DNA of 64,000 nucleotides from Escherichia phage 4E8: the sequence record OQ689734.1; one strand, written 5' to 3'. Below are positions 1 to 64,000 of the stretch, one piece after another; within the stretch, counting starts at the first letter, position 1; every line of letters begins with the position of its first letter. The notes beneath the pieces were generated by a model that saw only the letters and a list, made by a program, of their open reading frames with translations, ran no database searches and had not been told where the DNA came from. The position numbers were made by a program, and so were the translations under genes.

Positions 1-636
1 TTGCCAACAGGTATTGGCTTCTACAGTCAAGATGTTTCCCCATTCCCAGGAGGTAACGGAGCACCATACCCCTATGCAGAAATCATGACAATATCAGAAG
101 GAGGTCGTGGTGGCAATTGGTCTCAGATTGGTTTCTCTACTATTACCCACCAAGCTCCTCGGTATCGTCAAAGAACTAATGACCCAGCTTTGATCACTAA
201 CTGGAGAGACTTCTTGGTCAGAGACTTAAACACAACTGTGGATGTTAACGGTTTTGTTAAAATAGCATCCCCTATTGTCAAGCTTAAACCAGACGGCTCC
301 TCTGAAGTTAATGATCAAGCACAAGGCGTAATCACAGAAAGATTAGATGTTGGTGTTTATAAGATCTCTGGAGTCTTAGGTTTTAACTCCGACCCTTCTT
401 GGGGTGGTAATGGGGGTGGATTCTCTATTCCTCAAAACTCTAATGGACTTCCTTTACTGTGGGTGGATTATGAAGTGGATGAAGAAGGTGATATTACTCT
501 GAAAACTTATCATCGAACTCACGAGGGAGTTCCTTCTTTTGCAAGTAATGTAATAGAAGGTGTGGTGGATGGAGAACCTGTTGACATTCCAGAAGGACGT
601 TGGGTAGATCTTCGTGTAGAGATGCCAACCGAGTAA
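1..636 (+). CDS. virion/tail-fibre-like protein, C-terminal fragment (5' end outside window)
   Basis: ORF open at window edge; Gly/Asn-rich sequence; directly upstream of tail fibre genes. Confidence 0.5.
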   Translation: MPTGIGFYSQDVSPFPGGNGAPYPYAEIMTISEGGRGGNWSQIGFSTITHQAPRYRQRTNDPALITNWRDFLVRDLNTTVDVNGFVKIASPIVKLKPDGSSEVNDQAQGVITERLDVGVYKISGVLGFNSDPSWGGNGGGFSIPQNSNGLPLLWVDYEVDEEGDITLKTYHRTHEGVPSFASNVIEGVVDGEPVDIPEGRWVDLRVEMPTE

Positions 637-645
637 ATTAACAAT

Positions 646-664
646 GCTCCCTTCGGGGAGCTTT
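646..664 (+). terminator. UUCG-tetraloop hairpin, terminator-like
   Basis: gctccc-ttcg-gggagc stem-loop followed by TTT, then RBS AAGGAG of next gene. Confidence 0.4.
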
Positions 665-676
665 AAGGAGATTTAA

Positions 677-2863
677 ATGTCTAGAGAATTAATGCCCAAA
701 TCTGGGATAATGATGCCTCATGTTGTTATTAACCGAGATGCTGCAGTAGTGGGTGTATCTACTGTAGATGGGGCCGCTGGTGCTATCAACTTAACAGAAA
801 AATACCTTCAGAAGTCTGACGCTGAAGCAACCTATCAAACGAAAGCAGAAGGGGCTACTAAGCAATATGTAACCGACGCTATCAACCCCATTATGACAAA
901 TGCTCTTTTTAAAGATGACCCCTTTGTTAATAATGACACACCTATTCGCTCTGGCGGTGGTAATGGTGTTGAATCGGTAGATATGATTAAAGTCACCCCT
1001 GAGAACACCATCAAACTAGGGAGCTATGCTTCTTCTGTTCAGGGGGTTGAGATTCATTCTGCTGGTCGTCTTCAGGTTGTTGATCAGAACGATTCTGGAG
1101 TCGAAACTAAATATCCGGTATACTCCAAAAGATATCGCCCAGAAGTTGAGGATTTACCTTTCGCTTCAATTGGCTCCTATGTTAAAGACTCCAAAGGACG
1201 CACAATTGGTGTAACTCGTACTGGTATCAACTCTGATATCAAACAGTTTACGCAGAAGGTAACTTTCCAGCAACCTGTTACTATTCCTGATGCTGTAGGT
1301 GATTATGATGCAGTTACACTAAGACAGCTTCGTAACAGTGGTGGAGGTTCTGGTGGTCCTACCATGAGCGGTATCTCCAACTTTGGTATTGGTGATTTCC
1401 ATCTTCGTGATAGTCGTGCTTTTATCCCAGCTTTTGAAGTGTTATCTGACGGTCAGCTTCTAAATCGTGCAGACTATCCGGACCTGTGGGCTTATGCTCA
1501 ACTGCTATCCCCAATAACTGATGAGGATTGGCGCTCTTCTATGTATAATAGAGGTAAATATTCCACTGGTGATGGTTCTACTACTTTCCGCGTTCCTGAC
1601 AGGAATGGTATCCAAAGGAGTGGTGTTAATGGTTTTGTTGGGGAAGACTCTCTGGGAGCGCTGTATGGTCGAGGTGATGGTGGAGCTTCGGCTGCGAACG
1701 GTCTGGTATTTGATTCAGCTGCACCAAACATCTACGGCAACATTGGCGGCGTGGTAGCCTATGGGCAGACTGGTGCTATCGTCAGGGGGCAGGAAGAAAT
1801 GGCTTTGGCACCACAACCCACAACAGGCAATGGTGTTTTAAGAGTAAGTTTGGATGCGTCAAAAGTAAGCCCAATTTATGGTCGGTCAAACAGTGAAATC
1901 ATGGGTCGTAACTTTGTTGGTGTTTGGACTATTCGCGCTCATGGTGGTTTTACTGCTGCTAATACTTCTTGGTCTGTTATTGATAGTGACTCGACAGAGC
2001 CTGCATCCGGAACAGTTGTCAGGGGCGGTAGTGTCAAATCTGAATACAAGATTGGTACAAGCCCAAAATATCAAGCATATCTTCAGGCATATGGGAAAAT
2101 TGGTGGGTTAGCAATTGACCGAGGTGCAGTTCTATCAAACGGGGTACAGGAGTGGTTCTTTAATCAAGATGGGACTTTGTATTTCCCAGACGCAGAGACG
2201 CAAATTGGTACATTAAGGTCTGATGGCGCGTTACATATTAGCGCATACGTCAGGCCAAAGGATATCGTTGTAAATCCATTAAACTCTGTTGGGGTTGCAG
2301 CTTCAGAAAGAAACGCCATCAGAATGATCAACTACGCAAATGTACCAGAAGGGGGTTATATTAACTCAGTTGGTGGCGACTGGTACGACGGAACGTGGAC
2401 CCTCGGTGGGGTTAGGAGTGGTTCAACCTTATTGGACCGTGCACAGCTTAACGTCTATGATGGGCTTAGTGGCAGTGCCTCGTATTTATTCGGTTCTGAC
2501 GGCATAGCAAGGTGTCAGGAATGGCGAAGCACATCTGACGAACGGATTAAAAGCAATATTGAGCGTATCAGTGATCCACTCTCCAAGATGAAAAACATCA
2601 AGGGGGTTACGTGGGTTCTGGAAACCAACGGCTCGGTAGGGTACGGATTCATCGCACAGGACGTAGAGAAGGATTTTCCTGAAGCTGTATCAGAAATAAA
2701 GGCTTCACCAGTCACTCTGCGAGACGGGTCTGTGTTGGACAATGTAAAGTCAGTTAACACCTCGGGAGTTGCTGCTGCGTTGCACCATGAAGCTATTCTT
2801 GAACTTATGAAGCAGGTTGAAGATCTTAAGAAAGAGGTGTCAGAGCTTAAGTCTAGTAAGTAA
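677..2863 (+). CDS. tail fibre with C-terminal intramolecular-chaperone (S74-type autoproteolytic) domain
   Basis: AAGGAG RBS; C-terminal SDERIKSNIE...GVTWV motif typical of self-cleaving tail-fibre/endosialidase chaperone domains; Gly-rich repeats. Confidence 0.8.
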   Translation: MSRELMPKSGIMMPHVVINRDAAVVGVSTVDGAAGAINLTEKYLQKSDAEATYQTKAEGATKQYVTDAINPIMTNALFKDDPFVNNDTPIRSGGGNGVESVDMIKVTPENTIKLGSYASSVQGVEIHSAGRLQVVDQNDSGVETKYPVYSKRYRPEVEDLPFASIGSYVKDSKGRTIGVTRTGINSDIKQFTQKVTFQQPVTIPDAVGDYDAVTLRQLRNSGGGSGGPTMSGISNFGIGDFHLRDSRAFIPAFEVLSDGQLLNRADYPDLWAYAQLLSPITDEDWRSSMYNRGKYSTGDGSTTFRVPDRNGIQRSGVNGFVGEDSLGALYGRGDGGASAANGLVFDSAAPNIYGNIGGVVAYGQTGAIVRGQEEMALAPQPTTGNGVLRVSLDASKVSPIYGRSNSEIMGRNFVGVWTIRAHGGFTAANTSWSVIDSDSTEPASGTVVRGGSVKSEYKIGTSPKYQAYLQAYGKIGGLAIDRGAVLSNGVQEWFFNQDGTLYFPDAETQIGTLRSDGALHISAYVRPKDIVVNPLNSVGVAASERNAIRMINYANVPEGGYINSVGGDWYDGTWTLGGVRSGSTLLDRAQLNVYDGLSGSASYLFGSDGIARCQEWRSTSDERIKSNIERISDPLSKMKNIKGVTWVLETNGSVGYGFIAQDVEKDFPEAVSEIKASPVTLRDGSVLDNVKSVNTSGVAAALHHEAILELMKQVEDLKKEVSELKSSK

Positions 2864-2869
2864 TCTAGT

Positions 2870-2887
2870 AGCCCCTTCGGGGGCTTT
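2870..2887 (+). terminator. weak UUCG-tetraloop hairpin
   Basis: agcccc-ttcg-ggggct followed by short T stretch. Confidence 0.3.
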
Positions 2888-2957
2888 AGTAGTAAGTATG
2901 TTCAAGAAGTAATGAAACTACTATATCACAAAAGGAATACACATAGGAGATACGAAG

Positions 2958-3176
2958 ATGAAAATGATGAAACAAATTAGTTATGGGTTAGCTTGTGTTG
3001 CTACCGGTTTTGCTGTGTCAGTGGCTGTCCCTGTTAATGCAGTGCACCCCCTGGTCACGCAACCTGCACCAATCGAGAAGTTAAGTGCATCTTGTAAGCA
3101 GCGTACAATTCAGAATAACCTTGTGGTTATCTGTCCGGACTCTGATTCTAGTGCTCTGAGAAACATGCTTCAGTAA
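2958..3176 (+). CDS. small secreted or membrane-anchored protein (possible holin-like partner of endolysin)
   Basis: RBS GGAGA; N-terminal hydrophobic segment ISYGLACVATGFAVSVAVPVNA; immediately upstream of lysozyme. Confidence 0.5.
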   Translation: MKMMKQISYGLACVATGFAVSVAVPVNAVHPLVTQPAPIEKLSASCKQRTIQNNLVVICPDSDSSALRNMLQ

Positions 3177-3206
3177 TTTAGGGCTGACTGGAAAGGGAGG
3201 TGAGAA

Positions 3207-3698
3207 ATGGATAATGTCGCATTGCCACCGATACAACTGAGCTTAAGCCCAGACGGGATGGAATTCATCATGAAGCATGAAGGTATGAGAACTCGTGCTT
3301 ACCAAGATTCCGCAGGTATCTGGACGATATGTGTTGGGGCTACGCGCGATATGAATGGGTATCCAGTAAGACAAGGATTAACGTATTCTATAGAGGATTG
3401 TCTAGCTCTGCTAGATAGAGACACACAAGACTCTGTTCGTGCTACTCAGAAAAATATAAGAGTTCCTATGTTAGCTCACGAGTTTGATGCTGTCACTTCT
3501 TTCAATTTTAATGTTGGTGGTGGTGCTCTTTCAACCTCAAAACTTAGGAAAGTAATCAACGGGGACGTAAAGGGTGATGTTTATTCAGAGTTCTTACGTT
3601 GGGATAAGATAACTGTTAAGGGTGTAAAACAGCAGAGTCCGGGGCTTCACAATCGTAGGGTTGCAGAAGCAGACCTATACACCACAGGAAAATATTAA
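3207..3698 (+). CDS. endolysin, GH24 lysozyme (T4-lysozyme/lambda R-like)
   Basis: RBS GGGAGG; motif HEGMRTRAYQDSAGIWTICVG matches catalytic Glu / Asp / Thr region of phage lysozymes. Confidence 0.8.
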   Translation: MDNVALPPIQLSLSPDGMEFIMKHEGMRTRAYQDSAGIWTICVGATRDMNGYPVRQGLTYSIEDCLALLDRDTQDSVRATQKNIRVPMLAHEFDAVTSFNFNVGGGALSTSKLRKVINGDVKGDVYSEFLRWDKITVKGVKQQSPGLHNRRVAEADLYTTGKY

Positions 3699-3710
3699 TG
3701 GAGGTGCCTT

Positions 3711-4514
3711 TTGGCTATCGAAACAACTGCGGTAGTTACTACCGATTTAAACCCTCTGTACCCACGGGACAGGGATTATCTTTATGAAGGGGCTGCCCAG
3801 ATACGACTGGTCAAACAAGTATTAATTAACACCTTTCCTAACATCACAGAGCCAGTTCAACTTGACTCAGATTCTTTCAACATCTTAGCAAACAAGGTTT
3901 CCTTTACTGGAGATTCTATGGATGTTGGAGGTTTGACGATCAAAAACTTAACTCCGGGAACTGGTGATAAAGATGCTGTAACCAAAGGTCAGATGGAAGC
4001 TTTCATGTTAAACTGGATGCAGAATAAACTCTATCGTATTGGGGCTTACTATATCACTGAAGAAGATATCAACCCCGGAGATTCTAGCTCTCTTGGTTTT
4101 GGTTCTTGGGCTAAAGTAACTGGTGTTGTTATGGGTACTGGTGTTGTTAACCCTGATGGCTCTGTTCCTAATGCTCAGCGTGTAGAGTTCCAAGCAGGTG
4201 GTACTGGTGGTCGTGTATTTAACACAATTCGTGCTGACAACATGCCTCTGACTACAATCAATGGTTCTAGTTTTCAAGTTAGTTCTTATTCTCACTCACA
4301 TAATATCACAATGGGTCGTGGAGATGCTAGTGGTCACAACAGCAGTCCTAATTGGTATAGTCCGGGTGGTGGTTATACTCAGGTAACTGACACTAACACC
4401 CACTCTCACTCAATTACAGGTTCTGTTAGTTTTGGACGTGATGATGTATCAAGACAACCTATTAACACTTTGCCGCCTTTCAGAGCAGCGCATATCTGGA
4501 GACGTATTAGCTAA
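3711..4514 (+). CDS. tail fibre tip / receptor-binding protein with HxH repeats
   Basis: TTG start after GGAGGTG RBS; HSHNITMG and THSHSITG HxH motifs as in metal-binding tail-fibre tips. Confidence 0.6.
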   Translation: MAIETTAVVTTDLNPLYPRDRDYLYEGAAQIRLVKQVLINTFPNITEPVQLDSDSFNILANKVSFTGDSMDVGGLTIKNLTPGTGDKDAVTKGQMEAFMLNWMQNKLYRIGAYYITEEDINPGDSSSLGFGSWAKVTGVVMGTGVVNPDGSVPNAQRVEFQAGGTGGRVFNTIRADNMPLTTINGSSFQVSSYSHSHNITMGRGDASGHNSSPNWYSPGGGYTQVTDTNTHSHSITGSVSFGRDDVSRQPINTLPPFRAAHIWRRIS

Positions 4515-4523
4515 GGAGGAACT

Positions 4524-7500
4524 ATGGCGCTTTATCCAATAAAATCTTTAGGGGCTGTAGGGGTTATTGCTGACCAAGCTCCGACTGATTTAGCACCTAA
4601 TGCTTTCACTAATGCTATCAATGCCCGCTTTGTAGAGCAAAGAGTTTTTAAGACGGGGGGCAATGCCCCTCTTTCTTATGTAGAAGAAGATAAAGAGATT
4701 ACACCACTTTCTTTTATATCAATGCCTTTTGACTACTATAGTGCAGGTAATAGCTTTCTGATTGTTGGTACAGACAAAAAGCTATACAAGCTAACAGATG
4801 AAAGTTTGACAGATATTAGCCGAAAGGTTGCTACTGTCACAAAAAGAGCTTCCGCTTCTATTAAGATATATCCGGTTGTTTCTCAGATTGTTCCTAAAGA
4901 AACTTCTATTTCAATGAATTTCAATCAAACTAAAACCTTGGAAGTTTCTATTCTTCCTGAAGATGCTAACAACACAGCTTTAGTTTGGGAGGTTAGTAAT
5001 TCTTCTTATGGTAAAGTAGAAGCTGATACCGAGAACCCTAAAACTGCAACCTTGACGTCTTATGAAAAAGAAGGGAATTTAGTAGTTACTGTATCAACAG
5101 CTGATAAATCTATTAGTGCTCAGATTGCAGTAAACATCATAGACGGTGATTCTGGTATCTTCTTAAGTCAGGATACAATAACTGTCCGCAAAGGTGGTAA
5201 CACAACGCTAACTGCTGTTACTGGAAAAACTCCTGTAACTTGGGTCTCTAGTAATGCTTCTGTTGTGTCTGTAACACCTAATGCTAATACACTGACAGCT
5301 ACTTTGTCTGCTAATGGTGAGGGTACTGTAACAATAACTGCTGATAACGGAACTAAGAGTGCTTCTTGTCAAATTACTGTTATACCTCAGATAGACAGTA
5401 TCACTCTGAGTCAGACAAGCGTTCAAATGAGCAGGGGTACTCAGTATGTTTTAACTGCTACGATTAATCCTTCAGATGCTCCCAATAAAAGCATAACTTG
5501 GACTTCCTCTAATCCTGCCATTGCCACAGTTTCTGGAAATAGTACAGAAGCGGTAATAACAGGGTTACTAGCTGGGTTTACTGAAATCACAGCTGTTACT
5601 CAAGAGGGTGATAGATCAGCAACCTGTACAGTGAGAGTTGATTTAGCTGGGAGAATGATGCGAACTTCTGCAATGGCTTTATCAGAACCTGTTGTAGATT
5701 CTATACAAGAAGAAGAAACCAATAATACTCCTACCGAATCAGAAGAGGTTTTATATTTTGTTAATGAGCCATCTGGAGTTGATACCTCAGGAATGTATGA
5801 AGGTAACAACTTCTATGATTACTCAAACGTCAATGATATGGAAGGTTTTGCACGAGCTGCACTTATGTCCAGCGATACTCCGTTGCAATCTTTATCACTA
5901 GATATCATCGATGCCTCTCTTGATGTTGGGGAAGATATTGTAATTACAGCCAATGCTTTGCCTGAGGGAGAGTATTTCTATCAGTGGACAGTGGACAAAG
6001 CAGGATATGTTTCAACCACATCTACTACCGGGAAATCTCTAAAACTGACAGCTATTCGTAAAGGTGAGATCAAAGTTACTTGTACTGCTAGTCAAATGAC
6101 TCAGAAAGATTATGATGCTTTTGACGACTATCCTTGGTATCACACCATAATCTCTAACTGTGCAGTGGCTACCACTCACTATGAAACACCACAGGTCAAA
6201 GAATTTGAATCTGAGTATTTCGTAGATCTTCCGGGATGGGGTGAGCAAACAGTCGTTGATAATGATGGCAACCCTTCTGTTAAGAAATTTAACTGGAAGT
6301 GTGAGCGTATTCGTGCATTCAACAACAGACTTTTTGCTCTGAATATGAGGGAATCTAATGCATCTGGTGTAACTACTCACTACCCTCTAAGACTTCGGTG
6401 GTCGAATTTCGCTAACGAAAACAAAGCTCCATCTCTTTGGGATGATTATGCTTATGATCGTTTAACAACTTCAGACCTATCAGCAAACATTGTTGGTCAA
6501 ACTGAGGCTTTGGAAAATGGGTACGCTGGGTATATAGATTTAGCAGATTCTAACGGAAGCTTGATTGATGTACTTCCTCTGAAAGATTACCTTTTTGTTT
6601 ACACGGAGTTCGAAACCTACATTGGTTCTCCAACCAATAACACATATCAGCCCCTTATGTTTAAGAAGCTGTTTAATGACTCTGGCATACTTGCTCCTGA
6701 GTGTGCAGTTGAAGTCGAAGGTGGACACTTCGTAGTAACTCAAAATGATGTGATCTTACATAATGGTGCATCTAAAAAATCTATAGCATCTAACCGAGTC
6801 AAGAATCTTCTCATTAATGAGATCTGTCTAGTAAACCCTCTAGCTACTAGAGTTCACCTACACCAAGACAAGAAAGAGGTTTGGGTTTTATATGTAGGTC
6901 CGGGAGAGCCTAAAGAGAGTTTTGCTTGTAATAAAGCCGCTGTTTGGAATTATGAGTTTGACACTTGGTCTTTCCGTACAATACCATATGCTCAGTGTAT
7001 TGGGTTAGTCGATCCACCAGTTCTTGAGAGAGGTCCAATCTGGGCAGATTTTCAAGAGATCACTTGGGATGATCCCTCTATTAACCAATTAGTCTGGAGA
7101 AAGGATGCTAATAACTTCCGTCAAAGGATTACAATAGTTGGCTCTTTCCTGAAGGGATTCTATCAAGTGGATGTTGGTGCTCTGGACTACATCTATGACA
7201 GAACCAATGATAGGATTATAGAAAAACCTTTAGAAATGAGGCTAGAAAGAACTGGTATTGATTTTGATAGTGTCACTAACGAGTGGAATCAAAAACATAT
7301 TAATAGATTTAGACCTCAAGTCACTGGTACGGGTACTTATACTTTTGAAGTCGGTGGAAGTCAATTCTCAAACGAGTATGGACACAATCACTCAACTAAA
7401 GAGTTTAAGGTAGGCTCAGACCGTCATGTATCTGTGAGGCTGAACCATCCATACCTATTCTATAATGTTATAGATAATGATGTTAACAGTAATGCTTCTA

Positions 7501-7544
7501 TGAATGGTTTAACCATAGAGTTTAATGTTGGCGGTCGAAGATAA
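4524..7544 (+). CDS. large tail structural protein with tandem Ig-like (Big_2-type) domains
   Basis: AAGGAGG RBS; repeated ~80-aa T/S/V-rich modules (TVSTADKSISAQIAVNII, TVTITADNGTKSASCQITVI, TAVTQEGDRSATCTVRV). Confidence 0.75.
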   Translation: MALYPIKSLGAVGVIADQAPTDLAPNAFTNAINARFVEQRVFKTGGNAPLSYVEEDKEITPLSFISMPFDYYSAGNSFLIVGTDKKLYKLTDESLTDISRKVATVTKRASASIKIYPVVSQIVPKETSISMNFNQTKTLEVSILPEDANNTALVWEVSNSSYGKVEADTENPKTATLTSYEKEGNLVVTVSTADKSISAQIAVNIIDGDSGIFLSQDTITVRKGGNTTLTAVTGKTPVTWVSSNASVVSVTPNANTLTATLSANGEGTVTITADNGTKSASCQITVIPQIDSITLSQTSVQMSRGTQYVLTATINPSDAPNKSITWTSSNPAIATVSGNSTEAVITGLLAGFTEITAVTQEGDRSATCTVRVDLAGRMMRTSAMALSEPVVDSIQEEETNNTPTESEEVLYFVNEPSGVDTSGMYEGNNFYDYSNVNDMEGFARAALMSSDTPLQSLSLDIIDASLDVGEDIVITANALPEGEYFYQWTVDKAGYVSTTSTTGKSLKLTAIRKGEIKVTCTASQMTQKDYDAFDDYPWYHTIISNCAVATTHYETPQVKEFESEYFVDLPGWGEQTVVDNDGNPSVKKFNWKCERIRAFNNRLFALNMRESNASGVTTHYPLRLRWSNFANENKAPSLWDDYAYDRLTTSDLSANIVGQTEALENGYAGYIDLADSNGSLIDVLPLKDYLFVYTEFETYIGSPTNNTYQPLMFKKLFNDSGILAPECAVEVEGGHFVVTQNDVILHNGASKKSIASNRVKNLLINEICLVNPLATRVHLHQDKKEVWVLYVGPGEPKESFACNKAAVWNYEFDTWSFRTIPYAQCIGLVDPPVLERGPIWADFQEITWDDPSINQLVWRKDANNFRQRITIVGSFLKGFYQVDVGALDYIYDRTNDRIIEKPLEMRLERTGIDFDSVTNEWNQKHINRFRPQVTGTGTYTFEVGGSQFSNEYGHNHSTKEFKVGSDRHVSVRLNHPYLFYNVIDNDVNSNASMNGLTIEFNVGGRR

Positions 7545-7549
7545 CAAAT

Positions 7550-7580
7550 AGGGGCTTCGGCCCCTTTTATTGTTTTTTTT
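7550..7580 (+). terminator. rho-independent terminator
   Basis: aggggc-ttcg-gcccct hairpin followed by TTTTATTGTTTTTTTT. Confidence 0.6.
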
Positions 7581-7594
7581 AATTGGAGGTACTT

Positions 7595-8563
7595 ATGGGT
7601 GCTGGAGGTTTTCGAAAGAATACTGGTAGAAACAACACCACACTTCCGTACAATGTTGGTTTTCTAAACAATGTGCAGGATACAGAAACTTACAACGTTG
7701 CTGTCTATGATGAACTACAAAAAGTTAGTACAGCAACCAATCAAATGTTTCAAGCCATTGATGAAATACATGAAGAAATTGATGTTAGGATTAAAGCTCT
7801 TAATGCGATGAATCTTCAATTTGATGAACTTGAAAATAGAATTACTACAGAGATCGAAACAGCTATTGCTGATATTCAAACACAGATGGGTAACCTATCC
7901 ACTGAAGATATTTGGGATAATTCAGTACAACCGCCAGTTAAGCTAGAAAGTTCTATGGCAGGATTTAAGACCTCTATAGAAGGTAATGAGGTTAAGATAC
8001 AATCTGTTGAGGGAATCGTAAACCAGCAGGGAGAGGAAATTGGCTTAGTTCAAACAGAGATCTCTAATATCAACAGCAGCCTATCTTCTTATATGAAGCT
8101 ATCTGACTACGAGGCTACGTGGGGGGTTAACTCAAATGTCAACGGTAGGTATGCTGGTGTCAAACTAACTAACAATGGCACGAATAGTCAATTCCAAGTA
8201 ACAGCTAACAAGTTTATTGTCGGTGATGGTAACTCTGGTAACACTCCTTTTGTTTTTGAAGGTGGTAGAGCTAGAATGGAATTCGCTGATATCAAGAATG
8301 TCAACATTACAACTGCTCAGATTGCTAATGCTCGAATCCAATTTGCTCAGATTGATAACGTGTGGATTCAAGATGGACAGATTGCTAACCTTACTGCTAA
8401 CAAGATTACTGCTGGCTCTATGTCCGGTTCTAACTGGAGACTTACAGTAGGTGGAGATTTTGTAATGGGTGGTACAGGCGGTTCTCAGTTGTGGATGAAC
8501 GGTAATAGAATAGATTTTTATGATGGGAGTGGAACTCTTCGCATAAGAATAGGGAGTTGGTAA
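7595..8563 (+). CDS. tail fibre-like protein (coiled coil + beta-helix repeats)
   Basis: ATG 5 nt after GGAGGT (ORF track starts at an upstream TTG that lies on the RBS); repeats AQIANARIQFAQIDNVWIQDGQIANLTANKITAG. Confidence 0.65.
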   Translation: MGAGGFRKNTGRNNTTLPYNVGFLNNVQDTETYNVAVYDELQKVSTATNQMFQAIDEIHEEIDVRIKALNAMNLQFDELENRITTEIETAIADIQTQMGNLSTEDIWDNSVQPPVKLESSMAGFKTSIEGNEVKIQSVEGIVNQQGEEIGLVQTEISNINSSLSSYMKLSDYEATWGVNSNVNGRYAGVKLTNNGTNSQFQVTANKFIVGDGNSGNTPFVFEGGRARMEFADIKNVNITTAQIANARIQFAQIDNVWIQDGQIANLTANKITAGSMSGSNWRLTVGGDFVMGGTGGSQLWMNGNRIDFYDGSGTLRIRIGSW

Positions 8564-8564
8564 T

Positions 8565-9599
8565 ATGGCATATGGAATATGGACAAGACCTGTTGGTCCG
8601 GGTCCGGCGGCACCTGCTGACATTTACATCGATAGTGGTAGCACGTTTCCTCAACTCAAGAATAGAGTTAGCGGTAACTTTGCATTTAGTGGAAACATTT
8701 GTGACCTCCCTATAAACGGGTGGGATGGAAGTGGTCAAATAGTTATTGTCCCAACAGGCTCTGTGGTATGGGAAAGATATATACCGCCTAATGTGACCTC
8801 TGACGTATACTGGATAAATAACATCTCAGTTATTAATAACTCTACTTTTCGAGTTACTATGGATTATAATGTTAATGGGTGGATATTTGATATGGCTTTT
8901 AATGTGTATCAGATATGGCCTAGAGCTAATAGAAACTACGGAATTACTTTTTCTAACACAGCTGATTACTTCTCTATTTCTGACTCTGGTACTGTTGGTC
9001 AGTGTATCTGGGCTTGGGAAGGTGACATAAACGGCTCTCTTCAGATACCAGATATTGGAGGTTTTGATATGAGCCGGGCAACTGTTTATGCAAACTGGAG
9101 TCACGGAGGGGCTGGGTTGTTATATAACCCGTCTAACAGGGTTGTTTATGTGTACCAAAACAGGTCTCACGATAACAGTAACACAAACCAAACAGGCTAT
9201 ATTGGTGGTGTTAGGATTGCTGTTTTCTGCGATGGTTCTGGGGTACCAACTCACAACGGTGGCCTAAATATCTTTTCCCCAAATGGGTCTCAGTGCGTAT
9301 TCTCTACCTACAGAACCCCTTTTAGTGTTGAGGGGTTTATGCCTATGAGTGGAGGTAATACATCTCTGGCCTATCCAATGATACCACTGTCTTATGGGGC
9401 TGGGGCTATACGAGGAAGTGCTAGTGGTTGGTACTTTCAACACACAAGATCTCATATGATGAATGGATCTTCTTTTGGGACAGGGTATGGAAGAATGATA
9501 TACTCTTGGTCAAATCGGTATGATCTCGGTGGTGGGGGTGCTCTAGGATTAAGTATTCCGGTATTAGACGCCAAGAAGATTTTTAGAAGCATACAATAA
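8565..9599 (+). CDS. virion structural protein
   Basis: tightly coupled to upstream gene; Asn/Gly/Ser-rich beta-type composition. Confidence 0.6.
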   Translation: MAYGIWTRPVGPGPAAPADIYIDSGSTFPQLKNRVSGNFAFSGNICDLPINGWDGSGQIVIVPTGSVVWERYIPPNVTSDVYWINNISVINNSTFRVTMDYNVNGWIFDMAFNVYQIWPRANRNYGITFSNTADYFSISDSGTVGQCIWAWEGDINGSLQIPDIGGFDMSRATVYANWSHGGAGLLYNPSNRVVYVYQNRSHDNSNTNQTGYIGGVRIAVFCDGSGVPTHNGGLNIFSPNGSQCVFSTYRTPFSVEGFMPMSGGNTSLAYPMIPLSYGAGAIRGSASGWYFQHTRSHMMNGSSFGTGYGRMIYSWSNRYDLGGGGALGLSIPVLDAKKIFRSIQ

Positions 9600-9608
9600 G
9601 GAGAGGAT

Positions 9609-10406
9609 ATGGATAGGATTTTAGGAGTTTCAGAACTAGACCCACTGGTTCAACAAGCTGCTAAGAAGTATGGTATTCCTGCTGCTCTTGTTCATGCGGT
9701 GATTCAGAGGGAGTCTAGTGGTAAACCCTCTGCCGCTTCAGGAACAGGGCCAGTAGGATTGATGCAGATTAGTAAAGGCTTGGCTAAAGATTATGGATAT
9801 AAACTTGAAGATAGGTTAGACCCTGCAAAGAATATTGACATGGGTGCTAGATATTTAAGAGATAACCTGAAAGCTTTTGACGGCGATGTGAGGAAGGCTT
9901 TGGTGGGGTATTCAGAAGGGACTGGTGGTGCTAAGCAAATGTTTGCTGGTAAGAAAGGGTTTACACCTCAAGCTTTAGATTCAATGAATAATAAGCTGTT
10001 CCTACCATTCTTTGATAAGAATACAGCAGCGGCACAAGTGGCTAATCCTGTAGGTGCTTTGAAAGCAGTACAGCCTGTGGACCAGTTTGATTCTAATACG
10101 CTGACTAGAGAAGGTGCTGCAAACGCTCCTACTCAAGCAGAGATAGCTGCAAGCAAGGCTGGAGCTTTAGGTGGTCGTCCTGTAGAGTTTTACTCTGATG
10201 AACAATCTACTGGGGAAAATCAAAAACCTCAACAGAACTTTGGAAATGCTGTATTGGCAGCTGCTTCTATGCTTGCAGGAAAACAGCCTAACTCTCAAAC
10301 CGTACAGAGAGCACATGCCCCTACTCAAGCAGGTTCTCGATACAGTCCACAAACACAAGCCGTGCTGAGACGTTTGTCTAGCATAGGTACTGATATTTAC
10401 AGATAA
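9609..10406 (+). CDS. lytic transglycosylase (SLT domain), probably virion-associated
   Basis: AAGGAGAGG RBS; motif VIQRESSGKPSAASGTGPVGLMQI (catalytic Glu-Ser ... G-x-MQ). Confidence 0.8.
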   Translation: MDRILGVSELDPLVQQAAKKYGIPAALVHAVIQRESSGKPSAASGTGPVGLMQISKGLAKDYGYKLEDRLDPAKNIDMGARYLRDNLKAFDGDVRKALVGYSEGTGGAKQMFAGKKGFTPQALDSMNNKLFLPFFDKNTAAAQVANPVGALKAVQPVDQFDSNTLTREGAANAPTQAEIAASKAGALGGRPVEFYSDEQSTGENQKPQQNFGNAVLAAASMLAGKQPNSQTVQRAHAPTQAGSRYSPQTQAVLRRLSSIGTDIYR

Positions 10407-10415
10407 GGAGGACGT

Positions 10416-11468
10416 ATGTCTCTTTTCGGTTCTGCTCCTAAATCTAAGACTACGGTAGCTCCGTCTTCTCAGGTTGATGCTCTTCTGAAACAGATTGTAG
10501 CAAATGCTCAGGCTATGAATCAAAACGATCAAGGTTTTATTGGTCGTAACGTAGCGGGTTTTAATGAAAACCAAACAGCAGCTCTTTCTAATTTAGCAAA
10601 TTCTAACACACTCAACCAACTCAGTCAGATGTACACCCCTAGAACTCAACAAGGGTTGGACCAGATGAATGAGTTGGCTCAGAAATATCAAAACCTAGTT
10701 AATAAAGGTGGTATCACTGCTCAGGATGTTAATAATTTTAGCTCTGGATTGAATAGCTCTGCTTTAGCTAAGTCTACAGGTAAAGCTGCTGCTAATGTAT
10801 CTCTTGGTAATGGTTCTGATTCAGGTTCTCTTAGACGTGCTGCTGCTCAAGGTGCTGCTCTCTCTTCAGCGAATACAAACCTTTCTCGTTCTATTCAAGG
10901 TAAAAACATGGGTGTTAGCAATCTTATGAATAACAACTCCTATCAGCAAGGTTTGCTCAATGCTCAATCGGGTCTAGCAAATCAGAATCTGAATCTAGGA
11001 GCTGCTGGGGTACAAGCTGGTCAACAGGCAATACAGAATCAGCTCACTGCTGGGAATCTTCAACAACAGCAAGATCAACTCCAATCTAACAACAATTGGG
11101 AGAATGCTATTGGCAATCAGCAGTATGGTTGGAATCGGCTTAACAACCAGCTTAATGTATTAAACTCAGTAAGCCCAATGGCTGGGTACACCATTACTAA
11201 CAAAGGTGCTGCCCCTAATGTTTCACAACAAATCCTTGGTGCTGGGGTTACTGGTCTTGGTATTGCTGGACGTCTAGGTGCTTTTACCCCTAATCAGCAA
11301 ACTACTAATGCTTGGAACTCATACAATGCTTCTGGAGGTCAAGCTGGGATGGCTGGTCCTATGATTGGTGGCTCAAACCTGTCTCAACAGAATGGTCAGA
11401 GCAACTGGTTATCTACCGCAGGAAGTAATATCTTAGGTGGTGTTCTAGGAGCCTTTGGAGCAAATTAA
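10416..11468 (+). CDS. Q/N-rich internal virion protein, paralog 1
   Basis: AAGGAGG RBS; MSLFGSAPKSKTT N-terminus; Gln/Asn-rich; Gly-rich C-terminus. Confidence 0.7.
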   Translation: MSLFGSAPKSKTTVAPSSQVDALLKQIVANAQAMNQNDQGFIGRNVAGFNENQTAALSNLANSNTLNQLSQMYTPRTQQGLDQMNELAQKYQNLVNKGGITAQDVNNFSSGLNSSALAKSTGKAAANVSLGNGSDSGSLRRAAAQGAALSSANTNLSRSIQGKNMGVSNLMNNNSYQQGLLNAQSGLANQNLNLGAAGVQAGQQAIQNQLTAGNLQQQQDQLQSNNNWENAIGNQQYGWNRLNNQLNVLNSVSPMAGYTITNKGAAPNVSQQILGAGVTGLGIAGRLGAFTPNQQTTNAWNSYNASGGQAGMAGPMIGGSNLSQQNGQSNWLSTAGSNILGGVLGAFGAN

Positions 11469-11477
11469 GGAGGAGCT

Positions 11478-12446
11478 ATGGCTTTATTCGGTGGTGGGAG
11501 TAGCAAGACTACTTCTAAAATGACAAGACCTGACTACATTCAGTCCTATATTGATCAGTTGGTCAATCAGGTTAATAACACTAGTTCAGGCGATTATGTG
11601 TATCGAGAAAATGTTGGACTTAATCAAAACCAGCAAGAAGCTCTGAACAATCTATCACAATCTGGTGCATTAGGTGCACTTTCTTCTCAGTATATGGATG
11701 CTGCTCAATCTGGCTTAGGTTATCTAGATAACGCATACTCTGGATATAACAACCTATCTAACTCTGGTCAAATCACTGGAGAACAGATTGGTGCTCTTGC
11801 AGGCCAGCTCTATGACGACGAGGCTGTGCAAGCAGCTATTGCAGCGAATAATGAACAAACCCAACAGAGTTTGGCTAGGAATGCACTTCCTCAAATCTCT
11901 CAGCAGTTTGCTGGTCAGCAAGGTTCTGGTGCACGTATGGCTAAATCTTTTGCTCAGGGTGATGCTCTGAACCAGATGCAGAACACAGCAACTAATATTA
12001 CTAATAGTGCCTATGACTCCGCTCTAACCCAAGCACAGAACATTCTTTCTGGTAATAGACAAACACAAGCATCTGCTTTAGGTGGTTTATCTAACATTGG
12101 CTCCAATCTTGCTAATCTAGGAAACCAAGCTGGTCAGTTATCACAACAGCAAATGATGAATCAGTGGAATGCAGGACTGCAACAGCAGCAACAACAGCAA
12201 TCTGATTTGAACAATGCTTATGAGAATGCTCAGAATGCTGCTAATTGGGGTTGGCAGGATATTAACAATCAACTAGGTGCTGCCGGGGTTCTTAATGGGG
12301 CTTTAGGGACAACCACAACTACTAAAACATCTGGTGGTAGTGGAGGCTTCCTAGGTGGTGCTGCGAGTGGTGCTGCTGCTGGTTCAGCTTTTGGCCCTTG
12401 GGGTGCTTTAGCTGGCGGTGTTATCGGTGGATTAGCTAGCTCTTAA
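11478..12446 (+). CDS. Q/N-rich internal virion protein, paralog 2
   Basis: AAGGAGG RBS; MALFGGGSSKTTS N-terminus aligns with paralog 1 (shared NVAGFNENQ / NVGLNQNQ block). Confidence 0.7.
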   Translation: MALFGGGSSKTTSKMTRPDYIQSYIDQLVNQVNNTSSGDYVYRENVGLNQNQQEALNNLSQSGALGALSSQYMDAAQSGLGYLDNAYSGYNNLSNSGQITGEQIGALAGQLYDDEAVQAAIAANNEQTQQSLARNALPQISQQFAGQQGSGARMAKSFAQGDALNQMQNTATNITNSAYDSALTQAQNILSGNRQTQASALGGLSNIGSNLANLGNQAGQLSQQQMMNQWNAGLQQQQQQQSDLNNAYENAQNAANWGWQDINNQLGAAGVLNGALGTTTTTKTSGGSGGFLGGAASGAAAGSAFGPWGALAGGVIGGLASS

Positions 12447-12460
12447 TTAGGAGAATAATT

Positions 12461-14128
12461 ATGCAACAAACTTCTTATGCGTATCTTCGCAGTCAAGACC
12501 CAAGAAATCAGATTTATGGTGTTAAACAAGGGGCCGCTTCGGCCTCTCCATACATGGCAAGACCTGCTTATCCAGCTGCTGATGTTTCTATGTATAACCG
12601 GAGACCTCCTGCTTCTCCTGTAGGTTTGTCTTCTCTTGTTGCCAATGCTCAAGAAGACCAAGAAGCTATGTTAAATCCGGGATTTAGACAGCGCCTTATG
12701 GAAGCAGAGAATCAAGGAACTCCTACAAGCCTTCAGGGTATTGATATTGGTGAACCAGCTCCTGCTATGAATAACCCAGATCTATCCTCTGATGAGGGTC
12801 TACAAGCTGCTGGGTTGATGCCTAGTGACCCACTTCCTGTTACTCCTCCTCGTAAACCTCTGGAAGAAACAGATAAAGAGTTCTCTCCAGTTCAAGTGGA
12901 ACAGGCTCAGAATGTTATTAACACTTTAGCTAATAGTAATCCAGCTCCTGAAGGTATGGCTGGTGCAACTCGTGCTAAAGACCAAGAACGTATTAATAAT
13001 GATATTATGGAAGTAGCTAAAGCTAAAGACCCAGCACAAGCTTGGAATGAGCTTCAGAAGCAACCGTTCTATCAGAAGTCTAGTTTCTACACTGGCTTAA
13101 TGGGTGTTGGTCTTTCTATCATGTCAGGTAAATCCCCTATTGAAGCTTTCCAGATTGGTTCTGGCTTAGCTGCTCAGGATGAAACTAAACAACAACTAGA
13201 AGCCAATCGCGATGCTCTGTTAGAACAAGGCTACTCTCAAGATTCAGTTGCTGCTGCAATTGCTTCGGGAGATCCTTCTCTTCTCAAGATGCGTCAGATG
13301 AGTCCTCAGGAGAAAATGGCTCTTGCTGCTCAGGATGAAGAACGTGCCAATCGTGAGTGGGATAGACGTCAACAGATTCAAGAGAATTCGATGCGGGAAC
13401 GTGCTGCTGAAACTCGTCGTGCTGCTGAAGAACGTGCTAATGCTCAGTTCGAGAAACAGAAAGAACTTATTGGATATCGTGATCAAGTTAAAGCAGAGCG
13501 TGCAGAGAAAGCTGCTCAGAGCTTTACTTTCAACCCTAAAGAAGTTCGTCTGGCTCAGAATACAGCAGAAGGTACTGTTGCTAAACAGTGGGCAGAAAAA
13601 GCAGGTCTGTTTAATCAGTCTCACAAAGACTTGGATTTAGCTGACAAAGCTATTAAAGATAAGGATTATCAAACTGCTCGTTCTGCTTACATGCAGGCTA
13701 TCATGAACTCCGCAAGGGCAGAAATTGGTGCTAACCGCTCTCTCCAAGCTGATGACTTGGCTCACTTTGCAGAAGACCCGTCAATCTTTGTTAAGGTTGG
13801 TAATACTTGGTCCCTTAAAGCAGGTTATCGTCCTTCTGATGCTGCTCTATCATACGCTCGTAAGCAGGCAACTGTTGGTGCTACTTCCGCTGAGAAAGGT
13901 GTGAAGGATGCTAAGAAAGCAACGATCGAAGCGTATATCGGCTCTGGTATGGATAAGAAACGAGCGACAGCTCTTGTCAACCGTGCTATTCCTTCTGCTG
14001 GTTTCTATGACCCATTCGGTACGTTTGAGAGTGAAGCTGAAGCAGCTGTTGGTGGAGATGCTACAAATCCTCGACTAACAGGTGCTCTTTCTTCTTCAGC
14101 GGCAGATACGAGTTGGATGTTCCAGTAA
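12461..14128 (+). CDS. internal virion protein
   Basis: AGGAGA RBS; Pro/Ala-rich N-terminal half, charged coiled-coil C-terminal half. Confidence 0.7.
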   Translation: MQQTSYAYLRSQDPRNQIYGVKQGAASASPYMARPAYPAADVSMYNRRPPASPVGLSSLVANAQEDQEAMLNPGFRQRLMEAENQGTPTSLQGIDIGEPAPAMNNPDLSSDEGLQAAGLMPSDPLPVTPPRKPLEETDKEFSPVQVEQAQNVINTLANSNPAPEGMAGATRAKDQERINNDIMEVAKAKDPAQAWNELQKQPFYQKSSFYTGLMGVGLSIMSGKSPIEAFQIGSGLAAQDETKQQLEANRDALLEQGYSQDSVAAAIASGDPSLLKMRQMSPQEKMALAAQDEERANREWDRRQQIQENSMRERAAETRRAAEERANAQFEKQKELIGYRDQVKAERAEKAAQSFTFNPKEVRLAQNTAEGTVAKQWAEKAGLFNQSHKDLDLADKAIKDKDYQTARSAYMQAIMNSARAEIGANRSLQADDLAHFAEDPSIFVKVGNTWSLKAGYRPSDAALSYARKQATVGATSAEKGVKDAKKATIEAYIGSGMDKKRATALVNRAIPSAGFYDPFGTFESEAEAAVGGDATNPRLTGALSSSAADTSWMFQ

Positions 14129-14153
14129 TCTAAGACCTAAGTCCTATCTCTTA

Positions 14154-14164
14154 TAATGTATATA
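14154..14164 (+). promoter_or_regulatory. TAATGTATATA motif, candidate phage-sigma-dependent promoter element
   Basis: exact motif ~35 nt upstream of the 1481-aa gene start; same 11-mer recurs at 23855 (+) and 23782 (-), near-copies at 30561 (-) and 35382 (-). Confidence 0.4.
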
Positions 14165-14198
14165 GGAGGTAGGACATTTTTATTTATAAGGAGACGTT

Positions 14199-17100
14199 AT
14201 GGCTAATTTAAAATCGTGGGAAGAAGCTTCCAAAGCTCCTGCGTATCTGAATGCCTCTCCAGAGCAACAGGCTCAAATGAGAGAACAATACAAGGCAGCA
14301 GGGGGCACTATTCCTGAGACTCAACCACAAGAGCAACCACAACAAGAAGAACGAGGTGTTATTGGGGAGTTTGCTCAAGGTGTGTCTAACGCTCTTCAAT
14401 CAGGTGGTGCTAACATTGCAGCTAGTGCTGCTAAAGGTTTAGGTGGGCTGGTAGAGATTGGTGAAAACCTAACTGGTTCGGAAACAAGCTATGGTAAGCG
14501 CATTCAAGAGAACTCTAAGCAATTGCTGGAAGAACGCTTATCCAAGATAGAAGATGGTTTTGGTAAAACAGCTGGCCAGTATGCTGGTGTTGCTGCTGAT
14601 ATTGGTTTGACAGTTGCAAACCCTGCTGTTGCTGCTGCTGTTATCGCAGCTCGTGAAACAGGTCGTGCTTATGCTGATCAAACTCCTAAAGAAGATGAAG
14701 ATAAGTCAATCTTAGATGCTGCTCTTGTTGGTGGTGCTAACTACGCTGCTCAGAAGATACTTCCGGGCATGACTGGTACAGCTTCTACTACTCTAGGTCG
14801 TGTAGGACAAAGCGTAGCCTCTAACGCGGTTGCTGGTGCTAAGGGTGGTGCTATTGTTGGTGCTGCTGAAGCTCAGAACAAATATGGAGATGATACTACT
14901 CTAGCTAATGTCTTGGAAGGGGCTATTGAAGAAGGTGCACTCGGTGCCGCTTATGGTGGGGCGATTGGTGGGGTTCATGGGTTAATAAGTCGTCCTAGTC
15001 CTCAAGTGTTTGATCGTACTCCTGAGCATGTTAAGACTGACATTGCTGCTGAAGATGAGGCTATTCGTAAAGCTGCTAACGCTGATGAACTTCGTGAAGC
15101 CTATGCTAAAGCTGAGAATGCTAATGCTGCCTCTGCTTTAAACCTTCTGGATGAAAATGGTTTCCGAATCACAGATGCAGTTGCTATGGACTCTCCTGCT
15201 GTTCAGCGTATCTTAAATACAGACCAAAGTCGTGCAGAGAAGGCTGCTACGGTTCAGAAAGATAGCTCTAACGTTCCCGGTCTTAATCCTTTAGCTTCTC
15301 CTAAGAAGACTCAAGGTAAAGCTTTTGCTGACAATGAATACAACCAGAAACAAGCTGTGGCAATGAAAGATGCAATGGCTGACTACACTAAAGATAACAC
15401 CAAAGCCCTTACTGATGTTCTAGACAATCTAGACCGAGAGTTAGTAGCTCTGAGAGCAAGTGGTGATTTTACTGGTAGTGCTATTGACATTAAAAACCGT
15501 ACTCAAGCTGATCGTGATTTTATTGATGCTTATAAAACTTTTTACAGTGAAGCTAATCGTTTCAAAGCTCGTGATGGTGAAGACCTAAACAACTTCATTG
15601 ATAAAGCTACTCAGTTGCAGAAGCTCTCTGAAAATGTTTCTCCAGAAATGAAGAAGGCCATTGGTGGATTAAAGAAACTAAAAGGTATGCCTGAAGGTTT
15701 TAACCCTATCCAAGATGCTTTCACTCTGAATAATACAGCTAAGTTCATGAGTAACCAAGACCGTGGTTGGACCTCTCTGACTGATGACGGTTTTCGTGAA
15801 GCTCCGGCTCCTGTGTTAGTTAAGAATCCTCTCGGTGCAGCCAAGTATGTACTTAACCGCTTTACTTCCGATCGTGCTCGTGCTCAACGTGAGAAGCAAC
15901 AGTCAGCTAATAGTGAAGCTATCCGCTCTTTGGCTAGGGCTGATTTAGAAGTACAACGAGCTAGGACTCAGGCTGAAGAAGCAAGAGCAAAAATGGAAGA
16001 AGAACCAACCACAGAAGACATCAAATTCCGTACTCAAAATGATGCACCTTCCGAACCGGTTCGTGAGGAGCCTTCTGCTACTACTGTGACGGAAGAAATT
16101 CCTTCCTCTCCAGCTCCAACTGAAACACCTCTTACTGCGAGGGATTTGGTTGCTCAAAGACGTGCTCTCCAACAAGCAGAGCTTAGACGTCAAGAAGCTG
16201 AAGCTGCTCAGGCTCAAGAAAGTGCTACACCAGAACCTGAACCACAGCAAGAAGCTCTTACAGCTAGAGAATTAGTAGCTCAGCGTAGGGCTGTAGCAGA
16301 GGCTAAGAAACGTCAAGAGGCAGAAGAAGCAGAACGTGCTAAAGAAGCTCCTGAGGAAGCCGTAGAAGAGCCTAAAGAGAAACCTGAGCCATTACCTGCT
16401 CGTGCTCCTAAAGCTCCTGAGAAGGCTCCTGAGCCTGTTAAACCGTCACTTGGTGTAGAGCGTCTAGCTTCTATGTCAACTGCTGCTCGTCAAGCAACGA
16501 AAGACCGTGCTGATCGATTTGCTCGTTCTTTGTATTCGGCTGCTGCTAAAGCTAAAGCCACTGCGGAAAACTTCCTTTCTTACAAAGGAGATCCTAAAGA
16601 GCTTATGCGTCGTATCCGTCAGGAAGACCAAGCAAACAACACACAGCGTCATGAAGAGATGGCTAGAAATCAACTAGCTTCTCAGCAAGGCATTGCTTCT
16701 GCTAAATCTCAACATGTTCGTGCTTCTTTTGCTGATTGGGTGAAAGAACGTGGGTTGCCTTCTGATATCGCTACTAAAGCCTTACGGGCTGAAGAGAAAG
16801 GTTTAGGTGGGAACGTCACAAGTCTAGATTCACTGAAGCGAAGAGCTGAGCGTTTATATCAGAAACAAAGAGATGATGAGTTTGACCGCCTCTATCGAGA
16901 GGCTCTGGAAGAGAATAAAGCTTTTGATAAGAGAGATGCTCCTAAACTGGTAGACCAGAAGAAAGAGCTTCAGGATGAAATTGGTGCGTTGCTTGATGCT
17001 GAACCGTTACGTCCTGCTCAGAAAGATGCTATGCGTAGGATTATGGAAGACTTCGTGGAGAGTAAGTTTAAATCTTCAGAGAGAGCTGGAAGGGTTGAGG

Positions 17101-18644
17101 CTTTGGAAGTTGGTCAGATGAAGGATGTGTGGGATGGGTTTATTAATACCTATAACCGAGAAGTTAACATGTTCAACAAGGCTAACAAGAATTCTCAATA
17201 CGAAGCAGCAGCTAAACACTTGCAAGCACGTCAAGAACGTCTTGAGACGCTCCGTAACAGAGCTAAAGCTCGCAGTGATGCTAAGGCAGCCATGGAGGCT
17301 GAGAAGCAGTCCTTGGAGGCTATAGCGGCTCAGAAATCAGAGATAGAGAAGATGTTCAAAGAATTGCCTGAAAGTGTCAGAGAGGCTCAGGAAGGGCGTA
17401 CTTTGAAACAGCTTGCTGCTCACCATGATAAGAACTCTCCAGTACCACCAGAGCGTTTCCGTAGTATCATTGAACGTATTCACAACGCTGAGAGTGATTA
17501 CCTCGATCGCAAACGTCGTTTGACCGAAGCAGAGGAAGATGCTCGTGAAGCTAAGTGGAATAGGATGTATGAACAGGCTGAGGAAATGAACCGTAAGTTT
17601 GATATCGACTCTAGAGTGAAGAGAGATAAGGCTCTGAAGGAAGCTCAAGAACGAGAGAATGACTTAATGGCAGTTCAACGTCAGCGTGATGACATTCATA
17701 AGCGTTTAGTCAATACTCTGGAAGAGAAGGGAGTTTCTAGGGAAGATGCTGAAGCGTATGCTGGGTCTTACATGGATAATCGGTATGCTTTGTTAGAGAA
17801 ACCAATGACTCCAGTGGAACATCAGAATGCTCGTGCTCGTATTGAATCTGACGTAGAGAAGTTTGTTAAGAAATACGAAACAGCTACTCCAATCGAAAGA
17901 GAGATTGCTAAAGCAACTGGTGATGCAGATGGAAAACCTTCTGACTTAGATGCAGAAACATTAAAAGCTATTGAAGATGCTCGTAAAGTTGATTCCGATT
18001 TTAAGAAACTCTTAGATGAAGAGAAGGAAATGGAGAAGATTCGTTCAGCTCTACCTGAAGATGAAAGATCTCAGGCGAACTCTGATATTCTGGAAAGTAT
18101 TAAGAAACAGGAAGATGATTTTGCTAGCAAAGCAGAGAAAGCTTTTATTGAAGGGAAAGATTTGCAGGAGTTAGCAAGTGTTGCAGAAGTTCTAGATAGG
18201 GTTCATGGTGCAGACAAGGCTGGTAACAACCGTCGATTTGTACGTGCTCTACAGACTGCTGCCGAGAACAAGAAACGTTATGGGGATAATCCAGTGGCTT
18301 GGTTTAGTGCTGATGATTACTCTGCTATTGCGAAACTTGGTGCTGCTTCGGCAGGTGGTAACAAATCTCGAGCACTTGAGAAAATCTTTGGTTCTACAGC
18401 AGAACAAGCTAAAGGGAAACTTTTAGGGCGGGATGATGTAGCTAAGATTAGACGTGTGATTGAAGCGAATCCCAATGTTAAGATTCCTTCTTACAAGACA
18501 ACTACTCGACAAGAGTACATGCAGTTCTTGGAGAAGTATAATGACGAGGGAGAGTTGAAAGTCAAACGTGGTTCTCTGTCTGACAAGTTGGAGAGAGGTA
18601 AGCGTCAAGCTAAACTCCGTGTTAGAGTTCGAGCTAAGGAGTAA
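14199..18644 (+). CDS. large internal virion / ejection protein (1481 aa)
   Basis: AAGGAGA RBS; very long Ala/Glu/Lys/Arg-rich coiled-coil protein; internal tandem repeat LTAR[DE]LVAQRRA...RQEAE at ~16130-16330. Confidence 0.8.
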   Translation: MANLKSWEEASKAPAYLNASPEQQAQMREQYKAAGGTIPETQPQEQPQQEERGVIGEFAQGVSNALQSGGANIAASAAKGLGGLVEIGENLTGSETSYGKRIQENSKQLLEERLSKIEDGFGKTAGQYAGVAADIGLTVANPAVAAAVIAARETGRAYADQTPKEDEDKSILDAALVGGANYAAQKILPGMTGTASTTLGRVGQSVASNAVAGAKGGAIVGAAEAQNKYGDDTTLANVLEGAIEEGALGAAYGGAIGGVHGLISRPSPQVFDRTPEHVKTDIAAEDEAIRKAANADELREAYAKAENANAASALNLLDENGFRITDAVAMDSPAVQRILNTDQSRAEKAATVQKDSSNVPGLNPLASPKKTQGKAFADNEYNQKQAVAMKDAMADYTKDNTKALTDVLDNLDRELVALRASGDFTGSAIDIKNRTQADRDFIDAYKTFYSEANRFKARDGEDLNNFIDKATQLQKLSENVSPEMKKAIGGLKKLKGMPEGFNPIQDAFTLNNTAKFMSNQDRGWTSLTDDGFREAPAPVLVKNPLGAAKYVLNRFTSDRARAQREKQQSANSEAIRSLARADLEVQRARTQAEEARAKMEEEPTTEDIKFRTQNDAPSEPVREEPSATTVTEEIPSSPAPTETPLTARDLVAQRRALQQAELRRQEAEAAQAQESATPEPEPQQEALTARELVAQRRAVAEAKKRQEAEEAERAKEAPEEAVEEPKEKPEPLPARAPKAPEKAPEPVKPSLGVERLASMSTAARQATKDRADRFARSLYSAAAKAKATAENFLSYKGDPKELMRRIRQEDQANNTQRHEEMARNQLASQQGIASAKSQHVRASFADWVKERGLPSDIATKALRAEEKGLGGNVTSLDSLKRRAERLYQKQRDDEFDRLYREALEENKAFDKRDAPKLVDQKKELQDEIGALLDAEPLRPAQKDAMRRIMEDFVESKFKSSERAGRVEALEVGQMKDVWDGFINTYNREVNMFNKANKNSQYEAAAKHLQARQERLETLRNRAKARSDAKAAMEAEKQSLEAIAAQKSEIEKMFKELPESVREAQEGRTLKQLAAHHDKNSPVPPERFRSIIERIHNAESDYLDRKRRLTEAEEDAREAKWNRMYEQAEEMNRKFDIDSRVKRDKALKEAQERENDLMAVQRQRDDIHKRLVNTLEEKGVSREDAEAYAGSYMDNRYALLEKPMTPVEHQNARARIESDVEKFVKKYETATPIEREIAKATGDADGKPSDLDAETLKAIEDARKVDSDFKKLLDEEKEMEKIRSALPEDERSQANSDILESIKKQEDDFASKAEKAFIEGKDLQELASVAEVLDRVHGADKAGNNRRFVRALQTAAENKKRYGDNPVAWFSADDYSAIAKLGAASAGGNKSRALEKIFGSTAEQAKGKLLGRDDVAKIRRVIEANPNVKIPSYKTTTRQEYMQFLEKYNDEGELKVKRGSLSDKLERGKRQAKLRVRVRAKE

Positions 18645-18650
18645 ACAAGA

Positions 18651-18693
18651 GAAGCCCCCTTCCTGTAAAAAGGAAGGGGGCTTCTTTATTTCT
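18651..18693 (+). terminator. strong rho-independent terminator at convergence point (probably bidirectional)
   Basis: gaagcccccttcct-gtaaaa-aggaagggggcttc 14-bp stem followed by TTTATTTCT; A-run on other side. Confidence 0.65.
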
Positions 18694-18761
18694 AGATGTT
18701 AGAATCCATCAAATTCATCATACATCCCAATTTTCTTCTTCAAAGTCAATCATAAAACCTC

Positions 18762-19001
18762 CTAGATTAAATCGTAATACTTAATAATATCAGAGAGCTT
18801 AAACTCTCTAATGTCATTCTTGTCATTATCCCAAGCGGTCATTATCCAACAAGGTTTGCCCCCATTATGATAACGGGAAGAAGCAACTGAGGTTCGTATA
18901 GGAATAACGGAGCGGTCTGCAATCTCGCCTCTCCAGTTACGATAGCTAAAGCGAAGAGTTTGTTTCGTAGATACTTGATCATTTGTGCTTTCCTTGTTCA
19001 T
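18762..19001 (-). CDS. hypothetical protein
   Basis: ORF track gives 18762-19121 but that overlaps the upstream HNH gene by 98 nt; internal Met gives a non-overlapping start. Confidence 0.45.
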   Translation of the reverse strand: MNKESTNDQVSTKQTLRFSYRNWRGEIADRSVIPIRTSVASSRYHNGGKPCWIMTAWDNDKNDIREFKLSDIIKYYDLI

Positions 19002-19023
19002 GGATTCAAAGACTTCCTTTTCT

Positions 19024-19428
19024 TCAGGAGTCTCTAGATTTTTTAAATTCGCGTCTTGCATCGTTTTCTTCCTTAGTTTTAATCTTATGGCAGGGTTCTT
19101 TACACAAGACTTGAAAGCCATCTACTTCAACCAAAGCTCTTTCGATGATTTCATCCCAAGATGCTTCATGGTCCACTGGAACAATGGGATTGATGTGGTC
19201 AACAGCTACTTCCTTAAGAGGGTAGTCATTACCACACATGGCACACTTATAGTGCATTGCCAGCTTACCAGTCTTAGGGTTGATCTTGCGTTCTGTCTGA
19301 GCTTCTTTAAGAGAGTCAAACATAGGCTTCCACTTTCTAGTCAGAGAACGAATCCCTGACTTGATGAAGGAATTGTAACGTGCTTCAGTCCATGTCCCAG
19401 AGCACCTAGTCTTCTCAGCCTTCGCCAT
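19024..19428 (-). CDS. HNH endonuclease
   Basis: CAMCG...VDHINPIVPVDHE...LCKEPCH zinc/HNH motif; first ~56 codons of the track ORF look out of frame, start moved to MAKAEK. Confidence 0.65.
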   Translation of the reverse strand: MAKAEKTRCSGTWTEARYNSFIKSGIRSLTRKWKPMFDSLKEAQTERKINPKTGKLAMHYKCAMCGNDYPLKEVAVDHINPIVPVDHEASWDEIIERALVEVDGFQVLCKEPCHKIKTKEENDARREFKKSRDS

Positions 19429-19606
19429 AACCAACATCCATATCAGCATCTTCCCAAATACGTTTGTTAATACGATGTGATTCTTTTTCAGCACGAGGGA
19501 TACGTCCAGTACGACGATCAAATGCTTGATGTTTAATCTTCTGGTCTTTGCGAGACTCACGATTAGAGGAATTTTCATCATACGAACGATAATCAAACTT
19601 ACCCAT
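19415..19606 (-). CDS. small basic hypothetical protein
   Basis: Arg/Lys-rich 63-aa ORF, start overlaps stop of upstream gene. Confidence 0.45.
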   Translation of the reverse strand: MGKFDYRSYDENSSNRESRKDQKIKHQAFDRRTGRIPRAEKESHRINKRIWEDADMDVGYGEG

Positions 19607-20136
19607 TATTCAGTTCCTTCTGTTTTTAAGTAATCACGATCCATATAGTAGGTTTTAACGGAATCTTGAGATGGTGTTGGGTCAAAAACTACCAACATAC
19701 TCCCTTTTGTGTTTCCGTTAACAGGGACTCTAGTATCAGCTCTTACAAAACTAATACGTCCTCCTGTTATAAACATTATACTATTAGCATTTATCCTACA
19801 CTTATCAAACCATCGAACTGAAGTATCCGCTGGAATAAGTAGAACTGTTCCAACATTGTGGTCCTGTTGATTTCTAATTGCCAAGTCAACCCACGGTCCA
19901 ATATCTGAATATGGTGGATTACACCAAACATAACTACCTCTAAACACTTCAAAGTCATAAGTCAGAGCATTATCTTCCTCTGATATGAAAGTGCTAACTA
20001 GGTGATTGTCTTGACTTGCTGCAATATCACATACGAAGTGTTTATTCTTATTAACATAATTAAACAACCACTGAGGTGTTTGCCACAAATCTCTTATATC
20101 TACCGGAGTGTGTGAGCTTCTATAATCTGTTACCAT
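19606..20136 (-). CDS. dam: DNA N6-adenine methyltransferase (phage Dam-type)
   Basis: motifs WQTPQWLF and VWCNPPYS (NPPY catalytic motif IV). Confidence 0.8.
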   Translation of the reverse strand: MVTDYRSSHTPVDIRDLWQTPQWLFNYVNKNKHFVCDIAASQDNHLVSTFISEEDNALTYDFEVFRGSYVWCNPPYSDIGPWVDLAIRNQQDHNVGTVLLIPADTSVRWFDKCRINANSIMFITGGRISFVRADTRVPVNGNTKGSMLVVFDPTPSQDSVKTYYMDRDYLKTEGTE

Positions 20137-20948
20137 GTTTTATCCAACCAAGTCCATTCGAATAAGTCACCTTCAGCTTGTCCAACGAATAGCAATCGAG
20201 CATTTTCTAACATCTTAGCTTCTGCTTCTTCCTCGAACCTCTTATAGTATTCCATTCGTATAATATGATAAAGAGTCCACTTATCGAATACCTTCTCAAT
20301 AAGTTTGATAGCAGCTTTGCTACCAATACCCTTACGACGCATAACTAAATTACCGCCCCACATCATTTCAACTTTCTCACCACACCCGGGGATGTTATCT
20401 GTACTATCCCCAATCAACATCTGATAGAAGAAGTTCTGCCATGCTACTTCCTCTGATACATAATGAGGGGGTACTTCTTTCTGTCGTTCACCACAAGCCC
20501 AGCGATAATGCCATCCGGGAGTGATTAACAAATCCTTATCACGAGTACAGATGATTGTGTTCTTTTCTATACGCTGTCGTTCAGCGAGTGCATCATCTGC
20601 TTCTCTGCCAAACACTTCAACATACTGGTAATGTTCTTTGATATAATCACTAACGTTCTGCCAGTGATGAGGTCTTTCTCCCGGTGGTCGATTAGCTTTA
20701 TAACCTTGCTGCTTAGCAATATCAAACCGAAAATTACCACCTTCGCTGAAATAGAAGACAGTTTTCTCACAACCTGACCTTGCAATGATTACGTCAATTT
20801 TGTGTTGAAGGCGTTCGATCAAGAATCCATAATCAACTGGAACACGACCTGTGTCTAGGAAAGGATGCTCTTGTGTAAGAGCACCAACCTCATACCGTAG
20901 AACATCTGCATCCACAATTGCTACTTCAGGATAGATTACATCAGACAT
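20130..20948 (-). CDS. 5'-3' exonuclease / flap endonuclease (PIN-53EXO)
   Basis: DADVLRY, GREADD, TRDKDL, IGDSTDNIPG acidic motifs; start placed at MSDVIY to avoid a 35-nt overlap. Confidence 0.75.
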   Translation of the reverse strand: MSDVIYPEVAIVDADVLRYEVGALTQEHPFLDTGRVPVDYGFLIERLQHKIDVIIARSGCEKTVFYFSEGGNFRFDIAKQQGYKANRPPGERPHHWQNVSDYIKEHYQYVEVFGREADDALAERQRIEKNTIICTRDKDLLITPGWHYRWACGERQKEVPPHYVSEEVAWQNFFYQMLIGDSTDNIPGCGEKVEMMWGGNLVMRRKGIGSKAAIKLIEKVFDKWTLYHIIRMEYYKRFEEEAEAKMLENARLLFVGQAEGDLFEWTWLDKTW

Positions 20949-21537
20949 AGAGATCTCTCCGTGTCCTTTCAACAATCCAATTTAAATAATCTACTGCATC
21001 TTCTACGGTAGAGTCGTTTACTAAATAGTATGTGTTTCTCTGACTGCCTTCGATGTAAGAACGAGAGTCTCCTTCAAATGAGCAGTCATCACGAAGAATC
21101 TGAACTACCTGAACATGGAAATGCTCTTCCAGTTCTGAAACCTCTGCTTTGAATCCACCGTCAGAGAAGACGATAACATCTTTCTGCCCTAACAACTGTT
21201 GCTTGATACTACTAACAGCCAACTTACCCATACAGGTATCACCAAACATTGGCTTCAAGTAGCTCTCACTAGTTGCAATCATCAAATCTCGAACTGACTT
21301 ACCGCCCCACTCAGGACGGCTTCGTTCTTTCCATTCTCGGTCGTTGTACAGCTCCATGAACCCATAAAGAGGGAGACCTAATGCAGCAGCAGCCACTCGA
21401 TACATAGGCTCCTTAAAAGCCTTTACATGCGGTCTAAACTCATCATTACCAGTGGTCTTCTCTAACCAAGCATTAGCGATTGTATCTTTACCACAACCCG
21501 GAGGTCCATTCAGAATTACTACTAATGGTTTACTCAT
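20941..21537 (-). CDS. P-loop nucleotide kinase (dNMP-kinase-like)
   Basis: Walker A ILNGPPGCGKDT; ~200 aa. Confidence 0.55.
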   Translation of the reverse strand: MSKPLVVILNGPPGCGKDTIANAWLEKTTGNDEFRPHVKAFKEPMYRVAAAALGLPLYGFMELYNDREWKERSRPEWGGKSVRDLMIATSESYLKPMFGDTCMGKLAVSSIKQQLLGQKDVIVFSDGGFKAEVSELEEHFHVQVVQILRDDCSFEGDSRSYIEGSQRNTYYLVNDSTVEDAVDYLNWIVERTRRDLYV

Positions 21538-22187
21538 TATTGAATCATCCCTTGAAGATCTTCTTTATCAAAGTGCTTCTCTACTACAGCTTCATACAGA
21601 TCACGATTCTCTGCATAACGGCGATAGAAGGTTCCGTGTGAAATTCCCAGCTCCTGCTGGATGTGATCATGTGGGATACCGAGAAAGAGCATTGAGAACA
21701 TGCTTGCCATCTTACGGTTTTCCATAATATCACTCAAGTCTTGGAAGAAGAAAAAGATTCTAGATTCCAAGAACGGGTCTCCAGTAGAATCATGCTTATC
21801 CATCGCAATCTCTAAAGGACTTTCCCATGAATTCATCTCAGGAGGTCTAAACATATCAGCCTCTGGAATAGAGTAGATACGTCGGTCTCCAACTGTCTGA
21901 CGATTAGAACGAATCGACCAGATGATATTCTTGACACGATAAGTCATGTGCTCAATATCTTTTTCATCAGTGAGCAGAAGTTCTTCTTGCTTTGCAAATA
22001 CAAAACGCCAAGCGTTCAGTAACACTTCCTGAGCAACATCCTCTGCCTCGTGATAATCTTTAATGTCATACATAAAATACTTATGCACAACTTTCCAGTT
22101 CTCTCGATAAAATTCATCGAAGGTTGGATAATACTTAATAGGAATGCCATGAATACGATAGCGTGTAGGTGTTGTCTTTTTCTTCAT
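21537..22187 (-). CDS. phage-encoded sigma factor (ECF-like regions 2 and 4)
   Basis: [17 protein letters not shown] resembles sigma region 2; C-terminal [16 protein letters not shown] resembles region 4 HTH. Confidence 0.65.
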
Positions 22188-22211
22188 AAGTCATCCTTAA
22201 CTTACTTTACA

Positions 22212-22436
22212 TTAAACTACACAGAACAAATACATTGCTGTGTCAGGACAAGGGATGTGATCACTAGGTTGCCTAATTCTATCCCATTCATCATCTTCTG
22301 CTATATAATAAGCCCAATAAGACTCACCATCGTTGATGAAGAATTTGAATGTTCGTCCCCAAATCTGATTATTATGTTCCCATACTGCATGAAACTGAGT
22401 AACACCTTCTGGTATTGTAAGTTCCGCTCTGATCAT
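22212..22436 (-). CDS. hypothetical protein
   Basis: 74-aa ORF, stop overlaps start of downstream gene. Confidence 0.45.
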   Translation of the reverse strand: MIRAELTIPEGVTQFHAVWEHNNQIWGRTFKFFINDGESYWAYYIAEDDEWDRIRQPSDHIPCPDTAMYLFCVV

Positions 22437-22693
22437 TGTATCCCTCTCTCCTTGAGAGCTTTAAGCAAACCATTGTGGTTAGCGGCACAGGTTGTATAAT
22501 TATCCTGATACCACTCAAGTGTTGTTGCAAATGCCACTCCCTGTGCACTCTGAAGTAAAGGGAGGTCTACATCACACTCAGCTTTTAGGTTTGTTGGTAA
22601 GGGCACTAGCTGCCTGCTGTTGTCGCTCATTGAACAAGCTGACATACTCATCGCTAGCACACACATTGTAAAAAACTGGCTTAGTCTTTTCAT
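22433..22693 (-). CDS. o-spanin (outer-membrane lipoprotein, Rz1-like)
   Basis: signal peptide ending in lipobox-like AMSMSAC; Pro-rich; start embedded in 3' end of the i-spanin gene in another frame. Confidence 0.55.
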   Translation of the reverse strand: MKRLSQFFTMCVLAMSMSACSMSDNSRQLVPLPTNLKAECDVDLPLLQSAQGVAFATTLEWYQDNYTTCAANHNGLLKALKERGIQ

Positions 22694-22925
22694 AATGCAT
22701 CTCTTTGTAAACAGTTTCCGTGTTCTTCTTCCAGTTTGATAAACCAGTTAGAACTTTCTGAGCCACTTCATCAGCAGCCTTAGCTCTCTCAATCTCAATC
22801 TCTTGCTGTTTCTTCTCTTGGTCAAGAGCATTGCTGTCATTTCGATATTGCTCAAACTTGACACCACCAAAGAAAACCAGAGCTGTGAAGATTAAAAAAC
22901 CTATATTGTTTTGAAGCTTTTCCAT
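22578..22925 (-). CDS. i-spanin (Rz-like)
   Basis: N-terminal TM helix IGFLIFTALVFFGG then coiled coil; start at MEKLQ with GGAG RBS (longer track ORF would run into the terminator). Confidence 0.55.
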   Translation of the reverse strand: MEKLQNNIGFLIFTALVFFGGVKFEQYRNDSNALDQEKKQQEIEIERAKAADEVAQKVLTGLSNWKKNTETVYKEMHYEKTKPVFYNVCASDEYVSLFNERQQQAASALTNKPKS

Positions 22926-22934
22926 TTTAACTCC

Positions 22935-22961
22935 AACGAAAAAAGCCACCCGAAGGTGGCT
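22935..22961 (-). terminator. rho-independent terminator (minus strand)
   Basis: agccacc-ttcg-ggtggct hairpin followed by TTTTTTCG on minus strand, downstream of SSB gene. Confidence 0.6.
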
Positions 22962-22983
22962 AAGCTATTACAAGGAGAGATTC

Positions 22984-23724
22984 TTAGAATGGGCTATCAT
23001 CTTCTTCAAAGGTTGATTGCGGCTCTTCATTAATGGTAGGGATGCTTGGAGTAGCATCTTTCTGTTCAGTATCAGAAGCTTTAGTAACTTCACGACCAGC
23101 CAGAGGGATATTCTTAGCATCGTTAGCTTGAGTCAAGAGGTTACGTTGGAATGGGAAGATTGCTTGATAAGCAGCTAAGTTAGCATCAGTCTCAGCATAC
23201 GGTTCGAAGAAGATCAACTCACTACGAGGAGCACCTACCGCGTCACGATATTTAGTCGGGATTGGAGTGATGCTTTTAATGGAGTTTTTCTTCTCACCAG
23301 CTTTATTGGTGTAAGAGTTAACCAGAATGTTAACAGGCTGACCTAACAGCATATCTTTAAACCAACCCAAATCACCTTTCAGTGCTTGAACACTTGGGTC
23401 GATCATTTTAATCAGATTTAGAATACCAGAGTTCTTAGCTCGTGGGTTTACATCGAAAGATTTAAACTGGCAAGCAGGACGAGGGTCCAGAGATTTGCCT
23501 TCATTATCAGTCCCTGTTGCATCTACGCCAATCAGCTCAAAAGCTAAGTCCATACGGAAAGCTGGGTTCTTAGGGGTAACTGCTTTGGTCTTAGGGTCAA
23601 TCCAAGGGTCACGATTGTGAACACCTAAACCTACAACACGAACAATACGTGCTTCGTACTCACCATCAGGGATTACATCGTAGTTGGATTTACGGGATAC
23701 AGACAGTTCAGGGATCATAGACAT
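22984..23724 (-). CDS. single-stranded DNA-binding protein
   Basis: acidic C-terminal tail ending EEDDSPF (terminal Phe as in E. coli SSB DDDIPF and T7 gp2.5). Confidence 0.6.
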   Translation of the reverse strand: MSMIPELSVSRKSNYDVIPDGEYEARIVRVVGLGVHNRDPWIDPKTKAVTPKNPAFRMDLAFELIGVDATGTDNEGKSLDPRPACQFKSFDVNPRAKNSGILNLIKMIDPSVQALKGDLGWFKDMLLGQPVNILVNSYTNKAGEKKNSIKSITPIPTKYRDAVGAPRSELIFFEPYAETDANLAAYQAIFPFQRNLLTQANDAKNIPLAGREVTKASDTEQKDATPSIPTINEEPQSTFEEDDSPF

Positions 23725-23781
23725 ATTAATATTTCCTTATATAAATTTAAGATTGTTGCTCTCTTTGAGCGGTTTGTATAC

Positions 23782-23792
23782 TATATACATTA
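23782..23792 (-). promoter_or_regulatory. TAATGTATATA motif (minus strand)
   Basis: exact 11-mer read on minus strand in AT-rich ORF-free intergenic region. Confidence 0.35.
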
Positions 23793-23854
23793 CACTTATA
23801 CAGATAAGGTTCTATTATACTATAACCTTTTTGGTAGTAGATAATAACAAATAG

Positions 23855-23865
23855 TAATGTATATA
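23855..23865 (+). promoter_or_regulatory. TAATGTATATA motif (plus strand), divergent from the copy at 23782
   Basis: exact 11-mer; no + strand gene follows, so may drive an antisense or noncoding transcript. Confidence 0.3.
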
Positions 23866-24139
23866 TGGTATAGCTAGTAAAGCTATTGCAGGCTTGTATA
23901 TTGGGCAATTCATAGAATCCCTTGCAAGTACCGAAGGGCAGGAGCCACCTGCGAGATAAAAATAGAGAATTAAGGAATCCTTGATTTAGGTTGTAGGGAC
24001 TCCTAGGGACTTTGATTCTCTATTTAAAAGAATATTAATTACTTACTACCTAAATAATTAACTAACTTACTTAAACCAAATTCAAGAATAATAGATAAAA
24101 AGATTATTCCTAAGAAAGCTAAAAAGTAAAGGATATAAG

Positions 24140-24304
24140 TTACCATTCAAGTAAACCTTTAAAGTTAGTTTGTTCTACTATCCTCTGATAACGAAGATTA
24201 GAATCAGCTTGTTTCTTTAACATCTCATTATATTTATCTCTGATAGAGTCTTTATAAACTACAGGTTCTTTAAATAACGAGATCTTGTTCTTTTCTTCTT
24301 TCAT
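24140..24304 (-). CDS. hypothetical protein
   Basis: track ORF 24140-24388 overlaps phosphatase gene heavily; internal Met MKEEKNK reduces overlap. Confidence 0.35.
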   Translation of the reverse strand: MKEEKNKISLFKEPVVYKDSIRDKYNEMLKKQADSNLRYQRIVEQTNFKGLLEW

Positions 24305-24773
24305 CGAAAACCTTCCTAATCTCTTGCAGAGAAACAGCTTTATAATTAATTTGCTCCATTGATGTACAGAAATATCTCCAATCATCAATTACATGATTAT
24401 GGGTATGAGCATAAATATTAAACTTCCCTCTCATTTCATCAGTGTGAATAGGAATATGAGTTACCCAAAACTCTTTGTACTTATAATCACCACTGATGTG
24501 TCTAAAGACTTTCATCATATCAGGGAGAAGTTCTAATCTGTCATGATTTCCTAAGACAAGATGTTTCTCTCCTTTTACTTCAGCGATAATATCAAGTGCA
24601 TATTTCTCAAACACCCAATCACCTGTAAAGAAAGTTTTATCACGTTTAGTAACATGATCAAACGCTGCTAAGATAGCTTTGTCGTGTTCTTCAATACTAC
24701 TAAACTTCTTCCTAAAGTTACAGATGTTACGATGGCCTAGGTGACCATCACCTGCAAAATAAACTTCAGCCAT
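24270..24773 (-). CDS. metallophosphoesterase (calcineurin-like)
   Basis: GDGHLGH, TGDWVF, LGNHD, HTHNH metal-binding motifs. Confidence 0.7.
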   Translation of the reverse strand: MAEVYFAGDGHLGHRNICNFRKKFSSIEEHDKAILAAFDHVTKRDKTFFTGDWVFEKYALDIIAEVKGEKHLVLGNHDRLELLPDMMKVFRHISGDYKYKEFWVTHIPIHTDEMRGKFNIYAHTHNHVIDDWRYFCTSMEQINYKAVSLQEIRKVFDERRKEQDLVI

Positions 24774-24933
24774 TCTCGTATGTATCCTCATAATATGAGT
24801 AGTTGAAGGATTCAGCTTTCGTTTCAGCCTCCTCCATGTCGTCTGTTTCCAGAATCACTTTCCAGCCAGAACCATCAGGATACTCAGCTCCTTCGTCTAG
24901 CCAGACTTTATATCGTTTAGATAGTGCAACCAT
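24766..24933 (-). CDS. small acidic hypothetical protein (55 aa)
   Basis: sub-threshold ORF; stop TGA overlaps phosphatase start ATG. Confidence 0.3.
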   Translation of the reverse strand: MVALSKRYKVWLDEGAEYPDGSGWKVILETDDMEEAETKAESFNYSYYEDTYENG

Positions 24934-25120
24934 CGCAGATGTAATCTCCGCTTAGAGACTCTTGCAAGAGCCGGGATTGTTCATCTGATACTAACTTGTC
25001 AACCTCTTCTTTCAGAGCCATAAGGTCAACAAAGGTTAGTAGCTCGTGTCGGTCAGCAATCACTTGGTATTTGTAGTCATTAATATGTGGTGCGCTTTGT
25101 ACGACGTAAATATTAGACAT
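24917..25120 (-). CDS. hypothetical protein
   Basis: 67-aa ORF. Confidence 0.45.
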   Translation of the reverse strand: MSNIYVVQSAPHINDYKYQVIADRHELLTFVDLMALKEEVDKLVSDEQSRLLQESLSGDYICDGCTI

Positions 25121-25344
25121 TATAAGATCTCCCTTTGTTTAGCGTTAATGACTGACATTGCTGTGATTGGGTTGTTTGTTCCAAGATACTCTAGAACAGG
25201 TGGACTACTAACTGGTTTACCAGCCTCCACGTAATTCTTAACCTTTCCACCAAGAACTGCTAGAGAAGCCTGAGCTTCTGCTTCATCAGTATGAACTCGG
25301 TCAACTACTTTCTTTCCAATCTTATAAGTGTGAACCCAAATCAT
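25120..25344 (-). CDS. hypothetical protein
   Basis: 74-aa ORF, start/stop coupling with neighbours. Confidence 0.45.
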   Translation of the reverse strand: MIWVHTYKIGKKVVDRVHTDEAEAQASLAVLGGKVKNYVEAGKPVSSPPVLEYLGTNNPITAMSVINAKQREIL

Positions 25345-25493
25345 TTAACTTCCTCAATATCAACTAATTCAAAACTCCCTATTTCTTCACGCTGGATAAT
25401 CTCTTTAACCTTCTCAACAGCTTTAATAGGGTTCTCTTCTTCTACAACTTTACACCCCGATACGACGAGACTTCCTTGCCCACGGAGAAGCAT
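25341..25493 (-). CDS. small acidic hypothetical protein
   Basis: track ORF 25341-25577; internal Met start avoids overlap with small membrane ORF upstream. Confidence 0.35.
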   Translation of the reverse strand: MLLRGQGSLVVSGCKVVEEENPIKAVEKVKEIIQREEIGSFELVDIEEVK

Positions 25494-25522
25494 TCTTAAC
25501 TTATAAATCACTTTGTAATATT

Positions 25523-25702
25523 TCACCTTGATAAAACCCTTCCCCATTCCTTGATGTAACAGCGACCATCGACCCACTTGGTCTCTGATTTAAACTCTTG
25601 AGAGATTCTTGTTTCACAGTCTTCTTTGCTAGCATCCCCAAGAGCATCCATCACCCAAAGAAACAGAGCAATTACAATAGACCAGATTAGAAACTTCTTC
25701 AT
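25523..25702 (-). CDS. small membrane/secreted protein (59 aa)
   Basis: sub-threshold ORF MKKFLIWSIVIALFLWVMDALG...; ATGA overlap with stop of upstream gene. Confidence 0.4.
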   Translation of the reverse strand: MKKFLIWSIVIALFLWVMDALGDASKEDCETRISQEFKSETKWVDGRCYIKEWGRVLSR

Positions 25703-26091
25703 CGTATCACCAGAGGCTCTTCAGAGTACACAGGAGAGGCTATTTCTACCGGAGGTGCTGCTCTAAGGTCATTAAGCCTTACGCCCTTCAGCATACCATC
25801 TAGGTGGTCCATTTTAGGGATACCTACAGGGAAGTCATCAATCCAAACATCCACAAAGAAACCCAAGCTCTGAGTGACGGAATCCTTCTGAACACCATTG
25901 CAAAAGATAACAGGAATATCTAGACTTGCTGCATCTGCTAGAAGCTCCTCATTTGAATACCCATTAGGTTGAGCAAAACGATAGGTGACAATACGAACAT
26001 CATGTCCACGAGATTTCATAAGACCTACAATGTGGGTCCACATCTCTTTGTCCACTGTAAAAGTATCATCATAATCTAAACCAATATTCAT
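25699..26091 (-). CDS. small HAD-like phosphatase / nucleotidase (tentative)
   Basis: N-terminal DxDxT-type motif LDYDDT and later VWIDD. Confidence 0.45.
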   Translation of the reverse strand: MNIGLDYDDTFTVDKEMWTHIVGLMKSRGHDVRIVTYRFAQPNGYSNEELLADAASLDIPVIFCNGVQKDSVTQSLGFFVDVWIDDFPVGIPKMDHLDGMLKGVRLNDLRAAPPVEIASPVYSEEPLVIR

Positions 26092-26100
26092 ATTAGCCTC

Positions 26101-26130
26101 TTAGACAAGAAAAGCCACCCGAAGGTAGCT
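26101..26130 (-). terminator. rho-independent terminator (minus strand)
   Basis: agctacc-ttcg-ggtggct hairpin followed by TTTCTTGTCT on minus strand. Confidence 0.55.
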
Positions 26131-26375
26131 TATTTATCCTGTGTTTCCAGTTCGCTGATACGAACTTTCAAACCATTAATCTCAGCCTGAGCAGCTTCTA
26201 GTTTAATTAGAGCTTCTTCAGCGTCAGCTTCTGTTTGAAGAACCGCAGTGGTTAGTTCGTATAAAGCTTGGCGGAGAGAATCTTTGCCCATAGCATGAAT
26301 CTGTGCAACAAAGAATTGCTTACCTTCCGTGGTTTCCAAAGTCTCTTTTAATTCTTTAGATGTTAAAGTCATCAT
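26130..26375 (-). CDS. coiled-coil hypothetical protein
   Basis: 81-aa helical ORF. Confidence 0.5.
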   Translation of the reverse strand: MMTLTSKELKETLETTEGKQFFVAQIHAMGKDSLRQALYELTTAVLQTEADAEEALIKLEAAQAEINGLKVRISELETQDK

Positions 26376-26542
26376 TACTCCCTTTCATAAATTTTAAGAA
26401 CTGTACCGCCATCTGCTTCAATCTGAGCAACTACTTCATCGCGCTCTTCATCAGAATAAACCAGTTGGTTGTGAAATTTGCCTGTACTATCTTGGAAATA
26501 TACATTCCATTTTGGAGCAGGTTTACGAATCAAATCCATCAT
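26375..26542 (-). CDS. small hypothetical protein (55 aa)
   Basis: sub-threshold ORF with GAGGAG RBS; stop overlaps next start. Confidence 0.35.
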   Translation of the reverse strand: MMDLIRKPAPKWNVYFQDSTGKFHNQLVYSDEERDEVVAQIEADGGTVLKIYERE

Positions 26543-26673
26543 TGATCTTTCTCCTCTCGTTCAACCCATGTACGGAAAAGCTCCCCATACACTTTGGCAT
26601 CATCAAAACGTCCTTCTTCCTGTGCGAGTTTTTGTTGCTTCAAGCACCATTCAGAACTTTTTACTTCTTCCAC
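26539..26673 (-). CDS. small hypothetical protein (44 aa, GTG start)
   Basis: AAGGAG RBS 8 nt before GTG; TGA overlaps next ATG. Confidence 0.25.
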   Translation of the reverse strand: MEEVKSSEWCLKQQKLAQEEGRFDDAKVYGELFRTWVEREEKDQ

Positions 26674-26730
26674 TTCCTTGTCTCCTTAAAAAGAACTAAT
26701 CAATAAGACTAGTTCATTTCGTAATACGAT

Positions 26731-26922
26731 TCAGCTCTTCCACGGGAGGTTGATGGTTAAATTCTTAATGGAGAAATCTTTATCAGGAAACTCTTCCATT
26801 AACTCAGCCGCTTCTTGAATAGCTTTTCTTTCTGTGTTATAGATGCAGAAATGTCCATTACAGCAAACAATTGCATCTTTTGCTCCCGTAATGGCCCATG
26901 TTTCATGTACATGTCTAGTCAT
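26731..26922 (-). CDS. hypothetical protein
   Basis: 63-aa ORF immediately upstream of polymerase gene. Confidence 0.4.
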   Translation of the reverse strand: MTRHVHETWAITGAKDAIVCCNGHFCIYNTERKAIQEAAELMEEFPDKDFSIKNLTINLPWKS

Positions 26923-26939
26923 TATTCCTCCACTACAAA

Positions 26940-28787
26940 TTAGTGAGTGTGATTCCAGTTTAACCCAATCTTACAGTCAGATGCCAGAGGGCATTCCATT
27001 TTGAGATACTCACCTGCTTTACGAACACACTCTTCAGTGAGGGTACGAAGTTTGTTAACATCGTCACGATGTACAGTGAACTGGCCTTCATCATGCATGT
27101 CAATAACCTTCGCACAACGAACACCATCACGCTCAATCCATTTATTGAGGAATAGCATTGCATACTTCATAACAATCGCCCCAGCGCTCTGTAAGAGTGT
27201 ATTTAAGGCTTTATGGACCATAACCTTTCCAGTTGCATCTCTTCTCATTGTAATACGACGTCCATCCACACCGTAGATATATCCACTTTGTGCTTTCTCT
27301 GTCATACGTTCAATAAGGATTGCAATACAAGGATTCTCTGCTAAGAATCTTGCTCTCATGATAGCCCCTTCGTCAGAGCCTCCACCAACGATAGAACCGA
27401 GCTTAGCATCACCTGCACCATAGTTAAAGGCATATATAAACGTCTTAGCGTTATCACGAGTAGGAAGACCAGCAAGTTTTTGGTTATGTGAGTGAATGTC
27501 TCCTTCTAAAAGAATATCTCTGTACATAACAGCAGAAGCTAGACCGCGTTCAGCTTCTCGTTTCTTAGCTGGGTTGTTTTCTCGCTCTGCTTCAGCGAGC
27601 ATCTCACGACATTCTTTAATAAGGTAGTGAGCTAGCATCCTCAGCTCAAGACCAGAGCCATCGTAACCTAAGAAGATTTCACGACCAGCAGGTACATAGA
27701 ACTTATAGGCACCTACAGGTTTGTCTTTCTTGCCCGGTTTTCCCACTTCGTAGATAATGTTAGTACCTTTTCGTACGTAACACCCATCAGGGATATGGTT
27801 GGTAATGATGAAAGGATGGTTATGACTGTCGTCTGAGGAATAGTCAGATTGAAAAAGACTGCGGCACTCGTGACCAAACAAACCGCGAGAAGGAATATTA
27901 ACAACAATGCGATGTTTAAAACGAAATGTCGGAGTAGCGCAGCTATTAGCTTCGGCGGACAACTTACCATCTTTACGTTCCTTGTCGATAAGCCCGCTAA
28001 TCAAACCTAGCCTGTGAGCCGCTACAACACGTCTCTTAAGCAAGCTTCCTACACCCCCTAGCTCACCCCCAAGCCCCTCTTCAAGAGTCTCCTCAAGGTT
28101 TGTAGGGGCTGTGGGCCACTTGTTTGATGTAGCCAAAGCTTTTTTGATTTCATCAAAGGTTACAGGTTTCTTCCTATTCGGATTAAGACCTAAACCACTG
28201 ACGTAGGCTTTCATGTAGTTGACAGTGTGATAACGGAAATGTTTATCCAAAAATCTTCGGATATCAGCATCTATCATCTCCGCTATCTGTTTCTCTTTAG
28301 CATTACCTCGAATCCAAGCAGAATACCATGCAGAGTATGTACCATACTTCTTCATAGCTTTACGAATTTCAAAAGTATTCCAAGGTTTCTTAGAATAATT
28401 CCACTCTGGAGGTATAAAACCTTCATCCATCAAGGCTTCTTTAATACGTGCATCTTTTGATGGGTCAAAATCTACATACTCAACGCAAGTAAACGCCCCA
28501 CCGATATCTTCTCTTTTAAGACCAACCCTATCGCAATAGAGCTGAGGCCACTTCTGTAAAGCACCTGATTTCTTAAAAGGCTTAGCATAAGTTGAACCGT
28601 CCACCCGCATTTTGGGGAGGAGAGGAATCAGTTCTTTATCAATATTGACAATAATCTCTTTGAGAAGGTGAACAAACCACCGAGCGTTTCTTCTGTTGAA
28701 GTTGACTCCATGCTTCGCCTGTTTTGAGATTATATCAGCGACTGTCATCTCCGTTATGAAAGGTAACTTATCAGGGTTATCCATCAC
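26940..28787 (-). CDS. DNA polymerase, family A, polymerase domain only (no exonuclease domain)
   Basis: motif A YDGSGLELRMLAHY, motif B RDNAKTFIYAFNYGAGDAKLG, motif C VIDMHDEGQF. Confidence 0.9.
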   Translation of the reverse strand: MMDNPDKLPFITEMTVADIISKQAKHGVNFNRRNARWFVHLLKEIIVNIDKELIPLLPKMRVDGSTYAKPFKKSGALQKWPQLYCDRVGLKREDIGGAFTCVEYVDFDPSKDARIKEALMDEGFIPPEWNYSKKPWNTFEIRKAMKKYGTYSAWYSAWIRGNAKEKQIAEMIDADIRRFLDKHFRYHTVNYMKAYVSGLGLNPNRKKPVTFDEIKKALATSNKWPTAPTNLEETLEEGLGGELGGVGSLLKRRVVAAHRLGLISGLIDKERKDGKLSAEANSCATPTFRFKHRIVVNIPSRGLFGHECRSLFQSDYSSDDSHNHPFIITNHIPDGCYVRKGTNIIYEVGKPGKKDKPVGAYKFYVPAGREIFLGYDGSGLELRMLAHYLIKECREMLAEAERENNPAKKREAERGLASAVMYRDILLEGDIHSHNQKLAGLPTRDNAKTFIYAFNYGAGDAKLGSIVGGGSDEGAIMRARFLAENPCIAILIERMTEKAQSGYIYGVDGRRITMRRDATGKVMVHKALNTLLQSAGAIVMKYAMLFLNKWIERDGVRCAKVIDMHDEGQFTVHRDDVNKLRTLTEECVRKAGEYLKMECPLASDCKIGLNWNHTH

Positions 28788-28800
28788 CCACTCCTTATAA

Positions 28801-29154
28801 TTATTGGTATATTAAATCTGTGAATGCTTGGTTGTCTTCAACAATATCTAAAGCTTCATATGAATCAGCCAATTCATCCACATAAAAGACTGCTGGAACA
28901 TCTTCTGCTCGCTGTCTACGAGCTTCTCTCCGTTCGTTGCTGTTTCTCTGAACCTGTGCAAGTTTCATACCCCACACCTGCTCATATAACTCTGGATACT
29001 TGTCACTAACCACTACATAGTTTCGAGCTGGTTGGTTTCTATTAATCTTCGCTGTCAACTCAATAAACTGGCGAAACTCTTGAATAGAGAGGTTATCATG
29101 AATATTATCCCACTTGAGAACGCAGTGACGTTCTAGGCGTTGAGGTACTGGCAT
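28801..29154 (-). CDS. hypothetical protein
   Basis: 117-aa ORF. Confidence 0.5.
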   Translation of the reverse strand: MPVPQRLERHCVLKWDNIHDNLSIQEFRQFIELTAKINRNQPARNYVVVSDKYPELYEQVWGMKLAQVQRNSNERREARRQRAEDVPAVFYVDELADSYEALDIVEDNQAFTDLIYQ

Positions 29155-29157
29155 AAC

Positions 29158-29427
29158 TTACTCCAATGTAGGGAATGGTTTTAGGTTGTTCATGGCTGTA
29201 CGAACATCAGCACAGATTTCAGGGTCACGATAAGAGAGGAATTTACCATCCTTACCACGAATCATTACATTAGTCCGTGCTGTTTTATTAGGCAATAAAG
29301 AAATCCCTCCAATAAGATGGTTGGTAGGGTGTTGTCCTTGATTAACTTTGTAATCATGAGTCTGAGCGTCACCGTTAAAGAGATGATCACGAATTTGGAT
29401 TAAACTAATCTTCATATTATGCACCAA
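29158..29427 (-). CDS. hypothetical protein, tandem paralog a
   Basis: shares ARTNV-x-RG-DGKF-S-RD ... NLKPFP with the next gene. Confidence 0.5.
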   Translation of the reverse strand: MVHNMKISLIQIRDHLFNGDAQTHDYKVNQGQHPTNHLIGGISLLPNKTARTNVMIRGKDGKFLSYRDPEICADVRTAMNNLKPFPTLE

Positions 29428-29668
29428 AGTTAGGGAAAGGTTTCAGGTTTTCAATAGACTTAGCAATACGCTTAGGAACACTGCTATCACGGAAGGAGAT
29501 AAACTTTCCATCAGCACCACGAAGAGCTACGTTAGTGCGAGCTGATGTTTGGTTAAACTGAATCATCTCAACAGCACCTGTAACGTTTTCTACAGGGAAG
29601 GTGTAGCTTTCGGTTGCATTCTGAGAGGGGAGAAAATCAGTTACAGTGATATAAGTTACTTTAGACAT
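29417..29668 (-). CDS. hypothetical protein, tandem paralog b
   Basis: shares ARTNVALRGADGKFISFRD ... ENLKPFP. Confidence 0.5.
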   Translation of the reverse strand: MSKVTYITVTDFLPSQNATESYTFPVENVTGAVEMIQFNQTSARTNVALRGADGKFISFRDSSVPKRIAKSIENLKPFPNFGA

Positions 29669-29687
29669 ATTTATTACCTTAGGTTAT

Positions 29688-29720
29688 ATAAAAGAAAAGG
29701 CCACCCGAAATGGGTAGCCT
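29688..29720 (-). terminator. rho-independent terminator (minus strand)
   Basis: ggctaccca-tttc-gggtggcc hairpin followed by TTTTCTTTT on minus strand. Confidence 0.55.
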
Positions 29721-29724
29721 TATA

Positions 29725-30219
29725 TTAACTTGAGCTTAAAGCGTGTCTGATAGCTGTATGGCTTACACCAAACATTCTACCTAAAGCTCTTGTTCCAAAC
29801 TGAGCAGAACCTTTGACATAAAGATTTTTAACTCTTTTAACATCCTCTGTATTAAGTTTCATTCTAGGGTTTATGTTCCTGTGATGGCCTACATTAAGAC
29901 CTGTATCAAAAGAATGTTGAACATTCTCAGAAGCATCTGCCCACTCTAGATTCTCAATACGATTATCACTTTTTACACCATTCTTATGATTTATCTGAGG
30001 TTTGTTTTCAGGGTTAGGTATGAAAAAGGTTGCTATCAACCTATGAGCTTTCCATGACCTCCCTTCAAAATAAACCCTAATATAACCTTTAGTGTCTAAG
30101 TGGCCAGCCTCTTTACCCGGATGGCTCTTATTCCACTTAAGACCTTTTGAAGACGACTCTGTGTAAAACAGACGACCAGAATCTCTATCATAAGAGAGGT
30201 AGTCGGATATAGGAATCAC
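29725..30219 (-). CDS. HNH homing endonuclease
   Basis: GTG start; KAHRL...NP...INHKNG...DNRIENLEW HNH core plus C-terminal HTH-like LGRMFGVSHTAIRHA. Confidence 0.7.
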   Translation of the reverse strand: MIPISDYLSYDRDSGRLFYTESSSKGLKWNKSHPGKEAGHLDTKGYIRVYFEGRSWKAHRLIATFFIPNPENKPQINHKNGVKSDNRIENLEWADASENVQHSFDTGLNVGHHRNINPRMKLNTEDVKRVKNLYVKGSAQFGTRALGRMFGVSHTAIRHALSSS

Positions 30220-30530
30220 TGACTCAGCGCCCCCTTCCTTCCACCATTTGATTTTCCAGCACGATCTCCACTTTTGCCGCCGTTCGAGCGATTTCGAGAG
30301 ACTGATTCAACACGTAAGTTACTTGACGCATTAGAACCTCCCGACTTGATTGATCGTTTGTGTCCAACATCTTTACCTCGGACAGCAGCTTTTCCATCGC
30401 GCTTTTCAACGATGCGACGTGCACGGTGGCGCTGAGCATCTCCGCTCTTGCTACCAACACCTGTCTCACCCCTTGCGATTGCAGTTCTTCGTTCTTGTGC
30501 ATAATCACGTTTCGCCTTATCGGTCATCAT
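30216..30530 (-). CDS. basic Gly/Arg/Lys-rich hypothetical protein
   Basis: ATG with AAGGAG RBS; 4-nt overlap with HNH gene; a second full-length ORF (30224-30508) exists in another frame. Confidence 0.4.
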   Translation of the reverse strand: MMTDKAKRDYAQERRTAIARGETGVGSKSGDAQRHRARRIVEKRDGKAAVRGKDVGHKRSIKSGGSNASSNLRVESVSRNRSNGGKSGDRAGKSNGGRKGALSQ

Positions 30531-30560
30531 AACTCCTTAATATATCAGTGTACACTAAGG

Positions 30561-30571
30561 AGTATACATTA
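30561..30571 (-). promoter_or_regulatory. TAATGTATACT promoter-like motif (minus strand)
   Basis: ~30 nt upstream of the 30530 start. Confidence 0.3.
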
Positions 30572-30574
30572 TAT

Positions 30575-31312
30575 TTATGATTTTTCAGATTCCATTGCTT
30601 TAACAATAGCTTTACAGAAACCTGAACGAACAATATCATCCGATTCGCCATCTACTAGAGCGGCAAATTCAAATAACTGGTGACGGTAGATGAAATCAGT
30701 AGCCCAATCAAGACCGCTCTCACCACGCATGTCGTGCTGGTTAGTGTCCCCCATGCAGAACATCTGAGAGGTTTCACCAAGACGTGTCATGATTGAATAT
30801 GCTTCATCAGGAGTAGTGTTCTGGAACTCATCAACAATCACGATAGCATCGTTGAACGAGCGACCACGTAGATATTCCAGAGGTACGAACTCAATATTAC
30901 CATTACCTACTTGACATTCGTAGAAACCTTTACCGTAGCGCTGAGTAATAACATCAACGATTGGCATTAGGTATGGTTCAAACTTCTCACGAAGCCCACC
31001 GGGAAGTAATCCAAGACTATTACCCATACCAACAGCAGGTCGGCTTAGGATAATCTTCTCAATCTTCCCACTCTTCAGAGCATCAATCACTGTAGAAGTG
31101 ATTACGAAGGTCTTACCACAACCAGCAGGAGCATCTGTGAATACAACCTGTTTGGTTTTAATTGCATCAAGCAGCTCACTCTGGAATTGGTTCTGAGGTA
31201 CTACCGGCTTAGCAAGAACTACTTCTTCAAATTCCCGCTTTCCTTTCTTGGTGACGAGAGCTTCACGACGTAATTCTCTCCGTGATGCTTTCCGAGATTC
31301 TCTACGACTCAT
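30575..31312 (-). CDS. phoH: PhoH-like ATPase
   Basis: Walker A DAPAGCGKTF, Walker B IVDEFQN, PhoH motifs LPGGLREKFEPY and CMGDTNQHD. Confidence 0.85.
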   Translation of the reverse strand: MSRRESRKASRRELRREALVTKKGKREFEEVVLAKPVVPQNQFQSELLDAIKTKQVVFTDAPAGCGKTFVITSTVIDALKSGKIEKIILSRPAVGMGNSLGLLPGGLREKFEPYLMPIVDVITQRYGKGFYECQVGNGNIEFVPLEYLRGRSFNDAIVIVDEFQNTTPDEAYSIMTRLGETSQMFCMGDTNQHDMRGESGLDWATDFIYRHQLFEFAALVDGESDDIVRSGFCKAIVKAMESEKS

Positions 31313-31490
31313 TTCCTACCTCCGTGTTCTTCATATAAGAAGCTACAGGATTTACACTCTGAGCAATGGATACCTATAACCTTAATTTCGACAAACTTCT
31401 TATTCTTCCCTTTAGTCGGGGAGCCTTTGGCAAGCTCCCGTATTACTTTCGAGTCCAAATGGAGAAGAGTTGATTCACATTTAAAACATT

Positions 31491-31811
31491 TCAGATTGAT
31501 TTGTCCTTATGTAAACGGTATACTTCAGTAGCCATACAAGCTATACGCTCGTCATGTGGGAGATGCATACCAGTAGAGCCGTTCCATCCTTCGAACTCTG
31601 AATCAAAGAATCCAATAGGCTCGGGATACATCTCTTGCAAGGTGGTTAAGTCATCAGCCACTTGTTGCCACTTATCGTCAGACCAGATTGGGTCATCCAA
31701 CCAATAATACAAATAGGAGTGGATAAGCATCTGTGTTCTATGTCGTTTAATCACTTCAGCAGGACTAATCTCGTTTCCGTTACCAGTCCTAAATGTATTA
31801 TCATTGATCAT
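31491..31811 (-). CDS. hypothetical protein
   Basis: 106-aa ORF; SYLYYWLDDPIWSDDKW...EMYPE faintly resembles LigA Ia-domain signature (weak). Confidence 0.45.
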   Translation of the reverse strand: MINDNTFRTGNGNEISPAEVIKRHRTQMLIHSYLYYWLDDPIWSDDKWQQVADDLTTLQEMYPEPIGFFDSEFEGWNGSTGMHLPHDERIACMATEVYRLHKDKSI

Positions 31812-32021
31812 TTATTTAACCTCAACAATCCCAAGTTTCCAAACATATCCGGGAGCAGAGTCCTGTACGGCTCCATATTGAAGAACAGTATCACAAGCAT
31901 CACTATCTATACCATCAAGCATCAGCTGACCACGAGTAGGACGTTCTTTGTAATAGGTTACTTTGACTTCTGTGTCATGAGTCCGTTCACTAAAGCATAG
32001 ACTTAATTTGTAGATTCTCAT
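31812..32021 (-). CDS. hypothetical protein
   Basis: 69-aa ORF. Confidence 0.4.
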   Translation of the reverse strand: MRIYKLSLCFSERTHDTEVKVTYYKERPTRGQLMLDGIDSDACDTVLQYGAVQDSAPGYVWKLGIVEVK

Positions 32022-32497
32022 TCTAAAACCCTTTCCTCTAAATCATAAAAGATTTGATTTGTCCCATTGTTTTCAACAAGCACTGTCCCGTTATCTAACA
32101 GGGTAGTAACTTGTGAATAAGGAATGTTCTTTAACATCAGAGCATTGATGGTTGGCTTATTTTTGAAGTAAGCGACCGGCTCAACGTAGAAGGAAATCCC
32201 ACGACTTCCTTTGATTGGTGTGCTTGAAGACAGAACCCAAATCGTTTCTGGCTTGTCTACTTCCTTTTCAACACCAACCTCAACAAGCGAGTCAGCAGCG
32301 AAACCTACAGGACGACTAGAAGAGCCAAGCGCCCGAATAAATCCCGGTAATTTCGACATATTAGACCAACTACCAGTGTTTTCATTAAACACAGGTCTTA
32401 CATCACCATATGCCCAAACCAGATTATCACAGTCACGGGCTATGTATTTGGTCCAATCAGGAACATCATACTCTCTTCCTTCAAAAATAGCTTTCAT
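32018..32497 (-). CDS. hypothetical protein
   Basis: 159-aa ORF. Confidence 0.5.
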   Translation of the reverse strand: MKAIFEGREYDVPDWTKYIARDCDNLVWAYGDVRPVFNENTGSWSNMSKLPGFIRALGSSSRPVGFAADSLVEVGVEKEVDKPETIWVLSSSTPIKGSRGISFYVEPVAYFKNKPTINALMLKNIPYSQVTTLLDNGTVLVENNGTNQIFYDLEERVLE

Positions 32498-32692
32498 TTA
32501 GATAACCTTGTGCTTGTAGATGCTAGGGTTGAAGTAATGCAACCAGTTTATGTATTGTTTCTGTTCAAGGTAGTGTCTGCAATCATGACAAAAAGCATGA
32601 CCCAAACCTGTTTCCTCGTTCAGCTTGAAGTTGATAAGAAGCTTCTGCTTTTGACAGAAGCTACATGCTTTAGTGGGCTTCACGTAGTGCAT
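32498..32692 (-). CDS. small Cys/His-rich (zinc-binding?) protein
   Basis: CSFCQK...HAFCHDCRH; start moved from 32806 to internal Met to limit overlap with thyX. Confidence 0.35.
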   Translation of the reverse strand: MHYVKPTKACSFCQKQKLLINFKLNEETGLGHAFCHDCRHYLEQKQYINWLHYFNPSIYKHKVI

Positions 32693-33320
32693 CCCATGAG
32701 ATTGGGAAAAGTTTACGAAGCTCTTCATCAACAGTTGATGCGAACACTCGTACTTCATACTGAGCATGGTCGGACAGTCGCTGACGACATAACTCTGACC
32801 AGCCATATAAAGAACCTGTCCACACCCACTCAGTGATCATACCTTGAGGTAGAACGAATCGGGCTTGCTCTGGAGCAATAAACTTAATCAACTCATCATA
32901 TGACTCAAGAGCTGTTTCATATGCCCGATTAATCAGAACTAGTGCAGAGTTTTGCGCTCCTGTGGTGAGGAGATTCCCCGCACCTGCATGGAGGTCCGAA
33001 GGTCTTTCAAAAATCTCTTTAGGGATGAAGAGTTCAACTGCTCCATCTTTATACCGCCGGGACATTTCGTTCCACGAGAATCCAACTTGATGCTTGCCCA
33101 GCTGTCTCGCAATTGCGATTGGCGCTTTGCATCGGAAGCTAATTGTCGGATGGCGGAATGGTGTGACATGCTTTTCTCTGGCAAGGAACTTGATAAGGCG
33201 TTCATCTCGTTCATTTAACTCTCCTTCACGAGTAACCCCAAAGGAAACTCGAGCTGCATTAACAACAGATTTATCAGAACCCATTGCTTCAATTAGTGTT
33301 GCTTGTAATTGTTCGTTCAT
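32670..33320 (-). CDS. thyX: flavin-dependent thymidylate synthase (ThyX-like)
   Basis: FRHPTIS ... SWNEMSRRY resembles the ThyX RHR...S...SxRY signature. Confidence 0.65.
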   Translation of the reverse strand: MNEQLQATLIEAMGSDKSVVNAARVSFGVTREGELNERDERLIKFLAREKHVTPFRHPTISFRCKAPIAIARQLGKHQVGFSWNEMSRRYKDGAVELFIPKEIFERPSDLHAGAGNLLTTGAQNSALVLINRAYETALESYDELIKFIAPEQARFVLPQGMITEWVWTGSLYGWSELCRQRLSDHAQYEVRVFASTVDEELRKLFPISWDALREAH

Positions 33321-33334
33321 CCTTGAATTCTTCC

Positions 33335-33550
33335 TTAGTAATGAATCTTTTTATAAACCATGTTGCTTCCACTTTCTGTTTCAATCCCTTTCTGGATTGT
33401 AATCTTAGAAGCACCAGTGTTAACAATTTTTAAAGCTCGCTTAAAGCGGCGAGCCTCTTTCCGTGTGGAGTATGTTGAGAAGCTAGGGATTGTGCTATCA
33501 AAATTAAACCACTTAACTACCCAAAAAGTAATCCAAGGTTTCTTTTCCAT
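33335..33550 (-). CDS. small protein, RKEAR-family paralog 1
   Basis: STRKEARRFKR and C-terminal KKIHY shared with three paralogs at 35417-36038. Confidence 0.5.
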   Translation of the reverse strand: MEKKPWITFWVVKWFNFDSTIPSFSTYSTRKEARRFKRALKIVNTGASKITIQKGIETESGSNMVYKKIHY

Positions 33551-33551
33551 A

Positions 33552-33827
33552 TTAAATACCTTTCAGAGCCGTGTCTAAAAATGCACGGAGATTAGATTCA
33601 GTTTGCATACCTGATAAACTATAATGAGCACCACTATTCTTATCAGGTACGACAAAGGCTGGGATACTGCGAACACCATATTCAATGGCTCGCTCTCGAC
33701 CATCACCTTCAGAGATATTTACTTCTTCAACTTCTACACTGTAGTCAGCCACAACCTTCTTAAACACAGGAGCCATAGCTGCACATGGAGCACAGGAATT
33801 ACTATAAAACTTAATTACTTTACTCAT
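33552..33827 (-). CDS. thioredoxin-fold protein
   Basis: FYSNSCAPCAAMAPVF CxxC active site; ATG with AAGGAA RBS (track ORF begins at upstream TTG). Confidence 0.65.
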   Translation of the reverse strand: MSKVIKFYSNSCAPCAAMAPVFKKVVADYSVEVEEVNISEGDGRERAIEYGVRSIPAFVVPDKNSGAHYSLSGMQTESNLRAFLDTALKGI

Positions 33828-33828
33828 T

Positions 33829-34005
33829 CTATTCCTTGTTAATAAACAGATTGATATGACGCTGGGTAGCAGGAACAACAATAAAAGATTTATACTGACC
33901 TTTTGCTAAGTCATGAGCAATCTTCTTTGTCTGACCAAGACCCATCACACAGCCACTAACGATAATGGCATGTGCTTGTAATTCTTCAGGTAGGTTTAGT
34001 TTCAC
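33829..34005 (-). CDS. small hypothetical protein (58 aa, GTG start)
   Basis: sub-threshold ORF with AAGGAA RBS; fills gap between membrane-protein gene and thioredoxin. Confidence 0.3.
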   Translation of the reverse strand: MKLNLPEELQAHAIIVSGCVMGLGQTKKIAHDLAKGQYKSFIVVPATQRHINLFINKE

Positions 34006-34017
34006 TCTTTGGGTTCC

Positions 34018-34203
34018 TTATAGCATACAAAGAATAATAACAAGAGGTAGTGTTATAGCAAAATGTACCAGAACAACACTACCAAGCTTGATAGCTTTAA
34101 CATCCTCTTCTGCTGGGTTTTCTTTAATTGCTAAATTTCGAGCTTTATATATAACAGTACCAACTATTAATGACCACACGGCCCACACAATCAGTGAAAT
34201 CAT
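34018..34203 (-). CDS. small two-TM membrane protein, tandem paralog a
   Basis: IVWAVWSLIVG...KENP...IKLGS pattern shared with the next gene. Confidence 0.5.
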   Translation of the reverse strand: MISLIVWAVWSLIVGTVIYKARNLAIKENPAEEDVKAIKLGSVVLVHFAITLPLVIILCML

Positions 34204-34212
34204 ATCAAACCC

Positions 34213-34434
34213 TTATGCAGTCAACAGGTGGAGAAGGAAAGGAATGACAACAGAGAAAACTACCAGAGCAATGCTACCATGTTTAATAGGTTTAGCATCA
34301 TTCGGATTCTCTTTAAGCATCTGTTTCTGAGCCAGATAAACGATACCACCAACAAGAATTGCCCACACAGACCATACGATTGCTGAAAACATATTCATAT
34401 CCTTATAAAGAAGTTCGCCCCACCTCTTAAACAA
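34213..34434 (-). CDS. small two-TM membrane protein, tandem paralog b
   Basis: IVWSVWAILVG...KENP...IKHGS. Confidence 0.5.
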   Translation of the reverse strand: MFKRWGELLYKDMNMFSAIVWSVWAILVGGIVYLAQKQMLKENPNDAKPIKHGSIALVVFSVVIPFLLHLLTA

Positions 34435-34455
34435 AGAGACAGGGCGGAGGTTTGA

Positions 34456-35031
34456 TTAGTAAGACACATCACCACTGGAGTGGGACATGTTGCTCTTGAC
34501 GAAGTAACAGAACTTGCCAAGACCTTCATTGATTTCTTGAAGCATACTCTGATCAACTGGATAGGTGCACAAGTCTGAATCAAACTCGTCCATCTTCTCA
34601 ATGATACACATAAGAGTCATGCACATGTCGGAAAGCATGCCGTCCATGTCGAGATCAGCGTTACCTTCTCGGAACCAAGCATGACCTAAATAATTACTAG
34701 CAGTAGCATCCACTTTAACACAATGAAAGCGCATACGCTCTGCTATTCGGTCGCCTGCCTCACGAGCATAATCTTCTAGTTCATCGAACATACCATGAAC
34801 ACCTTGGAAACCAGCTCCAGAGACGTTCCAGTGGTAGTTCTTTGCTTTGATGTGTAGAAGTTCAAGATTAGCTTGCACACCACACAAGATGTGTTCTAAG
34901 CTGTTACCGCTAATCAGTTTATTCATTCCCTCAAGACGAGAGATAGAAGAGTCAGCAGTAGAGAATGGGTTGCTAGAACCCACTCGTGTTAGTTCTGGTA
35001 AGTCGAAGACATTATTATGCATTAGGTGCAT
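34456..35031 (-). CDS. Dps/ferritin-like protein
   Basis: LHIKAKNYHWNVSGAGFQGVHGMFDE...DRIAERM matches the Dps ferroxidase-centre helix pattern. Confidence 0.6.
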   Translation of the reverse strand: MHLMHNNVFDLPELTRVGSSNPFSTADSSISRLEGMNKLISGNSLEHILCGVQANLELLHIKAKNYHWNVSGAGFQGVHGMFDELEDYAREAGDRIAERMRFHCVKVDATASNYLGHAWFREGNADLDMDGMLSDMCMTLMCIIEKMDEFDSDLCTYPVDQSMLQEINEGLGKFCYFVKSNMSHSSGDVSY

Positions 35032-35344
35032 CCCCTTCTAAGTTAGTTGAATTAGCTACATTACGAGCAATGTTATCCATGACCTGTTGTGTGATAACAA
35101 TGCAATTCTGAGGGTCTACTGATTTAGAACGCCCCATTTCAGGGTCATAGACTTTGACTCGCTTGGCTGTTGAGCCAGTAACTTGCAACACTTTGAGAAG
35201 ATAACCTTGATTTCCAATAGACCATGCAACAACATCACGATTCTTGATATAACGACCAAGCATATCACGATGATAGAACTGCTGCATAACTTTAGCTTTG
35301 CTAATCTCTTCGGCTGGCGGAGCCACTTTACTCAAATCTAACAT
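35015..35344 (-). CDS. hypothetical protein
   Basis: 109-aa ORF. Confidence 0.5.
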   Translation of the reverse strand: MLDLSKVAPPAEEISKAKVMQQFYHRDMLGRYIKNRDVVAWSIGNQGYLLKVLQVTGSTAKRVKVYDPEMGRSKSVDPQNCIVITQQVMDNIARNVANSTNLEGDAPNA

Positions 35345-35381
35345 TTCACTCTCTCCTGTTCAATACAATATTCTTATACTG

Positions 35382-35392
35382 TATATACATTT
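35382..35392 (-). promoter_or_regulatory. AAATGTATATA promoter-like motif (minus strand)
   Basis: one mismatch from TAATGTATATA; ~38 nt upstream of the 35344 start. Confidence 0.3.
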
Positions 35393-35416
35393 GAGAGTGA
35401 TCATATCTACTACCAA

Positions 35417-35626
35417 TCAGTAGTAAATTACTTTAGACATAAAAGAACCAGTGTTAGGGTCTTCATACCAGCGATGTATGTCAGCGCTTTTTACTATTGT
35501 GCCCAGAATCTTCAACTGTTTCTTAGCAATACGAGCCTCTTTGCGAGTGTCAAACAATTTGATGCTATCTTTTCTCGTGTGTTGATCAAGATCCCAAACA
35601 ACACGAATCGCCCACATCTTTTTCAT
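35417..35626 (-). CDS. small protein, RKEAR-family paralog 2
   Basis: DTRKEARIAKK ... SKVIYY. Confidence 0.5.
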   Translation of the reverse strand: MKKMWAIRVVWDLDQHTRKDSIKLFDTRKEARIAKKQLKILGTIVKSADIHRWYEDPNTGSFMSKVIYY

Positions 35627-35841
35627 TAGTAGTGCACCTTTCCGCTGATATAAATACGGCCTGAGGTATACTCATAGCCCTTGAGAATCTTAACAGAGGT
35701 AGTGGAGCCATCGTTTAGTGCACAGATTGACTTCTTAAGATTGCGTGCATCTTCTCGTGTCTTCTGGTAGGTCATGGTCACACCCCCACTCTTCCACTCT
35801 GTTTTAACTAACCAAACTATTTTCATAAGACCTGCTCTCAT
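35626..35841 (-). CDS. small protein, RKEAR-family paralog 3
   Basis: KTREDARNLKK ... SGKVHY; start/stop overlap with neighbours. Confidence 0.5.
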   Translation of the reverse strand: MRAGLMKIVWLVKTEWKSGGVTMTYQKTREDARNLKKSICALNDGSTTSVKILKGYEYTSGRIYISGKVHY

Positions 35842-36038
35842 TAGTAGTACACCTTGCTTCCAGCCATGAACGCCCCTGTCGAGCTTATCATGGCTTTGCT
35901 GATAGTAACTTTCTTACACCGTAAACATACCTTCCAATTCTTTTTACAGATTCGAGCTTCTTGTCGAGTGTTACAAAAAATAGCCGAAGATATTTCTTGA
36001 GTGTTGTTGTCATAAACACGAACACACCACTTTTTCAT
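35841..36038 (-). CDS. small protein, RKEAR-family paralog 4
   Basis: NTRQEARICKK ... GSKVYY. Confidence 0.5.
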   Translation of the reverse strand: MKKWCVRVYDNNTQEISSAIFCNTRQEARICKKNWKVCLRCKKVTISKAMISSTGAFMAGSKVYY

Positions 36039-36241
36039 TTTACTAAACCCTTCATGTAATCGTAGAGGTTGTTAGAAGCTTTGCCCCATTCGACATGCTT
36101 CTTATCCATGTAATCCTTAAAGATTTCTCTATTATTTTCGACACACGTATCATACTGCTGACACGCTCTGCCAAATGTCATAGCTGTTAACTGAACCTCA
36201 GTAGTTAAACCTTTAAGTTCTTGAAACTCTTCTTCAGTCAT
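36035..36241 (-). CDS. hypothetical protein
   Basis: 68-aa ORF. Confidence 0.45.
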   Translation of the reverse strand: MTEEEFQELKGLTTEVQLTAMTFGRACQQYDTCVENNREIFKDYMDKKHVEWGKASNNLYDYMKGLVK

Positions 36242-36775
36242 TTAGACACCCTTAGAAGCAACTACACCCTCGCTACCATTATAGCGACCCTTAACTGCAT
36301 AGGAATGTTCACCGGCATGTGAATGCTCAAACATTACCATCTGACCGACACGCATACCAGCACGAACACGTAAGCTGTGGTGCTTGGTTACGTTGTGGAA
36401 TTCGAACGTCAGCTTGCTATTATTAAACCCAGCGTCTGCCCACCCGGCGTGAAGGTGGTTCAAGCCACAACGAGCCATTGAGGAGCGGAGTACAAACAGA
36501 CTTGAGAGGTTATCTGGAAGGTTAAATTCTTCCATTGAGTGAGCTAAGAAGAACTGTCCCGGAGTGATGACAATACCATCTTCAGGGATTTTCACCTCTT
36601 TCCACTTGAGGTTTTCTTTAGCATCAATATCAACAATGCCGTCAGCCTGTTCTTCAACAAGGATAGTATCACCAATACGGATATCCACACTAGCAGCGTT
36701 AACATATTTATGCTCCGCATCTAAAAAGCCATTATCAATAACGCTGTGTAATTCTTGAGAACCTAAAAGACTCAT
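36242..36775 (-). CDS. dcd: dCTP deaminase (dUTPase-fold)
   Basis: SSMARCGL, AGWADAGFNNSKLTFEF, GMRVGQMVMF match the dCTP deaminase core. Confidence 0.8.
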   Translation of the reverse strand: MSLLGSQELHSVIDNGFLDAEHKYVNAASVDIRIGDTILVEEQADGIVDIDAKENLKWKEVKIPEDGIVITPGQFFLAHSMEEFNLPDNLSSLFVLRSSMARCGLNHLHAGWADAGFNNSKLTFEFHNVTKHHSLRVRAGMRVGQMVMFEHSHAGEHSYAVKGRYNGSEGVVASKGV

Positions 36776-38190
36776 GAGTTTCTGTTTCCTTGTACAGATG
36801 ATGCCAAATTGTTAATCATGTTACGAGCTGTTTCACGAGACAGTGTAACACCTGCTAAGTTACTATCAAGTTCACCAACCATTTCACGAGCAGCAGATCG
36901 TAGTTCTGCACCAAGTGCAGTATTAGAGTGAGCCAAACCATTACGACGACTATAAGGGCGAGGGGCTTCGTTAGCGTCATTAGCTAAAGATGCAAAGCCA
37001 GTACGAGCAGCTTCACGAGCCGCTATCGCTGCTACTTGATCTTCCATATGGGTTGGCACATCACCAACTTCTACACGTTCTATATCACTAGCACGTAGAC
37101 CCTGAACAACAGAGCTTACTGTTTCCCATGAACGACGAGAACGCTGTAAATCTCCCATTGACGGAGAAGAAGCAGGACGAATAGTTACCCCACCTGTGTC
37201 ATGAGTTACATGCCATGTATGGTTGTGGGTGTCCGTCCCAGAAGATCGTGCACTACCAAAACTGCCAGTGAAAGTGTCACGTCTGTTAGTTCCTGGAGTC
37301 CAAGGTTGTGTGATTGCTTCAGCACCGATAGTAACTAACCCACTAGACCATTCTGTCTGTAGGTTAACTTCTTCATCCAGATAAATATGACCTACTTCCG
37401 GAGGAATATTTAATGCAACCTCCATCATCTTCAAGGTATAATGACGACGTTGATTCTGATACAAGTTTACACCAGCCATAGGTCCAACTAGATCACTGAT
37501 AAGATGAACTTCTGGCTCACCAAAAGCACCCATCGCAAGGTGCATGTATTCAGTAGAACTGCTATAAACTGCAACAGTTGCTTCAGGCCACTTTTTGTGA
37601 ACATATTTCATTTCACGACTTGATACTACAGGAATGTCACGAGTATACGACATTGCAAACAAACCTTCATCTGACACATACATGTCATCAAGAGTCATGA
37701 AACCCTGACAGATCATAGGGAAGCGACCACATAGAGTGTTCATATCCAGAGGAAGGTTAATCATCATCTGAATCTTCACTTCATCAATCTCAATTTCCAG
37801 AATCTCTTGGAAAATGAAAAGTGCATCAGCGTAAGTTGCTCCGGTGATAGGCTGAGCTAAGCGAGATGTAACTTGAAGCCCCTTACTCTCTGTCCAAGAC
37901 AAGAAGTTGTCAAGGAACAGTGCAGCATTACTTACGTTAGCAGGGCTGTTTTCCTGACGAGTGTTCCAACGTAATCCTCCTTGAACTAGGAAGATATCAA
38001 CATCATTCGGAGTTCGGTTTTGGAAGAACGTATCACGAATAGCACCACCTGCAATAACAGGGTAGATACCATCAGGAACTACGTTGTCTCTGATCAGATT
38101 GCGAATCAGATCAAGCCCTACGCTGAGGGCTTCTCCTTCTTGAAGGTTTAATTCAGACAATGGAATCTTAATCATTTCTACATTTTCCAA
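36772..38190 (-). CDS. pol-beta-superfamily nucleotidyltransferase (CCA-adding / poly(A)-polymerase-like head), 472 aa
   Basis: [10 protein letters not shown]-x9-NDVDIF matches the GGAVRD...DxD head motif; remainder without recognisable motifs. Confidence 0.55.
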
Positions 38191-38726
38191 TTTAGAGATG
38201 GGGGATTCTTATAATCAAATCCAGCCATTTGACAAAGACACATGTAAACTTTAACTGTCAAGTTAACGTCTTGCTCACAATAGGTGAACATGTCTTCAGT
38301 GAATGCGTCCCATGCCTCCTCCTGTTCTCCATAATCTCCTTTCAGCTCCCCAAGAAACTCGCCCCATTGTCTGAGGCCGTGACCACGAGGGCCATGTCTA
38401 GGGTCGCCTTTGGGGTATTCTGGACTATCACCAATACGGTCAGGCTTGAGATATCTACTCAGGCACAAAGTATCGAAGACGTTAAAGCGAAAAGGTATCA
38501 CATGAGAATAAAACTTAAACAAAGCAGGAAGGTCAAAATCAATAATATTGTGACCTATTACTACATCAGCCTCTTTCAGTTTGTGTAGTGCTTCTTCAAT
38601 TTGGTGAGGGCGATACCCCCACCGCTCTCCAGATAATACATCAAATATCCAGATACACCAGACATTCTGAATACCATCATAGAGATTATCCCCCTCAATA
38701 TCAAACGCATACAGTTTCTTTACCAC
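38178..38726 (-). CDS. 3'-5' proofreading exonuclease (DEDDy), stand-alone
   Basis: Exo I FDIEGD, Exo [10 protein letters not shown], Exo III YCEQDV. Confidence 0.8.
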
Positions 38727-40510
38727 GGACGTGCCTCCCCTTCTTGTGCAAGTAAGGAAGCTGCATCCTCTCCATTGGTAACGGTAAAAGGATGCTCTTC
38801 ATCAACTTCATGATCTTCTCGTTCTACAAGACGACCTGTTTCATTGATGTATTTGGTATAGCAAACCCCTGTCTGTCCATAGTTACGCTCTTTGAGCAGT
38901 CGTATGATTGACAAGTTTTTACCTAACCCATCCGCTTGTTTGTTACGTTCAAAACCAATAATACACTGACACCAGCGCATCAATGAACGTGAACCAGTAA
39001 ACTGTACTTCTTTAACCTGACCACCTTCTTCGTGAGGTGCACCACCTGCCGGAGCGTTCAAGTGAGATAATACAAAAGCAGTGAAGTCTAATTCCTTACA
39101 CATACCAGCAAGCTCTGAAGCAATCTTGCTGATTTCTGTGTTTACCTCAGATGGGGTTAAGTGAGATACCAATGCAGTGATGTTATCAAGAATGATAAAT
39201 TTACACTGATTCTCAACTACCCAAAAGCGAATACACTGCTTAATGTCTTCCCACTCGTTCTGCCCAAAATTGTCATACAAGAAAAACTTATCAGCGTATC
39301 GAAGTGCTTCATCTCGTAGCTGGCTTTCTTCGTACTCAACATCTGGTCGGTGGAATGGAATAGATGCAGATTTACCTGCAATGTTCTTAACAGACATGCC
39401 TACCTTCTCTTCCAAGAAGAAGCCACCACCATTAAAACCATGCTCAAGGCAAAGCCATGCTACTAGTTCGTGTGCGATTAAGGTTTTACCTGAACCAACA
39501 CCACCGCCGATTGCAACCATCTCTCCCCAACGAATACCAAAGGTCATGTCGTTAAGAGTTTTCCACGGATAAGGAATACCCCATTCCGCTTTCTTCAGAG
39601 CATCTTCGAGGCAATCAAAAACTGTAACAGCGCCGGCAGGAGATTCCCGCTTAGCTGAATATTTCAGATTGTTGAAAAGCTCTTGACCTCTCCCTGCAAG
39701 TAACATGTCGTTTGCATCTTTGATTTCCTTTTCTTGTCCGTTATAAGTGAACGTACCTTTTGGAATCCTTGCAAACTTAACATGCGGGTACAGAGAACGA
39801 CCCTTAGTTAAAGCAATCTCACCTGCATCATCATTGTCCATGCAGAGTACAATCTCCTCGAAACCATTAATAAAATCACGGTTTCTTGATAATACAGAAG
39901 AGATTGAACCTGCACCGAACGGAAGAGAGACGCAAGCAGGTTTGATGTTAGTTGCGTTTGTAAACGCGGTAAGTACGTGGAACCCAGACATACAAGAGAG
40001 AGGATCTTCAAAGATGAAGAGTTTCTTGTTGTATACGTCACCACGTTGTGCTTGAGCCATACCAAACAAGTCGGCTTCTTTCACATTACCTACATAATAG
40101 AACTTCTTGCTGTCTAGAAGTTTTACTTCATATCCAACAATGTTCCCATCACGTTCACGAGGGAAGAAGTAGCTGTCAGGAGTTTGACCATCTGTTTGGC
40201 TTAAACCGATACGGCATCCATAACGTTCAGATACAGCTTTAGGAATTAAGCGACGAGTCAACTCTCCCTGAGGAAGCTCTAAGCAATCGTCTAAGACTTC
40301 TCGGAGTTCTTCAGGGGACAGCTCTTTCTTTTCATTAGGAGTGGGCGTCGTTCCTTTCTCGAAGATTTCATACGCACCACATCTGTTACATGAACCCCAC
40401 TCCTCACCGGACTCTTCATTTCGGAAGAGAATCATGTGATTGCGGGTCTTATCACGACCATGAGAGATACACTCTTTACAGCCTGTGTCTCCCAAAATGA
40501 TCTTTGACAT
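38720..40510 (-). CDS. DNA primase-helicase (T7 gp4-like)
   Basis: N-terminal Zn ribbon CKEC...CNRC, TOPRIM acidic motifs (CMDNDDAGE), helicase Walker [10 protein letters not shown]. Confidence 0.9.
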
Positions 40511-40545
40511 GCTCTATCCTCCTTGGAATTCCTTGAGCAATCTTC

Positions 40546-40752
40546 TTAGTAAAACGATCGTATTTCTTCCCACACATCATCTTGCAAGTTTCTAAAACCC
40601 TGCAAGGTTTGCTTTGTTCTGTGAATAAATTCTTCAGAGTGCTTGTCGGGTGTGAGCATACTGACAAACTTTTCATAGCGATTAATCTTCCACCGCATCT
40701 TCAAGTAGTCAGATTCCAGCTTTCTTAACTTCTGCCTGTCAGTTACTGTCAT
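40546..40752 (-). CDS. hypothetical protein
   Basis: track ORF 40546-40848 overlaps upstream gene by 110 nt; internal Met start used. Confidence 0.35.
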   Translation of the reverse strand: MTVTDRQKLRKLESDYLKMRWKINRYEKFVSMLTPDKHSEEFIHRTKQTLQGFRNLQDDVWEEIRSFY

Positions 40753-41170
40753 CCTTCTCACCTGCCAGATATGCTGTCCAGTCACCAGATTCAACCAGAA
40801 CATCTTGTTCTTCGTCGATGTGATAAATCCACGCTTCCACAGTTTCACCGCTGTCCAATAATACTGGAATCAGTGTACGCTTGTAAAAGGTGTATGGGTT
40901 ATCATTACCACGATGACCTTCCAGACCGTCATACGGACCTTCCAGACCAGCTTGGGTTGTTTCAAAGACTTCTACACGAACAGGCTTACCATTGCTGTCA
41001 TGCTCCAAAGATACACTTGGGAAGTATGCTGTGCAATACTGATACAGGTTACAGTTGTTTACTGTCCACCCTTCACCAATAGACACACCACCTGCACGAG
41101 CATTGATAGCGTGGTTGTGTTGACCTTTACGAAGAGAACCATACGTTGCAACTAATACTTTATCAGACAT
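40739..41170 (-). CDS. gamma-glutamyl cyclotransferase-like (AIG2/GGCT fold) protein
   Basis: N-terminal VATYGSLRKGQHNH (YGSL-x-G motif) and downstream conserved Glu region. Confidence 0.6.
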   Translation of the reverse strand: MSDKVLVATYGSLRKGQHNHAINARAGGVSIGEGWTVNNCNLYQYCTAYFPSVSLEHDSNGKPVRVEVFETTQAGLEGPYDGLEGHRGNDNPYTFYKRTLIPVLLDSGETVEAWIYHIDEEQDVLVESGDWTAYLAGEKDDSN

Positions 41171-41174
41171 TACA

Positions 41175-41372
41175 TTACCTTTTGTTTAAAATTTCTTTTG
41201 TACAAGAAGTCCCGTTACACACGAGAACTGTTTGAGTTATAGAATCGACAACTGTTACATGGCTGCCGCATTGAGTTATGATTTGACCTCTCCCTGAATC
41301 TTTAGAGATGCATTCATCAGCGGCGATCGCTGACACACTGAATAAGGAGAGGAAAAATAGAATCTTTTTCAT
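41175..41372 (-). CDS. small secreted Cys-rich protein
   Basis: signal peptide MKKILFFLSLFSVSAIA; six Cys in mature part. Confidence 0.5.
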   Translation of the reverse strand: MKKILFFLSLFSVSAIAADECISKDSGRGQIITQCGSHVTVVDSITQTVLVCNGTSCTKEILNKR

Positions 41373-41378
41373 GGCTGC

Positions 41379-41795
41379 TTACCAATCATGTTGGAAACCA
41401 GAATATCCAGAGAAGATGATTGATCGGATTGGCTTTTCAGGGAATTCTTCAAAACATCCCTTAATGGCTTTCTTGGTTTCATCAGAAATTGACTCTTTTT
41501 CACCAAACCAGTATTCTTCAAAAATATCAGAGAAGATATAAGTTCGGTATCTTTCCAAGTCATAAAAACCTTCCACTGCACTTGTAACAGCTCTACTAAT
41601 TACACTTGAAGCTACAGGAAATAAGTCACCGTGTTCCAGAAACAAGCACCAACGATCAAAGAGAGGAATCTCTTCATCTTTCAGAAGACTTTCTAACTCT
41701 TCCTTTGCCTCTTTCTTGTGCTTATCAAAGAGGTTTTTGGAATACTCTACATCTAAGATACGACTTTTAAACATATCCAGTTTATTATTAACCAT
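41379..41795 (-). CDS. hypothetical protein
   Basis: 138-aa ORF. Confidence 0.5.
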   Translation of the reverse strand: MVNNKLDMFKSRILDVEYSKNLFDKHKKEAKEELESLLKDEEIPLFDRWCLFLEHGDLFPVASSVISRAVTSAVEGFYDLERYRTYIFSDIFEEYWFGEKESISDETKKAIKGCFEEFPEKPIRSIIFSGYSGFQHDW

Positions 41796-41852
41796 TTTAC
41801 AACCTCTAGTTAAATTCGAACTAGCCTCCTCTTTCGAAGAGGCTAAAGCAAA

Positions 41853-42038
41853 TTATTCTACTTCGAAGTGTTTGATCACACCAGTCAGTACATCAGATTG
41901 GAACGTACCTACTAGCTCTGTGCCTCGGAAAAAGTTAACACTTGTTCCAAGTGATTCAAAGCGATCTGCTTGAATGTCCAGAGATTGAATATTTCCTTCT
42001 GCTGACATTGTACGAAACATGATTGTGTATTTATTCAC
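41853..42038 (-). CDS. hypothetical protein
   Basis: 61-aa ORF. Confidence 0.4.
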   Translation of the reverse strand: MNKYTIMFRTMSAEGNIQSLDIQADRFESLGTSVNFFRGTELVGTFQSDVLTGVIKHFEVE

Positions 42039-42277
42039 AGACTTGTTACTCCCTTATCTGCTTGTGCAATTGCGATGATACGCTCAGCACATTCCATTGA
42101 ATATTTATCACCTCGTTTGAGGAAGGTGATGATTGCAGAGAACTGATTACCAATCATTCTCTTATTTGTGATACCAAACTCTTCACAGAGTTGGTTGATA
42201 GCTTTACGAGAGCCTACAATCAGAGGCTCTTTTTCTTCGGTCATTCCACGGCTGATCAAATCTTCGATAGACAACAT
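42035..42277 (-). CDS. hypothetical protein
   Basis: 80-aa ORF, ATGA coupling with downstream gene. Confidence 0.45.
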   Translation of the reverse strand: MLSIEDLISRGMTEEKEPLIVGSRKAINQLCEEFGITNKRMIGNQFSAIITFLKRGDKYSMECAERIIAIAQADKGVTSL

Positions 42278-42303
42278 TACAAATTCCTTTTTGTTTAATT
42301 TAA

Positions 42304-43539
42304 TTACAGAGTTACTGCTACTTCGCTACCTTCAACACTGACAGACTCTAACTTGCGAGGGTTATGAATCTGGACTGGATTGACCGGAACGTTCCAACCA
42401 CTGCGGTAGAAGTTACGACCATCACAGAACAGGATGACATTGGCAGACATTGCATTCGGTTGCAGGTTGTTGTGGACATGACGGATATTTGCAATCCAGT
42501 AGCCACGAGACAAAGTGTAGCCAGTAGGTGCATTACGAATAGTTTGAGTATTCATCTGACCTTCCAGTTGCATTTCTTCAGGAACCACATCAACTGAATC
42601 AATCGGCTGTGCTACTTGTCCTTCCAGTGCAAAGTTTTCATCATCAGCACTTTCAATATCATCCACCAACTCACCGTCTCCATCTTCAATCGGAGTCTGG
42701 TAAACCACTTTATACTGAGGAGTATAGAGAGGGTTCTGAGCTTTAACAAACTCAAGAATGTTATGACGGTAGGTATCCAGAGTTGTACCAGTCAGGCCCG
42801 GTGCTGTATTAACTTCCAGTACCCACGCTTCTTGACCTTTGGTGATAATATCAACTGCACCGAAATCCAGACCCATTGATTCAACAGCTTTCACCGCATT
42901 GATCAGAGAGGCGTCATTCGGAGCATCTGTGAAGGAGCTTGAGTAAACCCAGCCAGTGTGGTGATTACGAATATCTTCACGATAGTTAGGGTCTTCTCGA
43001 TAACCGTTGCGACGAATCTTCTTCTGAACATAGGTGATTACACCTTTGAACACATGGACACGCCACTCACGACGTGGGCCTTGAATGCCTTTAGTGTACA
43101 GTTCAGCTCGACCAAGACCATCACCCGGTTCTACAACAACAATGCCCGAACCAGAGTGACCAGTCAGCTCATGGCGCTCATACACAATATTACCAGTGTT
43201 TGACCACTCTTGAGCAGTCTCTTGAACATCTGTGTATTCCACAGTTTTAACACCTGCTTGGTCCATCACGCTGAAAGCACGACGTTTGTTCGCTGCCATA
43301 TGTAAGGCTGCGGTACGGTTAAGGACGGTTGCAGAACCAAAGAATGATTCAGGATAGCGACGGTTCCCGTAGTTAACAACCACATCACCTTCACGAGAAC
43401 GCCAGCGGCTATTCTCTGAAAGAAGACCCATCACGTTAGCATTGATGCGTTCATCACGGATAGTATCACTGATAGCAGATACTAGAGCGTTAACAGAATC
43501 AGACGGGCCATACGGAAGAACACGGATACGAGTAGTCAT
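42304..43539 (-). CDS. ATP-grasp ligase (RimK / glutathione-synthetase-like)
   Basis: EWRVHVFKGVITYV and GLDFGAVDIITKGQEAWVLEVNTAPGL match the ATP-grasp C-terminal signature. Confidence 0.7.
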   Translation of the reverse strand: MTTRIRVLPYGPSDSVNALVSAISDTIRDERINANVMGLLSENSRWRSREGDVVVNYGNRRYPESFFGSATVLNRTAALHMAANKRRAFSVMDQAGVKTVEYTDVQETAQEWSNTGNIVYERHELTGHSGSGIVVVEPGDGLGRAELYTKGIQGPRREWRVHVFKGVITYVQKKIRRNGYREDPNYREDIRNHHTGWVYSSSFTDAPNDASLINAVKAVESMGLDFGAVDIITKGQEAWVLEVNTAPGLTGTTLDTYRHNILEFVKAQNPLYTPQYKVVYQTPIEDGDGELVDDIESADDENFALEGQVAQPIDSVDVVPEEMQLEGQMNTQTIRNAPTGYTLSRGYWIANIRHVHNNLQPNAMSANVILFCDGRNFYRSGWNVPVNPVQIHNPRKLESVSVEGSEVAVTL

Positions 43540-43541
43540 TT

Positions 43542-43772
43542 TTAGATACCTTTTAGTTTAAGGATTTCGTTACGACAGGATTGAATTTTAGCTTCGATTG
43601 CCCAATACTCAGCGAACATTTCGTCTTCTTGGGCATCGCTTGGAGAGTCGATTAAGTTAAAAGCAAACGGATACAGCTTTCGCTGCTCCGTTACCAGTTG
43701 TTGAAGTCGGAGTTGTTGATACTCCAGCATTGTCAGGTGAGGCTTAGCTCCCTTGCTTGACATGAGGCTCAA
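43542..43772 (-). CDS. hypothetical protein
   Basis: 76-aa ORF. Confidence 0.45.
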   Translation of the reverse strand: MSLMSSKGAKPHLTMLEYQQLRLQQLVTEQRKLYPFAFNLIDSPSDAQEDEMFAEYWAIEAKIQSCRNEILKLKGI

Positions 43773-43977
43773 CTTTAATCCCCTTCATTTTAACATAGTC
43801 AGCCAACACGTTATTGATAACGGTTGGAAAAGGGATTTCTACTGGAGAGTCAACCAGCTTCCCAATACCTTCTTGCATCCACTTCTGGATTGCTCGGAGG
43901 TTATCACATCCTGTGCTTGTCATCGGAATACGGCGGGTAGTTACCACGTTATCCAACATCAGTTTACGAACTTCCAT
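43744..43977 (-). CDS. hypothetical protein
   Basis: 77-aa ORF. Confidence 0.45.
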   Translation of the reverse strand: MEVRKLMLDNVVTTRRIPMTSTGCDNLRAIQKWMQEGIGKLVDSPVEIPFPTVINNVLADYVKMKGIKVEPHVKQGS

Positions 43978-43988
43978 AACTATACCTC

Positions 43989-45992
43989 TTAGTGTTTACC
44001 TTTACAGTAATCTGAATTACAGATCACCCTGTTTTCTTTGTTCAGTGAGCAAGTTTCTGCATCACGCCACGGAATTTGTTTATAACAGACTGCACAAAAC
44101 CCAATTGAAGTCCAGAGGGCTTTTGTAAACTCAGCTGTTCGTTGTCCATCGTAACTGACAACTGTTTTTCGGAGAGAGGTTGACTTTTCTGGAAATGTCT
44201 CCGCTTTCTCAGCGGGTACCTCCTTTGGGGCATTCTTTGGACCATAAACAGAGATGGCATAAGTATCACCACCACGTTTTTCCAAATACGAATTAGGAAC
44301 ATCTGCAAGTGTGATGTCCCCTGAACGTTTTGCTGAGCTGACCATTACAATCATACGGCTAAGCATACGTTCATCAACACGAACAGCTACTTCAGGACGA
44401 CGTGGGTTGGTTGTGTCTACTGCTTTAGTCCAAATATAACCTTCAGATAGAGTAACATTCTTTACTTTATCTTTGATTTCTTTGGAGCAGATATAACAAA
44501 CGTCTTCACCACGAAGTTTACTCATTTCATTGTCAAACTCGAAATCAGTCTTGACTTCACCACAGATAGCACATACACCCAAAGGCACATCTTCTTCCTC
44601 TTCAGAGGTTTTAGATAACGCTTCGAAGCATTCTGGATGCCAGTATGCCTGATAAGCAAACACAGCCTTACGAGCATCTTTCCAGTCAATGTGCTTATCA
44701 CAACCACCACAGTCACCATGAGAGTGAGATTCCCAGAACTTACGAGTGACTTCTACACCATTCTTAGTGATGAAGGAGTCCTCTGCATCAAAAGGGATAT
44801 CATCATCAAAATCAGCAGTAGTGCTTTGAGGCTCCTTATCTGTAGCATCAACAAACAGCCCTGAAGTTAGTACGAGGCGAATCATACTGTCCACTTCGGA
44901 GATACAAGCAATCGTCCCGCGATATACTACCTTTGGGTTTTCAAGAGCCTTAAGATATTCATCTTTGGCTACGTTGTGAACATCCCCTTCGACATACTCT
45001 TGAGCTTTATCATCGTAGATGTAACCAACCATCTTACCACGATCTGTGTTGTTATAAGCATGGAACTCGTGAGGAATAATATCCACACGACCATCACGAC
45101 GATAAGGAAGACCACGATCGGCAGCCAGTTTGTTCTGGTCTTCAATCGCTTTACGACGACGAATGTCTCCGCTTGTCACGCCGGGCTTGTCGTCTTTGTT
45201 TCCGTAAATGTCGCTTGTGCTGCTGCTTGATTTGTTTGTCTGTTGGTTCTGATAAAGAGAGGAGTTCGAGTAATAGCCGCCCCAGCGACTCGTTACCGTA
45301 AAAACCGGAAGCGTGTGCTCCACCTCTTGAACCAGAGTCATACGACTGTTAGACACATCAAAGATATACTCAGTTCCCACTTTACATTCGAAGTGGTCAT
45401 TGATACGGTTCTTATGGGACTTAGAACGCTCTAAAATCCACATAAGCATAGCTTCTTCAGAAGCTCCAAACCAATCCAAACCACAGCGGGCTAGGTGGAA
45501 AGGACGCTCATCATTACGGATAATGTGAAGTGTGTTGTCTTTAGCATCATGCCAAATCAAAGTGAATGCACCATCCAGTTTTTGGATAGTCTCTGCTGCT
45601 CCAATGGTGTTAATTGAGTGGCAGATGTTTTCACTATCAACTTCGAAACGCTTACTGTCAGGAAGGAGATCTTGATCTAACAGGGTTCCATTATGAACCA
45701 GAGTAATATCCCCGTAAGTAAATGGGTGAGCATTTCGAGCATTGACAGCCCCACGAGTGGCATGTCGGCTGTGACCAACAATCCACGAAGGAGGAACTAC
45801 GTAGTTCGTAAGCCCTTTGGTAATATTTGTATATTCTGTCTGGAGCATAAAAGCATAAGAAGGAAGAGCTTCTTTATAAGAGAAGACTTGCTTTTCACCT
45901 TTACGCTGACCAAACACACCAGTTGAGTGCTGTCCACGGAAAACACCAGCATACAGAAGTTGGTTGAAAATGTCCAAATCTGCTGAGGTCAT
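43989..45992 (-). CDS. class-II (Ntn) glutamine amidotransferase domain fused to a Cys-rich zinc-ribbon C-terminal region, 667 aa
   Basis: FRGQHSTGV and HSRHATRG...NAHPF...LVHNGTL GATase-II motifs; several CxxC pairs in C-terminal half; true start is probably ATT at 46020-46022 (see findings). Confidence 0.75.
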   Translation of the reverse strand: MTSADLDIFNQLLYAGVFRGQHSTGVFGQRKGEKQVFSYKEALPSYAFMLQTEYTNITKGLTNYVVPPSWIVGHSRHATRGAVNARNAHPFTYGDITLVHNGTLLDQDLLPDSKRFEVDSENICHSINTIGAAETIQKLDGAFTLIWHDAKDNTLHIIRNDERPFHLARCGLDWFGASEEAMLMWILERSKSHKNRINDHFECKVGTEYIFDVSNSRMTLVQEVEHTLPVFTVTSRWGGYYSNSSLYQNQQTNKSSSSTSDIYGNKDDKPGVTSGDIRRRKAIEDQNKLAADRGLPYRRDGRVDIIPHEFHAYNNTDRGKMVGYIYDDKAQEYVEGDVHNVAKDEYLKALENPKVVYRGTIACISEVDSMIRLVLTSGLFVDATDKEPQSTTADFDDDIPFDAEDSFITKNGVEVTRKFWESHSHGDCGGCDKHIDWKDARKAVFAYQAYWHPECFEALSKTSEEEEDVPLGVCAICGEVKTDFEFDNEMSKLRGEDVCYICSKEIKDKVKNVTLSEGYIWTKAVDTTNPRRPEVAVRVDERMLSRMIVMVSSAKRSGDITLADVPNSYLEKRGGDTYAISVYGPKNAPKEVPAEKAETFPEKSTSLRKTVVSYDGQRTAEFTKALWTSIGFCAVCYKQIPWRDAETCSLNKENRVICNSDYCKGKH

Positions 45993-46099
45993 GTTGCCGC
46001 CAGCTAATACGATACCACAAATTTTCTAATCCACCTGAAGGGTAAACCCTTTCATCTAATTAACCTTTAAATGCGCCCTGTATAAGAGCGCCCGTTGTG

Positions 46100-47200
46100 T
46101 TACAGCAGTCGTTCTAATTGCATTTCCAGATGGTCTGGAATATAACCAGTGACGTTATCATCACTGCTACCTGATTCACGCATCAATGCAAACATGTGAC
46201 GAATTTCACGAACCGTTGCGATTCGAGTGCTTTCAATCTGAGGGGTGTAGTAGGTCATGATCTCTTCGTAGACACTGTTGGCATTACCGCGCACATATCC
46301 CAAGAAACCATAGAAGTCATTCATATCACGTAAGTTGATAAGGACTTCACCATCAGGGCCAGTCTGTTGCACACGAACACGACCAACCAAAGTTACAGAT
46401 TGCTCACGACAGAAGAGAATATCACGAGCAAGACGATACCCTTCAGTGAGATCACTGTCTCTTGGAGTATAGTCTAGGGGTAGATGTTGAATCATAGGAG
46501 CGAAGCGCAGCTCATTCAACTTCTCAACATAAGCTTCATTGTCTAAATCTGCATATTCAACAGCCAGTTTCTTGAGAACCAAGAAGCGGTTGACCAGATT
46601 CAGAAGTTGGCTCTTTTTCCACTTCGGCTCTGAGATACGGAACTCAACAGAACCAAATTGAGATAGAGGCAAAAGATTAAGGGAGGTATATTTATCCCAG
46701 CTATTAACAAGAGAGTGGAAGAAAGCTTCCCCGTCTCGGTTGAACGCTGACGAAGCATTCATAACTTGTGCTTGAACGACAGCAAAAGCTGGACAGAAGT
46801 TGCTACGATAGCGATGGTATCCAGAACATTTGAACATCATCTTTTCATAGAACGTCCATCCAAGAATAACTTTCTTAAGGATATTACTATCAGCGTCACG
46901 CATATCCATATGAACGTGAGTGGAGCAGCGCCAAGTTCCCTCGGCTCCAGAATCCTGTACTGCTTCACTCAGATTGTTAATAGCACGAAGTAATTCTTCA
47001 CCGTTGTAAGGTCGTGCACATACTAATTCACAACCATCACGAAGAGAGCCATCTTCAGTACAAACCCACATATCAGCGTCAATGTCAGTTGTACCTTCGA
47101 CTTCTAACTCAATACCAACACCACACTGAAAAGCAATACTTGGATGCGGTTCAGATAAGCGAGGGTTACGGTATCCAAAAACTTGTGCTACGGTTGTCAT
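46100..47200 (-). CDS. GCS / glutamine-synthetase-like amidoligase (COOH-NH2 ligase type)
   Basis: GVGIELEVEG ... DGSLRDGCELV ... STHVHMD pattern typical of the amidoligase / GCS2 superfamily. Confidence 0.6.
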   Translation of the reverse strand: MTTVAQVFGYRNPRLSEPHPSIAFQCGVGIELEVEGTTDIDADMWVCTEDGSLRDGCELVCARPYNGEELLRAINNLSEAVQDSGAEGTWRCSTHVHMDMRDADSNILKKVILGWTFYEKMMFKCSGYHRYRSNFCPAFAVVQAQVMNASSAFNRDGEAFFHSLVNSWDKYTSLNLLPLSQFGSVEFRISEPKWKKSQLLNLVNRFLVLKKLAVEYADLDNEAYVEKLNELRFAPMIQHLPLDYTPRDSDLTEGYRLARDILFCREQSVTLVGRVRVQQTGPDGEVLINLRDMNDFYGFLGYVRGNANSVYEEIMTYYTPQIESTRIATVREIRHMFALMRESGSSDDNVTGYIPDHLEMQLERLL

Positions 47201-55829: not shown

Positions 55830-55858
55830 AGCCCTCTGATAAACACAAGGGCTATAAG
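55830..55858 (-). repeat. conserved hairpin element, copy 2
   Basis: ATAGCCCT-loop-AGGGCTAT 7 nt after stop of 55865 gene; flanks (CTCACAT...GTTACT) conserved with copy 1. Confidence 0.5.
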
Positions 55859-55864
55859 TCGGTG

Positions 55865-56176
55865 TTACTTAACTGCTTCCATCATTTTACGAACGTTATC
55901 CACACCTTTCTGAATCAAAGGCAGGAACTCATCACCCAAATTAGAAGGCAGAAGACTTAAGCTTCCAGTCTTGATGCCACGACATGCTGACTCTACTTCT
56001 TCCGGAAACAATGTCATATTAAACCACGGAGATTTAATCTCTACTGTAAACCCGGGATTGTATCGGCTCTCACTGTGGTCAAACTCCAGATAAGTAACAC
56101 CAGGACAATGTTTTATTTGAGCACGAATTGTTACAGTAGGCTTACACATCACAAAAGAAGAAACAAACATAATCAC
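55865..56176 (-). CDS. hypothetical protein
   Basis: 103-aa ORF. Confidence 0.5.
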   Translation of the reverse strand: MIMFVSSFVMCKPTVTIRAQIKHCPGVTYLEFDHSESRYNPGFTVEIKSPWFNMTLFPEEVESACRGIKTGSLSLLPSNLGDEFLPLIQKGVDNVRKMMEAVK

Positions 56177-56430
56177 TTACCTTTATTGGTAATCACTGCA
56201 TCAGGGATAAGGACTACAGGAAGATCTGAAGCGAGTTTCATAACCTGATTAGTACTTAAACTAAGTACAACTGTTCCAGAATCTTTCTTGTTTGACTCTG
56301 TTACGTGTGGAGTAAATAAACCAACAACCAAATAGTGACCGAAGCGTGTAGCTTTAACTTGGAACACGTCCCCAAGCTTTAAATCACCCACTGTAAGATC
56401 TGGGTCTTTCAACTCAAGATCAATCTTCAT
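56173..56430 (-). CDS. small protein, GDVF-family paralog E
   Basis: LKLGDVF...YLVV...VVLSLSTNQVMKL. Confidence 0.5.
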   Translation of the reverse strand: MKIDLELKDPDLTVGDLKLGDVFQVKATRFGHYLVVGLFTPHVTESNKKDSGTVVLSLSTNQVMKLASDLPVVLIPDAVITNKGK

Positions 56431-56680
56431 CTTTAACCTCGATGTTAGTTATGTGAAGATCACTGCGTACTTGGCAAACTTCATCCCGTTTAAAAGGCAT
56501 GAGCTTTCCAGTTACCACATCAACACAGTTGACATAATTGTCTGCGTACAATGAGTCGGTTCTAATGTAAAGGGACTCTTTACGCTCAAATAGAACCCCC
56601 GGCTTTATATTATTTAAGCGAAGCATTGTACGGTTAGATTTAATATTAACCTTCACTGTTGATCTCCTGTTGCTTGGCAA
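56420..56680 (-). CDS. small protein, GDVF-family paralog F
   Basis: IKPGVLF...LYIRT...VNCVDVVTGKLMPF; real start probably an internal GTG/ATG (track ORF overlaps upstream gene). Confidence 0.45.
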   Translation of the reverse strand: MPSNRRSTVKVNIKSNRTMLRLNNIKPGVLFERKESLYIRTDSLYADNYVNCVDVVTGKLMPFKRDEVCQVRSDLHITNIEVKDED

Positions 56681-56951
56681 TAGCTACTTGCAAGTCTTCA
56701 TTAGCACGAGCAAGGCGTTTAACTTCATGATCAAGGCTGATAAGGCGCTTATTTCTGTCTTCAACCTGTTCAACCAGATCAAAAAGCTTAACTCTCACCT
56801 TTTCTGTATACATCTCCTCTACTTTAACCAGACTGTTATAGCGACGTTCCCAGCTGGCTGCTTTGTTTCTTAGGATAATAAAACCCAACACAGCAACAGT
56901 TAACAGCAATACAAGTAAGAATTTATATACTTCAATACTCATCTTATTCAC
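56646..56951 (-). CDS. TM-anchored coiled-coil protein (FtsB/spanin-like topology)
   Basis: N-terminal TM helix FLLVLLLTVAVLGFIIL followed by heptad-rich helical region. Confidence 0.5.
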   Translation of the reverse strand: MNKMSIEVYKFLLVLLLTVAVLGFIILRNKAASWERRYNSLVKVEEMYTEKVRVKLFDLVEQVEDRNKRLISLDHEVKRLARANEDLQVAIAKQQEINSEG

Positions 56952-57140
56952 CTTTAAAGTAAGTTATTATAAGAAATATTATTTAGAATTATTATTTTCT
57001 AAACATAATTTCTATAATCTTTTTCAGAGGTCTATATACAGTCATTACCCCTAGTTCCAAATTGCTTCCACTTTTCAGCGACTATTTTCTAAGTGGCTGT
57101 TTTATAAGGGAATTTAGTTTGTCAATTCTGGCACCTATGA

Positions 57141-57527
57141 TTATTCATGAGCATCATTATTGAACACTAAATCACCACAATACATCGGATTGGTGTACCA
57201 CTTTGGCACCCCCTCGCTCTTACTCTGAAAGTAGGTTCCACTATACAGAGGAACATAGTTCTTCTTGAGAGCACGTCTAGCAAGCTGCTCGCTTTCTCTT
57301 ATGGCTTGTTTAGTCATAGGATTATCATCACGAATCAGCTTTACGTAACGCTTAAAAGGTTTCTCCTTTCTAAGTAATACAGGAATCCACTCAAACTGGT
57401 TCTTTTGTCTTATCACCTGTTCAGCGGTCAGTTTTCGTTGTGACATTCTGTTTATTACGGTATCCGCAACTAATGCTTTACATGCGGTTGGCTGATTCCC
57501 TGCCTCATAATAAATAGTCAATGTCAA
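57141..57527 (-). CDS. SleB/CwlJ-type cell-wall hydrolase domain protein
   Basis: IYYEAGNQPTACKALVADTVINR matches the Hydrolase_2 (SleB) N-terminal signature. Confidence 0.6.
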   Translation of the reverse strand: MTLTIYYEAGNQPTACKALVADTVINRMSQRKLTAEQVIRQKNQFEWIPVLLRKEKPFKRYVKLIRDDNPMTKQAIRESEQLARRALKKNYVPLYSGTYFQSKSEGVPKWYTNPMYCGDLVFNNDAHE

Positions 57528-57660
57528 AAGTAGCTGGGCCGTTGTTATCAGAACTTACTACCCCCCTATTCTATGGGTACAAAAAAGCCCCAGCCGTAGC
57601 CGGGGCAAACCTGAAAGCAATACATGACTATTGCAGTAAAAACACTCGTAAATGCGCTTA

Positions 57661-57691
57661 CGGCAACGACAAAAGCCGCTCAAAGGCGGCT
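57661..57691 (-). terminator. terminator-like hairpin (minus strand)
   Basis: agccgc-tttgag-gcggct hairpin followed by TTTTGTCGTT on minus strand. Confidence 0.4.
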
Positions 57692-57767
57692 ATGTGGAAG
57701 CTTCAAATGGGGAGAGGGCACGGGGCACAGAGAAACGTCACAGTAGCTGCAAAGAAGCCTCTCGCTA

Positions 57768-58211
57768 TTACTTAACTCTCGCTTCCTTGATGGGGTCAAT
57801 GTATTTTTCGACTCCCCATTTGTGCTGACTGTCAGCGTAGAAAACATCAGGTGCACACTGGCTTGTTTTAGGGAAGGCTTGCGGGTCTTTGGTGCTCCCT
57901 TTAAACTTCTGTTTACCACGGGTGCGACCATTACAGAAGATTTCTAACTTCTTCTCTTCTTCTGTTTTAGCACCCCCGCTCTGTAACAAAGATCGTTTAT
58001 GATCAGCTAACAATAACGCATCAGCACGATGAACGCGATGGCCTACACGTTTTGCCACACTAGAAGGAATATGAGATTCAGCCTCAGCCCTTGCAGCACG
58101 ACGTTTTAAACTACGCTTACTAACGTGATTAGTTGCCTTCGGTTTCTCTTTCTCCAGTTCAGAGATAGCAAAACAACGCCCGCCCTTCATGCTGATTTTA
58201 GATTTAGCCAC
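57768..58211 (-). CDS. basic hypothetical protein
   Basis: 147-aa Lys/Arg-rich ORF. Confidence 0.5.
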   Translation of the reverse strand: MAKSKISMKGGRCFAISELEKEKPKATNHVSKRSLKRRAARAEAESHIPSSVAKRVGHRVHRADALLLADHKRSLLQSGGAKTEEEKKLEIFCNGRTRGKQKFKGSTKDPQAFPKTSQCAPDVFYADSQHKWGVEKYIDPIKEARVK

Positions 58212-58280
58212 AATCTTATTCCTTTTAGTGATAAATTATATCGGGCAAGCCCATCGTAGGGATAGGCTTGAACAAACAAT

Positions 58281-58490
58281 TCAATCAAGTAAACTAAATG
58301 ACTTCCAACTGCGCAGCAGGATTGTACCATCATCCAGAGTCACGCATAACTTTAACAGTTTCTTGTTAGCACTGCTCACCGTTGTAATTTGTCCGGTTGT
58401 GCATTTACCTTTATTGCTATAAAGATATATAACACGACGACCTAACAGACGAGATGGAGCTTTCTTAAATTCAGATATATTAGTTATCAT
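58281..58490 (-). CDS. hypothetical protein
   Basis: 69-aa ORF; ATGA overlap with upstream gene. Confidence 0.45.
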   Translation of the reverse strand: MITNISEFKKAPSRLLGRRVIYLYSNKGKCTTGQITTVSSANKKLLKLCVTLDDGTILLRSWKSFSLLD

Positions 58491-58711
58491 GATGCTTGAT
58501 ACCTTTGAATGTGTTCAATACGGGTTGATTGAGCAAATGACGCTTTAACAGCCATTTTCCTAACTTCTTCTTTACGCTGGTTAGTGTGTACAGTATCCCA
58601 GTGGTTGTTATCACGTTGGCGCTGTAATATCTTACTACATTTGCGATGGTTTCCCGTGCTGCGATGTTTCTCACAAATAGGACACTTGCCAAAATTGCTA
58701 CTGAATATCAT
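58487..58711 (-). CDS. small zinc-finger-like protein
   Basis: CPICEKH...HRKC; chosen over overlapping frame 58480-58692 because both ends make 4-nt coupled overlaps. Confidence 0.45.
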   Translation of the reverse strand: MIFSSNFGKCPICEKHRSTGNHRKCSKILQRQRDNNHWDTVHTNQRKEEVRKMAVKASFAQSTRIEHIQRYQAS

Positions 58712-58935
58712 TTTCTCAATCCCAACTTTCTTAAGATACGGCCTAACGTTGTTTCTTGCGTGATAATATAGCTGATCGCTTCACGTTCCAACGTTTCAAC
58801 CTTCATTGGCGACGGATACCATTCACCGGTAATAATACATTTACATTCAACGCCATACTTTTTAGATAGGCGGTAATGTTGACCGTTGACAAGGTTTCTA
58901 TAAACCGTGGTATGCGTAATTAACATGATCATCAC
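58708..58935 (-). CDS. hypothetical protein
   Basis: 75-aa ORF. Confidence 0.45.
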   Translation of the reverse strand: MMIMLITHTTVYRNLVNGQHYRLSKKYGVECKCIITGEWYPSPMKVETLEREAISYIITQETTLGRILRKLGLRK

Positions 58936-59037
58936 CTTTGATTAAATTCTTTGATTAATGCACTGAATCAATGCACTGATAAAAGAAAAGGCGCTACCCG
59001 TTAAGATAGCGCCTTATGTTTATTTAGATTGTCTTAC

Positions 59038-59946
59038 TTATGCCACCTGACGTGCCGCCATAATCTCAGCCGCTTTACGCAATACTTCTTCCTCTTCTGC
59101 TTTCGCCGCTTGTTCGGTACGGGTAGCAACCGTTGAAGAGATACGACCGCGCAGATTATCTAACTTTTCCTGCATAGCTGTAACAGCTTTTTCCATTTCA
59201 TCAGCGTATGAATCGAGTGATTCTAATTCCTTGCTTGATGCGTTCATCAGATAATCGTCAGAGATCGCTACCGTTGAAGCCGTGACTTTCTTGATGAGTG
59301 AATCAAAGGACTTTTTAACTTTGCCGACTTCTTCACTCAGGGCGATAGTATTGTCACTGGTAGCGCCGTTACGCTCATCAGCCAACAATTTTGCTTCAAT
59401 ACGGATTGCATTCAATCGTTCGACCAGTGCATAAATATCCTGATTAAAATCCTCTTTAACTTTCGCCGGGATTTGCAGGTGTGCCGCGACGTTATCGTTA
59501 CAGCCTTTAAAGAAGTTAGGATTATCGACTTCAATTTCATCACCCTTTGCAAATTTTTCGAAAGAGTTTGACCAGCGAGCGCGGTTTTGTTCCATTTTCG
59601 CCTTGATTTGCGATTCTTTCGCACCTTCTTTCGCTTTCGCCTCACCTTCCAGATTAATCCACTTCTTACGACCGTTCGCCGCCTCGGTGTTATATTTGAT
59701 AGGAGTTAAGAAGGTAATTGCAGTGGCGATCACATCCATATCGCGGAAACGTTCAGTTAACAGAAAATCGATCGCTGCCTGCAATACGTCTAACTTTTTA
59801 CCGTTGCTGCGGAAGTGCTGCAAATGACCTAACAAGAAGTTAGAAACATCTTGCTTAATCGCCGCGTTATTGCTACGGATATTGTTAGCCAGTGCATTAA
59901 AACCGGATTCGTTAACCAGATTAAAGATTTTAGCCATGATATTCAC
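59038..59946 (-). CDS. hypothetical protein, 302 aa, compositionally distinct
   Basis: long ORF with visibly GC-richer codon usage than the rest of the window; Ala/Lys/Glu-rich helical C-terminal half. Confidence 0.6.
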   Translation of the reverse strand: MNIMAKIFNLVNESGFNALANNIRSNNAAIKQDVSNFLLGHLQHFRSNGKKLDVLQAAIDFLLTERFRDMDVIATAITFLTPIKYNTEAANGRKKWINLEGEAKAKEGAKESQIKAKMEQNRARWSNSFEKFAKGDEIEVDNPNFFKGCNDNVAAHLQIPAKVKEDFNQDIYALVERLNAIRIEAKLLADERNGATSDNTIALSEEVGKVKKSFDSLIKKVTASTVAISDDYLMNASSKELESLDSYADEMEKAVTAMQEKLDNLRGRISSTVATRTEQAAKAEEEEVLRKAAEIMAARQVA

Positions 59947-61265
59947 CTTTCAATTGTAAGGGCACTATGCCCCGCTCTCTATGAGCTTTTTAAGCCATTA
60001 TTGACTTATCGATAACCACTCATTTTTAAGTAGTTATTGATAAGTAAGGGAGTCTTATCAGGAGTTAACCTTGCTCCCTTATTATCTGCGATGTTTCATC
60101 TGGTATCTTTAATTAGTCGCTATAAACTAAGCCGACCTGATAGCGATGATCAATCATCACAATAAGGCAGTGTGCCCGACTCTAATTAGTTACTTTATTG
60201 TAACCGTCGGTAATATCGTTTACTTTGCTTTCGCTCCCGCCTATCCTTTTATACTAACTCTCAATCGCTAACCATCGCCCACTACGGGAGGTTATTGCGA
60301 AAGAGTCATTAGCCGTCTAATATTCCGACGTTTTATATCTTTCGGCAAGTTTACTACATAACCCGACTATGTACTTTCATCTTATGATGAATCTCAAGCC
60401 GTTCACATCGTAAACGTTCACACTAAACCTTATTGTTAAATAGCAATTTGCCACTTTTTAACCATTCCCCGCCGCTCTCAATTGAGCGTTAATTCGTCGG
60501 GCTTGTCTACCCTGATTCACTTCTTCCACCGTAGCGCCTTGTTAGCGATGGCCGCCGCTACCCTTTAACCGTGGGCGATTAGCTTAAGCCTTTGCGTGCA
60601 CTCGATGAGTCCGCTTATCAGTGGTGACGTTTCCAGTTAAGGGATTGTGAGATTGTTTTCTCTGATAGTCTAGAGAATCTCACACCGTTTTATCTGGTAT
60701 GCTTTCCGATGGTTATTATCATCAAGCATATTCAACCGATATAGGAGAATGTTTAAATTGTTAAAGAGCGGTAAATCTATCAACGTGCTTTCTCACGTTA
60801 TGCAACTGTTAGCCGTTGTTACGCTTTTCACTGAAGCGGTGATTTGCTTAAGTGTGCTCATTATGAATCATGCTGATTTAGCTGTCAACCGCTTTTTTAA
60901 TCTTTTTCGTCGTTCCCTTTATTGGGAGGATATATCAATCAGCTATATTTGATTGAAGATTAAGCGGTAATGCTTAACCCATGATTCATATTTTTAAAGA
61001 GCATTTAGCCTTTTATAGTGTCTGCTAATCACTGCATCATTAAAGGCTTACTTATTCATTAACGGGGCGCCTAAGCCCGAACTACTCGCTGCACTATGTG
61101 CCACCTTTCCCGCGATACGTTGATTTGGGAACTAGTTAACGTTGTTTTGTTAACTTGTGGTTAGTATGGACTACTTTAACCACGTTTGCAACCTCTTTTT
61201 TATCATCTTCTTTTATTCCGTTCCCTTATCTCGCTTGAATCTATGCGAAAGGGCAAGATGATAAG

Positions 61266-61281
61266 TTTTTAAAGAGCGGGG
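61266..61281 (+). repeat. TTTTTAAAGAGCGGGG direct repeat, copy 3 of 4
   Basis: exact 16-mer repeated at 61376; shorter versions at 60761 (TTAAAGAGCGG) and 60991 (TTTTTAAAGAGC). Confidence 0.5.
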
Positions 61282-61375
61282 ATCTTTTGATTCATCGCTG
61301 AATATGTGCTCATTATACGTTAGGCTTTTCAGTTGTCAACATTCTTTTCAGAATGTTTTTCACTTTCCAGCCTAC

Positions 61376-61391
61376 TTTTTAAAGAGCGGGG
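61376..61391 (+). repeat. TTTTTAAAGAGCGGGG direct repeat, copy 4 of 4
   Basis: identical to 61266-61281. Confidence 0.5.
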
Positions 61392-61620
61392 CAATTTCTT
61401 GCCTTGTATGTTTTACATCGTACCCGATGAAATGAAGTATACACTAATCAGATGAGGTTGCAATAGGGTAAAGCAAATTATTTTAAACTTTTTTGAAAGG
61501 TGGGAAGTATAAGAGAATGCGCGCGGGATAACATACGCAAAACAGGCTGTAAATCACTTTCTAACGTCCTGTAAGCCATCCTAACGAGCTAAAAGGGAGT
61601 AAGGCATACAATCACCCTAT

Positions 61621-61647
61621 AAATGAAAAAAGCCTCACAGTGAGGCT
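61621..61647 (-). terminator. rho-independent terminator (minus strand)
   Basis: agcctcac-t-gtgaggct hairpin followed by TTTTTTCATTT on minus strand, downstream of 61725 gene. Confidence 0.55.
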
Positions 61648-61724
61648 CATAGGGAGGTTTTAAAGCATTAAGTAAATTATGACCATAGGCATGACTACGG
61701 CACAATATAGGAGAAAGATTAAGC

Positions 61725-62102
61725 CTATGGATTTGCACATTGACCATTACCGGATGCTATTTCATTCATTGACTCATCAAACAAGGTTAGGGATGAGCGC
61801 ATCAGATGATCAATCATGACTTGTTTACCAGTGGTTTCATTTACCAGTTGAATAGTTTTATCATATGATTGTACATGATCGAAATCATTTACATGTAAAA
61901 TAATAACCTTAGGTGACTGTTTACCGGTATCATAATTTTCTATAAGATAGGTACATTGCAAGCCTTCGATAGTCTTAGGCGTGAATGTTGCAGCCTTAAC
62001 ACTACCTATAGACGATAGGAGAACGCCCAGCAGGAGAACGACAAGGAAAAAGCCCACGAATACTTTTACTACAAATTTGATAATACCCATGATAATAATC
62101 AC
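61725..62102 (-). CDS. membrane-anchored hypothetical protein
   Basis: N-terminal TM segment FVGFFLVVLLLGVLL. Confidence 0.5.
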   Translation of the reverse strand: MIIIMGIIKFVVKVFVGFFLVVLLLGVLLSSIGSVKAATFTPKTIEGLQCTYLIENYDTGKQSPKVIILHVNDFDHVQSYDKTIQLVNETTGKQVMIDHLMRSSLTLFDESMNEIASGNGQCANP

Positions 62103-62187
62103 CTATAGTTAGAGAATATAAGAATAAAGCATATCAGCGACAAATAGCGCCACTGTAGCGACGAACAAGCAACGCCAAAAATAATCA

Positions 62188-62457
62188 TTAATCATCGTTG
62201 CTACCCTCGCCAAAAAAGGATATACTGATTTGTTCCACTTCTTCCAGCGACAGGAGAATCCCGCGTTGGGCTAAATACTTTCCAACAGTCAGATAGTCCT
62301 GTACTAAACAGACAACAGGAAAGCGGATAGTCTGTATTTCACCCTTAGAAAGAAAGGATAGATAGCCAACGTCGACTGATTCATCAAAGGATAACGTAAC
62401 GCCACCGTAATTATGCGTGTCAATCAATGCAATAGTTTCATTTCCCATTCGTAACAT
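62188..62457 (-). CDS. hypothetical protein
   Basis: 89-aa ORF. Confidence 0.45.
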   Translation of the reverse strand: MLRMGNETIALIDTHNYGGVTLSFDESVDVGYLSFLSKGEIQTIRFPVVCLVQDYLTVGKYLAQRGILLSLEEVEQISISFFGEGSNDD

Positions 62458-62704
62458 CCTCGATTAGCCCGTGATTGAGCAGGTTAGCCAGCGATAATCC
62501 ACCGTCAAAATAAATTGAGCGGAAATCATCGCGGTTAATTTCAAGATCAGCAAACATTAGCCAATTTTTAGCCTGCTTAAAATCCATCTTGCAAAAAGTG
62601 ATAATAGGAACTGTTAACTGACCATCTAGGGTGTTAAACATAATTTCGGAACGACCGACAAAACAAGAAAAACCATTAGCAAACTTAACTTCTTTGATAG
62701 CCAT
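62438..62704 (-). CDS. hypothetical protein
   Basis: 88-aa ORF. Confidence 0.45.
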   Translation of the reverse strand: MAIKEVKFANGFSCFVGRSEIMFNTLDGQLTVPIITFCKMDFKQAKNWLMFADLEINRDDFRSIYFDGGLSLANLLNHGLIEDVTNGK

Positions 62705-62730
62705 TATTTACACTCCCAAAAATAGGTTAT

Positions 62731-63222
62731 TTACTTACTAGCCTTAATGCAGTTGGCTAAATTAACGTGAACGGTATAAACAGCGTTATCAGCGTTATTG
62801 TAAACAGTAGTCGCAATCATCGACTGATTAACCGGGCCATAACTCACTAGATTGGTTACAGCTTTAACGTCTTCGTAACGTTGTACAGTGCCAAATGTAA
62901 CCATATCCGCATCGTTATCAGTACGCTTGAGAACTAGATCACTGTTAGGCTGATTGTCTAGTGTTTTGGTACTAACGACCAGACCATCACGGGAAACGTT
63001 ACTAAATTTAACCTTTAAAACGACTTGATTGGTGTCACTATCCGCACCGTTGCAAATCATCCAACCCTTATCAATGGAACTAGCGAAAACGTCAGCGGCA
63101 TTAGTTGCAGGAGCAGGACTAGCGATAGCCTTATCAGAAAAAGAAGTTACCAGTGCACTGACACCGATGACTGTAACCAGCGCATAACTTGCCAGATTAA
63201 CAACCTGCATCACTTTCGCCAT
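62731..63222 (-). CDS. secreted/periplasmic hypothetical protein
   Basis: signal-peptide-like N-terminus YALVTVIGVSALVTSFS...AIASPA. Confidence 0.55.
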   Translation of the reverse strand: MAKVMQVVNLASYALVTVIGVSALVTSFSDKAIASPAPATNAADVFASSIDKGWMICNGADSDTNQVVLKVKFSNVSRDGLVVSTKTLDNQPNSDLVLKRTDNDADMVTFGTVQRYEDVKAVTNLVSYGPVNQSMIATTVYNNADNAVYTVHVNLANCIKASK

Positions 63223-63399
63223 TTTTGTTACTCCTTAGATAGAATCAATTAACTATCGCCACTATATATTAAAGGAAAGGACTGTCAACCATTTATTTTC
63301 TAACTTTCTCATAACTCACTGAATCAAAAAGGAATTTAATTTACTAAACTTTCTTACTCAGAGCATAGTTTACTACTTCTATTGTTACACTATCACATA

Positions 63400-63930
63400 A
63401 CGCCAGACATACGGGGAGAACAGGCCGCATAAACAGACCAACGGGGCAACGGTACAACGTAACCAGCACGGGGGAAGGATAAACGGGTGGGTTATAATGT
63501 AATGTTGTTACATGATGCTATTGTTAGCGGCTTGCGGAAGTAATATACCAATCAAATAATTCACTCATCAAACTATCACGCACTGCGTGCAACGCTGAAA
63601 AAGAAAGTAATAAAAGAAACAATTAAAAGAATGATAATAACATCAATTATTAAACCCAATCTAACTATTACATACATCATTAATCCACTCATAATCATTA
63701 CACTAATCATTATTTACATTCAAACTATGGGGCGATGTGATAGGTAGTATTAGTCTACCCTTTACTAGTTCGTCATCAGTTCGTTATCAGGGCTGGCCTC
63801 TCATACCCTCCCAATTAATGAGTGAAATAAACGGGGTGAAAGTAATGGGTACTATATTACACGGGGCATTATTAACACGGGATAGGACACGGGGGAAGGT
63901 TAGGACGTTCAGGCATGTTCACGGGGAAAG
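63400..63930 (+). repeat. ORF-free region with dispersed CACGGGG / AACGGGG direct repeats
   Basis: CACGGGGGAAGG at ~63468 and ~63888, CACGGGGAAAGG ~63912, AACGGGGCAACGG ~63442, ACGGGGAGAAC ~63410. Confidence 0.45.
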
Positions 63931-64000
63931 GAGGAAGTGAGGGAATAGCCACAATTTTAATGAGGACTCCCCCTTTTTAGGAAACGCGCGGCGAGCACCT

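What the first reader, a model, noticed from the sequence alone, without database searches (positions are those of the whole stretch)
29158..29668. Tandem paralogs with a conserved ARTNV...RG-DGKF-S-RD...NLKPFP core
Two adjacent 83-89-aa ORFs directly downstream of the polymerase operon share a long conserved block but differ at the N-terminus. They are co-oriented with an 11-nt overlap. Function is unknown; the duplication suggests a dosage or heteromer requirement.
Basis: seen in the sequence. Interest (0 to 1): 0.4.

Follow-up and report, generated by a model that had tools for sequence, protein, structure and literature searches.

The report
Duplicated small phage gene beside polymerase
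Two neighbouring 83- and 85-residue genes in this phiEco32-like E. coli phage are old, diverged copies of one small phage-only protein of unknown function that sits just ahead of the DNA polymerase gene; this is a real but fairly ordinary feature of phage genomes.

Summary
The paralogy is real. The two minus-strand ORFs share 37% identity (BLASTP E = 3e-17; shuffle z = 26), the motif TARTNV-x-[LI]RG-x-DGKF-x-S[YF]RD and an NLKPFP tail. Both match phrog_6814 (unknown function).

Two details in the finding are wrong:
- The second gene starts at ATG 29415 (85 aa), as every annotated relative has it. The copies are separated by 1 nt and do not overlap by 11.
- The genes lie upstream of the polymerase, in the tightly spaced series A, B, orf117, polA, behind a conserved terminator-like hairpin.

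The window is a Gordonclarkvirinae (Suseptimavirus-like) coliphage. The pair corresponds to phiEco32 gp57/gp56.

- **Age and selection:** the duplication predates the Kuravirus/Suseptimavirus split. Both copies are under purifying selection (dN/dS 0.13-0.18 and 0.04-0.06).
- **Dispensability:** some relatives carry one copy, so the pair is not obligatory.
- **Distribution:** the family is tiny, with 40 representatives among 1.84 billion proteins.
- **Rate:** the family evolves far faster than its neighbours (about 40% identity against 87% for the polymerase).

Function remains unknown. The most likely role is a small non-enzymatic binding protein of the replication-stage operon. Interest is low to moderate.

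The parts
29417..29668 (-). Gene A, 83 aa, upstream paralog (phiEco32 gp57 / SU10 gp54 / SU7_54 type)
   Evidence: ORF. phrog_6814, E = 1.1e-28. Identical to a protein of Escherichia phage 4E8. dN/dS 0.13-0.18 against relatives. AF2 model pLDDT 88 with order beta-beta-alpha-beta-(beta)-alpha.
29158..29415 (-). Gene B, 85 aa, downstream paralog (phiEco32 gp56 / SU10 gp53 / SU7_53 type); start ATG 29415, not TTG 29427
   Evidence: Annotated as 258 nt in relatives. phrog_6814, E = 1.1e-31. 98.8% identical to the SU7 and IME267 proteins. dN/dS 0.04-0.06. AF2 model pLDDT 77.5 with the same order of secondary-structure elements.
29687..29721 (-). Terminator-like hairpin (10-bp G+C-rich stem, 5-nt loop) followed by UUUUCUUUU, 19-53 nt upstream of the gene A start codon
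   Evidence: Found by the pattern scan. Folds at -18.3 kcal/mol, z = -3.0. Present at the same place in all 15 relatives compared, including distant ones whose stem sequences differ. Annotated as a terminator in SU7.
28801..29154 (-). orf117, starting 3 nt after gene B; fast-evolving partner gene (phrog_11427) found wherever the family is found, except in L023
   Evidence: tblastn finds it in 98 phiEco32-like E. coli/Shigella phage records, the same number and host breakdown as for the family, plus one weak Shewanella phage hit. Homologous N-terminal domain in the 220- and 256-aa proteins of L006 and L008.
26940..28784 (-). Family A DNA polymerase, polymerase domain only, last gene of the series
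   Evidence: The phiEco32 record notes that it 'lacks 5'-3' and 3'-5' exonuclease domains'. 80-87% identical in relatives whose family members are only 35-45% identical.
30216..30530 (-). orf104, a conserved basic Gly/Ser/Arg/Lys-rich protein (phrog_4590) that precedes the hairpin in all relatives
   Evidence: 71% identical in L008 and 86-91% in Bas92 and KBNP1711.
29725..30219 (-). HNH homing endonuclease gene inserted between orf104 and the hairpin; a mobile insertion, not part of the pair
   Evidence: Pfam HNH_3, E = 4.6e-11. Present in EK010, E20-1 and Bas89 and absent from most relatives, whose matches cover only 86% of the query.
30563..30570 (-). Exact AATGTATA, the core of the phiEco32 gp36-sigma middle/late promoter element, between the PhoH gene and orf104; the probable promoter of the transcription unit
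   Evidence: Pattern search. The consensus tAATGTAtA and a middle promoter at the equivalent place in SU10 are reported in PMC4281155 and PMC8948821. Eight bases alone are not significant: the match count in the window is no higher than in shuffles.

Best explanation
**Shown**
- A and B are the products of an old tandem duplication of a small (about 85 aa) gene found only in phiEco32-like podophages.
- Both are real protein-coding genes under purifying selection.
- They lie in a close-packed series A, B, orf117, DNA polymerase, with spacers of 1, 3 and 16 nt. This series sits in the region that is the middle (replication-stage) class in phiEco32. It follows a conserved terminator-like hairpin and is about 0.9 kb downstream of a gp36-type promoter core.
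- Both proteins are predicted to adopt the same small fold, ordered beta1-beta2-alpha1-beta3-(beta4)-alpha2.
- The nearly invariant residues are T42 A43 R44 T45 N46 V47, L49 R50 G51, D53 G54 K55 F56, S58 Y59, and L75-x-P77 F78 P79. They fall in beta3, the turn, beta4 and the C-terminal tail. The beta1-beta2-alpha1 half is highly variable.

**Inferred**
- The proteins are non-enzymatic binders. They are small, match no catalytic family, and their conserved part is a basic hairpin.
- The conserved basic C-terminal half (pI 11.0 in A, 9.5 in B) is the shared functional surface. It would contact one kind of conserved ligand: an acidic protein partner or nucleic acid.
- The variable N-terminal half gives each paralog its own specificity or is simply weakly constrained.
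- My committed guess for the role is an accessory factor made together with the replication proteins that neutralises or recruits a host or phage protein acting on replicating phage DNA. This would resemble the small host-interaction proteins encoded next to the T7 polymerase gene. I do not think it is a core replisome subunit.
- Tight spacing suggests that A, B and orf117 are made together and may associate. The pairing is facultative.
For: - **Paralogy:**
- **Coding and selection:** dN/dS is 0.13-0.18 for A and 0.04-0.06 for B, against 0.03 for the polymerase.
- **Age:** B-types of the two genera cluster together.
- **Same fold:**
- **Conservation map and pI:**
- **Accessory, fast-evolving character:** against KBNP1711, A is 43% identical, B 35% and orf117 47%, while PhoH is 89%, orf104 91% and the polymerase 87%. 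The same pattern holds against L008.
- **Variable copy number:** one or two copies, a third type in KBNP1711, and another pair in L021/L022.
- **Narrow distribution:** 40 representatives among 1.84 billion proteins. The family occurs in 98 phage records, all E. coli or Shigella phiEco32-like phages. It is absent from E. coli genomes and from plasmids.
- **Synteny and spacing:**
- **Middle-class assignment by homology to phiEco32 and SU10:** PMC4281155 and PMC8948821.
- **Not a virion protein:** SU10 virion mass spectrometry listed gp55 and gp56 but not gp53 or gp54, which are the pair.
Against: - There is no direct functional evidence of any kind. I found no experimental study of phiEco32 gp56/gp57 or their orthologues.
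- The fold search gives only generic two-layer alpha/beta matches.
- Synteny with the polymerase could be simple inheritance, since all carriers are fairly close relatives (polymerase 74-87% identical). In one diverged contig (L023) the family member lies elsewhere, next to the GGACT and primase/helicase homologues.
- Fast evolution could reflect weak constraint rather than interaction with a host target.
- The conserved polar residues R, T, N and S could equally mark a nucleic-acid-binding site or a small-ligand site.
Confidence: 0.35

Rival explanations
1. Replisome accessory subunits. A and B, possibly with orf117, bind the exonuclease-less family A polymerase or the primer-template. They would act as processivity, loading or bridging factors, produced in fixed ratio with the polymerase through tightly spaced translation.
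For: - The genes lie immediately upstream of the polymerase, with 1-16 nt spacers, in every relative but one.
- This polymerase lacks both exonuclease domains, and its exonucleases are encoded separately, so extra subunits are plausible (PMC9965538).
- In the one exception the family member still sits beside the primase/helicase gene.
- The conserved half is basic.
Against: - The polymerase is 80-87% identical where the family members are 35-45% identical. A tightly bound subunit would be expected to keep pace.
- The copy number varies between one and two.
- Proteus phage Privateer, whose polymerase is the next most similar in the listed rows (47% identical), has no convincing homologue upstream of its polymerase: hhalign probability 8.9%.
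Confidence: 0.25
2. Small nucleic-acid-binding regulators. The basic beta-hairpin binds RNA or DNA, for example to control translation or stability of the polymerase mRNA or to mark replication intermediates.
For: - pI is 9.2-9.3 overall, and 11.0 (A) and 9.5 (B) for the C-terminal half.
- R44, R50, K55 and K/R60 are invariant or nearly so.
- The genes sit directly behind a conserved RNA hairpin.
Against: - No match to any known nucleic-acid-binding family or fold.
- The N-terminal half of A is acidic (pI 4.05).
- The charge pattern alone is weak evidence.
Confidence: 0.15
3. Obligate A-B heterodimer, or a dosage requirement. The duplication is maintained because both subunits, or twice the amount, are needed.
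For: - The 1-nt spacer between the copies is conserved in every pair seen, including a separate metagenomic lineage.
- Both copies are under purifying selection.
- No genome examined has a B-type alone.
Against: - Single-copy relatives have otherwise identical gene order: EP335, Bas89, Bas92 and Bas94, with L006 and L008 also single-copy in the same order.
- 37% identity and separate orthologous lineages argue against dosage.
Confidence: 0.15

Closest known systems
phiEco32 gp57 and gp56 (phi32_57, phi32_56), with SU10 gp54/gp53 and SU7_54/SU7_53; PHROG family phrog_6814
   Same: Orthologues. They share the tandem arrangement, the 1-nt spacer, the position between the orf104 homologue and the orf117 homologue plus polymerase, the motif and the length.
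   Different: Nothing of substance differs. The window's A allele is diverged from other Suseptimavirus alleles (88-89% protein identity, dS 0.37) and is identical to that of phage 4E8. All are annotated 'hypothetical protein'. I found no mention of the paralogy in the papers searched.
Small host-interaction proteins encoded beside the T7 DNA polymerase gene (gp5.5, gp5.7, gp5.9); from my own knowledge of T7 biology, not tested here
   Same: Small, non-enzymatic, lineage-specific proteins that are co-expressed with replication genes and encoded next to the polymerase gene.
   Different: No sequence or fold similarity was found. This is an analogy of genomic setting only.
FAM3 / ILEI-PANDER fold (PDB 2yoq, 7ecq) and the POMGnT1 stem domain (5ggf)
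Small phage-encoded protein inhibitors with solved structures: phi29 and VMY22 p56 (UDG inhibitor), T7 Gp2 (RNA polymerase inhibitor), T4 Dmd
   Different: The scores are at noise level and there is no sequence similarity. Those proteins are acidic DNA or protein mimics, whereas A and B are basic overall.

Membership tests
phrog_6814 (uncharacterised phage protein family) | Full-length match to the family profile | tested here: met
   A: E = 1.1e-28, residues 1-81 on profile positions 1-85 of 86. B: E = 1.1e-31, residues 1-83 on profile positions 2-84.
phrog_6814 / 'TARTNV...PFP' family as delimited here | Motif T-A-R-T-N-V-x-[LI]-[RK]-G-x-D-G-[KR]-F-x-S-[YF] and a C-terminal L-x-P-F-P | tested here: met
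   Both copies carry it. These columns are 90-100% conserved over 102 distinct family sequences.
phrog_6814 family as delimited here | Gene position: after the orf104 homologue and hairpin, before the orf117 homologue and the polymerase | tested here: met
   Same order in the window and in all loci examined except L023.
FAM3 / ILEI-PANDER domain | Significant structural or profile similarity to the ILEI domain | tested here: inconclusive
Beta sliding-clamp binding proteins (clamp-binding motif QL[SD]LF / QLxLxL; consensus recalled from memory) | A consensus clamp-binding peptide, usually in a flexible terminus | tested here: not met
   The tail reads N-L-K-P-F-P. The Q is absent and P replaces the fourth-position L. 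The tail has pLDDT about 80, so it probably packs on the domain rather than hanging free. Binding itself cannot be tested with these tools.
Small phage inhibitor folds (p56, T7 Gp2, Dmd) | Significant structural similarity | tested here: not met
Autotransporter adhesin (label carried by some GenBank records for family members) | Autotransporter or adhesin domains | tested here: not met
   No Pfam or NCBIfam domain of any kind in these 83-85 aa proteins. The label appears and looks like an annotation artefact.
Bacterial SH3_3 repeat proteins (hit P0083 in the exhaustive search) | SH3_3 domain | tested here: not met
   P0083 matches through eight repeats of a 20-residue stretch and is an SH3_3/peptidase protein. 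P0092 is made of kinesin motor repeats. These are summed weak matches, not homologues. The predicted fold contains helices.
Obligate two-subunit system (A + B) | Strict co-occurrence of both subunits | tested here: not met
   Single-copy genomes with the same neighbours exist: EP335, Bas89 and Bas92 by profile scan, Bas94 by tblastn, and L006 and L008.
Obligate two-subunit system (A + B) | Physical A-B interaction | not testable with these tools
   Only single-chain structure prediction was available.

The most novel reading that the evidence does not exclude
A, B and the equally fast-evolving orf117 form a small complex made alongside the polymerase. The complex would use the invariant basic hairpin and PFP tail to dock on a conserved host or phage replication or repair protein, and its variable N-terminal halves would track host diversity. 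That would make it a previously unrecognised family of replication-stage host-takeover or anti-defence adaptors specific to phiEco32-like phages, built on a fold with no solved relative.
Probability: 0.15. Interest if true: 0.5.

Novelty: new member of a known kind. Interest (0 to 1): 0.25.

Why it matters
If the pair does target a host or phage replication or repair protein, it would add a new small-protein family and fold to the set of phage takeover or anti-defence factors. It would also help explain how phiEco32-like phages, which are used as therapy candidates, run a polymerase that lacks both exonuclease domains. As things stand, the result mainly corrects the gene model. It also records that gp57/gp56-type proteins are ancient paralogs, and that together with orf117 they form a fast-evolving island between two highly conserved genes. 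That is useful for annotation and for choosing deletion targets, but a phage specialist would not find it surprising.

Tried and rejected
- **Domain libraries.** Pfam, NCBIfam and PADLOC gave nothing for A, B, orf117 or orf104.
- **PDB by sequence.** The family profile search returned only chance-level hits, the best being SpoIID at E = 0.047. orf117 and orf104 also found nothing.
- **Exhaustive profile search.** It added no distant annotated relatives. The two long hits, P0083 and P0092, are repeat-protein artefacts.
- **Clamp-binding or SSB-tail-like reading of the NLKPFP tail.** Rejected on sequence and on model confidence.
- **A homologue in Proteus phage Privateer.** gp057 shows 'MTRKTNIMVRD' at a similar gene position, but the profile E-value is only 0.0034 among 12 proteins and the hhalign probability is 8.9%. 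I treat it as unconfirmed.
- **Promoter between the hairpin and gene A.** No conserved gp36-type element is there; the ATGTA seen in some relatives is not conserved.
- **Literature.** No functional data on the pair.
- **Chromosomal or plasmid copies.** None found.
- **Not attempted.** I did not try a fused A-linker-B chain to test the heterodimer.

Full report
**What the window is.** The region 28000-31500 matches 98 phage records, all phiEco32-like E. coli or Shigella podophages (subfamily Gordonclarkvirinae). The best full-length matches are EK010 and E20-1 at 93% identity. NC-B, IME267 and Bas87 reach 97-98% once an inserted HNH gene is set aside. Structural genes lie on the plus strand up to about 18.6 kb. 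The remaining genes are on the minus strand.

**The observation.** On the minus strand there are two adjacent ORFs, A (29668..29417, 83 aa) and B.
- BLASTP gives 37% identity over 83 columns, E = 3e-17.
- The Smith-Waterman score is 128 against 22.8 +/- 4.0 for 2000 shuffles.
- The conserved block is [ST]ARTNV-x-[LI]RG-x-DGKF-x-S[FY]RD...NLKPFP. It is 53% identical in protein, with 45% identity at third codon positions.

The paralogy is therefore real and old. Two details need correcting.
- The 89-aa version of B, and hence the 11-nt overlap, comes from the longest-ORF start at TTG 29427. Every annotated relative uses the ATG equivalent to 29415 (85 aa). That start aligns with the N-termini of A and of the B-type orthologues and has a GGTG 6 nt upstream. 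The junction is TAA-t-ATG.
- The coding strand is the minus strand, so the pair lies upstream of the polymerase, not downstream.

**Local anatomy, in the direction of transcription (decreasing coordinates).**
1. PhoH-like gene (31312..30575).
2. An exact AATGTATA at 30570..30563. This is the core of the phiEco32 gp36-sigma middle/late promoter element. SU10 has a middle promoter at the equivalent place (PMC4281155 and PMC8948821).
3. orf104 (30530..30216).
4. An HNH homing endonuclease gene (30219..29725) that many relatives lack.
5. A 10-bp hairpin plus U-run (29721..29687; -18.3 kcal/mol, z = -3).
6. A, then a 1-nt spacer, then B, then a 3-nt spacer.
7. orf117 (29154..28801), then 16 nt.
8. 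A family A DNA polymerase (28784..26940). The phiEco32 record describes it as lacking both exonuclease domains. The exonucleases are encoded separately in this group (PMC9965538).

The hairpin is present at the same place in all 15 relatives compared, including distant ones whose stem sequences differ, and SU7 annotates it as a terminator. The A-B-orf117-polymerase series is probably expressed by read-through from the promoter upstream of orf104. That is inferred, not shown.

**Family and distribution.**
- Both proteins match phrog_6814 (unknown function) over their full length. Nothing matches in Pfam, NCBIfam or PADLOC.
- tblastn finds the family in 98 phage records of the same phiEco32-like group, the same number that the DNA query matched. 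Most records have two copies.
- A profile built from 66 members, run against 1.84 billion representative proteins, found only 40 hits at E <= 0.001. Nearly all are 80-100 aa. Two long hits are repeat-protein artefacts.
- There are no copies in 5,426 complete E. coli genomes or in PLSDB plasmids.
- In phiEco32 the pair is gp57 and gp56, in SU10 gp54 and gp53, and in SU7 SU7_54 and SU7_53.
- I found no functional study of them. They were not among the proteins detected in SU10 virions.

**Evolution.**
- In a distance tree (neighbour-joining, no support values) the B-types of Suseptimavirus and Kuravirus cluster together, apart from the A-types. The duplication therefore appears to predate the split of these genera.
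- KBNP1711 carries a distinct second copy. A metagenomic lineage (L021/L022) carries another tandem pair.
- EP335, Bas89 and Bas92 have a single A-type copy with unchanged neighbours, and Bas94 does so by tblastn. The more distant metagenomic relatives L006 and L008 also carry a single copy in the same gene order. No genome with a B-type alone was seen.
- Within the genus, both genes are under purifying selection. dN/dS is 0.13-0.18 for A and 0.04-0.06 for B, against 0.03 for the polymerase.
- Between genera the family evolves far faster than its neighbours. Against KBNP1711 the identities are PhoH 89%, orf104 91%, A 43%, B 35%, orf117 47% and polymerase 87%. The comparison with L008 shows the same pattern.
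- A, B and orf117 therefore form a fast-evolving island between two highly conserved genes.
- The order orf104, family member(s), orf117 homologue, polymerase holds in every locus except L023. There the family member lies between homologues of window genes 42304-43539 and 18762-19121 on one side and the GGACT (40739-41170) and primase/helicase (38720-40510) homologues on the other.

**Structure.**
- AlphaFold2 with the family alignment gives A a mean pLDDT of 88 (pTM 0.78) and B 77.5.
- Both have the element order beta1-beta2-alpha1-beta3-(beta4)-alpha2, followed by the L-x-P-F-P tail.
- The invariant and nearly invariant residues lie on beta3, the DGK turn, beta4 and the tail. The beta1-beta2-alpha1 half is variable.
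- The C-terminal half is strongly basic: pI 11.0 in A and 9.5 in B.
- Foldseek against viral models finds only family members.
- The fold is best described as a small two-layer alpha/beta sandwich with no demonstrable relative.

**Interpretation.** The following are shown:
- an ancient tandem duplication;
- both copies functional at the level of selection;
- the same predicted fold;
- close-packed genes ahead of the polymerase;
- facultative pairing;
- a narrow phage-only distribution;
- fast divergence between genera.

The following are inferred.
- The proteins are non-enzymatic binders whose conserved basic hairpin and tail form the functional surface.
- They act at the replication stage of infection.
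- Their variable copy number, fast evolution and absence from the phage with the next most similar polymerase among the listed matches (Privateer, 47% identical) point more towards an accessory role than a core replisome subunit. That role would be host-interaction or modulation, like the small genes that flank the T7 polymerase gene (my own knowledge).

I give this reading 0.35. The last overlaps with the others in so far as a facultative A-B-orf117 complex is possible.

**Verdict.** The genes are already deposited as hypothetical proteins in about a hundred phage genomes and are grouped in a PHROG. What is added here is the paralogy, its age and its facultative nature, the fast-evolving island with orf117, and a confident fold model without known relatives. 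Interest is 0.25.

Noticed in passing
window 29725-30219 (minus strand): An HNH homing endonuclease gene (Pfam HNH_3) is inserted between orf104 and the conserved hairpin, and its start overlaps the orf104 stop by 4 nt. It is present in EK010, E20-1 and Bas89 but absent from most close relatives. The polymerase gene of several relatives (Bas89, Bas93, KBNP1711, L006, L008) is itself split by inserted endonuclease genes (endonuclease VII in Bas93, L006 and L008), so this region is a hotspot for homing elements.
   Followed up: partly
window 30216-30530 (minus strand): orf104 is a very basic protein rich in Gly, Ser, Arg and Lys, and is conserved much better than its neighbours (71-91% identity). 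It contains what looks like a degenerate cysteine-less HNH-type motif (KDVGHKRSIKSGGSNASSNLRVESVSRNRS; relatives have DVDH). Proteus phage Privateer gp065 looks related (not formally compared). No Pfam, NCBIfam or PDB match.
   Followed up: partly
window 29687-29721 (minus strand): A terminator-like hairpin with a U-run lies just upstream of gene A. It is conserved in position in all 15 relatives compared, including distant ones with changed stem bases. It would attenuate transcription entering the A-B-orf117-polymerase series, or it could serve as an RNA processing or stability element.
   Followed up: partly
window 28801-29154 (minus strand); L006 4486-5148; L008 6266-7036; L021 685-1518: orf117 (phrog_11427) has a conserved N-terminal domain of about 70 aa (MP.P.R...KWD......YVV[VI]S[DN]K...LYEEVWGM) and a C-terminal extension of very variable length (117 to 277 aa in total), acidic in the window copy. 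It accompanies the A/B family in every locus but L023 and evolves about as fast.
   Followed up: partly
window 29417-29668 compared with 29158-29415: The window's gene A is much more diverged from other Suseptimavirus genomes (dS about 0.37, 9-10 amino-acid changes) than gene B next to it (dS about 0.12, 1-2 changes), and it is identical to the allele of phage 4E8. This suggests a recombination boundary at or near the A/B junction.
   Followed up: partly
window 30563-30570, 26499-26506, 23784-23791, 35384-35391 (minus strand); 14155-14162, 23856-23863 (plus strand): These are the exact copies of AATGTATA, the core of the phiEco32 gp36-sigma promoter element. Several lie in intergenic positions that fit middle or late promoters. 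The octamer alone is not over-represented in the window.
   Followed up: no
L025 2961-3227 (Proteus phage Privateer gp057): An 88-aa protein two genes upstream of the Privateer polymerase starts MSKLVTIYSRDY and contains MTRKTNIMVRD, which resembles the family motif. It lacks the second helix and the PFP tail. Statistical support is weak (hhalign probability 8.9%).
   Followed up: yes
GenBank records of relatives (e.g. EcoN5, 172-1, ES17, XT73): Some deposited genomes label members of this 85-aa family 'autotransporter adhesin'. Nothing in the sequences supports this, and it looks like propagated misannotation.
   Followed up: partly
window 30224-30508 (minus strand, alternative frame inside orf104): A 94-aa ORF in another frame of orf104 also gives BLAST hits in relatives, but at lower identity (42-73%) than the orf104 frame (71-91%). 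It is most likely a by-product of the conserved DNA rather than a second gene.
   Followed up: no

What the first reader, a model, noticed from the sequence alone, without database searches (positions are those of the whole stretch)
34018..34434. Tandem duplicated two-TM membrane proteins
Adjacent 61- and 73-aa ORFs share IVW-x-VW-x2-LVG...KENP...IK-x-GS and two hydrophobic helices. Small duplicated membrane proteins in phages are often holins/antiholins or superinfection-exclusion factors.
Basis: seen in the sequence. Interest (0 to 1): 0.4.

Follow-up and report, generated by a model that had tools for sequence, protein, structure and literature searches.

The report
Paired small phage membrane hairpin proteins
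Two neighbouring genes of a phiEco32-like E. coli phage encode related 60-residue proteins that each fold into a two-helix membrane hairpin; they are real, conserved genes of unknown function, and they are very unlikely to be the phage's holin.

Summary
The minus strand carries two paralogous genes: A (34018..34203, 61 aa) and B (34213..34392, 59 aa, not 73). They are 45% identical (E 3e-17; 0 of 5000 shuffles reach the score). Each has two hydrophobic helices around a charged loop, and AlphaFold models both as helical hairpins (pLDDT 92).

The window is a Gordonclarkvirinae coliphage. Both proteins belong to an orphan family (phrog_9296, phiEco32 gp66) found almost only in this subfamily.

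- **Resident gene:** the copy next to the Dps-like gene is in all 97 matching records. It occurs as two deeply diverged alleles.
- **Optional paralogue:** A is old (58% nucleotide identity to B). It travels with a 58-aa ORF as a mobile cassette and is present in 44 of 97 records.
- **Expression:** both lie in the middle, nucleotide-metabolism operon, behind a conserved RNA hairpin.
- **Lysis genes elsewhere:** a holin-type gene with an MKMMK start sits beside a soluble endolysin 31 kb away.
- **Holin features missing:** A and B have no charged C-terminal tail and match no holin profile.

The holin/antiholin reading is therefore not supported. Superinfection exclusion, or another role based on binding within the membrane, fits the evolutionary pattern but is untested. 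This is an ordinary, uncharacterised accessory family of modest interest.

The parts
34213..34392 (-). Gene B: 59-aa two-helix membrane hairpin protein. It is the resident 'position-1' gene immediately downstream of the Dps-like gene, a positional orthologue of phiEco32 phi32_66, here as the KENP-loop allele.
   Evidence: phrog_9296, E 3.9e-32; pLDDT 91.9. dN/dS within the allele is 0.07-0.32.
34018..34203 (-). Gene A: 61-aa paralogous membrane hairpin protein. It is optional, present in 44 of 97 Gordonclarkvirinae records. Its AAGGG Shine-Dalgarno sequence overlaps B's stop codon, and its start is 9 nt after that stop.
   Evidence: phrog_9296, E 2.3e-30; pLDDT 92.1. dN/dS is 0.22-0.48.
34416..34446 (-). 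Conserved RNA hairpin between the Dps stop and gene B. The core stem is 11 bp, CGCCCUGUCUC/GAGGUGGGGCG, with three G.U pairs, so it forms only on the mRNA strand. A weak U-tract follows. It is probably a partial terminator, attenuator or mRNA-stability element.
   Evidence: terminator-like, 13 pairs; stem invariant, loop variable in 10 phages; two compensatory pairs in the divergent metagenome relative L012.
34400..34404 (-). Shine-Dalgarno AAGGA of gene B. It is predicted to pair with the last Dps codons (GUGUCUU, about 34461..34467) across the base of the hairpin, which could couple B translation to Dps translation.
   Evidence: The outer helix is kept in the isolates but broken in L012. This is inference only.
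33829..34005 (-). 58-aa soluble ORF (phrog_19504, unknown function) that forms one recombination block with gene A.
   Evidence: In one search, A and orf58 are 99% identical to phage MN05 while the flanks are 62-82%. orf58 occurs without A in E20-1 and MLP3.
35384..35392 (-). AAATGTATA, a one-mismatch match to the phiEco32 gp36-sigma promoter element tAATGTAtA, 40 nt upstream of the gp68-like gene. It is the likely middle promoter of the operon gp68-like, Dps, B, A, orf58, Trx, orf71, ThyX. A sigma-70-like site overlaps at 35427..35400.
   Evidence: Consensus and middle-gene assignment come from PMC8948821 and PMC4281155.

Best explanation
A and B are two paralogous inner-membrane helical-hairpin proteins of about 60 aa from an orphan family (phrog_9296, phiEco32 gp66).

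Shown:
- Each is two long helices joined by a tight turn at the conserved (K/E)E(N/T)P motif. The outer 19 residues of each helix are hydrophobic and the central ~22 residues are highly charged.
- B is the resident gene, found in all 97 matching Gordonclarkvirinae records, always between the Dps-like and thioredoxin genes. It occurs as deeply diverged alleles that recombination swaps between otherwise similar genomes.
- A is an old paralogue carried with a 58-aa ORF on a mobile two-gene cassette.
- All types are under purifying selection.
- The genes lie in the middle (nucleotide-metabolism) operon, downstream of a conserved RNA hairpin.

Inferred:
- Topology is N-out/C-out with the charged tip in the cytoplasm, because 3-5 Lys/Arg lie in the loop and none at the termini. 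Almost nothing would then be exposed to the periplasm.
- The hairpin RNA lowers their expression relative to Dps.
- They act inside the membrane through helix-helix contacts, using the invariant S3, W7, W10, G15 and Y19 of TM1 and the Pro of TM2. They would work as small binders or modulators of a membrane partner, not as lysis pores.
- The role that best fits the allelic diversity and the optional extra paralogue is an antagonistic one. Examples are blocking genome entry of superinfecting relatives at the inner membrane (working like T4 Imm) or neutralising a membrane-acting host defence. Under this reading, A adds a second specificity.
For: - **Homology and fold:**
- **Family restriction:** 18 clusters among 5.8 billion proteins. 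Six representatives, one of them repetitive junk, among 1.84 billion. 97 phage records, all Escherichia or Shigella Gordonclarkvirinae.
- **Record counts:** 23 records carry the B allele (17 with A, 6 without). 74 carry the phi66 allele (27 with A, 47 without). Examples of each combination were read directly.
- **Mosaicism:** A plus orf58 is 99% identical to MN05 while the flanks are 62-82%. Bas86 has a 98%-identical Dps gene but the other position-1 allele, 67%.
- **Faster divergence than neighbours:** in metagenome relative L012, dCTP deaminase is 90%, gp68 89%, PhoH 81%, ThyX 70% and Dps 69% identical, but the hairpin protein only 38%.
- **TM helices more conserved than the loop:** B versus phi66 is 12/19 and 13/19 in the helices against 5/21 in the loop.
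- **Purifying selection within types**.
- **Middle operon and promoter motif:**
- **A holin-type gene, a soluble endolysin and an i-spanin lie elsewhere in the window:**
- **Precedent:** genus-restricted small hydrophobic phage peptides bind host inner-membrane proteins, for example the Pbunavirus YIP peptides that bind YfiN (PMC8085984).
Against: - No experiment and no homologue of known function exists. The functional part is inference from architecture and evolutionary pattern only.
- A universally retained gene is not what one expects of a purely accessory exclusion factor.
- With N-out/C-out topology nothing protrudes into the periplasm, so contact with an incoming ejection apparatus would have to occur within the bilayer.
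- The fast-evolving loop could reflect weak constraint rather than diversifying selection.
- Synteny with Dps, thioredoxin and ThyX is conserved and could point to a metabolic link instead.
- The early region of the window encodes several secreted or lipoprotein candidates that are at least as good a priori candidates for exclusion.
Confidence: 0.4

Rival explanations
1. Holin, antiholin or lysis-timing regulator. The hairpins accumulate in the inner membrane and either form the lethal holes that release the endolysin, or bind and retard the true holin.
For: They are small two-TMD proteins. Lysis genes are dispersed in this phage family: the Rz-like i-spanin at 22578..22949(-) also lies in the minus-strand cluster, far from the endolysin. 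'Not adjacent to the endolysin' is therefore weak evidence. The annotated holin is unvalidated as far as I could find, and its single weakly hydrophobic TMD ending in VNA also resembles a signal peptide.
Against: A holin-family gene with an MKMMK dual-start-like beginning lies immediately upstream of the endolysin, in the late cluster. A and B have no charged C-terminal cytoplasmic tail, since both end inside TM2. They match no holin family in Pfam or PHROGs at E <= 1. They are in the middle operon. A is absent from 53 of 97 records. The endolysin has no SAR domain, so a two-TMD pinholin would not suffice.
Confidence: 0.1
2. Self-assembling ion-leak channel (viroporin-like). Homo- or hetero-oligomers of the hairpins partly depolarise or permeabilise the inner membrane in mid-infection, to shut down host functions or to block pmf-dependent entry of other phages.
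For: The TM helices are the best-conserved part and include small or polar residues (S3, G15/G16, T/S and His in TM2) and a conserved Pro kink. The nearest structural analogues are ring-forming hairpins, the ATP-synthase c subunits, at TM 0.75-0.79. Expression appears to be attenuated by an upstream hairpin, as expected for a toxic product.
Against: The fold matches are statistically insignificant (E >= 0.5) and generic to any TM hairpin. There is no clearly amphipathic helix and no conserved membrane-embedded charge. Oligomer modelling was not possible.
Confidence: 0.15
3. Membrane tether or adaptor for the neighbouring nucleotide-metabolism or DNA-protection proteins (Dps-like ferritin, thioredoxin, ThyX). 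The cytoplasmic helical tip docks one of them at the membrane.
For: The order Dps, hairpin protein, thioredoxin, ThyX is kept in every Gordonclarkvirinae locus read. It is also kept in divergent metagenome contigs where the thioredoxin itself is only 14% identical. The SD of B is possibly coupled to Dps translation. The polar tip is the only part accessible to soluble proteins.
Against: The loop is the least conserved part (5/21 between alleles), while Dps is 84% identical at protein level between those same allele groups. This argues against a specific docking surface. Grimontviridae phages have Dps and thioredoxin, and SE131 also ThyX, without any such membrane protein. Gene order in phage middle regions is weak functional evidence.
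Confidence: 0.1
4. Functionless or decaying ORFs that persist by hitch-hiking.
For: A is dispensable in many genomes. One record (HC-25922) has a 1-nt homopolymer insertion that frameshifts B. dN/dS for A reaches 0.48 on few substitutions.
Against: Reading frames are intact and lengths conserved in all the other records examined. dN/dS is 0.0-0.3 within the resident alleles. Invariant residues are kept across four diverged types. Shine-Dalgarno sequences are conserved. The HC-25922 frameshift lies in a T-run and may be a sequencing error.
Confidence: 0.05

Closest known systems
phiEco32 gp66 (phi32_66) / PHROG family phrog_9296, annotated 'hypothetical protein'
   Same: True homologues. B is its positional orthologue, lying between Dps (phi32_67) and thioredoxin (phi32_65). 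It has the same 59-aa length, TM1 WxxW...G...Y motif and C-terminal VVIPFLLHLLTA.
   Different: phiEco32 has a single copy with an EETP-type loop. The window has the KENP-type allele plus the extra paralogue A and orf58. No function is known for any member.
T4 Imm (superinfection immunity protein)
   Same: A small inner-membrane protein made before the late phase by a virulent coliphage. It blocks DNA transfer of superinfecting phage at the inner membrane (review PMC10002423). Its size and two-TMD prediction are from my own knowledge. This is the model for how A and B might work.
   Different: There is no sequence relationship: no Pfam or PHROG hit other than phrog_9296. No exclusion phenotype has been tested. 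A and B expose essentially nothing to the periplasm.
Class II holins / pinholins (e.g. phage 21 S21 68; T7 gp17.5)
   Same: About 60-70 aa with two TMDs.
   Different: Holins carry a charged cytoplasmic C-terminal tail and are late genes, usually beside the endolysin. Pinholins work with SAR endolysins. Here there is no tail, the genes are in the middle operon, the endolysin is soluble, and a separate holin-type gene lies next to it.
F-type ATP synthase c subunit (structural analogue only)
   Same: A helical hairpin of similar length with a Pro-containing polar turn and both termini on the same side. The best Foldseek matches are 4cbj_A and 2x2v_A, TM 0.78-0.79, rmsd 1.9.
   Different: E-values are 0.5 or higher, so not significant. 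There is no Pfam ATP-synt_C hit, no GxGxGxG motif and no membrane-embedded carboxylate in helix 2. The resemblance is the generic TM-hairpin fold.
Pbunavirus YIP peptides and bacterial small membrane regulators (AcrZ, MgtS and similar)
   Same: Genus-restricted small hydrophobic proteins that act by binding larger inner-membrane proteins (PMC8085984; review PMC12648545, listed).
   Different: They are unrelated in sequence. The YIPs are 3.6 kDa early-gene products. No partner is known for A or B.

Membership tests
phrog_9296 / phiEco32 gp66 family | Full-length match to the family profile | tested here: met
   A: E 2.3e-30 over 1-61. B: E 3.9e-32 over the full profile, 1-59/59. Reciprocal hits appear.
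phrog_9296 / phiEco32 gp66 family | Position between the Dps-like and thioredoxin genes | tested here: met
Holins (general criteria: Wang, Smith & Young 2000, cited from my own knowledge) | Small protein with at least one TMD | tested here: met
   Two hydrophobic segments with KD above 2. Hairpin models.
Holins (general criteria) | Hydrophilic, highly charged C-terminal cytoplasmic domain | tested here: not met
   The last charged residue is K39 in A and K37 in B. Both proteins end inside TM2.
Holins (general criteria) | Late gene, usually adjacent to the endolysin | tested here: not met
   The endolysin is at 3207..3698(+) with a holin-family gene at 2958..3176(+). A and B are in the minus-strand middle operon. 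Caveat: the i-spanin is also dispersed.
Holins (general criteria) | Match to a described holin family profile | tested here: not met
   No holin family in Pfam-A or PHROGs at E <= 1. BLOSUM local score against the window's own holin is 18-21, at background level.
Holins (general criteria) | Dual-start motif | tested here: not met
   Window B can be read as M-N-M, but the first codon is GTG in KBNP1711, ECBP2 and E20-1 and absent in phiEco32-type sequences. No charged residue lies between the two starts.
Holins (general criteria) | Triggered, lethal membrane hole formation that releases endolysin | not testable with these tools
   Needs expression with CCCP triggering, or lambda Sam7 complementation.
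Pinholin / SAR-endolysin systems | Partner endolysin with an N-terminal SAR (signal-anchor-release) domain | tested here: not met
   The endolysin N-terminus MDNVALPPIQLSLSPDGMEF has no hydrophobic segment.
T4 Imm-type superinfection immunity | Sequence membership (Pfam Imm_superinfect, name from memory; PHROG immunity families) | tested here: not met
   No Pfam, PHROG, NCBIfam or PADLOC hit apart from phrog_9296.
T4 Imm-type superinfection immunity | Small inner-membrane protein expressed before late genes | tested here: met
   Expression class is inferred by homology to the phiEco32 and SU10 middle genes.
T4 Imm-type superinfection immunity | Blocks genome entry of superinfecting phage | not testable with these tools
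   Needs EOP and DNA-entry assays.
ATP synthase subunit c | Profile match and conserved ion-binding carboxylate in helix 2 | tested here: not met
   No PF00137 hit at E <= 1. There is no Asp or Glu in TM2 of A, B or phi32_66. Fold matches are insignificant.

The most novel reading that the evidence does not exclude
The locus is an allele-specific exclusion or self/non-self system acting inside the membrane. At least three ancient alleles of the resident hairpin protein exist (KENP type, EETP type and the metagenomic KEEG type). The mobile paralogue A would supply a further specificity. Each would block genome entry, or another membrane step, of a different set of competing Gordonclarkvirinae, so that phages accumulate and swap cassettes in an inter-phage arms race. 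A still more radical reading that is also not excluded is that this core hairpin is the real hole-former of these phages, and the annotated 72-aa 'holin' is a secreted regulator.
Probability: 0.15. Interest if true: 0.55.

Novelty: new member of a known kind. Interest (0 to 1): 0.27.

Why it matters
Gordonclarkvirinae are abundant, broad-host-range coliphages that resist many tested defence systems. They are being used therapeutically, and the BASEL paper describes their molecular biology as only poorly studied.

A core, fast-evolving membrane protein with swappable alleles and an optional paralogue is a reasonable place to look for determinants of phage-phage competition or of host-membrane takeover.

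The BASEL isolates already provide natural allele combinations for a simple test. Bas87 and Bas88 carry B plus A. Bas86 carries the phi66 allele plus A. Bas89 and Bas91-94 carry the phi66 allele alone.

As it stands, though, this is one more uncharacterised small phage membrane protein family. The practical result is the correction of the ORF start and the removal of the holin label.

Tried and rejected
- **Known-family searches:** Pfam, NCBIfam, PADLOC and PDB-sequence searches with A, B, phi32_66 or the family profile gave nothing meaningful.
- **Remote homologues:** an exhaustive HMMER search of 1.84 billion representatives with the family profile found only the family itself, one diverged metagenomic member (P0020) and one repetitive junk protein (P0019).
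- **Fold searches:** Foldseek against PDB and BFVD returned only insignificant generic TM hairpins, apart from the family's own member. The c-subunit resemblance was rejected as membership, because there is no carboxylate and no profile hit.
- **Heterodimer model:** I tried to model a B-A bundle by reading through the stop codon.
- **More distant relatives:** I looked for an analogous small two-TM gene next to Dps in Grimontviridae (SE131, GAP52, Proteus 3H10_20, Aeromonas BUCT695). None was found; only out-of-frame spurious ORFs turned up.
- **Recent duplication or gene conversion between A and B:** rejected. Nucleotide identity is 58% and the longest identical run is 7 nt.
- **An internal sigma-70-like site inside A (34061..34034):** treated as chance, since 7 sites were found against 8.3 expected.
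- **Literature:** searches on phiEco32, Gordonclarkvirinae and small membrane proteins found no study of this gene.
- **Not attempted:** I considered correlating allele type with ejection-protein sequences across genomes. I did not do it, because linkage and phylogeny would confound the result.

Full report
**What the window is.** The region around the finding is 91-97% identical at the DNA level to Escherichia phages of the subfamily Gordonclarkvirinae: vB_EcoP-101114UKE3, IME267, Bas88, KBNP1711, ECBP2 and NC-B. These are phiEco32-like C3 podoviruses. Structural and late genes occupy the + strand up to about 18.6 kb. From there on, genes run on the - strand.

**Checking the observation.** Two adjacent minus-strand ORFs exist as described.
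- A is 34018..34203 (61 aa).
- B was reported as 73 aa from a TTG at 34434, but the real start is the ATG at 34392 (59 aa). An AAGGA Shine-Dalgarno sequence sits 7 nt upstream. All annotated homologues are 59 aa. The putative 5' extension lies over a conserved RNA hairpin whose loop differs by 2 nt between relatives, which would break a reading frame.
- A and B share 26/58 identities (E 3e-17).
- The local alignment score is 139. Shuffles that keep the composition of each hydrophobic and polar segment give 34.6 +/- 8.6, and none of 5000 reaches the observed score. The similarity is therefore homology, not hydrophobic composition.
- Each protein has two 17-19-residue segments with mean hydropathy above 2, and every charged residue lies between them.
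- AlphaFold2, run on a 12-sequence family alignment, gives confident hairpins. A has H2-28, a turn at N29-P30-A31 and H32-60, pLDDT 92.1. B has H2-28 and H30-58, pLDDT 91.9.
- In a scan of putative genes of 200 aa or fewer, A and B are the only ones in the 64 kb with two hydrophobic segments.

**Family and distribution.** Both proteins match a single PHROG of unknown function, phrog_9296 (E 2e-30 and 4e-32).
- Nothing meaningful turned up in Pfam, NCBIfam, PADLOC or PDB sequences.
- A profile search found only 18 clusters among 5.8 billion proteins.
- An exhaustive HMMER scan of 1.84 billion representatives found six. One of these is a repetitive artefact and one is a diverged 56-aa metagenomic member, P0020.
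- In the phage collection the family occurs in 97 records, all Escherichia or Shigella Gordonclarkvirinae.
- More distant C3 relatives (Grimontviridae: SE131, GAP52, Proteus 3H10_20, Aeromonas BUCT695) keep Dps and thioredoxin genes; ThyX appears in the SE131 locus only. None has a comparable small membrane gene there.

**Anatomy of the locus across genomes.** The gene directly downstream of the Dps-like gene ('position 1') is present in every one of the 97 matching records. The only defect seen is one homopolymer frameshift, in HC-25922.
- Position 1 exists as two deeply diverged alleles. The window's B type has a KENP loop (23 records). The phiEco32 gp66 type has an EETP loop (74 records).
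- A follows position 1 in 44 records: 17 with the B allele and 27 with the gp66 allele. It is absent from 53 records, 6 with the B allele and 47 with the gp66 allele. The pair is therefore conserved only in part.
- Segment-wise DNA identities show mosaicism. A plus the following 58-aa ORF (33829..34005, phrog_19504) is 99% identical between the window and phage MN05, while the flanking genes are 62-82%. Bas86 has a 98%-identical Dps gene but the other position-1 allele (67%).
- E20-1 and MLP3 lack A precisely. In them, B's stop overlaps the start of orf58 (TAATG).
- A and B share 58% nucleotide identity and no identical run longer than 7 nt. The paralogy is old and there is no sign of recent gene conversion.
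- B looks intermediate. Its helices resemble gp66 (12/19 and 13/19) and its loop resembles A (10/21, against 5/21 to gp66).
- Within each type, substitutions are mostly synonymous. dN/dS is 0.0-0.3 for the position-1 alleles and 0.2-0.5, on few changes, for A. All are therefore maintained coding genes.
- In metagenome contigs L012 and L013 the same order holds: ferritin/Dps, hairpin protein, thioredoxin, ThyX. There the neighbours are 69-90% identical to the window's, but the hairpin protein is only 38% identical to B. The gene diverges much faster than its surroundings. Its helices (WxxW, G, Y in TM1; IPF..HL in TM2) are better kept than its loop.

**Expression context.**
- In phiEco32 and SU10 the homologous block (SU10 CDS25-68, including thioredoxin CDS65 and Dps CDS67) is the middle class. 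It is transcribed from promoters with the single element tAATGTAtA, recognised by the phage sigma factor gp36. A promoter lies upstream of CDS68 (PMC8948821; PMC4281155).
- In the window, AAATGTATA lies at 35384..35392(-), 40 nt upstream of the gp68-like gene. A sigma-70-like site overlaps it.
- Exact copies of the element occur at 30563(-) and 23784(-).
- Between the Dps stop and B lies a strong hairpin (34446..34416). Its stem CGCCCUGUCUC/GAGGUGGGGCG is invariant in ten phages, while the loop varies.
- Three G.U pairs make the hairpin specific to the mRNA strand. In L012 a different sequence forms a hairpin at the same place, with two compensatory pairs.
- The U-tract after the stem is weak and there is no room for a promoter before B. 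B and A must therefore be read through, probably at reduced level.
- RNAfold and RNAalifold also pair the last Dps codons with B's Shine-Dalgarno sequence around the base of the hairpin. This suggests translational coupling. That helix is not kept in L012 and remains an inference.

**Is it a holin or antiholin?**
- The window already has a holin-family gene (phrog_11161, E 1.8e-46). It is 72 aa, begins MKMMK and has one TMD and a charged C-terminal part. It sits directly upstream of a Phage_lysozyme endolysin that has no SAR domain. An Rz-like i-spanin lies at 22578..22949(-).
- A and B end within TM2 and so lack the charged C-terminal tail typical of holins. They match no holin profile, lie in the middle operon, and have no conserved dual start.
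- Two caveats are recorded. Lysis genes are dispersed in this phage family, since the spanin is also in the minus-strand cluster. The annotated holin is unvalidated, and its TMD ending in VNA also resembles a signal peptide.
- I therefore put the lysis reading at about 0.1, not zero.

**What it most likely is.**
- The hairpin model, the 3-5 Lys/Arg in the loop and none at the termini argue for N-out/C-out insertion, with a roughly 22-residue helical tip in the cytoplasm. Practically nothing would be in the periplasm. This is inference from the positive-inside rule.
- The helices are more conserved than the soluble tip. That points to specific intramembrane contacts, either self-association or binding of a membrane partner.
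- Three features are the pattern expected of genes in antagonistic interactions: anciently diverged alleles shuffled by recombination among near-identical genomes, divergence well above that of neighbours, and an optional mobile paralogue.
- My best-supported, still weakly supported, mechanism is a small intramembrane binder acting in exclusion or defence interplay. It would work like T4 Imm without being related to it, or like the small hydrophobic phage peptides that bind host membrane proteins (PMC8085984).
- Rivals are an ion-leak oligomer, a tether for Dps, Trx or ThyX, a lysis regulator, and functionless ORFs. Each is listed with its evidence.
- Structural searches only returned generic TM hairpins (ATP-synthase c subunits, HtrII) at insignificant E-values.

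**Novelty and verdict.** The genes are already in databases as 'hypothetical protein' and as a PHROG, and no paper found addresses them.
- The ORF length needs correcting.
- The 'duplication' is an old paralogy, with copy A on a mobile cassette.
- The holin idea is not supported.
- Exclusion remains an open, testable guess.
- Interest is modest.

Noticed in passing
window 35417..35626(-), 35626..35841(-), 35841..36038(-) and 33335..33550(-): Four small ORFs of about 65-71 aa look like paralogues. They share a T(R/K)(K/E)(E/D)AR..KK motif and a C-terminal (H/Y)Y. Three are in tandem just upstream of the operon and one lies between thioredoxin and ThyX. The last matches phrog_4939, unknown function. 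Their number varies between related phages.
   Followed up: no
window 34416..34446(-) and 34400..34404 / ~34461..34467(-): A conserved, strand-specific RNA hairpin lies between the Dps-like gene and gene B. A possible outer helix pairs the last Dps codons with B's Shine-Dalgarno sequence. The hairpin is not among the four terminator positions that the SU10 paper's main text describes.
   Followed up: partly
window 2958..3176(+): The annotated holin (phrog_11161) starts MKMMK. It has one weakly hydrophobic Gly/Ala/Ser-rich segment ending in VNA|V, followed by a 45-aa tail with two Cys. It could equally be a cleavable signal peptide or a SAR-type anchor. I found no experimental validation.
   Followed up: partly
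window 22578..22949(-): The Rz-like i-spanin (phrog_1152) sits in the minus-strand gene cluster near the sigma-factor gene, about 19 kb from the holin and endolysin pair. Lysis genes are therefore dispersed in this phage.
   Followed up: partly
window 53844..54149(-), 41175..41372(-), 51179..51346(-), 56646..56951(-), 61725..62102(-), 62731..63222(-): Several minus-strand ORFs between 41 and 63 kb, outside the 23-36 kb middle block, have N-terminal signal or anchor segments. One has a lipobox-like LTGC (53844..54149) and one is a small Cys-rich secreted protein (41175..41372). These are plausible envelope-targeted takeover or exclusion factors.
   Followed up: no
window 33829..34203(-) versus L018 (phage MN05): Gene A plus the 58-aa ORF behave as a single recombination cassette. 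It is 99% identical between genomes whose flanking genes are 62-82% identical.
   Followed up: yes
L012 4896..5162 versus window 33552..33828(-): In the metagenomic relative, the thioredoxin at the syntenic position is only 14% identical to the window's, while the neighbouring ThyX and Dps are about 70% identical. This suggests non-orthologous replacement of the thioredoxin gene.
   Followed up: no
L022 (phage HC-25922), aligned to window ~34355: A one-base insertion in a T-run frameshifts gene B in this record, and the gene is unannotated there. This is either a sequencing error or a natural knock-out.
   Followed up: partly
related records: The Dps-like gene is annotated 'integrase' in several records. 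The thioredoxin is annotated 'holin' in phage E20-1. Both labels are likely annotation errors that could mislead automated context analysis.
   Followed up: no

What the first reader, a model, noticed from the sequence alone, without database searches (positions are those of the whole stretch)
34456..35031. Dps/ferritin-like protein encoded by a virulent phage
The 191-aa ORF carries LHIKAKNYHWNVSGAGFQGVHGMFDE and DRIAERM, the pattern of the Dps ferroxidase-centre helices. Dps-like genes are uncommon in phages. It sits beside thioredoxin and ThyX genes, which suggests a redox/iron-handling accessory module, for example protecting replicating DNA from oxidative damage or sequestering iron.
Basis: partly seen in the sequence, partly recalled or inferred. 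Interest (0 to 1): 0.5.

Follow-up and report, generated by a model that had tools for sequence, protein, structure and literature searches.

The report
Phage Dps mini-ferritin gene, already annotated
This gene of a phiEco32-like E. coli phage encodes a genuine Dps-type iron-detoxifying mini-ferritin with an intact iron-oxidation site, but its orthologue has been annotated as a Dps family member since 2008, so the finding is correct and not new.

Summary
The ORF is real (minus strand, 34456-35031; the true start is probably Met4 at 35022, giving 188 aa) and contains the quoted motifs. It is a full-length Dps family protein. Pfam Ferritin scores above its cut-off. A profile of 31 phage homologues hits only Dps structures (best 4e-27). 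The AlphaFold model superposes on Dps crystal structures at 1.2 A. The ferroxidase ligands (His67, His79, Asp83, Asp94, Glu98) and the adjacent Trp68 align with E. coli Dps H51/H63/D67/D78/E82 and W52; all are invariant in the phage clade except Asp83 (30 of 31). The window is a phiEco32-like podophage (Suseptimavirus). The orthologue phiEco32 gp67 is annotated 'member of the Dps family', and SU10 and Privateer papers discuss it, so the finding is already known. New details: the protein is acidic (charge about -14) and lacks a basic tail, so the database label 'DNA-binding protein' is doubtful. The Kuravirus-like forms carry a conserved non-basic N-terminal extension and four clade-specific cysteines. 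The gene is co-transcribed with a conserved small partner ORF from a dual middle promoter and ends at a conserved hairpin. Linkage to thioredoxin, ThyX and dCTP deaminase persists in distant relatives. Function is untested; detoxification of Fe2+ and H2O2 during phage replication is most likely. Virion association (Privateer) is unresolved.

The parts
34456..35022 (-). Dps-family mini-ferritin gene (188 aa from Met4; the maximal ORF runs to 35031, 191 aa); orthologue of phiEco32 gp67 / SU10 gp67
34738..34833 (-). Helix A/B segment carrying the inter-subunit ferroxidase-centre codons: His67 (34831-34833), Trp68 (34828-34830), His79 (34795-34797), Asp83 (34783-34785), Asp94 (34750-34752), Glu98 (34738-34740)
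   Evidence: Codons read directly; alignment to E. coli Dps H51/W52/H63/D67/D78/E82; conservation in 31 homologues (all invariant except Asp83, 30/31)
34897..35022 (-). Clade-specific, non-basic N-terminal extension (residues 4-45) with conserved motifs MHNN[VP]FDLP and S[ILM]xR[LM][ED]xM; low-confidence in the model apart from a helix at 29-41
   Evidence: pN/pS 0.35 here against 0.08 in the core
34416..34446 (-). Conserved 13-bp hairpin immediately after the stop codon (terminator-like or RNA-stabilising; weak U-tract)
   Evidence: stem conserved, loop differs in phiEco32; dG -18.6 kcal/mol, z -2.6
35015..35344 (-). Companion ORF (109 aa, PHROG 10984, SU10 CDS68 homologue). It overlaps the Dps start and lies directly upstream of Dps in the Escherichia, Proteus and Aeromonas phages. 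Predicted small SH3/Tudor-like beta-barrel, function unknown
35382..35427 (-). Middle promoter region: sigma70-like TTTACT-16-TATGAT (35427-35400) followed by AAATGTATATA (35392-35382), which matches the phiEco32 gp36-sigma motif tAATGTATAtA; 38 nt upstream of the companion ORF
   Evidence: published promoter location upstream of SU10 CDS68 in PMC4281155
33552..33881 (-). Phage thioredoxin (probable start Met19 at 33827, 91 aa), linked to the Dps gene in all C3-morphotype relatives examined except Aeromonas LAh_8, where no match was found in the stretch fetched
32670..33320 (-). Flavin-dependent thymidylate synthase ThyX
36242..36775 (-). dCTP deaminase, upstream member of the same nucleotide-metabolism cluster

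Best explanation
The gene encodes a catalytically competent Dps-family mini-ferritin, the orthologue of phiEco32/SU10 gp67. It is made as a middle-phase protein together with the phage's dNTP-synthesis and replication enzymes. It is the second cistron of a short unit (dual sigma70/phage-sigma promoter, gene-68 homologue, Dps, hairpin). By analogy with characterised Dps proteins, it is inferred to assemble into a 12-subunit cage. The ferroxidase centres sit between subunits (His67/His79/Asp83 from one protomer, Asp94/Glu98 from its partner). They would oxidise Fe2+ preferentially with H2O2 and deposit Fe3+ inside the cage, removing both Fenton reagents while phage DNA is being replicated. The phage probably needs its own copy because it redirects host sigma70 transcription, so the host's inducible dps/OxyR response would not be available. 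Because the protein is strongly acidic and lacks the basic tail that mediates DNA binding in E. coli-type Dps, it probably acts like the non-DNA-binding Dpr/Dlp type rather than as a DNA-coating protein. Shown here: family membership, fold, ligand conservation, purifying selection, operon context. Shown by others: expression as protein. Inferred: dodecamer, ferroxidase activity, physiological role.
For: Family and fold: Pfam Ferritin above its cut-off; profile against PDB gives only Dps, best Dlp-2 at 4e-27 over the full length; AF2 model pLDDT 83 with a four-helix bundle plus BC helix; the Foldseek PDB top 50 are all Dps or Dps-like proteins, rmsd 1.2 A over about 134 residues. Active site: the ligands align with E. 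coli H51/W52/H63/D67/D78/E82 and have the same 12/15/4 spacing as Listeria H31/H43/D58/E62; all are invariant in 31 phage homologues except Asp83, 30 of 31 (ligand definition from PMC7762939). Selection: pN/pS 0.15 overall and 0.08 in the core, against phiEco32. Expression: SU10 gp67 detected by MS with 35.8% coverage and classed as a middle gene (PMC4281155). Context: conserved promoter and hairpin; linkage with thioredoxin, ThyX, dCTP deaminase or anaerobic RNR in distant relatives. No basic tail: pI 4.9, net charge about -14, extension with 3 K+R against 4 D+E; DNA binding in Dps is attributed to positively charged tails, and Dpr homologues lack it (PMC7762939). Rationale: lytic infection induces host dps, catalase and peroxiredoxin in another system (PMC7354516); phiEco32-type phages encode an inhibitor of the sigma70 holoenzyme (PMC4281155).
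Against: No biochemical or genetic test of any phage Dps was found in the searchable literature. Oligomeric state could not be tested with the tools available. NCBIfam Dps equivalog models score far below their cut-offs (34.6 against 114 bits), so it is not an orthologue of any curated cellular Dps subfamily and could have diverged in function. The conserved N-terminal extension and four clade-specific cysteines are not explained by a plain ferroxidase role. Detection in CsCl-purified Privateer virions hints at a role outside the replication compartment.
Confidence: 0.6

Rival explanations
1. It is, as most database records say, a DNA-binding protein. It would coat or condense phage or host DNA, for example shielding replicating or incoming phage DNA from nucleases or oxidants, or compacting the host nucleoid, with ferroxidase activity secondary.
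For: Annotation as 'DNA-binding protein' in phiEco32 and many relatives, and in PHROG 3636. Canonical Dps proteins bind DNA non-specifically (PMC7762939). The short forms in the Salmonella, Proteus and Cronobacter relatives keep a short basic N-tail, e.g. MLTARPKRNV with +3 and no acidic residue.
Against: In this clade the tail is replaced by a 40-residue neutral or acidic extension. The whole protein has pI 4.9 and charge about -14, and the C-terminal tail SNMSHSSGDVSY is not basic. The annotation is by homology only; no binding experiment was found.
Confidence: 0.15
2. It is a genuine virion-associated (capsid-internal) protein of the prolate C3 podophages. It would be packaged with the genome to protect it from iron-driven damage, or be delivered into the next host with the DNA.
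For: The Privateer Dps homologue was one of ten proteins detected in virions purified by CsCl step plus equilibrium gradients (PMC7881722). Dps-fold domains occur inside viral proteins annotated 'Prohead protease'. A metagenomic protein with two tandem Dps domains sits next to a gene whose end resembles actinophage capsid maturation proteases, so targeting Dps to capsids may exist elsewhere.
Against: The SU10 detection came from a PEG-precipitated lysate that also contained DNA polymerase, sigma factor and early proteins. The SU10 cryo-EM and gel-MS study lists gp20-24 as the ejection proteins and does not mention gp67. The gene lies in the middle/replication cluster, not the late structural cluster, in every relative examined. 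From my own knowledge, an iron-loaded 12-mer is dense and could co-band with phage in CsCl. The 'Prohead protease' names are uncurated.
Confidence: 0.12
3. It is mainly an iron store or iron donor. It would buffer iron for iron-dependent enzymes needed for dNTP synthesis (host class I or III ribonucleotide reductases, Fe-S activases), rather than defend against peroxide.
For: In Aeromonas phage LAh_8 the gene sits between anaerobic RNR subunits and an ATP-cone regulator. In Proteus phage J3S it is followed by a small ORF annotated as anaerobic RNR. It is always embedded in nucleotide-metabolism genes.
Against: No RNR gene is annotated within about 4 kb of the Dps gene in phiEco32 or Bas87, and none was seen among the ORFs of window 30000-40000. 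Dps cages hold little iron and prefer H2O2 as oxidant (PMC7762939). Iron release to client enzymes is not an established Dps function (my own knowledge).
Confidence: 0.1
4. The Dps scaffold has been repurposed: the conserved N-terminal extension and cysteines mediate binding to the gene-68 product, thioredoxin or a host factor, and metal chemistry is incidental.
For: The extension carries two motifs conserved down to 50% identity and is under purifying selection. There are four clade-specific cysteines. The gene forms a conserved, translationally overlapping pair with the gene-68 homologue.
Against: Near-complete conservation of the ferroxidase ligands in both long and short forms is hard to explain without metal chemistry. 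No interaction data exist. The partner's model is of modest confidence (pLDDT 66) and has no significant structural match.
Confidence: 0.03

Closest known systems
phiEco32 gp67 (ABY52868.1) / SU10 gp67 (A0A0B4N267) and orthologues in all Gordonclarkvirinae
   Same: Orthologue: 84% identity to phiEco32 gp67 and 99.5% to SU7, Bas86 and Bas87. Same position between the gene-68 homologue and the thioredoxin/ThyX genes, and the same N-terminal extension. Already annotated 'DNA-binding protein, member of the Dps family'.
   Different: Nothing of substance. This window's copy has three extra in-frame codons upstream of the conserved start, which are probably not translated.
Short Dps forms of Grimontviridae-type C3 podophages (Salmonella SE131 and 7-11, Proteus Privateer and J3S, Cronobacter GAP52) and Aeromonas Lahexavirus
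   Same: 33-43% identical over the four-helix core, the same ligands, and the same linkage to thioredoxin, dCTP deaminase, ThyX or the gene-68 homologue.
   Different: 144-169 aa, with a short basic N-tail instead of the 40-residue non-basic extension, and lacking the four conserved cysteines. The Privateer protein was reported in purified virions.
Cellular Dps of the non-DNA-binding kind (Bacillus anthracis Dlp-1/Dlp-2 as the best sequence and structure matches; streptococcal Dpr as the stated example)
   Same: Best profile and structure matches (1jig 4e-27, rmsd 1.2 A). Full-length four-helix bundle with BC helix, identical ferroxidase ligands, no basic tail.
   Different: Only about 25% identical. 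The phage clade is small and isolated (12 representatives at E below 1e-10 among 1.84 billion) and has its own N-terminal extension and cysteines.
E. coli Dps (the host's own protein, b0812)
   Same: Same family, same ligands and spacing, and alignable to the C-terminus.
   Different: 18% global identity, so it is not a recent capture from the host. E. coli Dps has a Lys-rich N-tail (pI 10, +2.5) that binds DNA, no cysteines and net charge -4, whereas the phage protein has an acidic extension, 6 Cys and charge -14. NCBIfam Dps equivalog: 34.6 bits against a cut-off of 114.
Other phage-borne Dps genes (Streptomyces BE-type phages, Lactobacillus plantarum myophages, Clostridium tetani phages, Synechococcus S-SRM01, gut 'Gratiaviridae')
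   Same: Independent examples of phages carrying Dps; proposed by others to help hosts tolerate oxidative stress.
   Different: At most 30% identity, different genome contexts, and some are temperate. None was found to be characterised experimentally.

Membership tests
Dps (mini-ferritin) family, Pfam PF00210 Ferritin-like | Significant profile similarity over the whole domain | tested here: met
   Pfam 32.9 bits against GA 24.5 (single sequence, helices A-B only). Family profile against PDB: 71 matches at E up to 1e-3; the 60 listed are Dps family proteins or Dps-scaffold chimeras, best 4e-27 covering profile positions 27-164. PHROG 3636 at 1e-52, full length.
Dps (mini-ferritin) family | Four-helix bundle with a short BC helix at the two-fold axis | tested here: met
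   AF2 model: helices 45-69, 76-102, 111-116 (BC), 129-149, 158-180, with pLDDT above 90 for most of the core. Foldseek PDB top 50 are all Dps or Dps-like proteins, TM (target-normalised) up to 0.88, rmsd 1.2 A.
Dps (mini-ferritin) family | Inter-subunit ferroxidase centre: His-x12-His(-x3-Asp) on helix A/B of one protomer and Asp-x3-Glu on helix B of the partner, with an adjacent Trp | tested here: met
   H67, W68, H79, D83, D94 and E98 align with E. coli H51/W52/H63/D67/D78/E82. Same spacing as Listeria H31/H43/D58/E62 (PMC7762939). Conserved in 31/31 homologues, D83 in 30/31.
Dps (mini-ferritin) family | Assembly into a hollow dodecamer with 23 symmetry | not testable with these tools
   Only monomer prediction was available. 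Conservation of both halves of an inter-subunit site implies at least the two-fold dimer (inference).
Dps (mini-ferritin) family | Fe2+ oxidation (H2O2 preferred) and iron mineralisation | not testable with these tools
   Needs biochemistry. No published assay of a phage Dps was found.
DNA-binding subset of Dps (E. coli type) | Flexible N- or C-terminal tail rich in Lys/Arg | tested here: not met
   The N-terminal 45 residues have 3 K+R against 4 D+E and pI 6.0; the C-tail SNMSHSSGDVSY has no basic residue; whole protein pI 4.9. E. coli tail: pI 10.
NCBIfam Dps equivalogs (NF006975 Dps, NF041388 DpsA Halo, NF052461 DpsA Cyan) | Score above the curated equivalog cut-off | tested here: not met
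   34.6 against 114, 31.1 against 170 and 17.4 against 300 bits. It is a Dps family member but not an orthologue of these curated cellular subfamilies.
Tyrosine/serine integrase (label carried by many GenBank records for this gene) | Any similarity to integrase families | tested here: not met
   Pfam, NCBIfam and PHROG show only Ferritin/Dps. The label sits on the orthologous CDS in MZ234017.

The most novel reading that the evidence does not exclude
The Dps of the prolate C3-morphotype podophages is a true capsid-internal cargo, in effect a mini-ferritin packaged inside an HK97-fold shell, analogous to ferritin-like cargo in encapsulins. It would protect the densely packed genome from iron-catalysed damage, or enter the next host with the DNA. 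The clade-specific N-terminal extension or the conserved gene-68 partner would serve as the targeting device. Viral proteins in which Dps domains are fused to, or encoded next to, prohead protease or scaffold-like proteins would be the same principle in fused form.
Probability: 0.1. Interest if true: 0.65.

Novelty: already known. Interest (0 to 1): 0.22.

Why it matters
As it stands, this is a correct re-discovery of an annotated gene, so it changes little. Its modest value lies in three points. First, the widespread database labels ('DNA-binding protein', and in many records 'integrase') are respectively doubtful and wrong for this clade. Second, a Dps with an intact ferroxidase site is a conserved, purifying-selected gene of a whole group of therapeutic-candidate lytic coliphages, yet no one appears to have tested what it does. 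Third, the reported presence in purified virions of a relative, together with Dps domains in head-morphogenesis proteins of uncultured phages, leaves open a more interesting role that simple experiments could settle.

Tried and rejected
1. An internal promoter for the Dps gene: TAATGTA at 35057-35063(-), inside the 3' end of the upstream ORF, looked like the phage-sigma motif. The 7-mer is at chance frequency in the window (17 found against 11 expected) and the site lacks the rest of the consensus. The real match (AATGTATATA, 4 exact copies in the window) is upstream of the gene-68 homologue.
2. Anti-defence or defence role: no PADLOC hit for the Dps or its partner.
3. Function of the partner ORF: 23 close homologues only and no Pfam hit. 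The AF2 model has pLDDT 66. Foldseek gives only generic SH3/Tudor/KOW-like barrels at E above 4e-3. No functional conclusion.
4. Spectral counts for the Privateer Dps: not in the held supplements. The phiEco32 2008 paper is not held.
5. Literature on experimentally characterised phage Dps: six searches, nothing found.
6. Neighbours of the tandem-Dps metagenomic protein P0122: no significant Pfam or PHROG match (one weak PHROG hit, E=0.0015) and no PDB match. Only a 45-residue terminal match to actinophage maturation proteases, which is suggestive and no more.
7. Recent capture from the host: rejected, 18% identity to E. coli Dps.

Full report
OBSERVATION. The ORF exists on the minus strand at 34456..35031 (191 aa from the first ATG) and contains both quoted motifs: residues 58-83 LHIKAKNYHWNVSGAGFQGVHGMFDE and 94-100 DRIAERM. 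The first ATG directly abuts the Shine-Dalgarno-like GAAGGGG, whereas the second ATG (Met4, 35022) lies 9 nt after it. Met4 is the invariant start in a 31-sequence alignment, and orthologues are annotated from it. The gene is therefore most likely 34456..35022, 188 aa.

WHAT THE WINDOW IS. A 12-kb stretch around the gene is 96-97% identical to Escherichia phages of the genus Suseptimavirus (Gordonclarkvirinae, the phiEco32-like prolate podophages). At protein level the ORF is 99.5% identical to SU7, Bas86, Bas87 and HC-25922, and 84% identical to phiEco32. In phiEco32 the orthologue is gp67 (ABY52868.1), annotated 'DNA-binding protein; member of the Dps family'. The SU10 paper lists CDS67 ('contains a DPS domain') among the few middle genes shared by all five C3-morphotype phages then known, together with thioredoxin (CDS65) and CDS68, and detected it by mass spectrometry (PMC4281155). 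The Privateer paper also notes the Dps homologue and its presence in the Kuravirus phages (PMC7881722). The basic identification is therefore already in the databases and the literature.

IS IT REALLY A DPS? Yes, by every test available.
- The single sequence passes Pfam's Ferritin gathering score (32.9 against 24.5 bits), though only over helices A-B. It hits PDB Dps chains at 8e-10.
- A profile of 31 phage homologues hits Dps family proteins (or chimeras built on a Dps scaffold) in all 60 PDB matches listed. The best is B. anthracis Dlp-2 at 4e-27, over essentially the whole domain.
- The AlphaFold2 model (mean pLDDT 83, core mostly above 90) is a four-helix bundle with the short BC helix typical of Dps.
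- All top-50 Foldseek matches in the PDB are Dps or Dps-like proteins, with rmsd 1.2 A over about 134 residues.
- In a full-length alignment with the host's own Dps (taken from MG1655), His67, Trp68, His79, Asp83, Asp94 and Glu98 align with E. coli His51, Trp52, His63, Asp67, Asp78 and Glu82.
- The 12/15/4 spacing is the same as Listeria His31/His43/Asp58/Glu62, the residues that define the inter-subunit ferroxidase centre (PMC7762939).
- These positions are conserved in 31 of 31 phage homologues; Asp83 is conserved in 30 of 31.
- The gene is under purifying selection: pN/pS is 0.15 against phiEco32, and 0.08 in the core (synonymous sites are near saturation, so this is a rough figure).
- It is not an orthologue of curated cellular Dps subfamilies, because the NCBIfam equivalogs score far below their cut-offs. 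It is only 18% identical to E. coli Dps, so it was not recently captured from the host.
- An exhaustive search of 1.84 billion cluster representatives finds 544 relatives at E of 1e-3 or better, but only 12 below 1e-10. This is a small, isolated, phage-associated branch.

WHAT IS DIFFERENT ABOUT THIS CLADE.
- The protein is strongly acidic: pI 4.9 and net charge about -14, against -4 for E. coli Dps.
- Canonical DNA binding by Dps is attributed to a positively charged terminal tail, and Dpr-type homologues without it do not bind DNA (PMC7762939).
- Here the N-terminal 45 residues have 3 basic and 4 acidic residues, and the C-terminal tail has no basic residue. The common label 'DNA-binding protein' rests on homology only and is doubtful for this clade.
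- The extension is not junk. It carries two motifs, MHNN[VP]FDLP and S[ILM]xR[LM][ED]xM, conserved down to about 50% identity. Its pN/pS is 0.35.
- The long forms also share four cysteines: C50, C137, C142 and C175, each present in 15-19 of 21 long forms. These are essentially absent from the short forms and from E. coli Dps.
- The short forms in the Salmonella, Proteus and Cronobacter relatives have a short basic tail instead.
- I could not test whether the cysteines cluster, so they remain unexplained. The adjacent phage thioredoxin makes a redox switch a tempting but untested idea.

GENOMIC CONTEXT.
- Downstream lie two paralogous small membrane ORFs and one small ORF. Thioredoxin follows at 33552..33881 and ThyX at 32670..33320. 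Upstream lie three small paralogous ORFs, dCTP deaminase (36242..36775), a nucleotidyltransferase, the exonuclease subunit and the primase/helicase.
- 'Beside' is therefore approximate (0.6 and 1.1 kb), but the linkage is real and old.
- In Salmonella phage SE131 the order is dCTP deaminase, PhoH, thioredoxin, gene-68 homologue, three small ORFs, ThyX, Dps, with ThyX and Dps abutting.
- In Proteus phage J3S the order is dCTP deaminase, thioredoxin, gene-68 homologue, Dps.
- In Aeromonas phage LAh_8 the gene-68 homologue and Dps sit among anaerobic RNR genes, with ThyX about 2.5 kb away.
- The ORF immediately upstream (35015..35344, PHROG 10984) overlaps the Dps start and is its conserved companion. 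Its predicted structure is a small SH3/Tudor-like barrel of modest confidence with no significant match, so its role is unknown.
- Thirty-eight nucleotides upstream of that ORF lies a conserved region with a sigma70-like TTTACT-16-TATGAT followed by AAATGTATATA.
- The 10-mer AATGTATATA occurs exactly only four times in the 64-kb window. It matches the published motif tAATGTATAtA of phiEco32 gp36-dependent promoters. The SU10 paper places a middle promoter 'upstream of CDS68' (PMC4281155).
- Directly after the Dps stop codon is a 13-bp hairpin (dG -18.6 kcal/mol, z -2.6). Its stem is conserved and its loop differs in phiEco32.
- The gene-68 homologue and Dps thus look like the promoter-proximal bicistronic head of the middle transcription unit.

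MECHANISM. Shown here: the protein has the Dps fold and a complete, conserved ferroxidase site, is under purifying selection, and sits in a conserved middle-gene unit with nucleotide-metabolism genes. Shown by others: the SU10 orthologue is translated during infection. Inferred from the family (PMC7762939): twelve subunits form a 9-nm cage, Fe2+ enters, is oxidised at the inter-subunit sites preferentially by H2O2, and is stored as ferric mineral, removing both Fenton reagents.

The likely benefit is protection of replicating phage DNA and of the dNTP-synthesis machinery at a time when the host cannot respond. Two observations fit this. Lytic infection strongly induces host dps, catalase and peroxiredoxin in another system (PMC7354516). 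phiEco32-type phages carry an inhibitor of the sigma70 holoenzyme (PMC4281155), which would block such induction. The link between these two points is my inference. From my own knowledge, ThyX has an NADPH-oxidase side reaction that generates H2O2, which would give a local reason for the linkage; this was not tested. I put about 0.6 on this explanation.

RIVALS.
- A DNA-coating role (about 0.15) is what the annotations imply, but it conflicts with the acidic, tail-less sequence.
- An iron-supply role for RNR-type enzymes (about 0.1) fits the Aeromonas and Proteus contexts. It fits this phage group less well, because no RNR gene is annotated near the Dps gene in phiEco32 or Bas87.
- A packaged-virion role (about 0.1) rests mainly on Privateer, where the Dps homologue was among ten proteins found in virions purified by CsCl step and equilibrium gradients.
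- The SU10 detection does not support packaging, because that sample was a PEG precipitate that also contained polymerase, sigma factor and early proteins. The SU10 cryo-EM study names gp20-24 as the internal ejection proteins and does not mention gp67.
- The gene is never in the structural cluster. From my own knowledge, an iron-loaded cage is dense enough that co-banding in CsCl is a plausible artefact.
- The viral structure library did return Dps-fold domains inside proteins named 'Prohead protease'. A metagenomic protein with two tandem Dps domains and a long charged tail lies next to a gene whose end resembles actinophage capsid maturation proteases. Capsid-targeted Dps may therefore exist somewhere among phages. 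This keeps the packaged-cargo reading alive at low probability.

HOW COMMON.
- tblastn with this protein finds 146 of 50,697 phage records: 97 at 80% identity or more, all phiEco32-like, and 49 below 60% identity in other lineages (Grimontviridae-type, Lahexavirus, Streptomyces, Synechococcus). The surrounding 12 kb matches 98 records.
- E. coli Dps as query adds about 95 Streptomyces, 16 Lactobacillus and 6 Clostridium phage records.
- Others have reported Dps in Gratiaviridae and 36 further gut phages (PMC8008677).
- Dps is rare across phages (roughly 0.3-0.5% of records) but is a fixed gene in several lineages, including this one.

VERDICT. What remains open is the function, which nobody appears to have tested, and the meaning of the clade-specific extension, the cysteines and the partner gene. 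Interest is low to modest.

Noticed in passing
window 34456-35022 (-); e.g. MZ234017.1 QZI79200.1 (L007 610-1176): Many GenBank records of phiEco32-like phages label this Dps gene 'integrase' (UKE3, IME267, MLP3, E20-1, ES17 and others). Pfam, NCBIfam and PHROG see only Ferritin/Dps, so the label is an error that could wrongly flag these lytic, therapy-candidate phages as temperate.
   Followed up: yes
window 33335-33550, 35417-35626, 35626-35841, 35841-36038 (all -): Four paralogous 65-71 aa ORFs of PHROG 4939 (unknown function; shared TR-EAR--KK motif and C-terminal -YY/-HY). Three are in tandem just upstream of the gene-68/Dps unit and one lies between thioredoxin and ThyX.
   Followed up: partly
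window 34018-34203 and 34213-34434 (-): A tandem pair of small hydrophobic ORFs, both PHROG 9296 (unknown function), directly downstream of the Dps hairpin. phiEco32 has one ORF annotated at this position (gp66); the family of that ORF was not checked.
   Followed up: no
window 14155-14164 (+), 23782-23791 (-), 23856-23865 (+), 35382-35391 (-): The 10-mer AATGTATATA, the core of the published phiEco32 gp36-sigma promoter motif, occurs exactly four times in the window. These are candidate phage-sigma promoters. Two of them face each other about 70 bp apart near 23.8 kb.
   Followed up: partly
window 29725-30219 (-): An HNH endonuclease ORF that the closest relatives do not match by megablast (their alignment to the window starts at about 30250). 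Bas87 instead carries an HNH endonuclease between thioredoxin and ThyX. This suggests mobile homing endonucleases at variable sites in this gene cluster.
   Followed up: partly
BFVD A0A6J7XDU5, A0A6J7WPK9, A0A6J7WIS1; P0122 in L008 615-2948: Dps-fold domains occur inside multi-domain viral proteins annotated 'Prohead protease'. The metagenomic protein P0122 has two tandem Dps domains plus a long charged tail, and the next gene ends in a segment 55-65% identical to actinophage capsid maturation proteases. This is possibly capsid-targeted Dps in uncultured phages.
   Followed up: partly
window 31491-31811 (-): A 106-aa ORF matching PHROG 6466 'DNA ligase' (phiEco32 gp62, annotated NAD-dependent DNA ligase). 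It is far too short to be a complete ligase, so its real function is unclear.
   Followed up: no
window 36772-38190 (-): A 472-aa 'nucleotidyltransferase' (PHROG 12715) with no Pfam match and a long Ser/Gly/Thr/Arg-rich C-terminal half. It is annotated only as a hypothetical protein in phiEco32 (gp73).
   Followed up: no

What the first reader, a model, noticed from the sequence alone, without database searches (positions are those of the whole stretch)
45990..46045. The amidotransferase appears to start at a non-canonical AUU codon so that the catalytic Cys becomes residue 1
The annotated ATG at 45990-45992 gives MTSADLD..., which lacks the N-terminal Cys nucleophile every class-II GATase needs. 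Reading the same frame upstream gives stop(TAG)-AAA-ATT-TGT-GGT-ATC-GTA-TTA-GCT-GGC-GGC-AAC-ATG, i.e. K-I-C-G-I-V-L-A-G-G-N-M. The CGIV... stretch is the classic GATase-II N-terminus (compare MCGIVG in PurF and GlmS). The only codon between the stop and the Cys is ATT, and it sits 8 nt after an AGGTGG Shine-Dalgarno-like sequence. Either translation starts at AUU, or the enzyme is a dead glutaminase, or there is a sequence error at this codon.
Basis: seen in the sequence. Interest (0 to 1): 0.75.

Follow-up and report, generated by a model that had tools for sequence, protein, structure and literature searches.

The report
Phage amidotransferase gene starts at AUU
This phage enzyme gene almost certainly begins at the rare start codon AUU, not at the downstream ATG that most databases use, which restores the cysteine the enzyme needs as its first residue; rare AUU/AUC starts, usually with a strong ribosome-binding site and often an RNA hairpin next to it, recur in many related phage genes.

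Summary
The window is a phiEco32-like coliphage. All 96 deposited relatives carry the ATT and its leader at 100% identity. In two sister genera the window's internal ATG is absent, yet the C-G-I-V-L-A-G-G codons persist with synonymous changes. Distant homologues start ATG-TGT-GG (M-C-G). Profile and fold comparisons place this Cys on Cys1 of GlmS/PurF. Sequencing error and a "dead" enzyme are therefore excluded, and initiation at AUU followed by Met removal is the best explanation (about 0.85). No experiment has tested it. It is not new as an annotation: phiEco32 (2008), SU10, LAMP and the BASEL phages already annotate this start, although most records truncate the gene. What appears new is the wider pattern. 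In 157 distinct leaders of this phage amidotransferase family (a biased sample), 38 use ATT/ATC directly before the Cys. These leaders have stronger Shine-Dalgarno sequences and more SD-proximal hairpins, and they are less often coupled to the upstream gene. Near-identical genes differ by swapping the leader as a cassette. The window's leader is a 55-nt block that is invariant across genera.

The parts
43989..46022 (-). Full CDS of the class-II (Ntn) glutamine amidotransferase-like protein read from the ATT. It is 677 codons plus the stop. The mature protein is predicted to be 676 aa beginning with Cys.
   Evidence: ORF table and translation. The length is identical to the Bas87_0079 CDS, which starts at the ATT. 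PHROG 4736 scores E=6.5e-183.
46020..46022 (-). ATT, the proposed initiation codon (AUU).
   Evidence: It is invariant in 96/96 relatives. It is aligned to the ATG of distant homologues. No other near-cognate codon lies between the TAG and the Cys.
46017..46019 (-). TGT, the catalytic N-terminal nucleophile Cys. It is residue 2 of the primary product and residue 1 after Met removal.
   Evidence: It is an invariant column in the family alignments. It aligns to Cys1 of 1xff. It lies at the start of strand 1 in a model with pLDDT 94.
45315..46019 (-). N-terminal Ntn glutaminase domain, about 235 residues.
   Evidence: Pfam GATase_6 scores 54.5 bits against a cut-off of 27. The family profile hits GlmS at E=2.6e-22. 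Foldseek hits 1xff at E=1.7e-14 with TM 0.70.
46031..46036 (-). Shine-Dalgarno sequence AGGTGG, 8 nt upstream of the ATT.
   Evidence: Read directly from the sequence. Duplex energy with the 16S 3' end is -5.9 kcal/mol.
46023..46030 (-). A/U-rich spacer ATTAGAAA. It contains the in-frame TAG (46028-46026) that closes the frame 3 nt before the ATT.
   Evidence: The stop, 3-nt gap and AUU geometry matches thrS-infC (PMC3592434).
46036..46054 (-). Small hairpin UGAA(A)GGG-UUUA-CCCUUCA that abuts the SD. Its 5' arm includes the U and G of the mini-ORF AUG and the ancestral SD-like GAAAGG.
   Evidence: Present in the MFE fold. The segment ΔG is -6.1 kcal/mol. SD-proximal hairpins are enriched in AUH leaders of the family.
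46026..46055 (-). In-frame 9-codon mini-ORF ATG AAA GGG TTT ACC CTT CAG GTG GAT TAG (MKGFTLQVD*). It is probably incidental.
   Evidence: Its ATG is ancestral leader sequence that is also present, out of frame, in GAP52, and it is paired in the hairpin.
46015..46069 (-). A 55-nt block that is invariant across genera. It covers the whole translation initiation region from -47 to +8 relative to the A of the ATT.
   Evidence: It is the longest invariant run in a five-genome alignment at 70-73% pairwise identity; the next longest is 21 nt. It is 100% identical in 96 records.
46073..46091 (-). Terminator-like hairpin GCGCUCU-UAUAC-AGGGCGC after the amidoligase gene. It has no U-tract.
   Evidence: Present in the fold. 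It is 100% paired in 8 genomes with 2 compensatory pairs.
45990..45992 (-). Internal ATG (Met11 of the mature protein). Many deposited annotations wrongly use it as the start.
   Evidence: It is ATG only in the Suseptimavirus lineage and CTC/CTG in the other genera.
46100..47200 (-). Upstream amidoligase gene (Amidoligase_2). Its stop lies 77 nt before the ATT, so the two genes are not translationally coupled.

Best explanation
Translation of the amidotransferase-like gene starts at AUU 46022-46020. The SD AGGUGG, 8 nt upstream, positions the 30S subunit. Initiator fMet-tRNA decodes the AUU, giving fMet-Cys-Gly-Ile-Val. Deformylase and methionine aminopeptidase then remove the fMet, since Cys is a permitted second residue, as in E. 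coli PurF, GlmS and AsnB. This exposes Cys1, the Ntn nucleophile.

The weak start codon appears to be selected, not merely tolerated. It keeps translation of this enzyme low and probably sensitive to IF3 or host physiology. A strong or optimally spaced SD, an A/U-rich spacer and a small hairpin abutting the SD surround it, and the whole region is frozen as a 55-nt invariant initiation region.

Shown here: homology of the ATT to the family's start position, its conservation, the absence of any alternative start, the Ntn fold and the catalytic residues. Inferred: actual initiation at AUU, Met removal, the expression-limiting purpose, and any role of the hairpin.
For: (1) The ATT, the SD and 55 nt around them are identical in 96/96 phiEco32-like genomes. 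The surrounding 4 kb is only 70-73% identical, and the next-longest invariant run is 21 nt.

(2) A single T-to-G change would create ATG, and it is never seen. Meanwhile adjacent third positions vary: GGT/GGC, GCT/GCA, GGC/GGG/GGT/GGA, AAC/AAT.

(3) The internal ATG is absent in Kuravirus and Nieuwekanaalvirus.

(4) Homologues start ATG TGT GG, giving M-C-G.

(5) The invariant residues are C, G, R29-G30, H84, R86, H99-P100, H110-N111-G112 and D129-S130. They align with the GlmS Cys1, R73, N98-G99 and D123 motifs at E=2.6e-22. The fold is confirmed: pLDDT 94.3, and 1xff at TM 0.70.

(6) The same solution occurs elsewhere in the family. Of 157 distinct leaders, 38 have ATT/ATC directly before the Cys, 6-9 nt after a GGAG-type SD, and most have no in-frame canonical start before the closing stop. 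This includes the cultured Pseudomonas phages O4, K4, Ty, IME180 and FBPa8.

(7) AUU/AUC initiation in E. coli is established for infC and pcnB, at roughly 4- to 20-fold below AUG (PMC3592434, PMC5499595). The infC initiation region GGAGGA-N7-AUU matches the phage cassettes.

(8) The only tRNA in the window is Arg-TCT, so there is no suppressor.
Against: - There is no direct evidence. No N-terminal sequence, toeprint or ribosome profiling exists for any member, and the papers found do not discuss this start.
- AUU is a poor initiator, and the SD here is only moderate at -5.9 kcal/mol.
- An in-frame mini-ORF ends 3 nt upstream, so some initiation could be reinitiation rather than de novo.
- The purpose of the weak start (dose limitation or IF3 sensing) is inference.
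- The hairpin association is statistical and was noticed post hoc. 13 of 38 AUH leaders lack a hairpin, and 16 of 118 canonical leaders have one.
Confidence: 0.85

Rival explanations
1. Termination-reinitiation. Ribosomes translate the 9-codon leader mini-ORF (46055-46026), terminate at UAG and restart at the AUU 3 nt downstream, as at the thrS-infC junction. The AUU would then be used mainly by post-termination ribosomes. This could coexist with de novo initiation.
For: The mini-ORF has an ATG with AAAGG 8 nt upstream, is in frame and is invariant in 96 genomes. The geometry UAG-AAA-AUU mirrors infC UAA-GGU-AUU. In reporters, such junctions get about equal contributions from reinitiation and de novo initiation, and the infC junction gave twice the output of a monocistronic AUU (PMC3592434).
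Against: The mini-ORF exists only in the phiEco32 clade. Other AUH lineages have no such ORF. AUH genes are on average less coupled to an upstream gene than canonical ones: the median gap is 34.5 nt versus 11 nt, and the gap is 10 nt or less in 6/38 versus 50/103. The U and G of the mini-ORF AUG are paired in the hairpin. The ATGAAAGG motif is ancestral SD-region sequence found out of frame in GAP52.
Confidence: 0.15
2. Translation starts at the mini-ORF AUG and reads through the UAG. This would make a precursor with a 12-residue propeptide (MKGFTLQVD-X-K-I) that the Ntn domain removes autocatalytically, as B. subtilis PurF removes its 11-residue propeptide.
For: The mini-ORF is in frame with the enzyme. 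Ntn amidotransferases with self-cleaved propeptides are known; this rests on established knowledge of B. subtilis PurF (structure 1gph/1ao0 appears among the hits). One metagenomic relative (L025) has an in-frame GTG with no stop, which could give M-T-K-I-C.
Against: It requires efficient amber readthrough in wild E. coli. No suppressor tRNA is encoded. Four other AUH lineages have no in-frame AUG/GUG/UUG upstream at all. The SD is positioned for the AUU, not for the mini-ORF.
Confidence: 0.02
3. Translation starts at the internal ATG 45992. The protein would lack Cys1 and be a catalytically dead glutaminase domain, and the upstream CGIV codons would be a relic.
For: ATG 45992 is the first canonical start, and many GenBank records use it. 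A minor truncated isoform cannot be excluded in this lineage.
Against: This ATG is CTC/CTG in Kuravirus and Nieuwekanaalvirus, where the next canonical starts lie 30-37 codons into conserved sequence. The 'relic' codons show purifying selection, with synonymous changes only. All catalytic residues of the domain are intact. A truncated protein would also lack strand 1 of the fold.
Confidence: 0.03
4. A sequencing or assembly error turned ATG into ATT.
For: None beyond the rarity of ATT starts.
Against: The identical ATT is present in 96/96 independently sequenced genomes from many laboratories and in 5 IMG/VR contigs.
Confidence: 0

Closest known systems
E. coli infC (IF3) AUU start
   Same: Both have an AUU start conserved in evolution and a GGAGG-type SD 7-8 nt upstream. 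Both have a stop codon 3 nt before the AUU: UAA GGU AUU in infC and UAG AAA AUU here (PMC3592434). In both cases the weak codon is expected to be discriminated against by IF3.
   Different: In infC the upstream stop belongs to a real, highly translated gene (thrS), and regulation is autogenous because IF3 senses its own AUU. Here the upstream ORF is a 9-codon leader ORF of doubtful function, the product is unrelated to translation, and IF3 dependence is untested. infC's nearest hairpin ends 8 nt before the SD rather than abutting it.
E. coli pcnB (poly(A) polymerase I) AUU start
   Same: Both use AUU as an inefficient start, to limit the dose of an enzyme that is harmful in excess. This rests on established knowledge (Binns & Masters 2002, cited in PMC3592434).
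   Different: pcnB has no SD-adjacent hairpin and a 4-nt spacer. Dose limitation for the phage enzyme is inferred, not shown.
Class-II (Ntn) glutamine amidotransferases PurF, GlmS and AsnB
   Same: The fold is the same and so are the catalytic residues: Cys1, the Arg and Asp that bind glutamine, and the Asn-Gly oxyanion hole. All require the Cys to be the free N-terminus, achieved in E. coli by removal of the initiator Met.
   Different: The cellular enzymes use AUG, and B. subtilis PurF uses a cleaved propeptide. The phage protein has no SIS, PRTase or Asn-synthetase domain. Its roughly 440-residue C-terminal part is uncharacterised and Cys-rich.
phi32_83 of phage phiEco32 (EU330206 / NC_010324) and orthologues SU10_085, LAMP gp83, Bas86-93
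   Same: They are orthologues at 82-99% identity with an identical leader. Their deposited CDS already begins at this ATT.
   Different: This is an annotation only. I found no published discussion or experiment. Most other records, about 5 in 6 of those listed, start the CDS downstream.
Streptomyces sigR GTC start repressed by IF3 (PMC5472188)
   Same: Both are conserved non-canonical start codons proposed as a translational control point.
   Different: The codon, organism and gene class differ, and only sigR has experimental support.

Membership tests
Class-II (Ntn, PurF-type) glutamine amidotransferase domain | Cys as the first residue of the mature protein, directly after the initiator Met or a cleaved propeptide. 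| tested here: met
   TGT directly follows the ATT. It aligns to Cys1 of mature GlmS 1xff and to profile position 2. This is met only if translation starts at the ATT.
Class-II (Ntn, PurF-type) glutamine amidotransferase domain | Asn-Gly oxyanion hole, plus the Arg and Asp that bind the glutamine carboxylate and amino groups. | tested here: met
   H110-N111-G112, R86 and D129 are invariant in 25-36 homologues. They align with the GlmS HNG, HTRWATHG and DTE motifs.
Class-II (Ntn, PurF-type) glutamine amidotransferase domain | Four-layer alpha-beta-beta-alpha Ntn fold with the nucleophile at the start of a beta strand. | tested here: met
   The model has pLDDT 94.3 with strand 1 at residues 2-7. 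Foldseek returns GlmS, PurF, GFAT1, AsnS and EgtC at E from 1e-14 to 1e-10 with TM about 0.7.
Class-II (Ntn, PurF-type) glutamine amidotransferase domain | Curated family model hit above threshold. | tested here: met
   Pfam GATase_6 scores 54.5 bits against a cut-off of 27.
Class-II (Ntn, PurF-type) glutamine amidotransferase domain | Glutaminase activity coupled to an acceptor (synthase) domain through an ammonia channel. | not testable with these tools
   No known synthase domain was detected in residues ~245-677. Structural similarity to the Ntn hydrolase EgtC leaves open a hydrolase role rather than a transferase role.
Glucosamine-6-phosphate synthase (GlmS; 'L-glutamine-D-fructose-6-phosphate aminotransferase', the name in many records) | Two C-terminal SIS (sugar isomerase) domains. 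| tested here: not met
   Pfam finds only GATase_6/7/4 and a sub-threshold LIM match, with no SIS domain. PDB profile alignments stop at about residue 254. The GlmS name is not justified.
Genes initiated at AUU/AUC (infC/pcnB type) | AUH at the position homologous to the start codon of orthologues, with no in-frame canonical start between the upstream stop and the conserved N-terminus. | tested here: met
Genes initiated at AUU/AUC (infC/pcnB type) | Shine-Dalgarno sequence at functional spacing. | tested here: met
   AGGTGG lies 8 nt upstream. The family-wide AUH spacer median is 7 nt, and the SD ΔG median is -8.4 versus -6.1 kcal/mol for canonical starts.
Genes initiated at AUU/AUC (infC/pcnB type) | Phylogenetic conservation of the non-canonical codon. 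| tested here: met
   96/96 genomes across three or more genera. ATT/ATC interchange without reversion occurs within O4/FBPa8 and within L073/76/85.
Genes initiated at AUU/AUC (infC/pcnB type) | Experimentally determined N-terminus or initiation complex on the AUH. | not testable with these tools
   No data were found in the searchable literature.
Genes initiated at AUU/AUC (infC/pcnB type) | Repression by IF3. | not testable with these tools
   Inferred from general IF3 discrimination against AUU/AUC (PMC5499595).

The most novel reading that the evidence does not exclude
AUU/AUC initiation is a recurrent, selected feature of this whole phage amidotransferase family. It is carried by a small exchangeable leader cassette: a hairpin ending 0-1 nt (sometimes about 8 nt) before a strong GGAGGA-type SD, then a 7-8 nt A/U-rich spacer, then AUH, then UGY GG. 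This cassette replaces 'coupled, canonical-start' leaders. It uncouples the enzyme from the upstream gene and sets a low translation rate that depends on IF3 or host state. The SD-adjacent hairpin would be a functional determinant that permits or tunes initiation at the non-canonical codon. That would be a natural, convergent design rule for AUH initiation, supported by about 40 independent examples.
Probability: 0.35. Interest if true: 0.75.

Novelty: new member of a known kind. Interest (0 to 1): 0.55.

Why it matters
1. Annotation. Gene callers never propose ATT/ATC. Most deposited phiEco32-like genomes, and Pseudomonas phages such as O4 and FBPa8, therefore carry a truncated protein without its catalytic Cys, which could be misread as an inactive enzyme. 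A simple rule fixes dozens of records: extend the CDS to the codon before the conserved TGY-GGN.

2. Translation biology. Conserved bacterial AUU/AUC starts are known from only a handful of genes (infC, pcnB). This family offers tens of natural AUH initiation regions with a shared architecture, and near-isogenic pairs that differ only in the leader. That makes it directly testable which mRNA features let ribosomes use AUH and how IF3 or host physiology modulates this.

3. Phage biology. The 55-nt frozen leader, in a region that is otherwise about 71% identical, says that the dose or timing of this enzyme matters a great deal. The enzyme belongs to an amidoligase/ATP-grasp/COOH-NH2-ligase cluster of unknown product.

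Tried and rejected
- Sequencing error: rejected (96/96 genomes).
- Suppressor tRNA for UAG readthrough: none; the only tRNA is Arg-TCT.
- The leader as a recurring motif in the genome: it occurs only once.
- A phi32_gp36 promoter (tAATGTAtA) or a sigma-70 promoter in the leader: none.
- Rfam family: no match near threshold.
- Global leader structure: the MFE is not better than shuffles (z=-0.35). Only local hairpins are meaningful, and the small one cannot be tested by covariation inside the clade because it is invariant.
- A stop codon 3-4 nt before the AUH as the end of an upstream gene (general coupling): true only for L091 in the discovery set, and coupling is rarer in AUH genes overall.
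- Single-sequence PDB search with the N-domain: no hit. The family profile was needed.
- Other AUH-start genes in the window (SD + ATT/ATC/ATA + long ORF): 13 candidates, none convincing except the amidotransferase.
- Transcriptional slippage on AAAATTT creating AUG: considered and dismissed from the sequence, because adding or removing A or U cannot create AUG.
- Savalia et al. 2008 (PMC2587145) could not be opened, so I cannot say whether the original paper comments on the ATT.
- Coaxial stacking of the hairpin on the SD-antiSD helix: considered, but the registers differ between cassettes, so it stays speculative.
Full report
**1. What is in the sequence**

The feature lies on the minus strand.
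- The frame reads TAG (46028-46026), AAA, ATT (46022-46020), TGT (46019-46017), GGT ATC GTA TTA GCT GGC GGC AAC, then ATG (45992-45990). This translates as *-K-I-C-G-I-V-L-A-G-G-N-M-T-S-A-D-L.
- AGGTGG sits at 46036-46031, 8 nt before the ATT.
- From the ATT the ORF is 677 codons (43989-46022). From the ATG it is 667 codons.

**2. Origin and context**

The window is a phiEco32-like podovirus of E. coli (Gordonclarkvirinae). It is 99.8% identical here to vB_EcoP-101114UKE3, IME267 and Bas86/87.

The gene sits in the cluster typical of these phages:
- ATP-grasp protein at 42304-43539;
- the amidotransferase-like gene;
- Amidoligase_2 at 46100-47200;
- an unknown gene at 47197-47823;
- a phiEco32-type COOH-NH2 ligase at 47833-48684.

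**3. The protein needs that Cys**

- Pfam GATase_6 is hit above threshold.
- In alignments of 25-36 homologues the invariant columns are C, G, R29-G30, H84, R86, H99-P100, H110-N111-G112 and D129-S130.
- A profile of the family hits E. coli GlmS at E=2.6e-22. The family Cys falls on residue 1 of the mature glutaminase-domain crystal chain 1xff. The HNG, R-x-A-T-x-G and D-S/T-E motifs are superposed.
- An AlphaFold model of the first 241 residues (pLDDT 94.3, pTM 0.92) starts its first strand at the Cys.
- Foldseek returns GlmS, PurF, GFAT-1, asparagine synthetase and the Ntn hydrolase EgtC, with TM about 0.7.

It is a bona fide class-II/Ntn domain. It is not GlmS: there are no SIS domains, so the common product name is unjustified.

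**4. Comparative evidence for the ATT**

(a) The 58-nt stretch covering the leader, the ATT and TGTGG is 100% identical in all 96 phiEco32-like records. This includes the lowest-ranked ones, which still match through the last base. A sequencing error is excluded.

(b) In Nieuwekanaalvirus (KBNP1711, EP335) and Kuravirus (phiEco32, O18-011, Bas90) the window's ATG is CTC or CTG. Their automatic annotations fall back to a GTG or ATG 30-37 codons downstream. Yet ATT TGT GG[T/C] ATC GTA TTA GC[T/A] GG[C/G/T] GG[C/T/A] is retained with third-position changes only. That stretch is translated, and the ATG is irrelevant.

(c) More distant homologues in Proteus, Vibrio, Cronobacter, Salmonella, Aeromonas, Pseudomonas and Pantoea phages start ATG TGT GG.. 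39 of 42 database homologues begin M-C-G.

(d) A single T-to-G change would restore ATG, and it is never observed.

(e) No suppressor tRNA is encoded.

**5. The leader is extraordinary**

In a five-genome alignment of about 4.1 kb (pairwise identity 70-73%), the longest invariant run is 55 nt, at 46069-46015. The next longest is 21 nt. The block runs from -47 to +8 around the ATT, which is roughly a ribosome footprint.

It contains:
- a hairpin UGAA(A)GGG-UUUA-CCCUUCA (46054-46036) whose last base is the first A of the SD;
- the SD;
- the A/U-rich spacer;
- an in-frame 9-codon mini-ORF (46055-46026) that ends 3 nt before the ATT.

Upstream, a terminator-like hairpin (46091-46073) is 100% paired in eight genomes with two compensatory pairs.

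The leader is unique in the window. It has no phage or sigma-70 promoter match (consensus from PMC8948821). It matches no Rfam family.

The 5' part of the leader, AAAGGTTAATTAGATGAAAGG, resembles the entire short leader of ATG-type relatives:
- GAP52: ...ATAGATGAAAGGATTTTTAGT ATG;
- contig L026: AAAGGTCTAATTTAAAGGAAAAGATA ATG.

In those relatives AAAGG(A) is the SD. In the phiEco32 clade that old SD has become the 5' arm of the hairpin. About 27 further nucleotides supply the loop, the 3' arm, a new SD, the spacer and the ATT. This makes the mini-ORF's ATG look like inherited sequence rather than a designed upstream ORF.

**6. Not a new annotation**

The original phiEco32 record (EU330206, phi32_83), its RefSeq copy, SU10_085, LAMP gp83 and the BASEL phages Bas86-93 all start the CDS at this ATT. 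Most other records do not. I found no paper that discusses the start. The 2008 phiEco32 paper could not be opened.

**7. The unexpected part: it is a family habit**

*Discovery set.* Among 80 IMG/VR loci encoding relatives, the codon before the Cys is:
- ATG in 69;
- ATT in 8 (5 of them phiEco32-like);
- ATC in 2;
- TTG in 1;
- GTG in none (with two alignment offsets corrected).

In L061, L076, L085 and L091 a stop closes the frame 4-14 codons upstream with no canonical start in between. Each AUH sits 7-8 nt after AGGAG, GGAGGA or GGAGGG. On a neighbour-joining tree the AUH genes fall in four or more places, each with an ATG sister.

*Cultured phages.* The Pseudomonas phages show the same thing. 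O4, K4, Ty and IME180 use ATC, and FBPa8 uses ATT. PPAT (ATG) and PSA11 (TTG) encode 99% identical N-domains behind a different leader. The deposited O4 and FBPa8 CDSs are truncated by 37 and 14 codons.

*Replication set.* Two further scans ranked around other subfamilies gave 82 previously unseen distinct leaders: 46 ATG, 22 ATT, 6 ATC, 6 TTG and 1 GTG.

*Combined.* 38 of 157 distinct leaders (24%) are AUH, in 21 clusters at 60% or more identity.

*Caveat.* The later scans were centred on AUH-containing subfamilies, so 24% overestimates the family-wide rate. The first sample gave 12%, half of which was the phiEco32 clade.

**8. What goes with AUH**

Compared with canonical-start leaders, AUH leaders differ in three ways.

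| Feature | AUH leaders | Canonical-start leaders | Test (call) |
|---|---|---|---|
| SD duplex energy, median | -8.4 kcal/mol | -6.1 kcal/mol | p=1.3e-5 (95) |
| Stable hairpin (ΔG -5 or lower) in -42..-10 | 25/38 | 16/118 | Fisher p=1.8e-9, odds ratio 12 (95) |
| Gap to upstream ORF, median | 34.5 nt | 11 nt | p=1.9e-4 (113) |
| Gap of 10 nt or less | 6/38 | 50/103 | (113) |

The hairpin effect has three further supports:
- It was noticed post hoc in the discovery set, where the lineage-collapsed p ranged from 6e-5 to 8e-3 over six window definitions and a downstream control gave p=0.58.
- All five sister contrasts went the same way.
- It replicated in the unseen loci (p=2.5e-6 and 1.3e-5).

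It is a tendency, not a rule.

In the commonest type the hairpin ends 0-1 nt before GGAGGA, followed by TAGNNNN, TAAAATT or TTAGAAA and then ATY. The stems differ completely in sequence between lineages: GCCC/GGGC, AACCUC/GAGGUU, AAAGC/GCUUU, CCUAGA/UCUAGG, GACUC/GAGUC.

Pairs of genes 96-99% identical in protein but different in start type differ by a leader swap whose junction is at the start codon. In L164 versus L163, a cassette of about 30 nt (hairpin + CGGAGGA + spacer + ATT) replaces GAGG + spacer + TTG behind the same upstream gene.

One unrelated member (L154) shares GGATTAGAAAATTTGTGG with the phiEco32 leader.

E. coli infC has the same core, GGAGGA-ATAAGGT-ATT, with a stop 3 nt before the AUU. 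pcnB has no hairpin.

**9. Mechanism**

*Shown:* the ATT is the homologue of the family's start codon. It is the only possible start that yields an active Ntn enzyme. It is under strong purifying selection together with its whole initiation region.

*Established knowledge:*
- Bacterial ribosomes initiate at AUU/AUC with fMet-tRNA, at a few percent to about 25% of AUG efficiency.
- IF3 discriminates against these codons.
- Their use falls with nutrient limitation and ppGpp (PMC3592434, PMC5499595).
- Methionine aminopeptidase removes Met before Cys, as in E. coli PurF and GlmS.

*Inferred:*
- The weak codon limits or conditions synthesis of the enzyme.
- The strong SD, and possibly the hairpin, keep the 30S subunit on the site long enough to accept AUH, and insulate the site from upstream translation.
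- The mini-ORF may add some reinitiation in this clade (about 0.15).

UAG readthrough with a propeptide (0.02) and a truncated dead enzyme (0.03) are unlikely.

**10. Verdict**

As a fact about this gene it is already in GenBank for the type phage, so the novelty of the core claim is low. It is another member of the small class of AUU-initiated genes.

The family-wide recurrence of AUU/AUC, its association with strong SDs and SD-proximal hairpins, and its cassette-like exchange appear unreported. They are experimentally tractable and raise the interest to moderate.

Noticed in passing
window 46015-46069 (-): A 55-nt block covering the leader, the ATT and the first 8 coding bases is invariant across genera whose flanking genes are only 70-73% identical. 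It is 100% identical in 96 deposited genomes. The next-longest invariant run in about 4 kb is 21 nt.
   Followed up: yes
IMG/VR loci L061, L073, L076, L085, L091, L136, L153, L154, L164, L175, L180, L189, L207, L227, L258 and others: ATT or ATC sits directly before the catalytic Cys codon in 38 of 157 distinct leaders of this phage amidotransferase family, against 8 TTG and 1 GTG. They fall in 21 clusters at 60% or more identity. The sample is biased towards subfamilies that contain AUH.
   Followed up: yes
L108 (FBPa8), L109 (O4), L110 (PPAT), L111 (PSA11); also K4, Ty, IME180: Cultured Pseudomonas Paundecimvirus phages split into two leader types. One is hairpin + CGGAGGA + TAAAATT + ATT/ATC. 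The other is GGAGGT + ATG/TTG. The N-domains behind them are 99% identical. The deposited O4 and FBPa8 CDSs are truncated by 37 and 14 codons and lack the Cys.
   Followed up: yes
L164 vs L163, L215 vs L222, L206 vs L208: Near-identical genes (downstream DNA 90-98% identical) have unrelated sequence upstream of the start codon. The mosaic junction lies at the start codon. In L164 versus L163 only a cassette of about 30 nt differs.
   Followed up: partly
all 157 leaders (loci L009-L271): AUH-start genes are less often translationally coupled to the upstream gene. The median gap is 34.5 nt versus 11 nt, and the gap is 10 nt or less in 6/38 versus 50/103.
   Followed up: partly
window 46073-46091 (-): A terminator-like hairpin follows the amidoligase gene. 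It is 100% paired in eight genomes with two compensatory pairs but has no U-tract. Its function is unknown: partial terminator, processing site or stabiliser.
   Followed up: partly
L025 1708-1725 (Logan contig, protein P0004): A 66%-identical relative reads TAG GTG ACT AAA ATT TGT GGC. It shares the AGGTG...AAAATTTGTGG core with the window, but an in-frame GTG could give a 4-residue propeptide, M-T-K-I, before the Cys.
   Followed up: no
L047 / L147 (IMGVR_UViG_3300025276_000050): One family member begins ATG TGC TGT GG., giving M-C-C-G. It has two consecutive Cys at the N-terminus, so it is unclear which is the nucleophile.
   Followed up: no
window 43989-45290 (-), residues ~245-677 of the protein: The C-terminal two thirds has no Pfam domain beyond a sub-threshold LIM match. 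It contains several CxxC pairs (CGGC...C..C, CAIC...CYIC, CAVC...C..YC) that suggest zinc ribbons. There are no SIS domains, so the widespread product name 'L-glutamine-D-fructose-6-phosphate aminotransferase' is unsupported. Structural similarity to EgtC leaves a gamma-glutamyl hydrolase role open.
   Followed up: partly
L272 (E. coli MG1655 infC start, record 1800638): The infC initiation region GGAGGA-ATAAGGT-ATT has the same SD, the same 7-nt spacer and a stop inside the spacer, like the commonest phage AUH cassette (GGAGGA-TAGNNNN/TAAAATT-ATT).
   Followed up: partly
window 54415-54491 (-): The window's single tRNA gene is tRNA-Arg with anticodon TCT.
   Followed up: no
window 46020-46014 (-): Overlapping the ATT are an out-of-frame TTG (+2) and GTG (+4) within ATTTGTGG. 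The TTG opens a frame of roughly 40 codons (counted by eye, not computed). They could compete for initiation.
   Followed up: no
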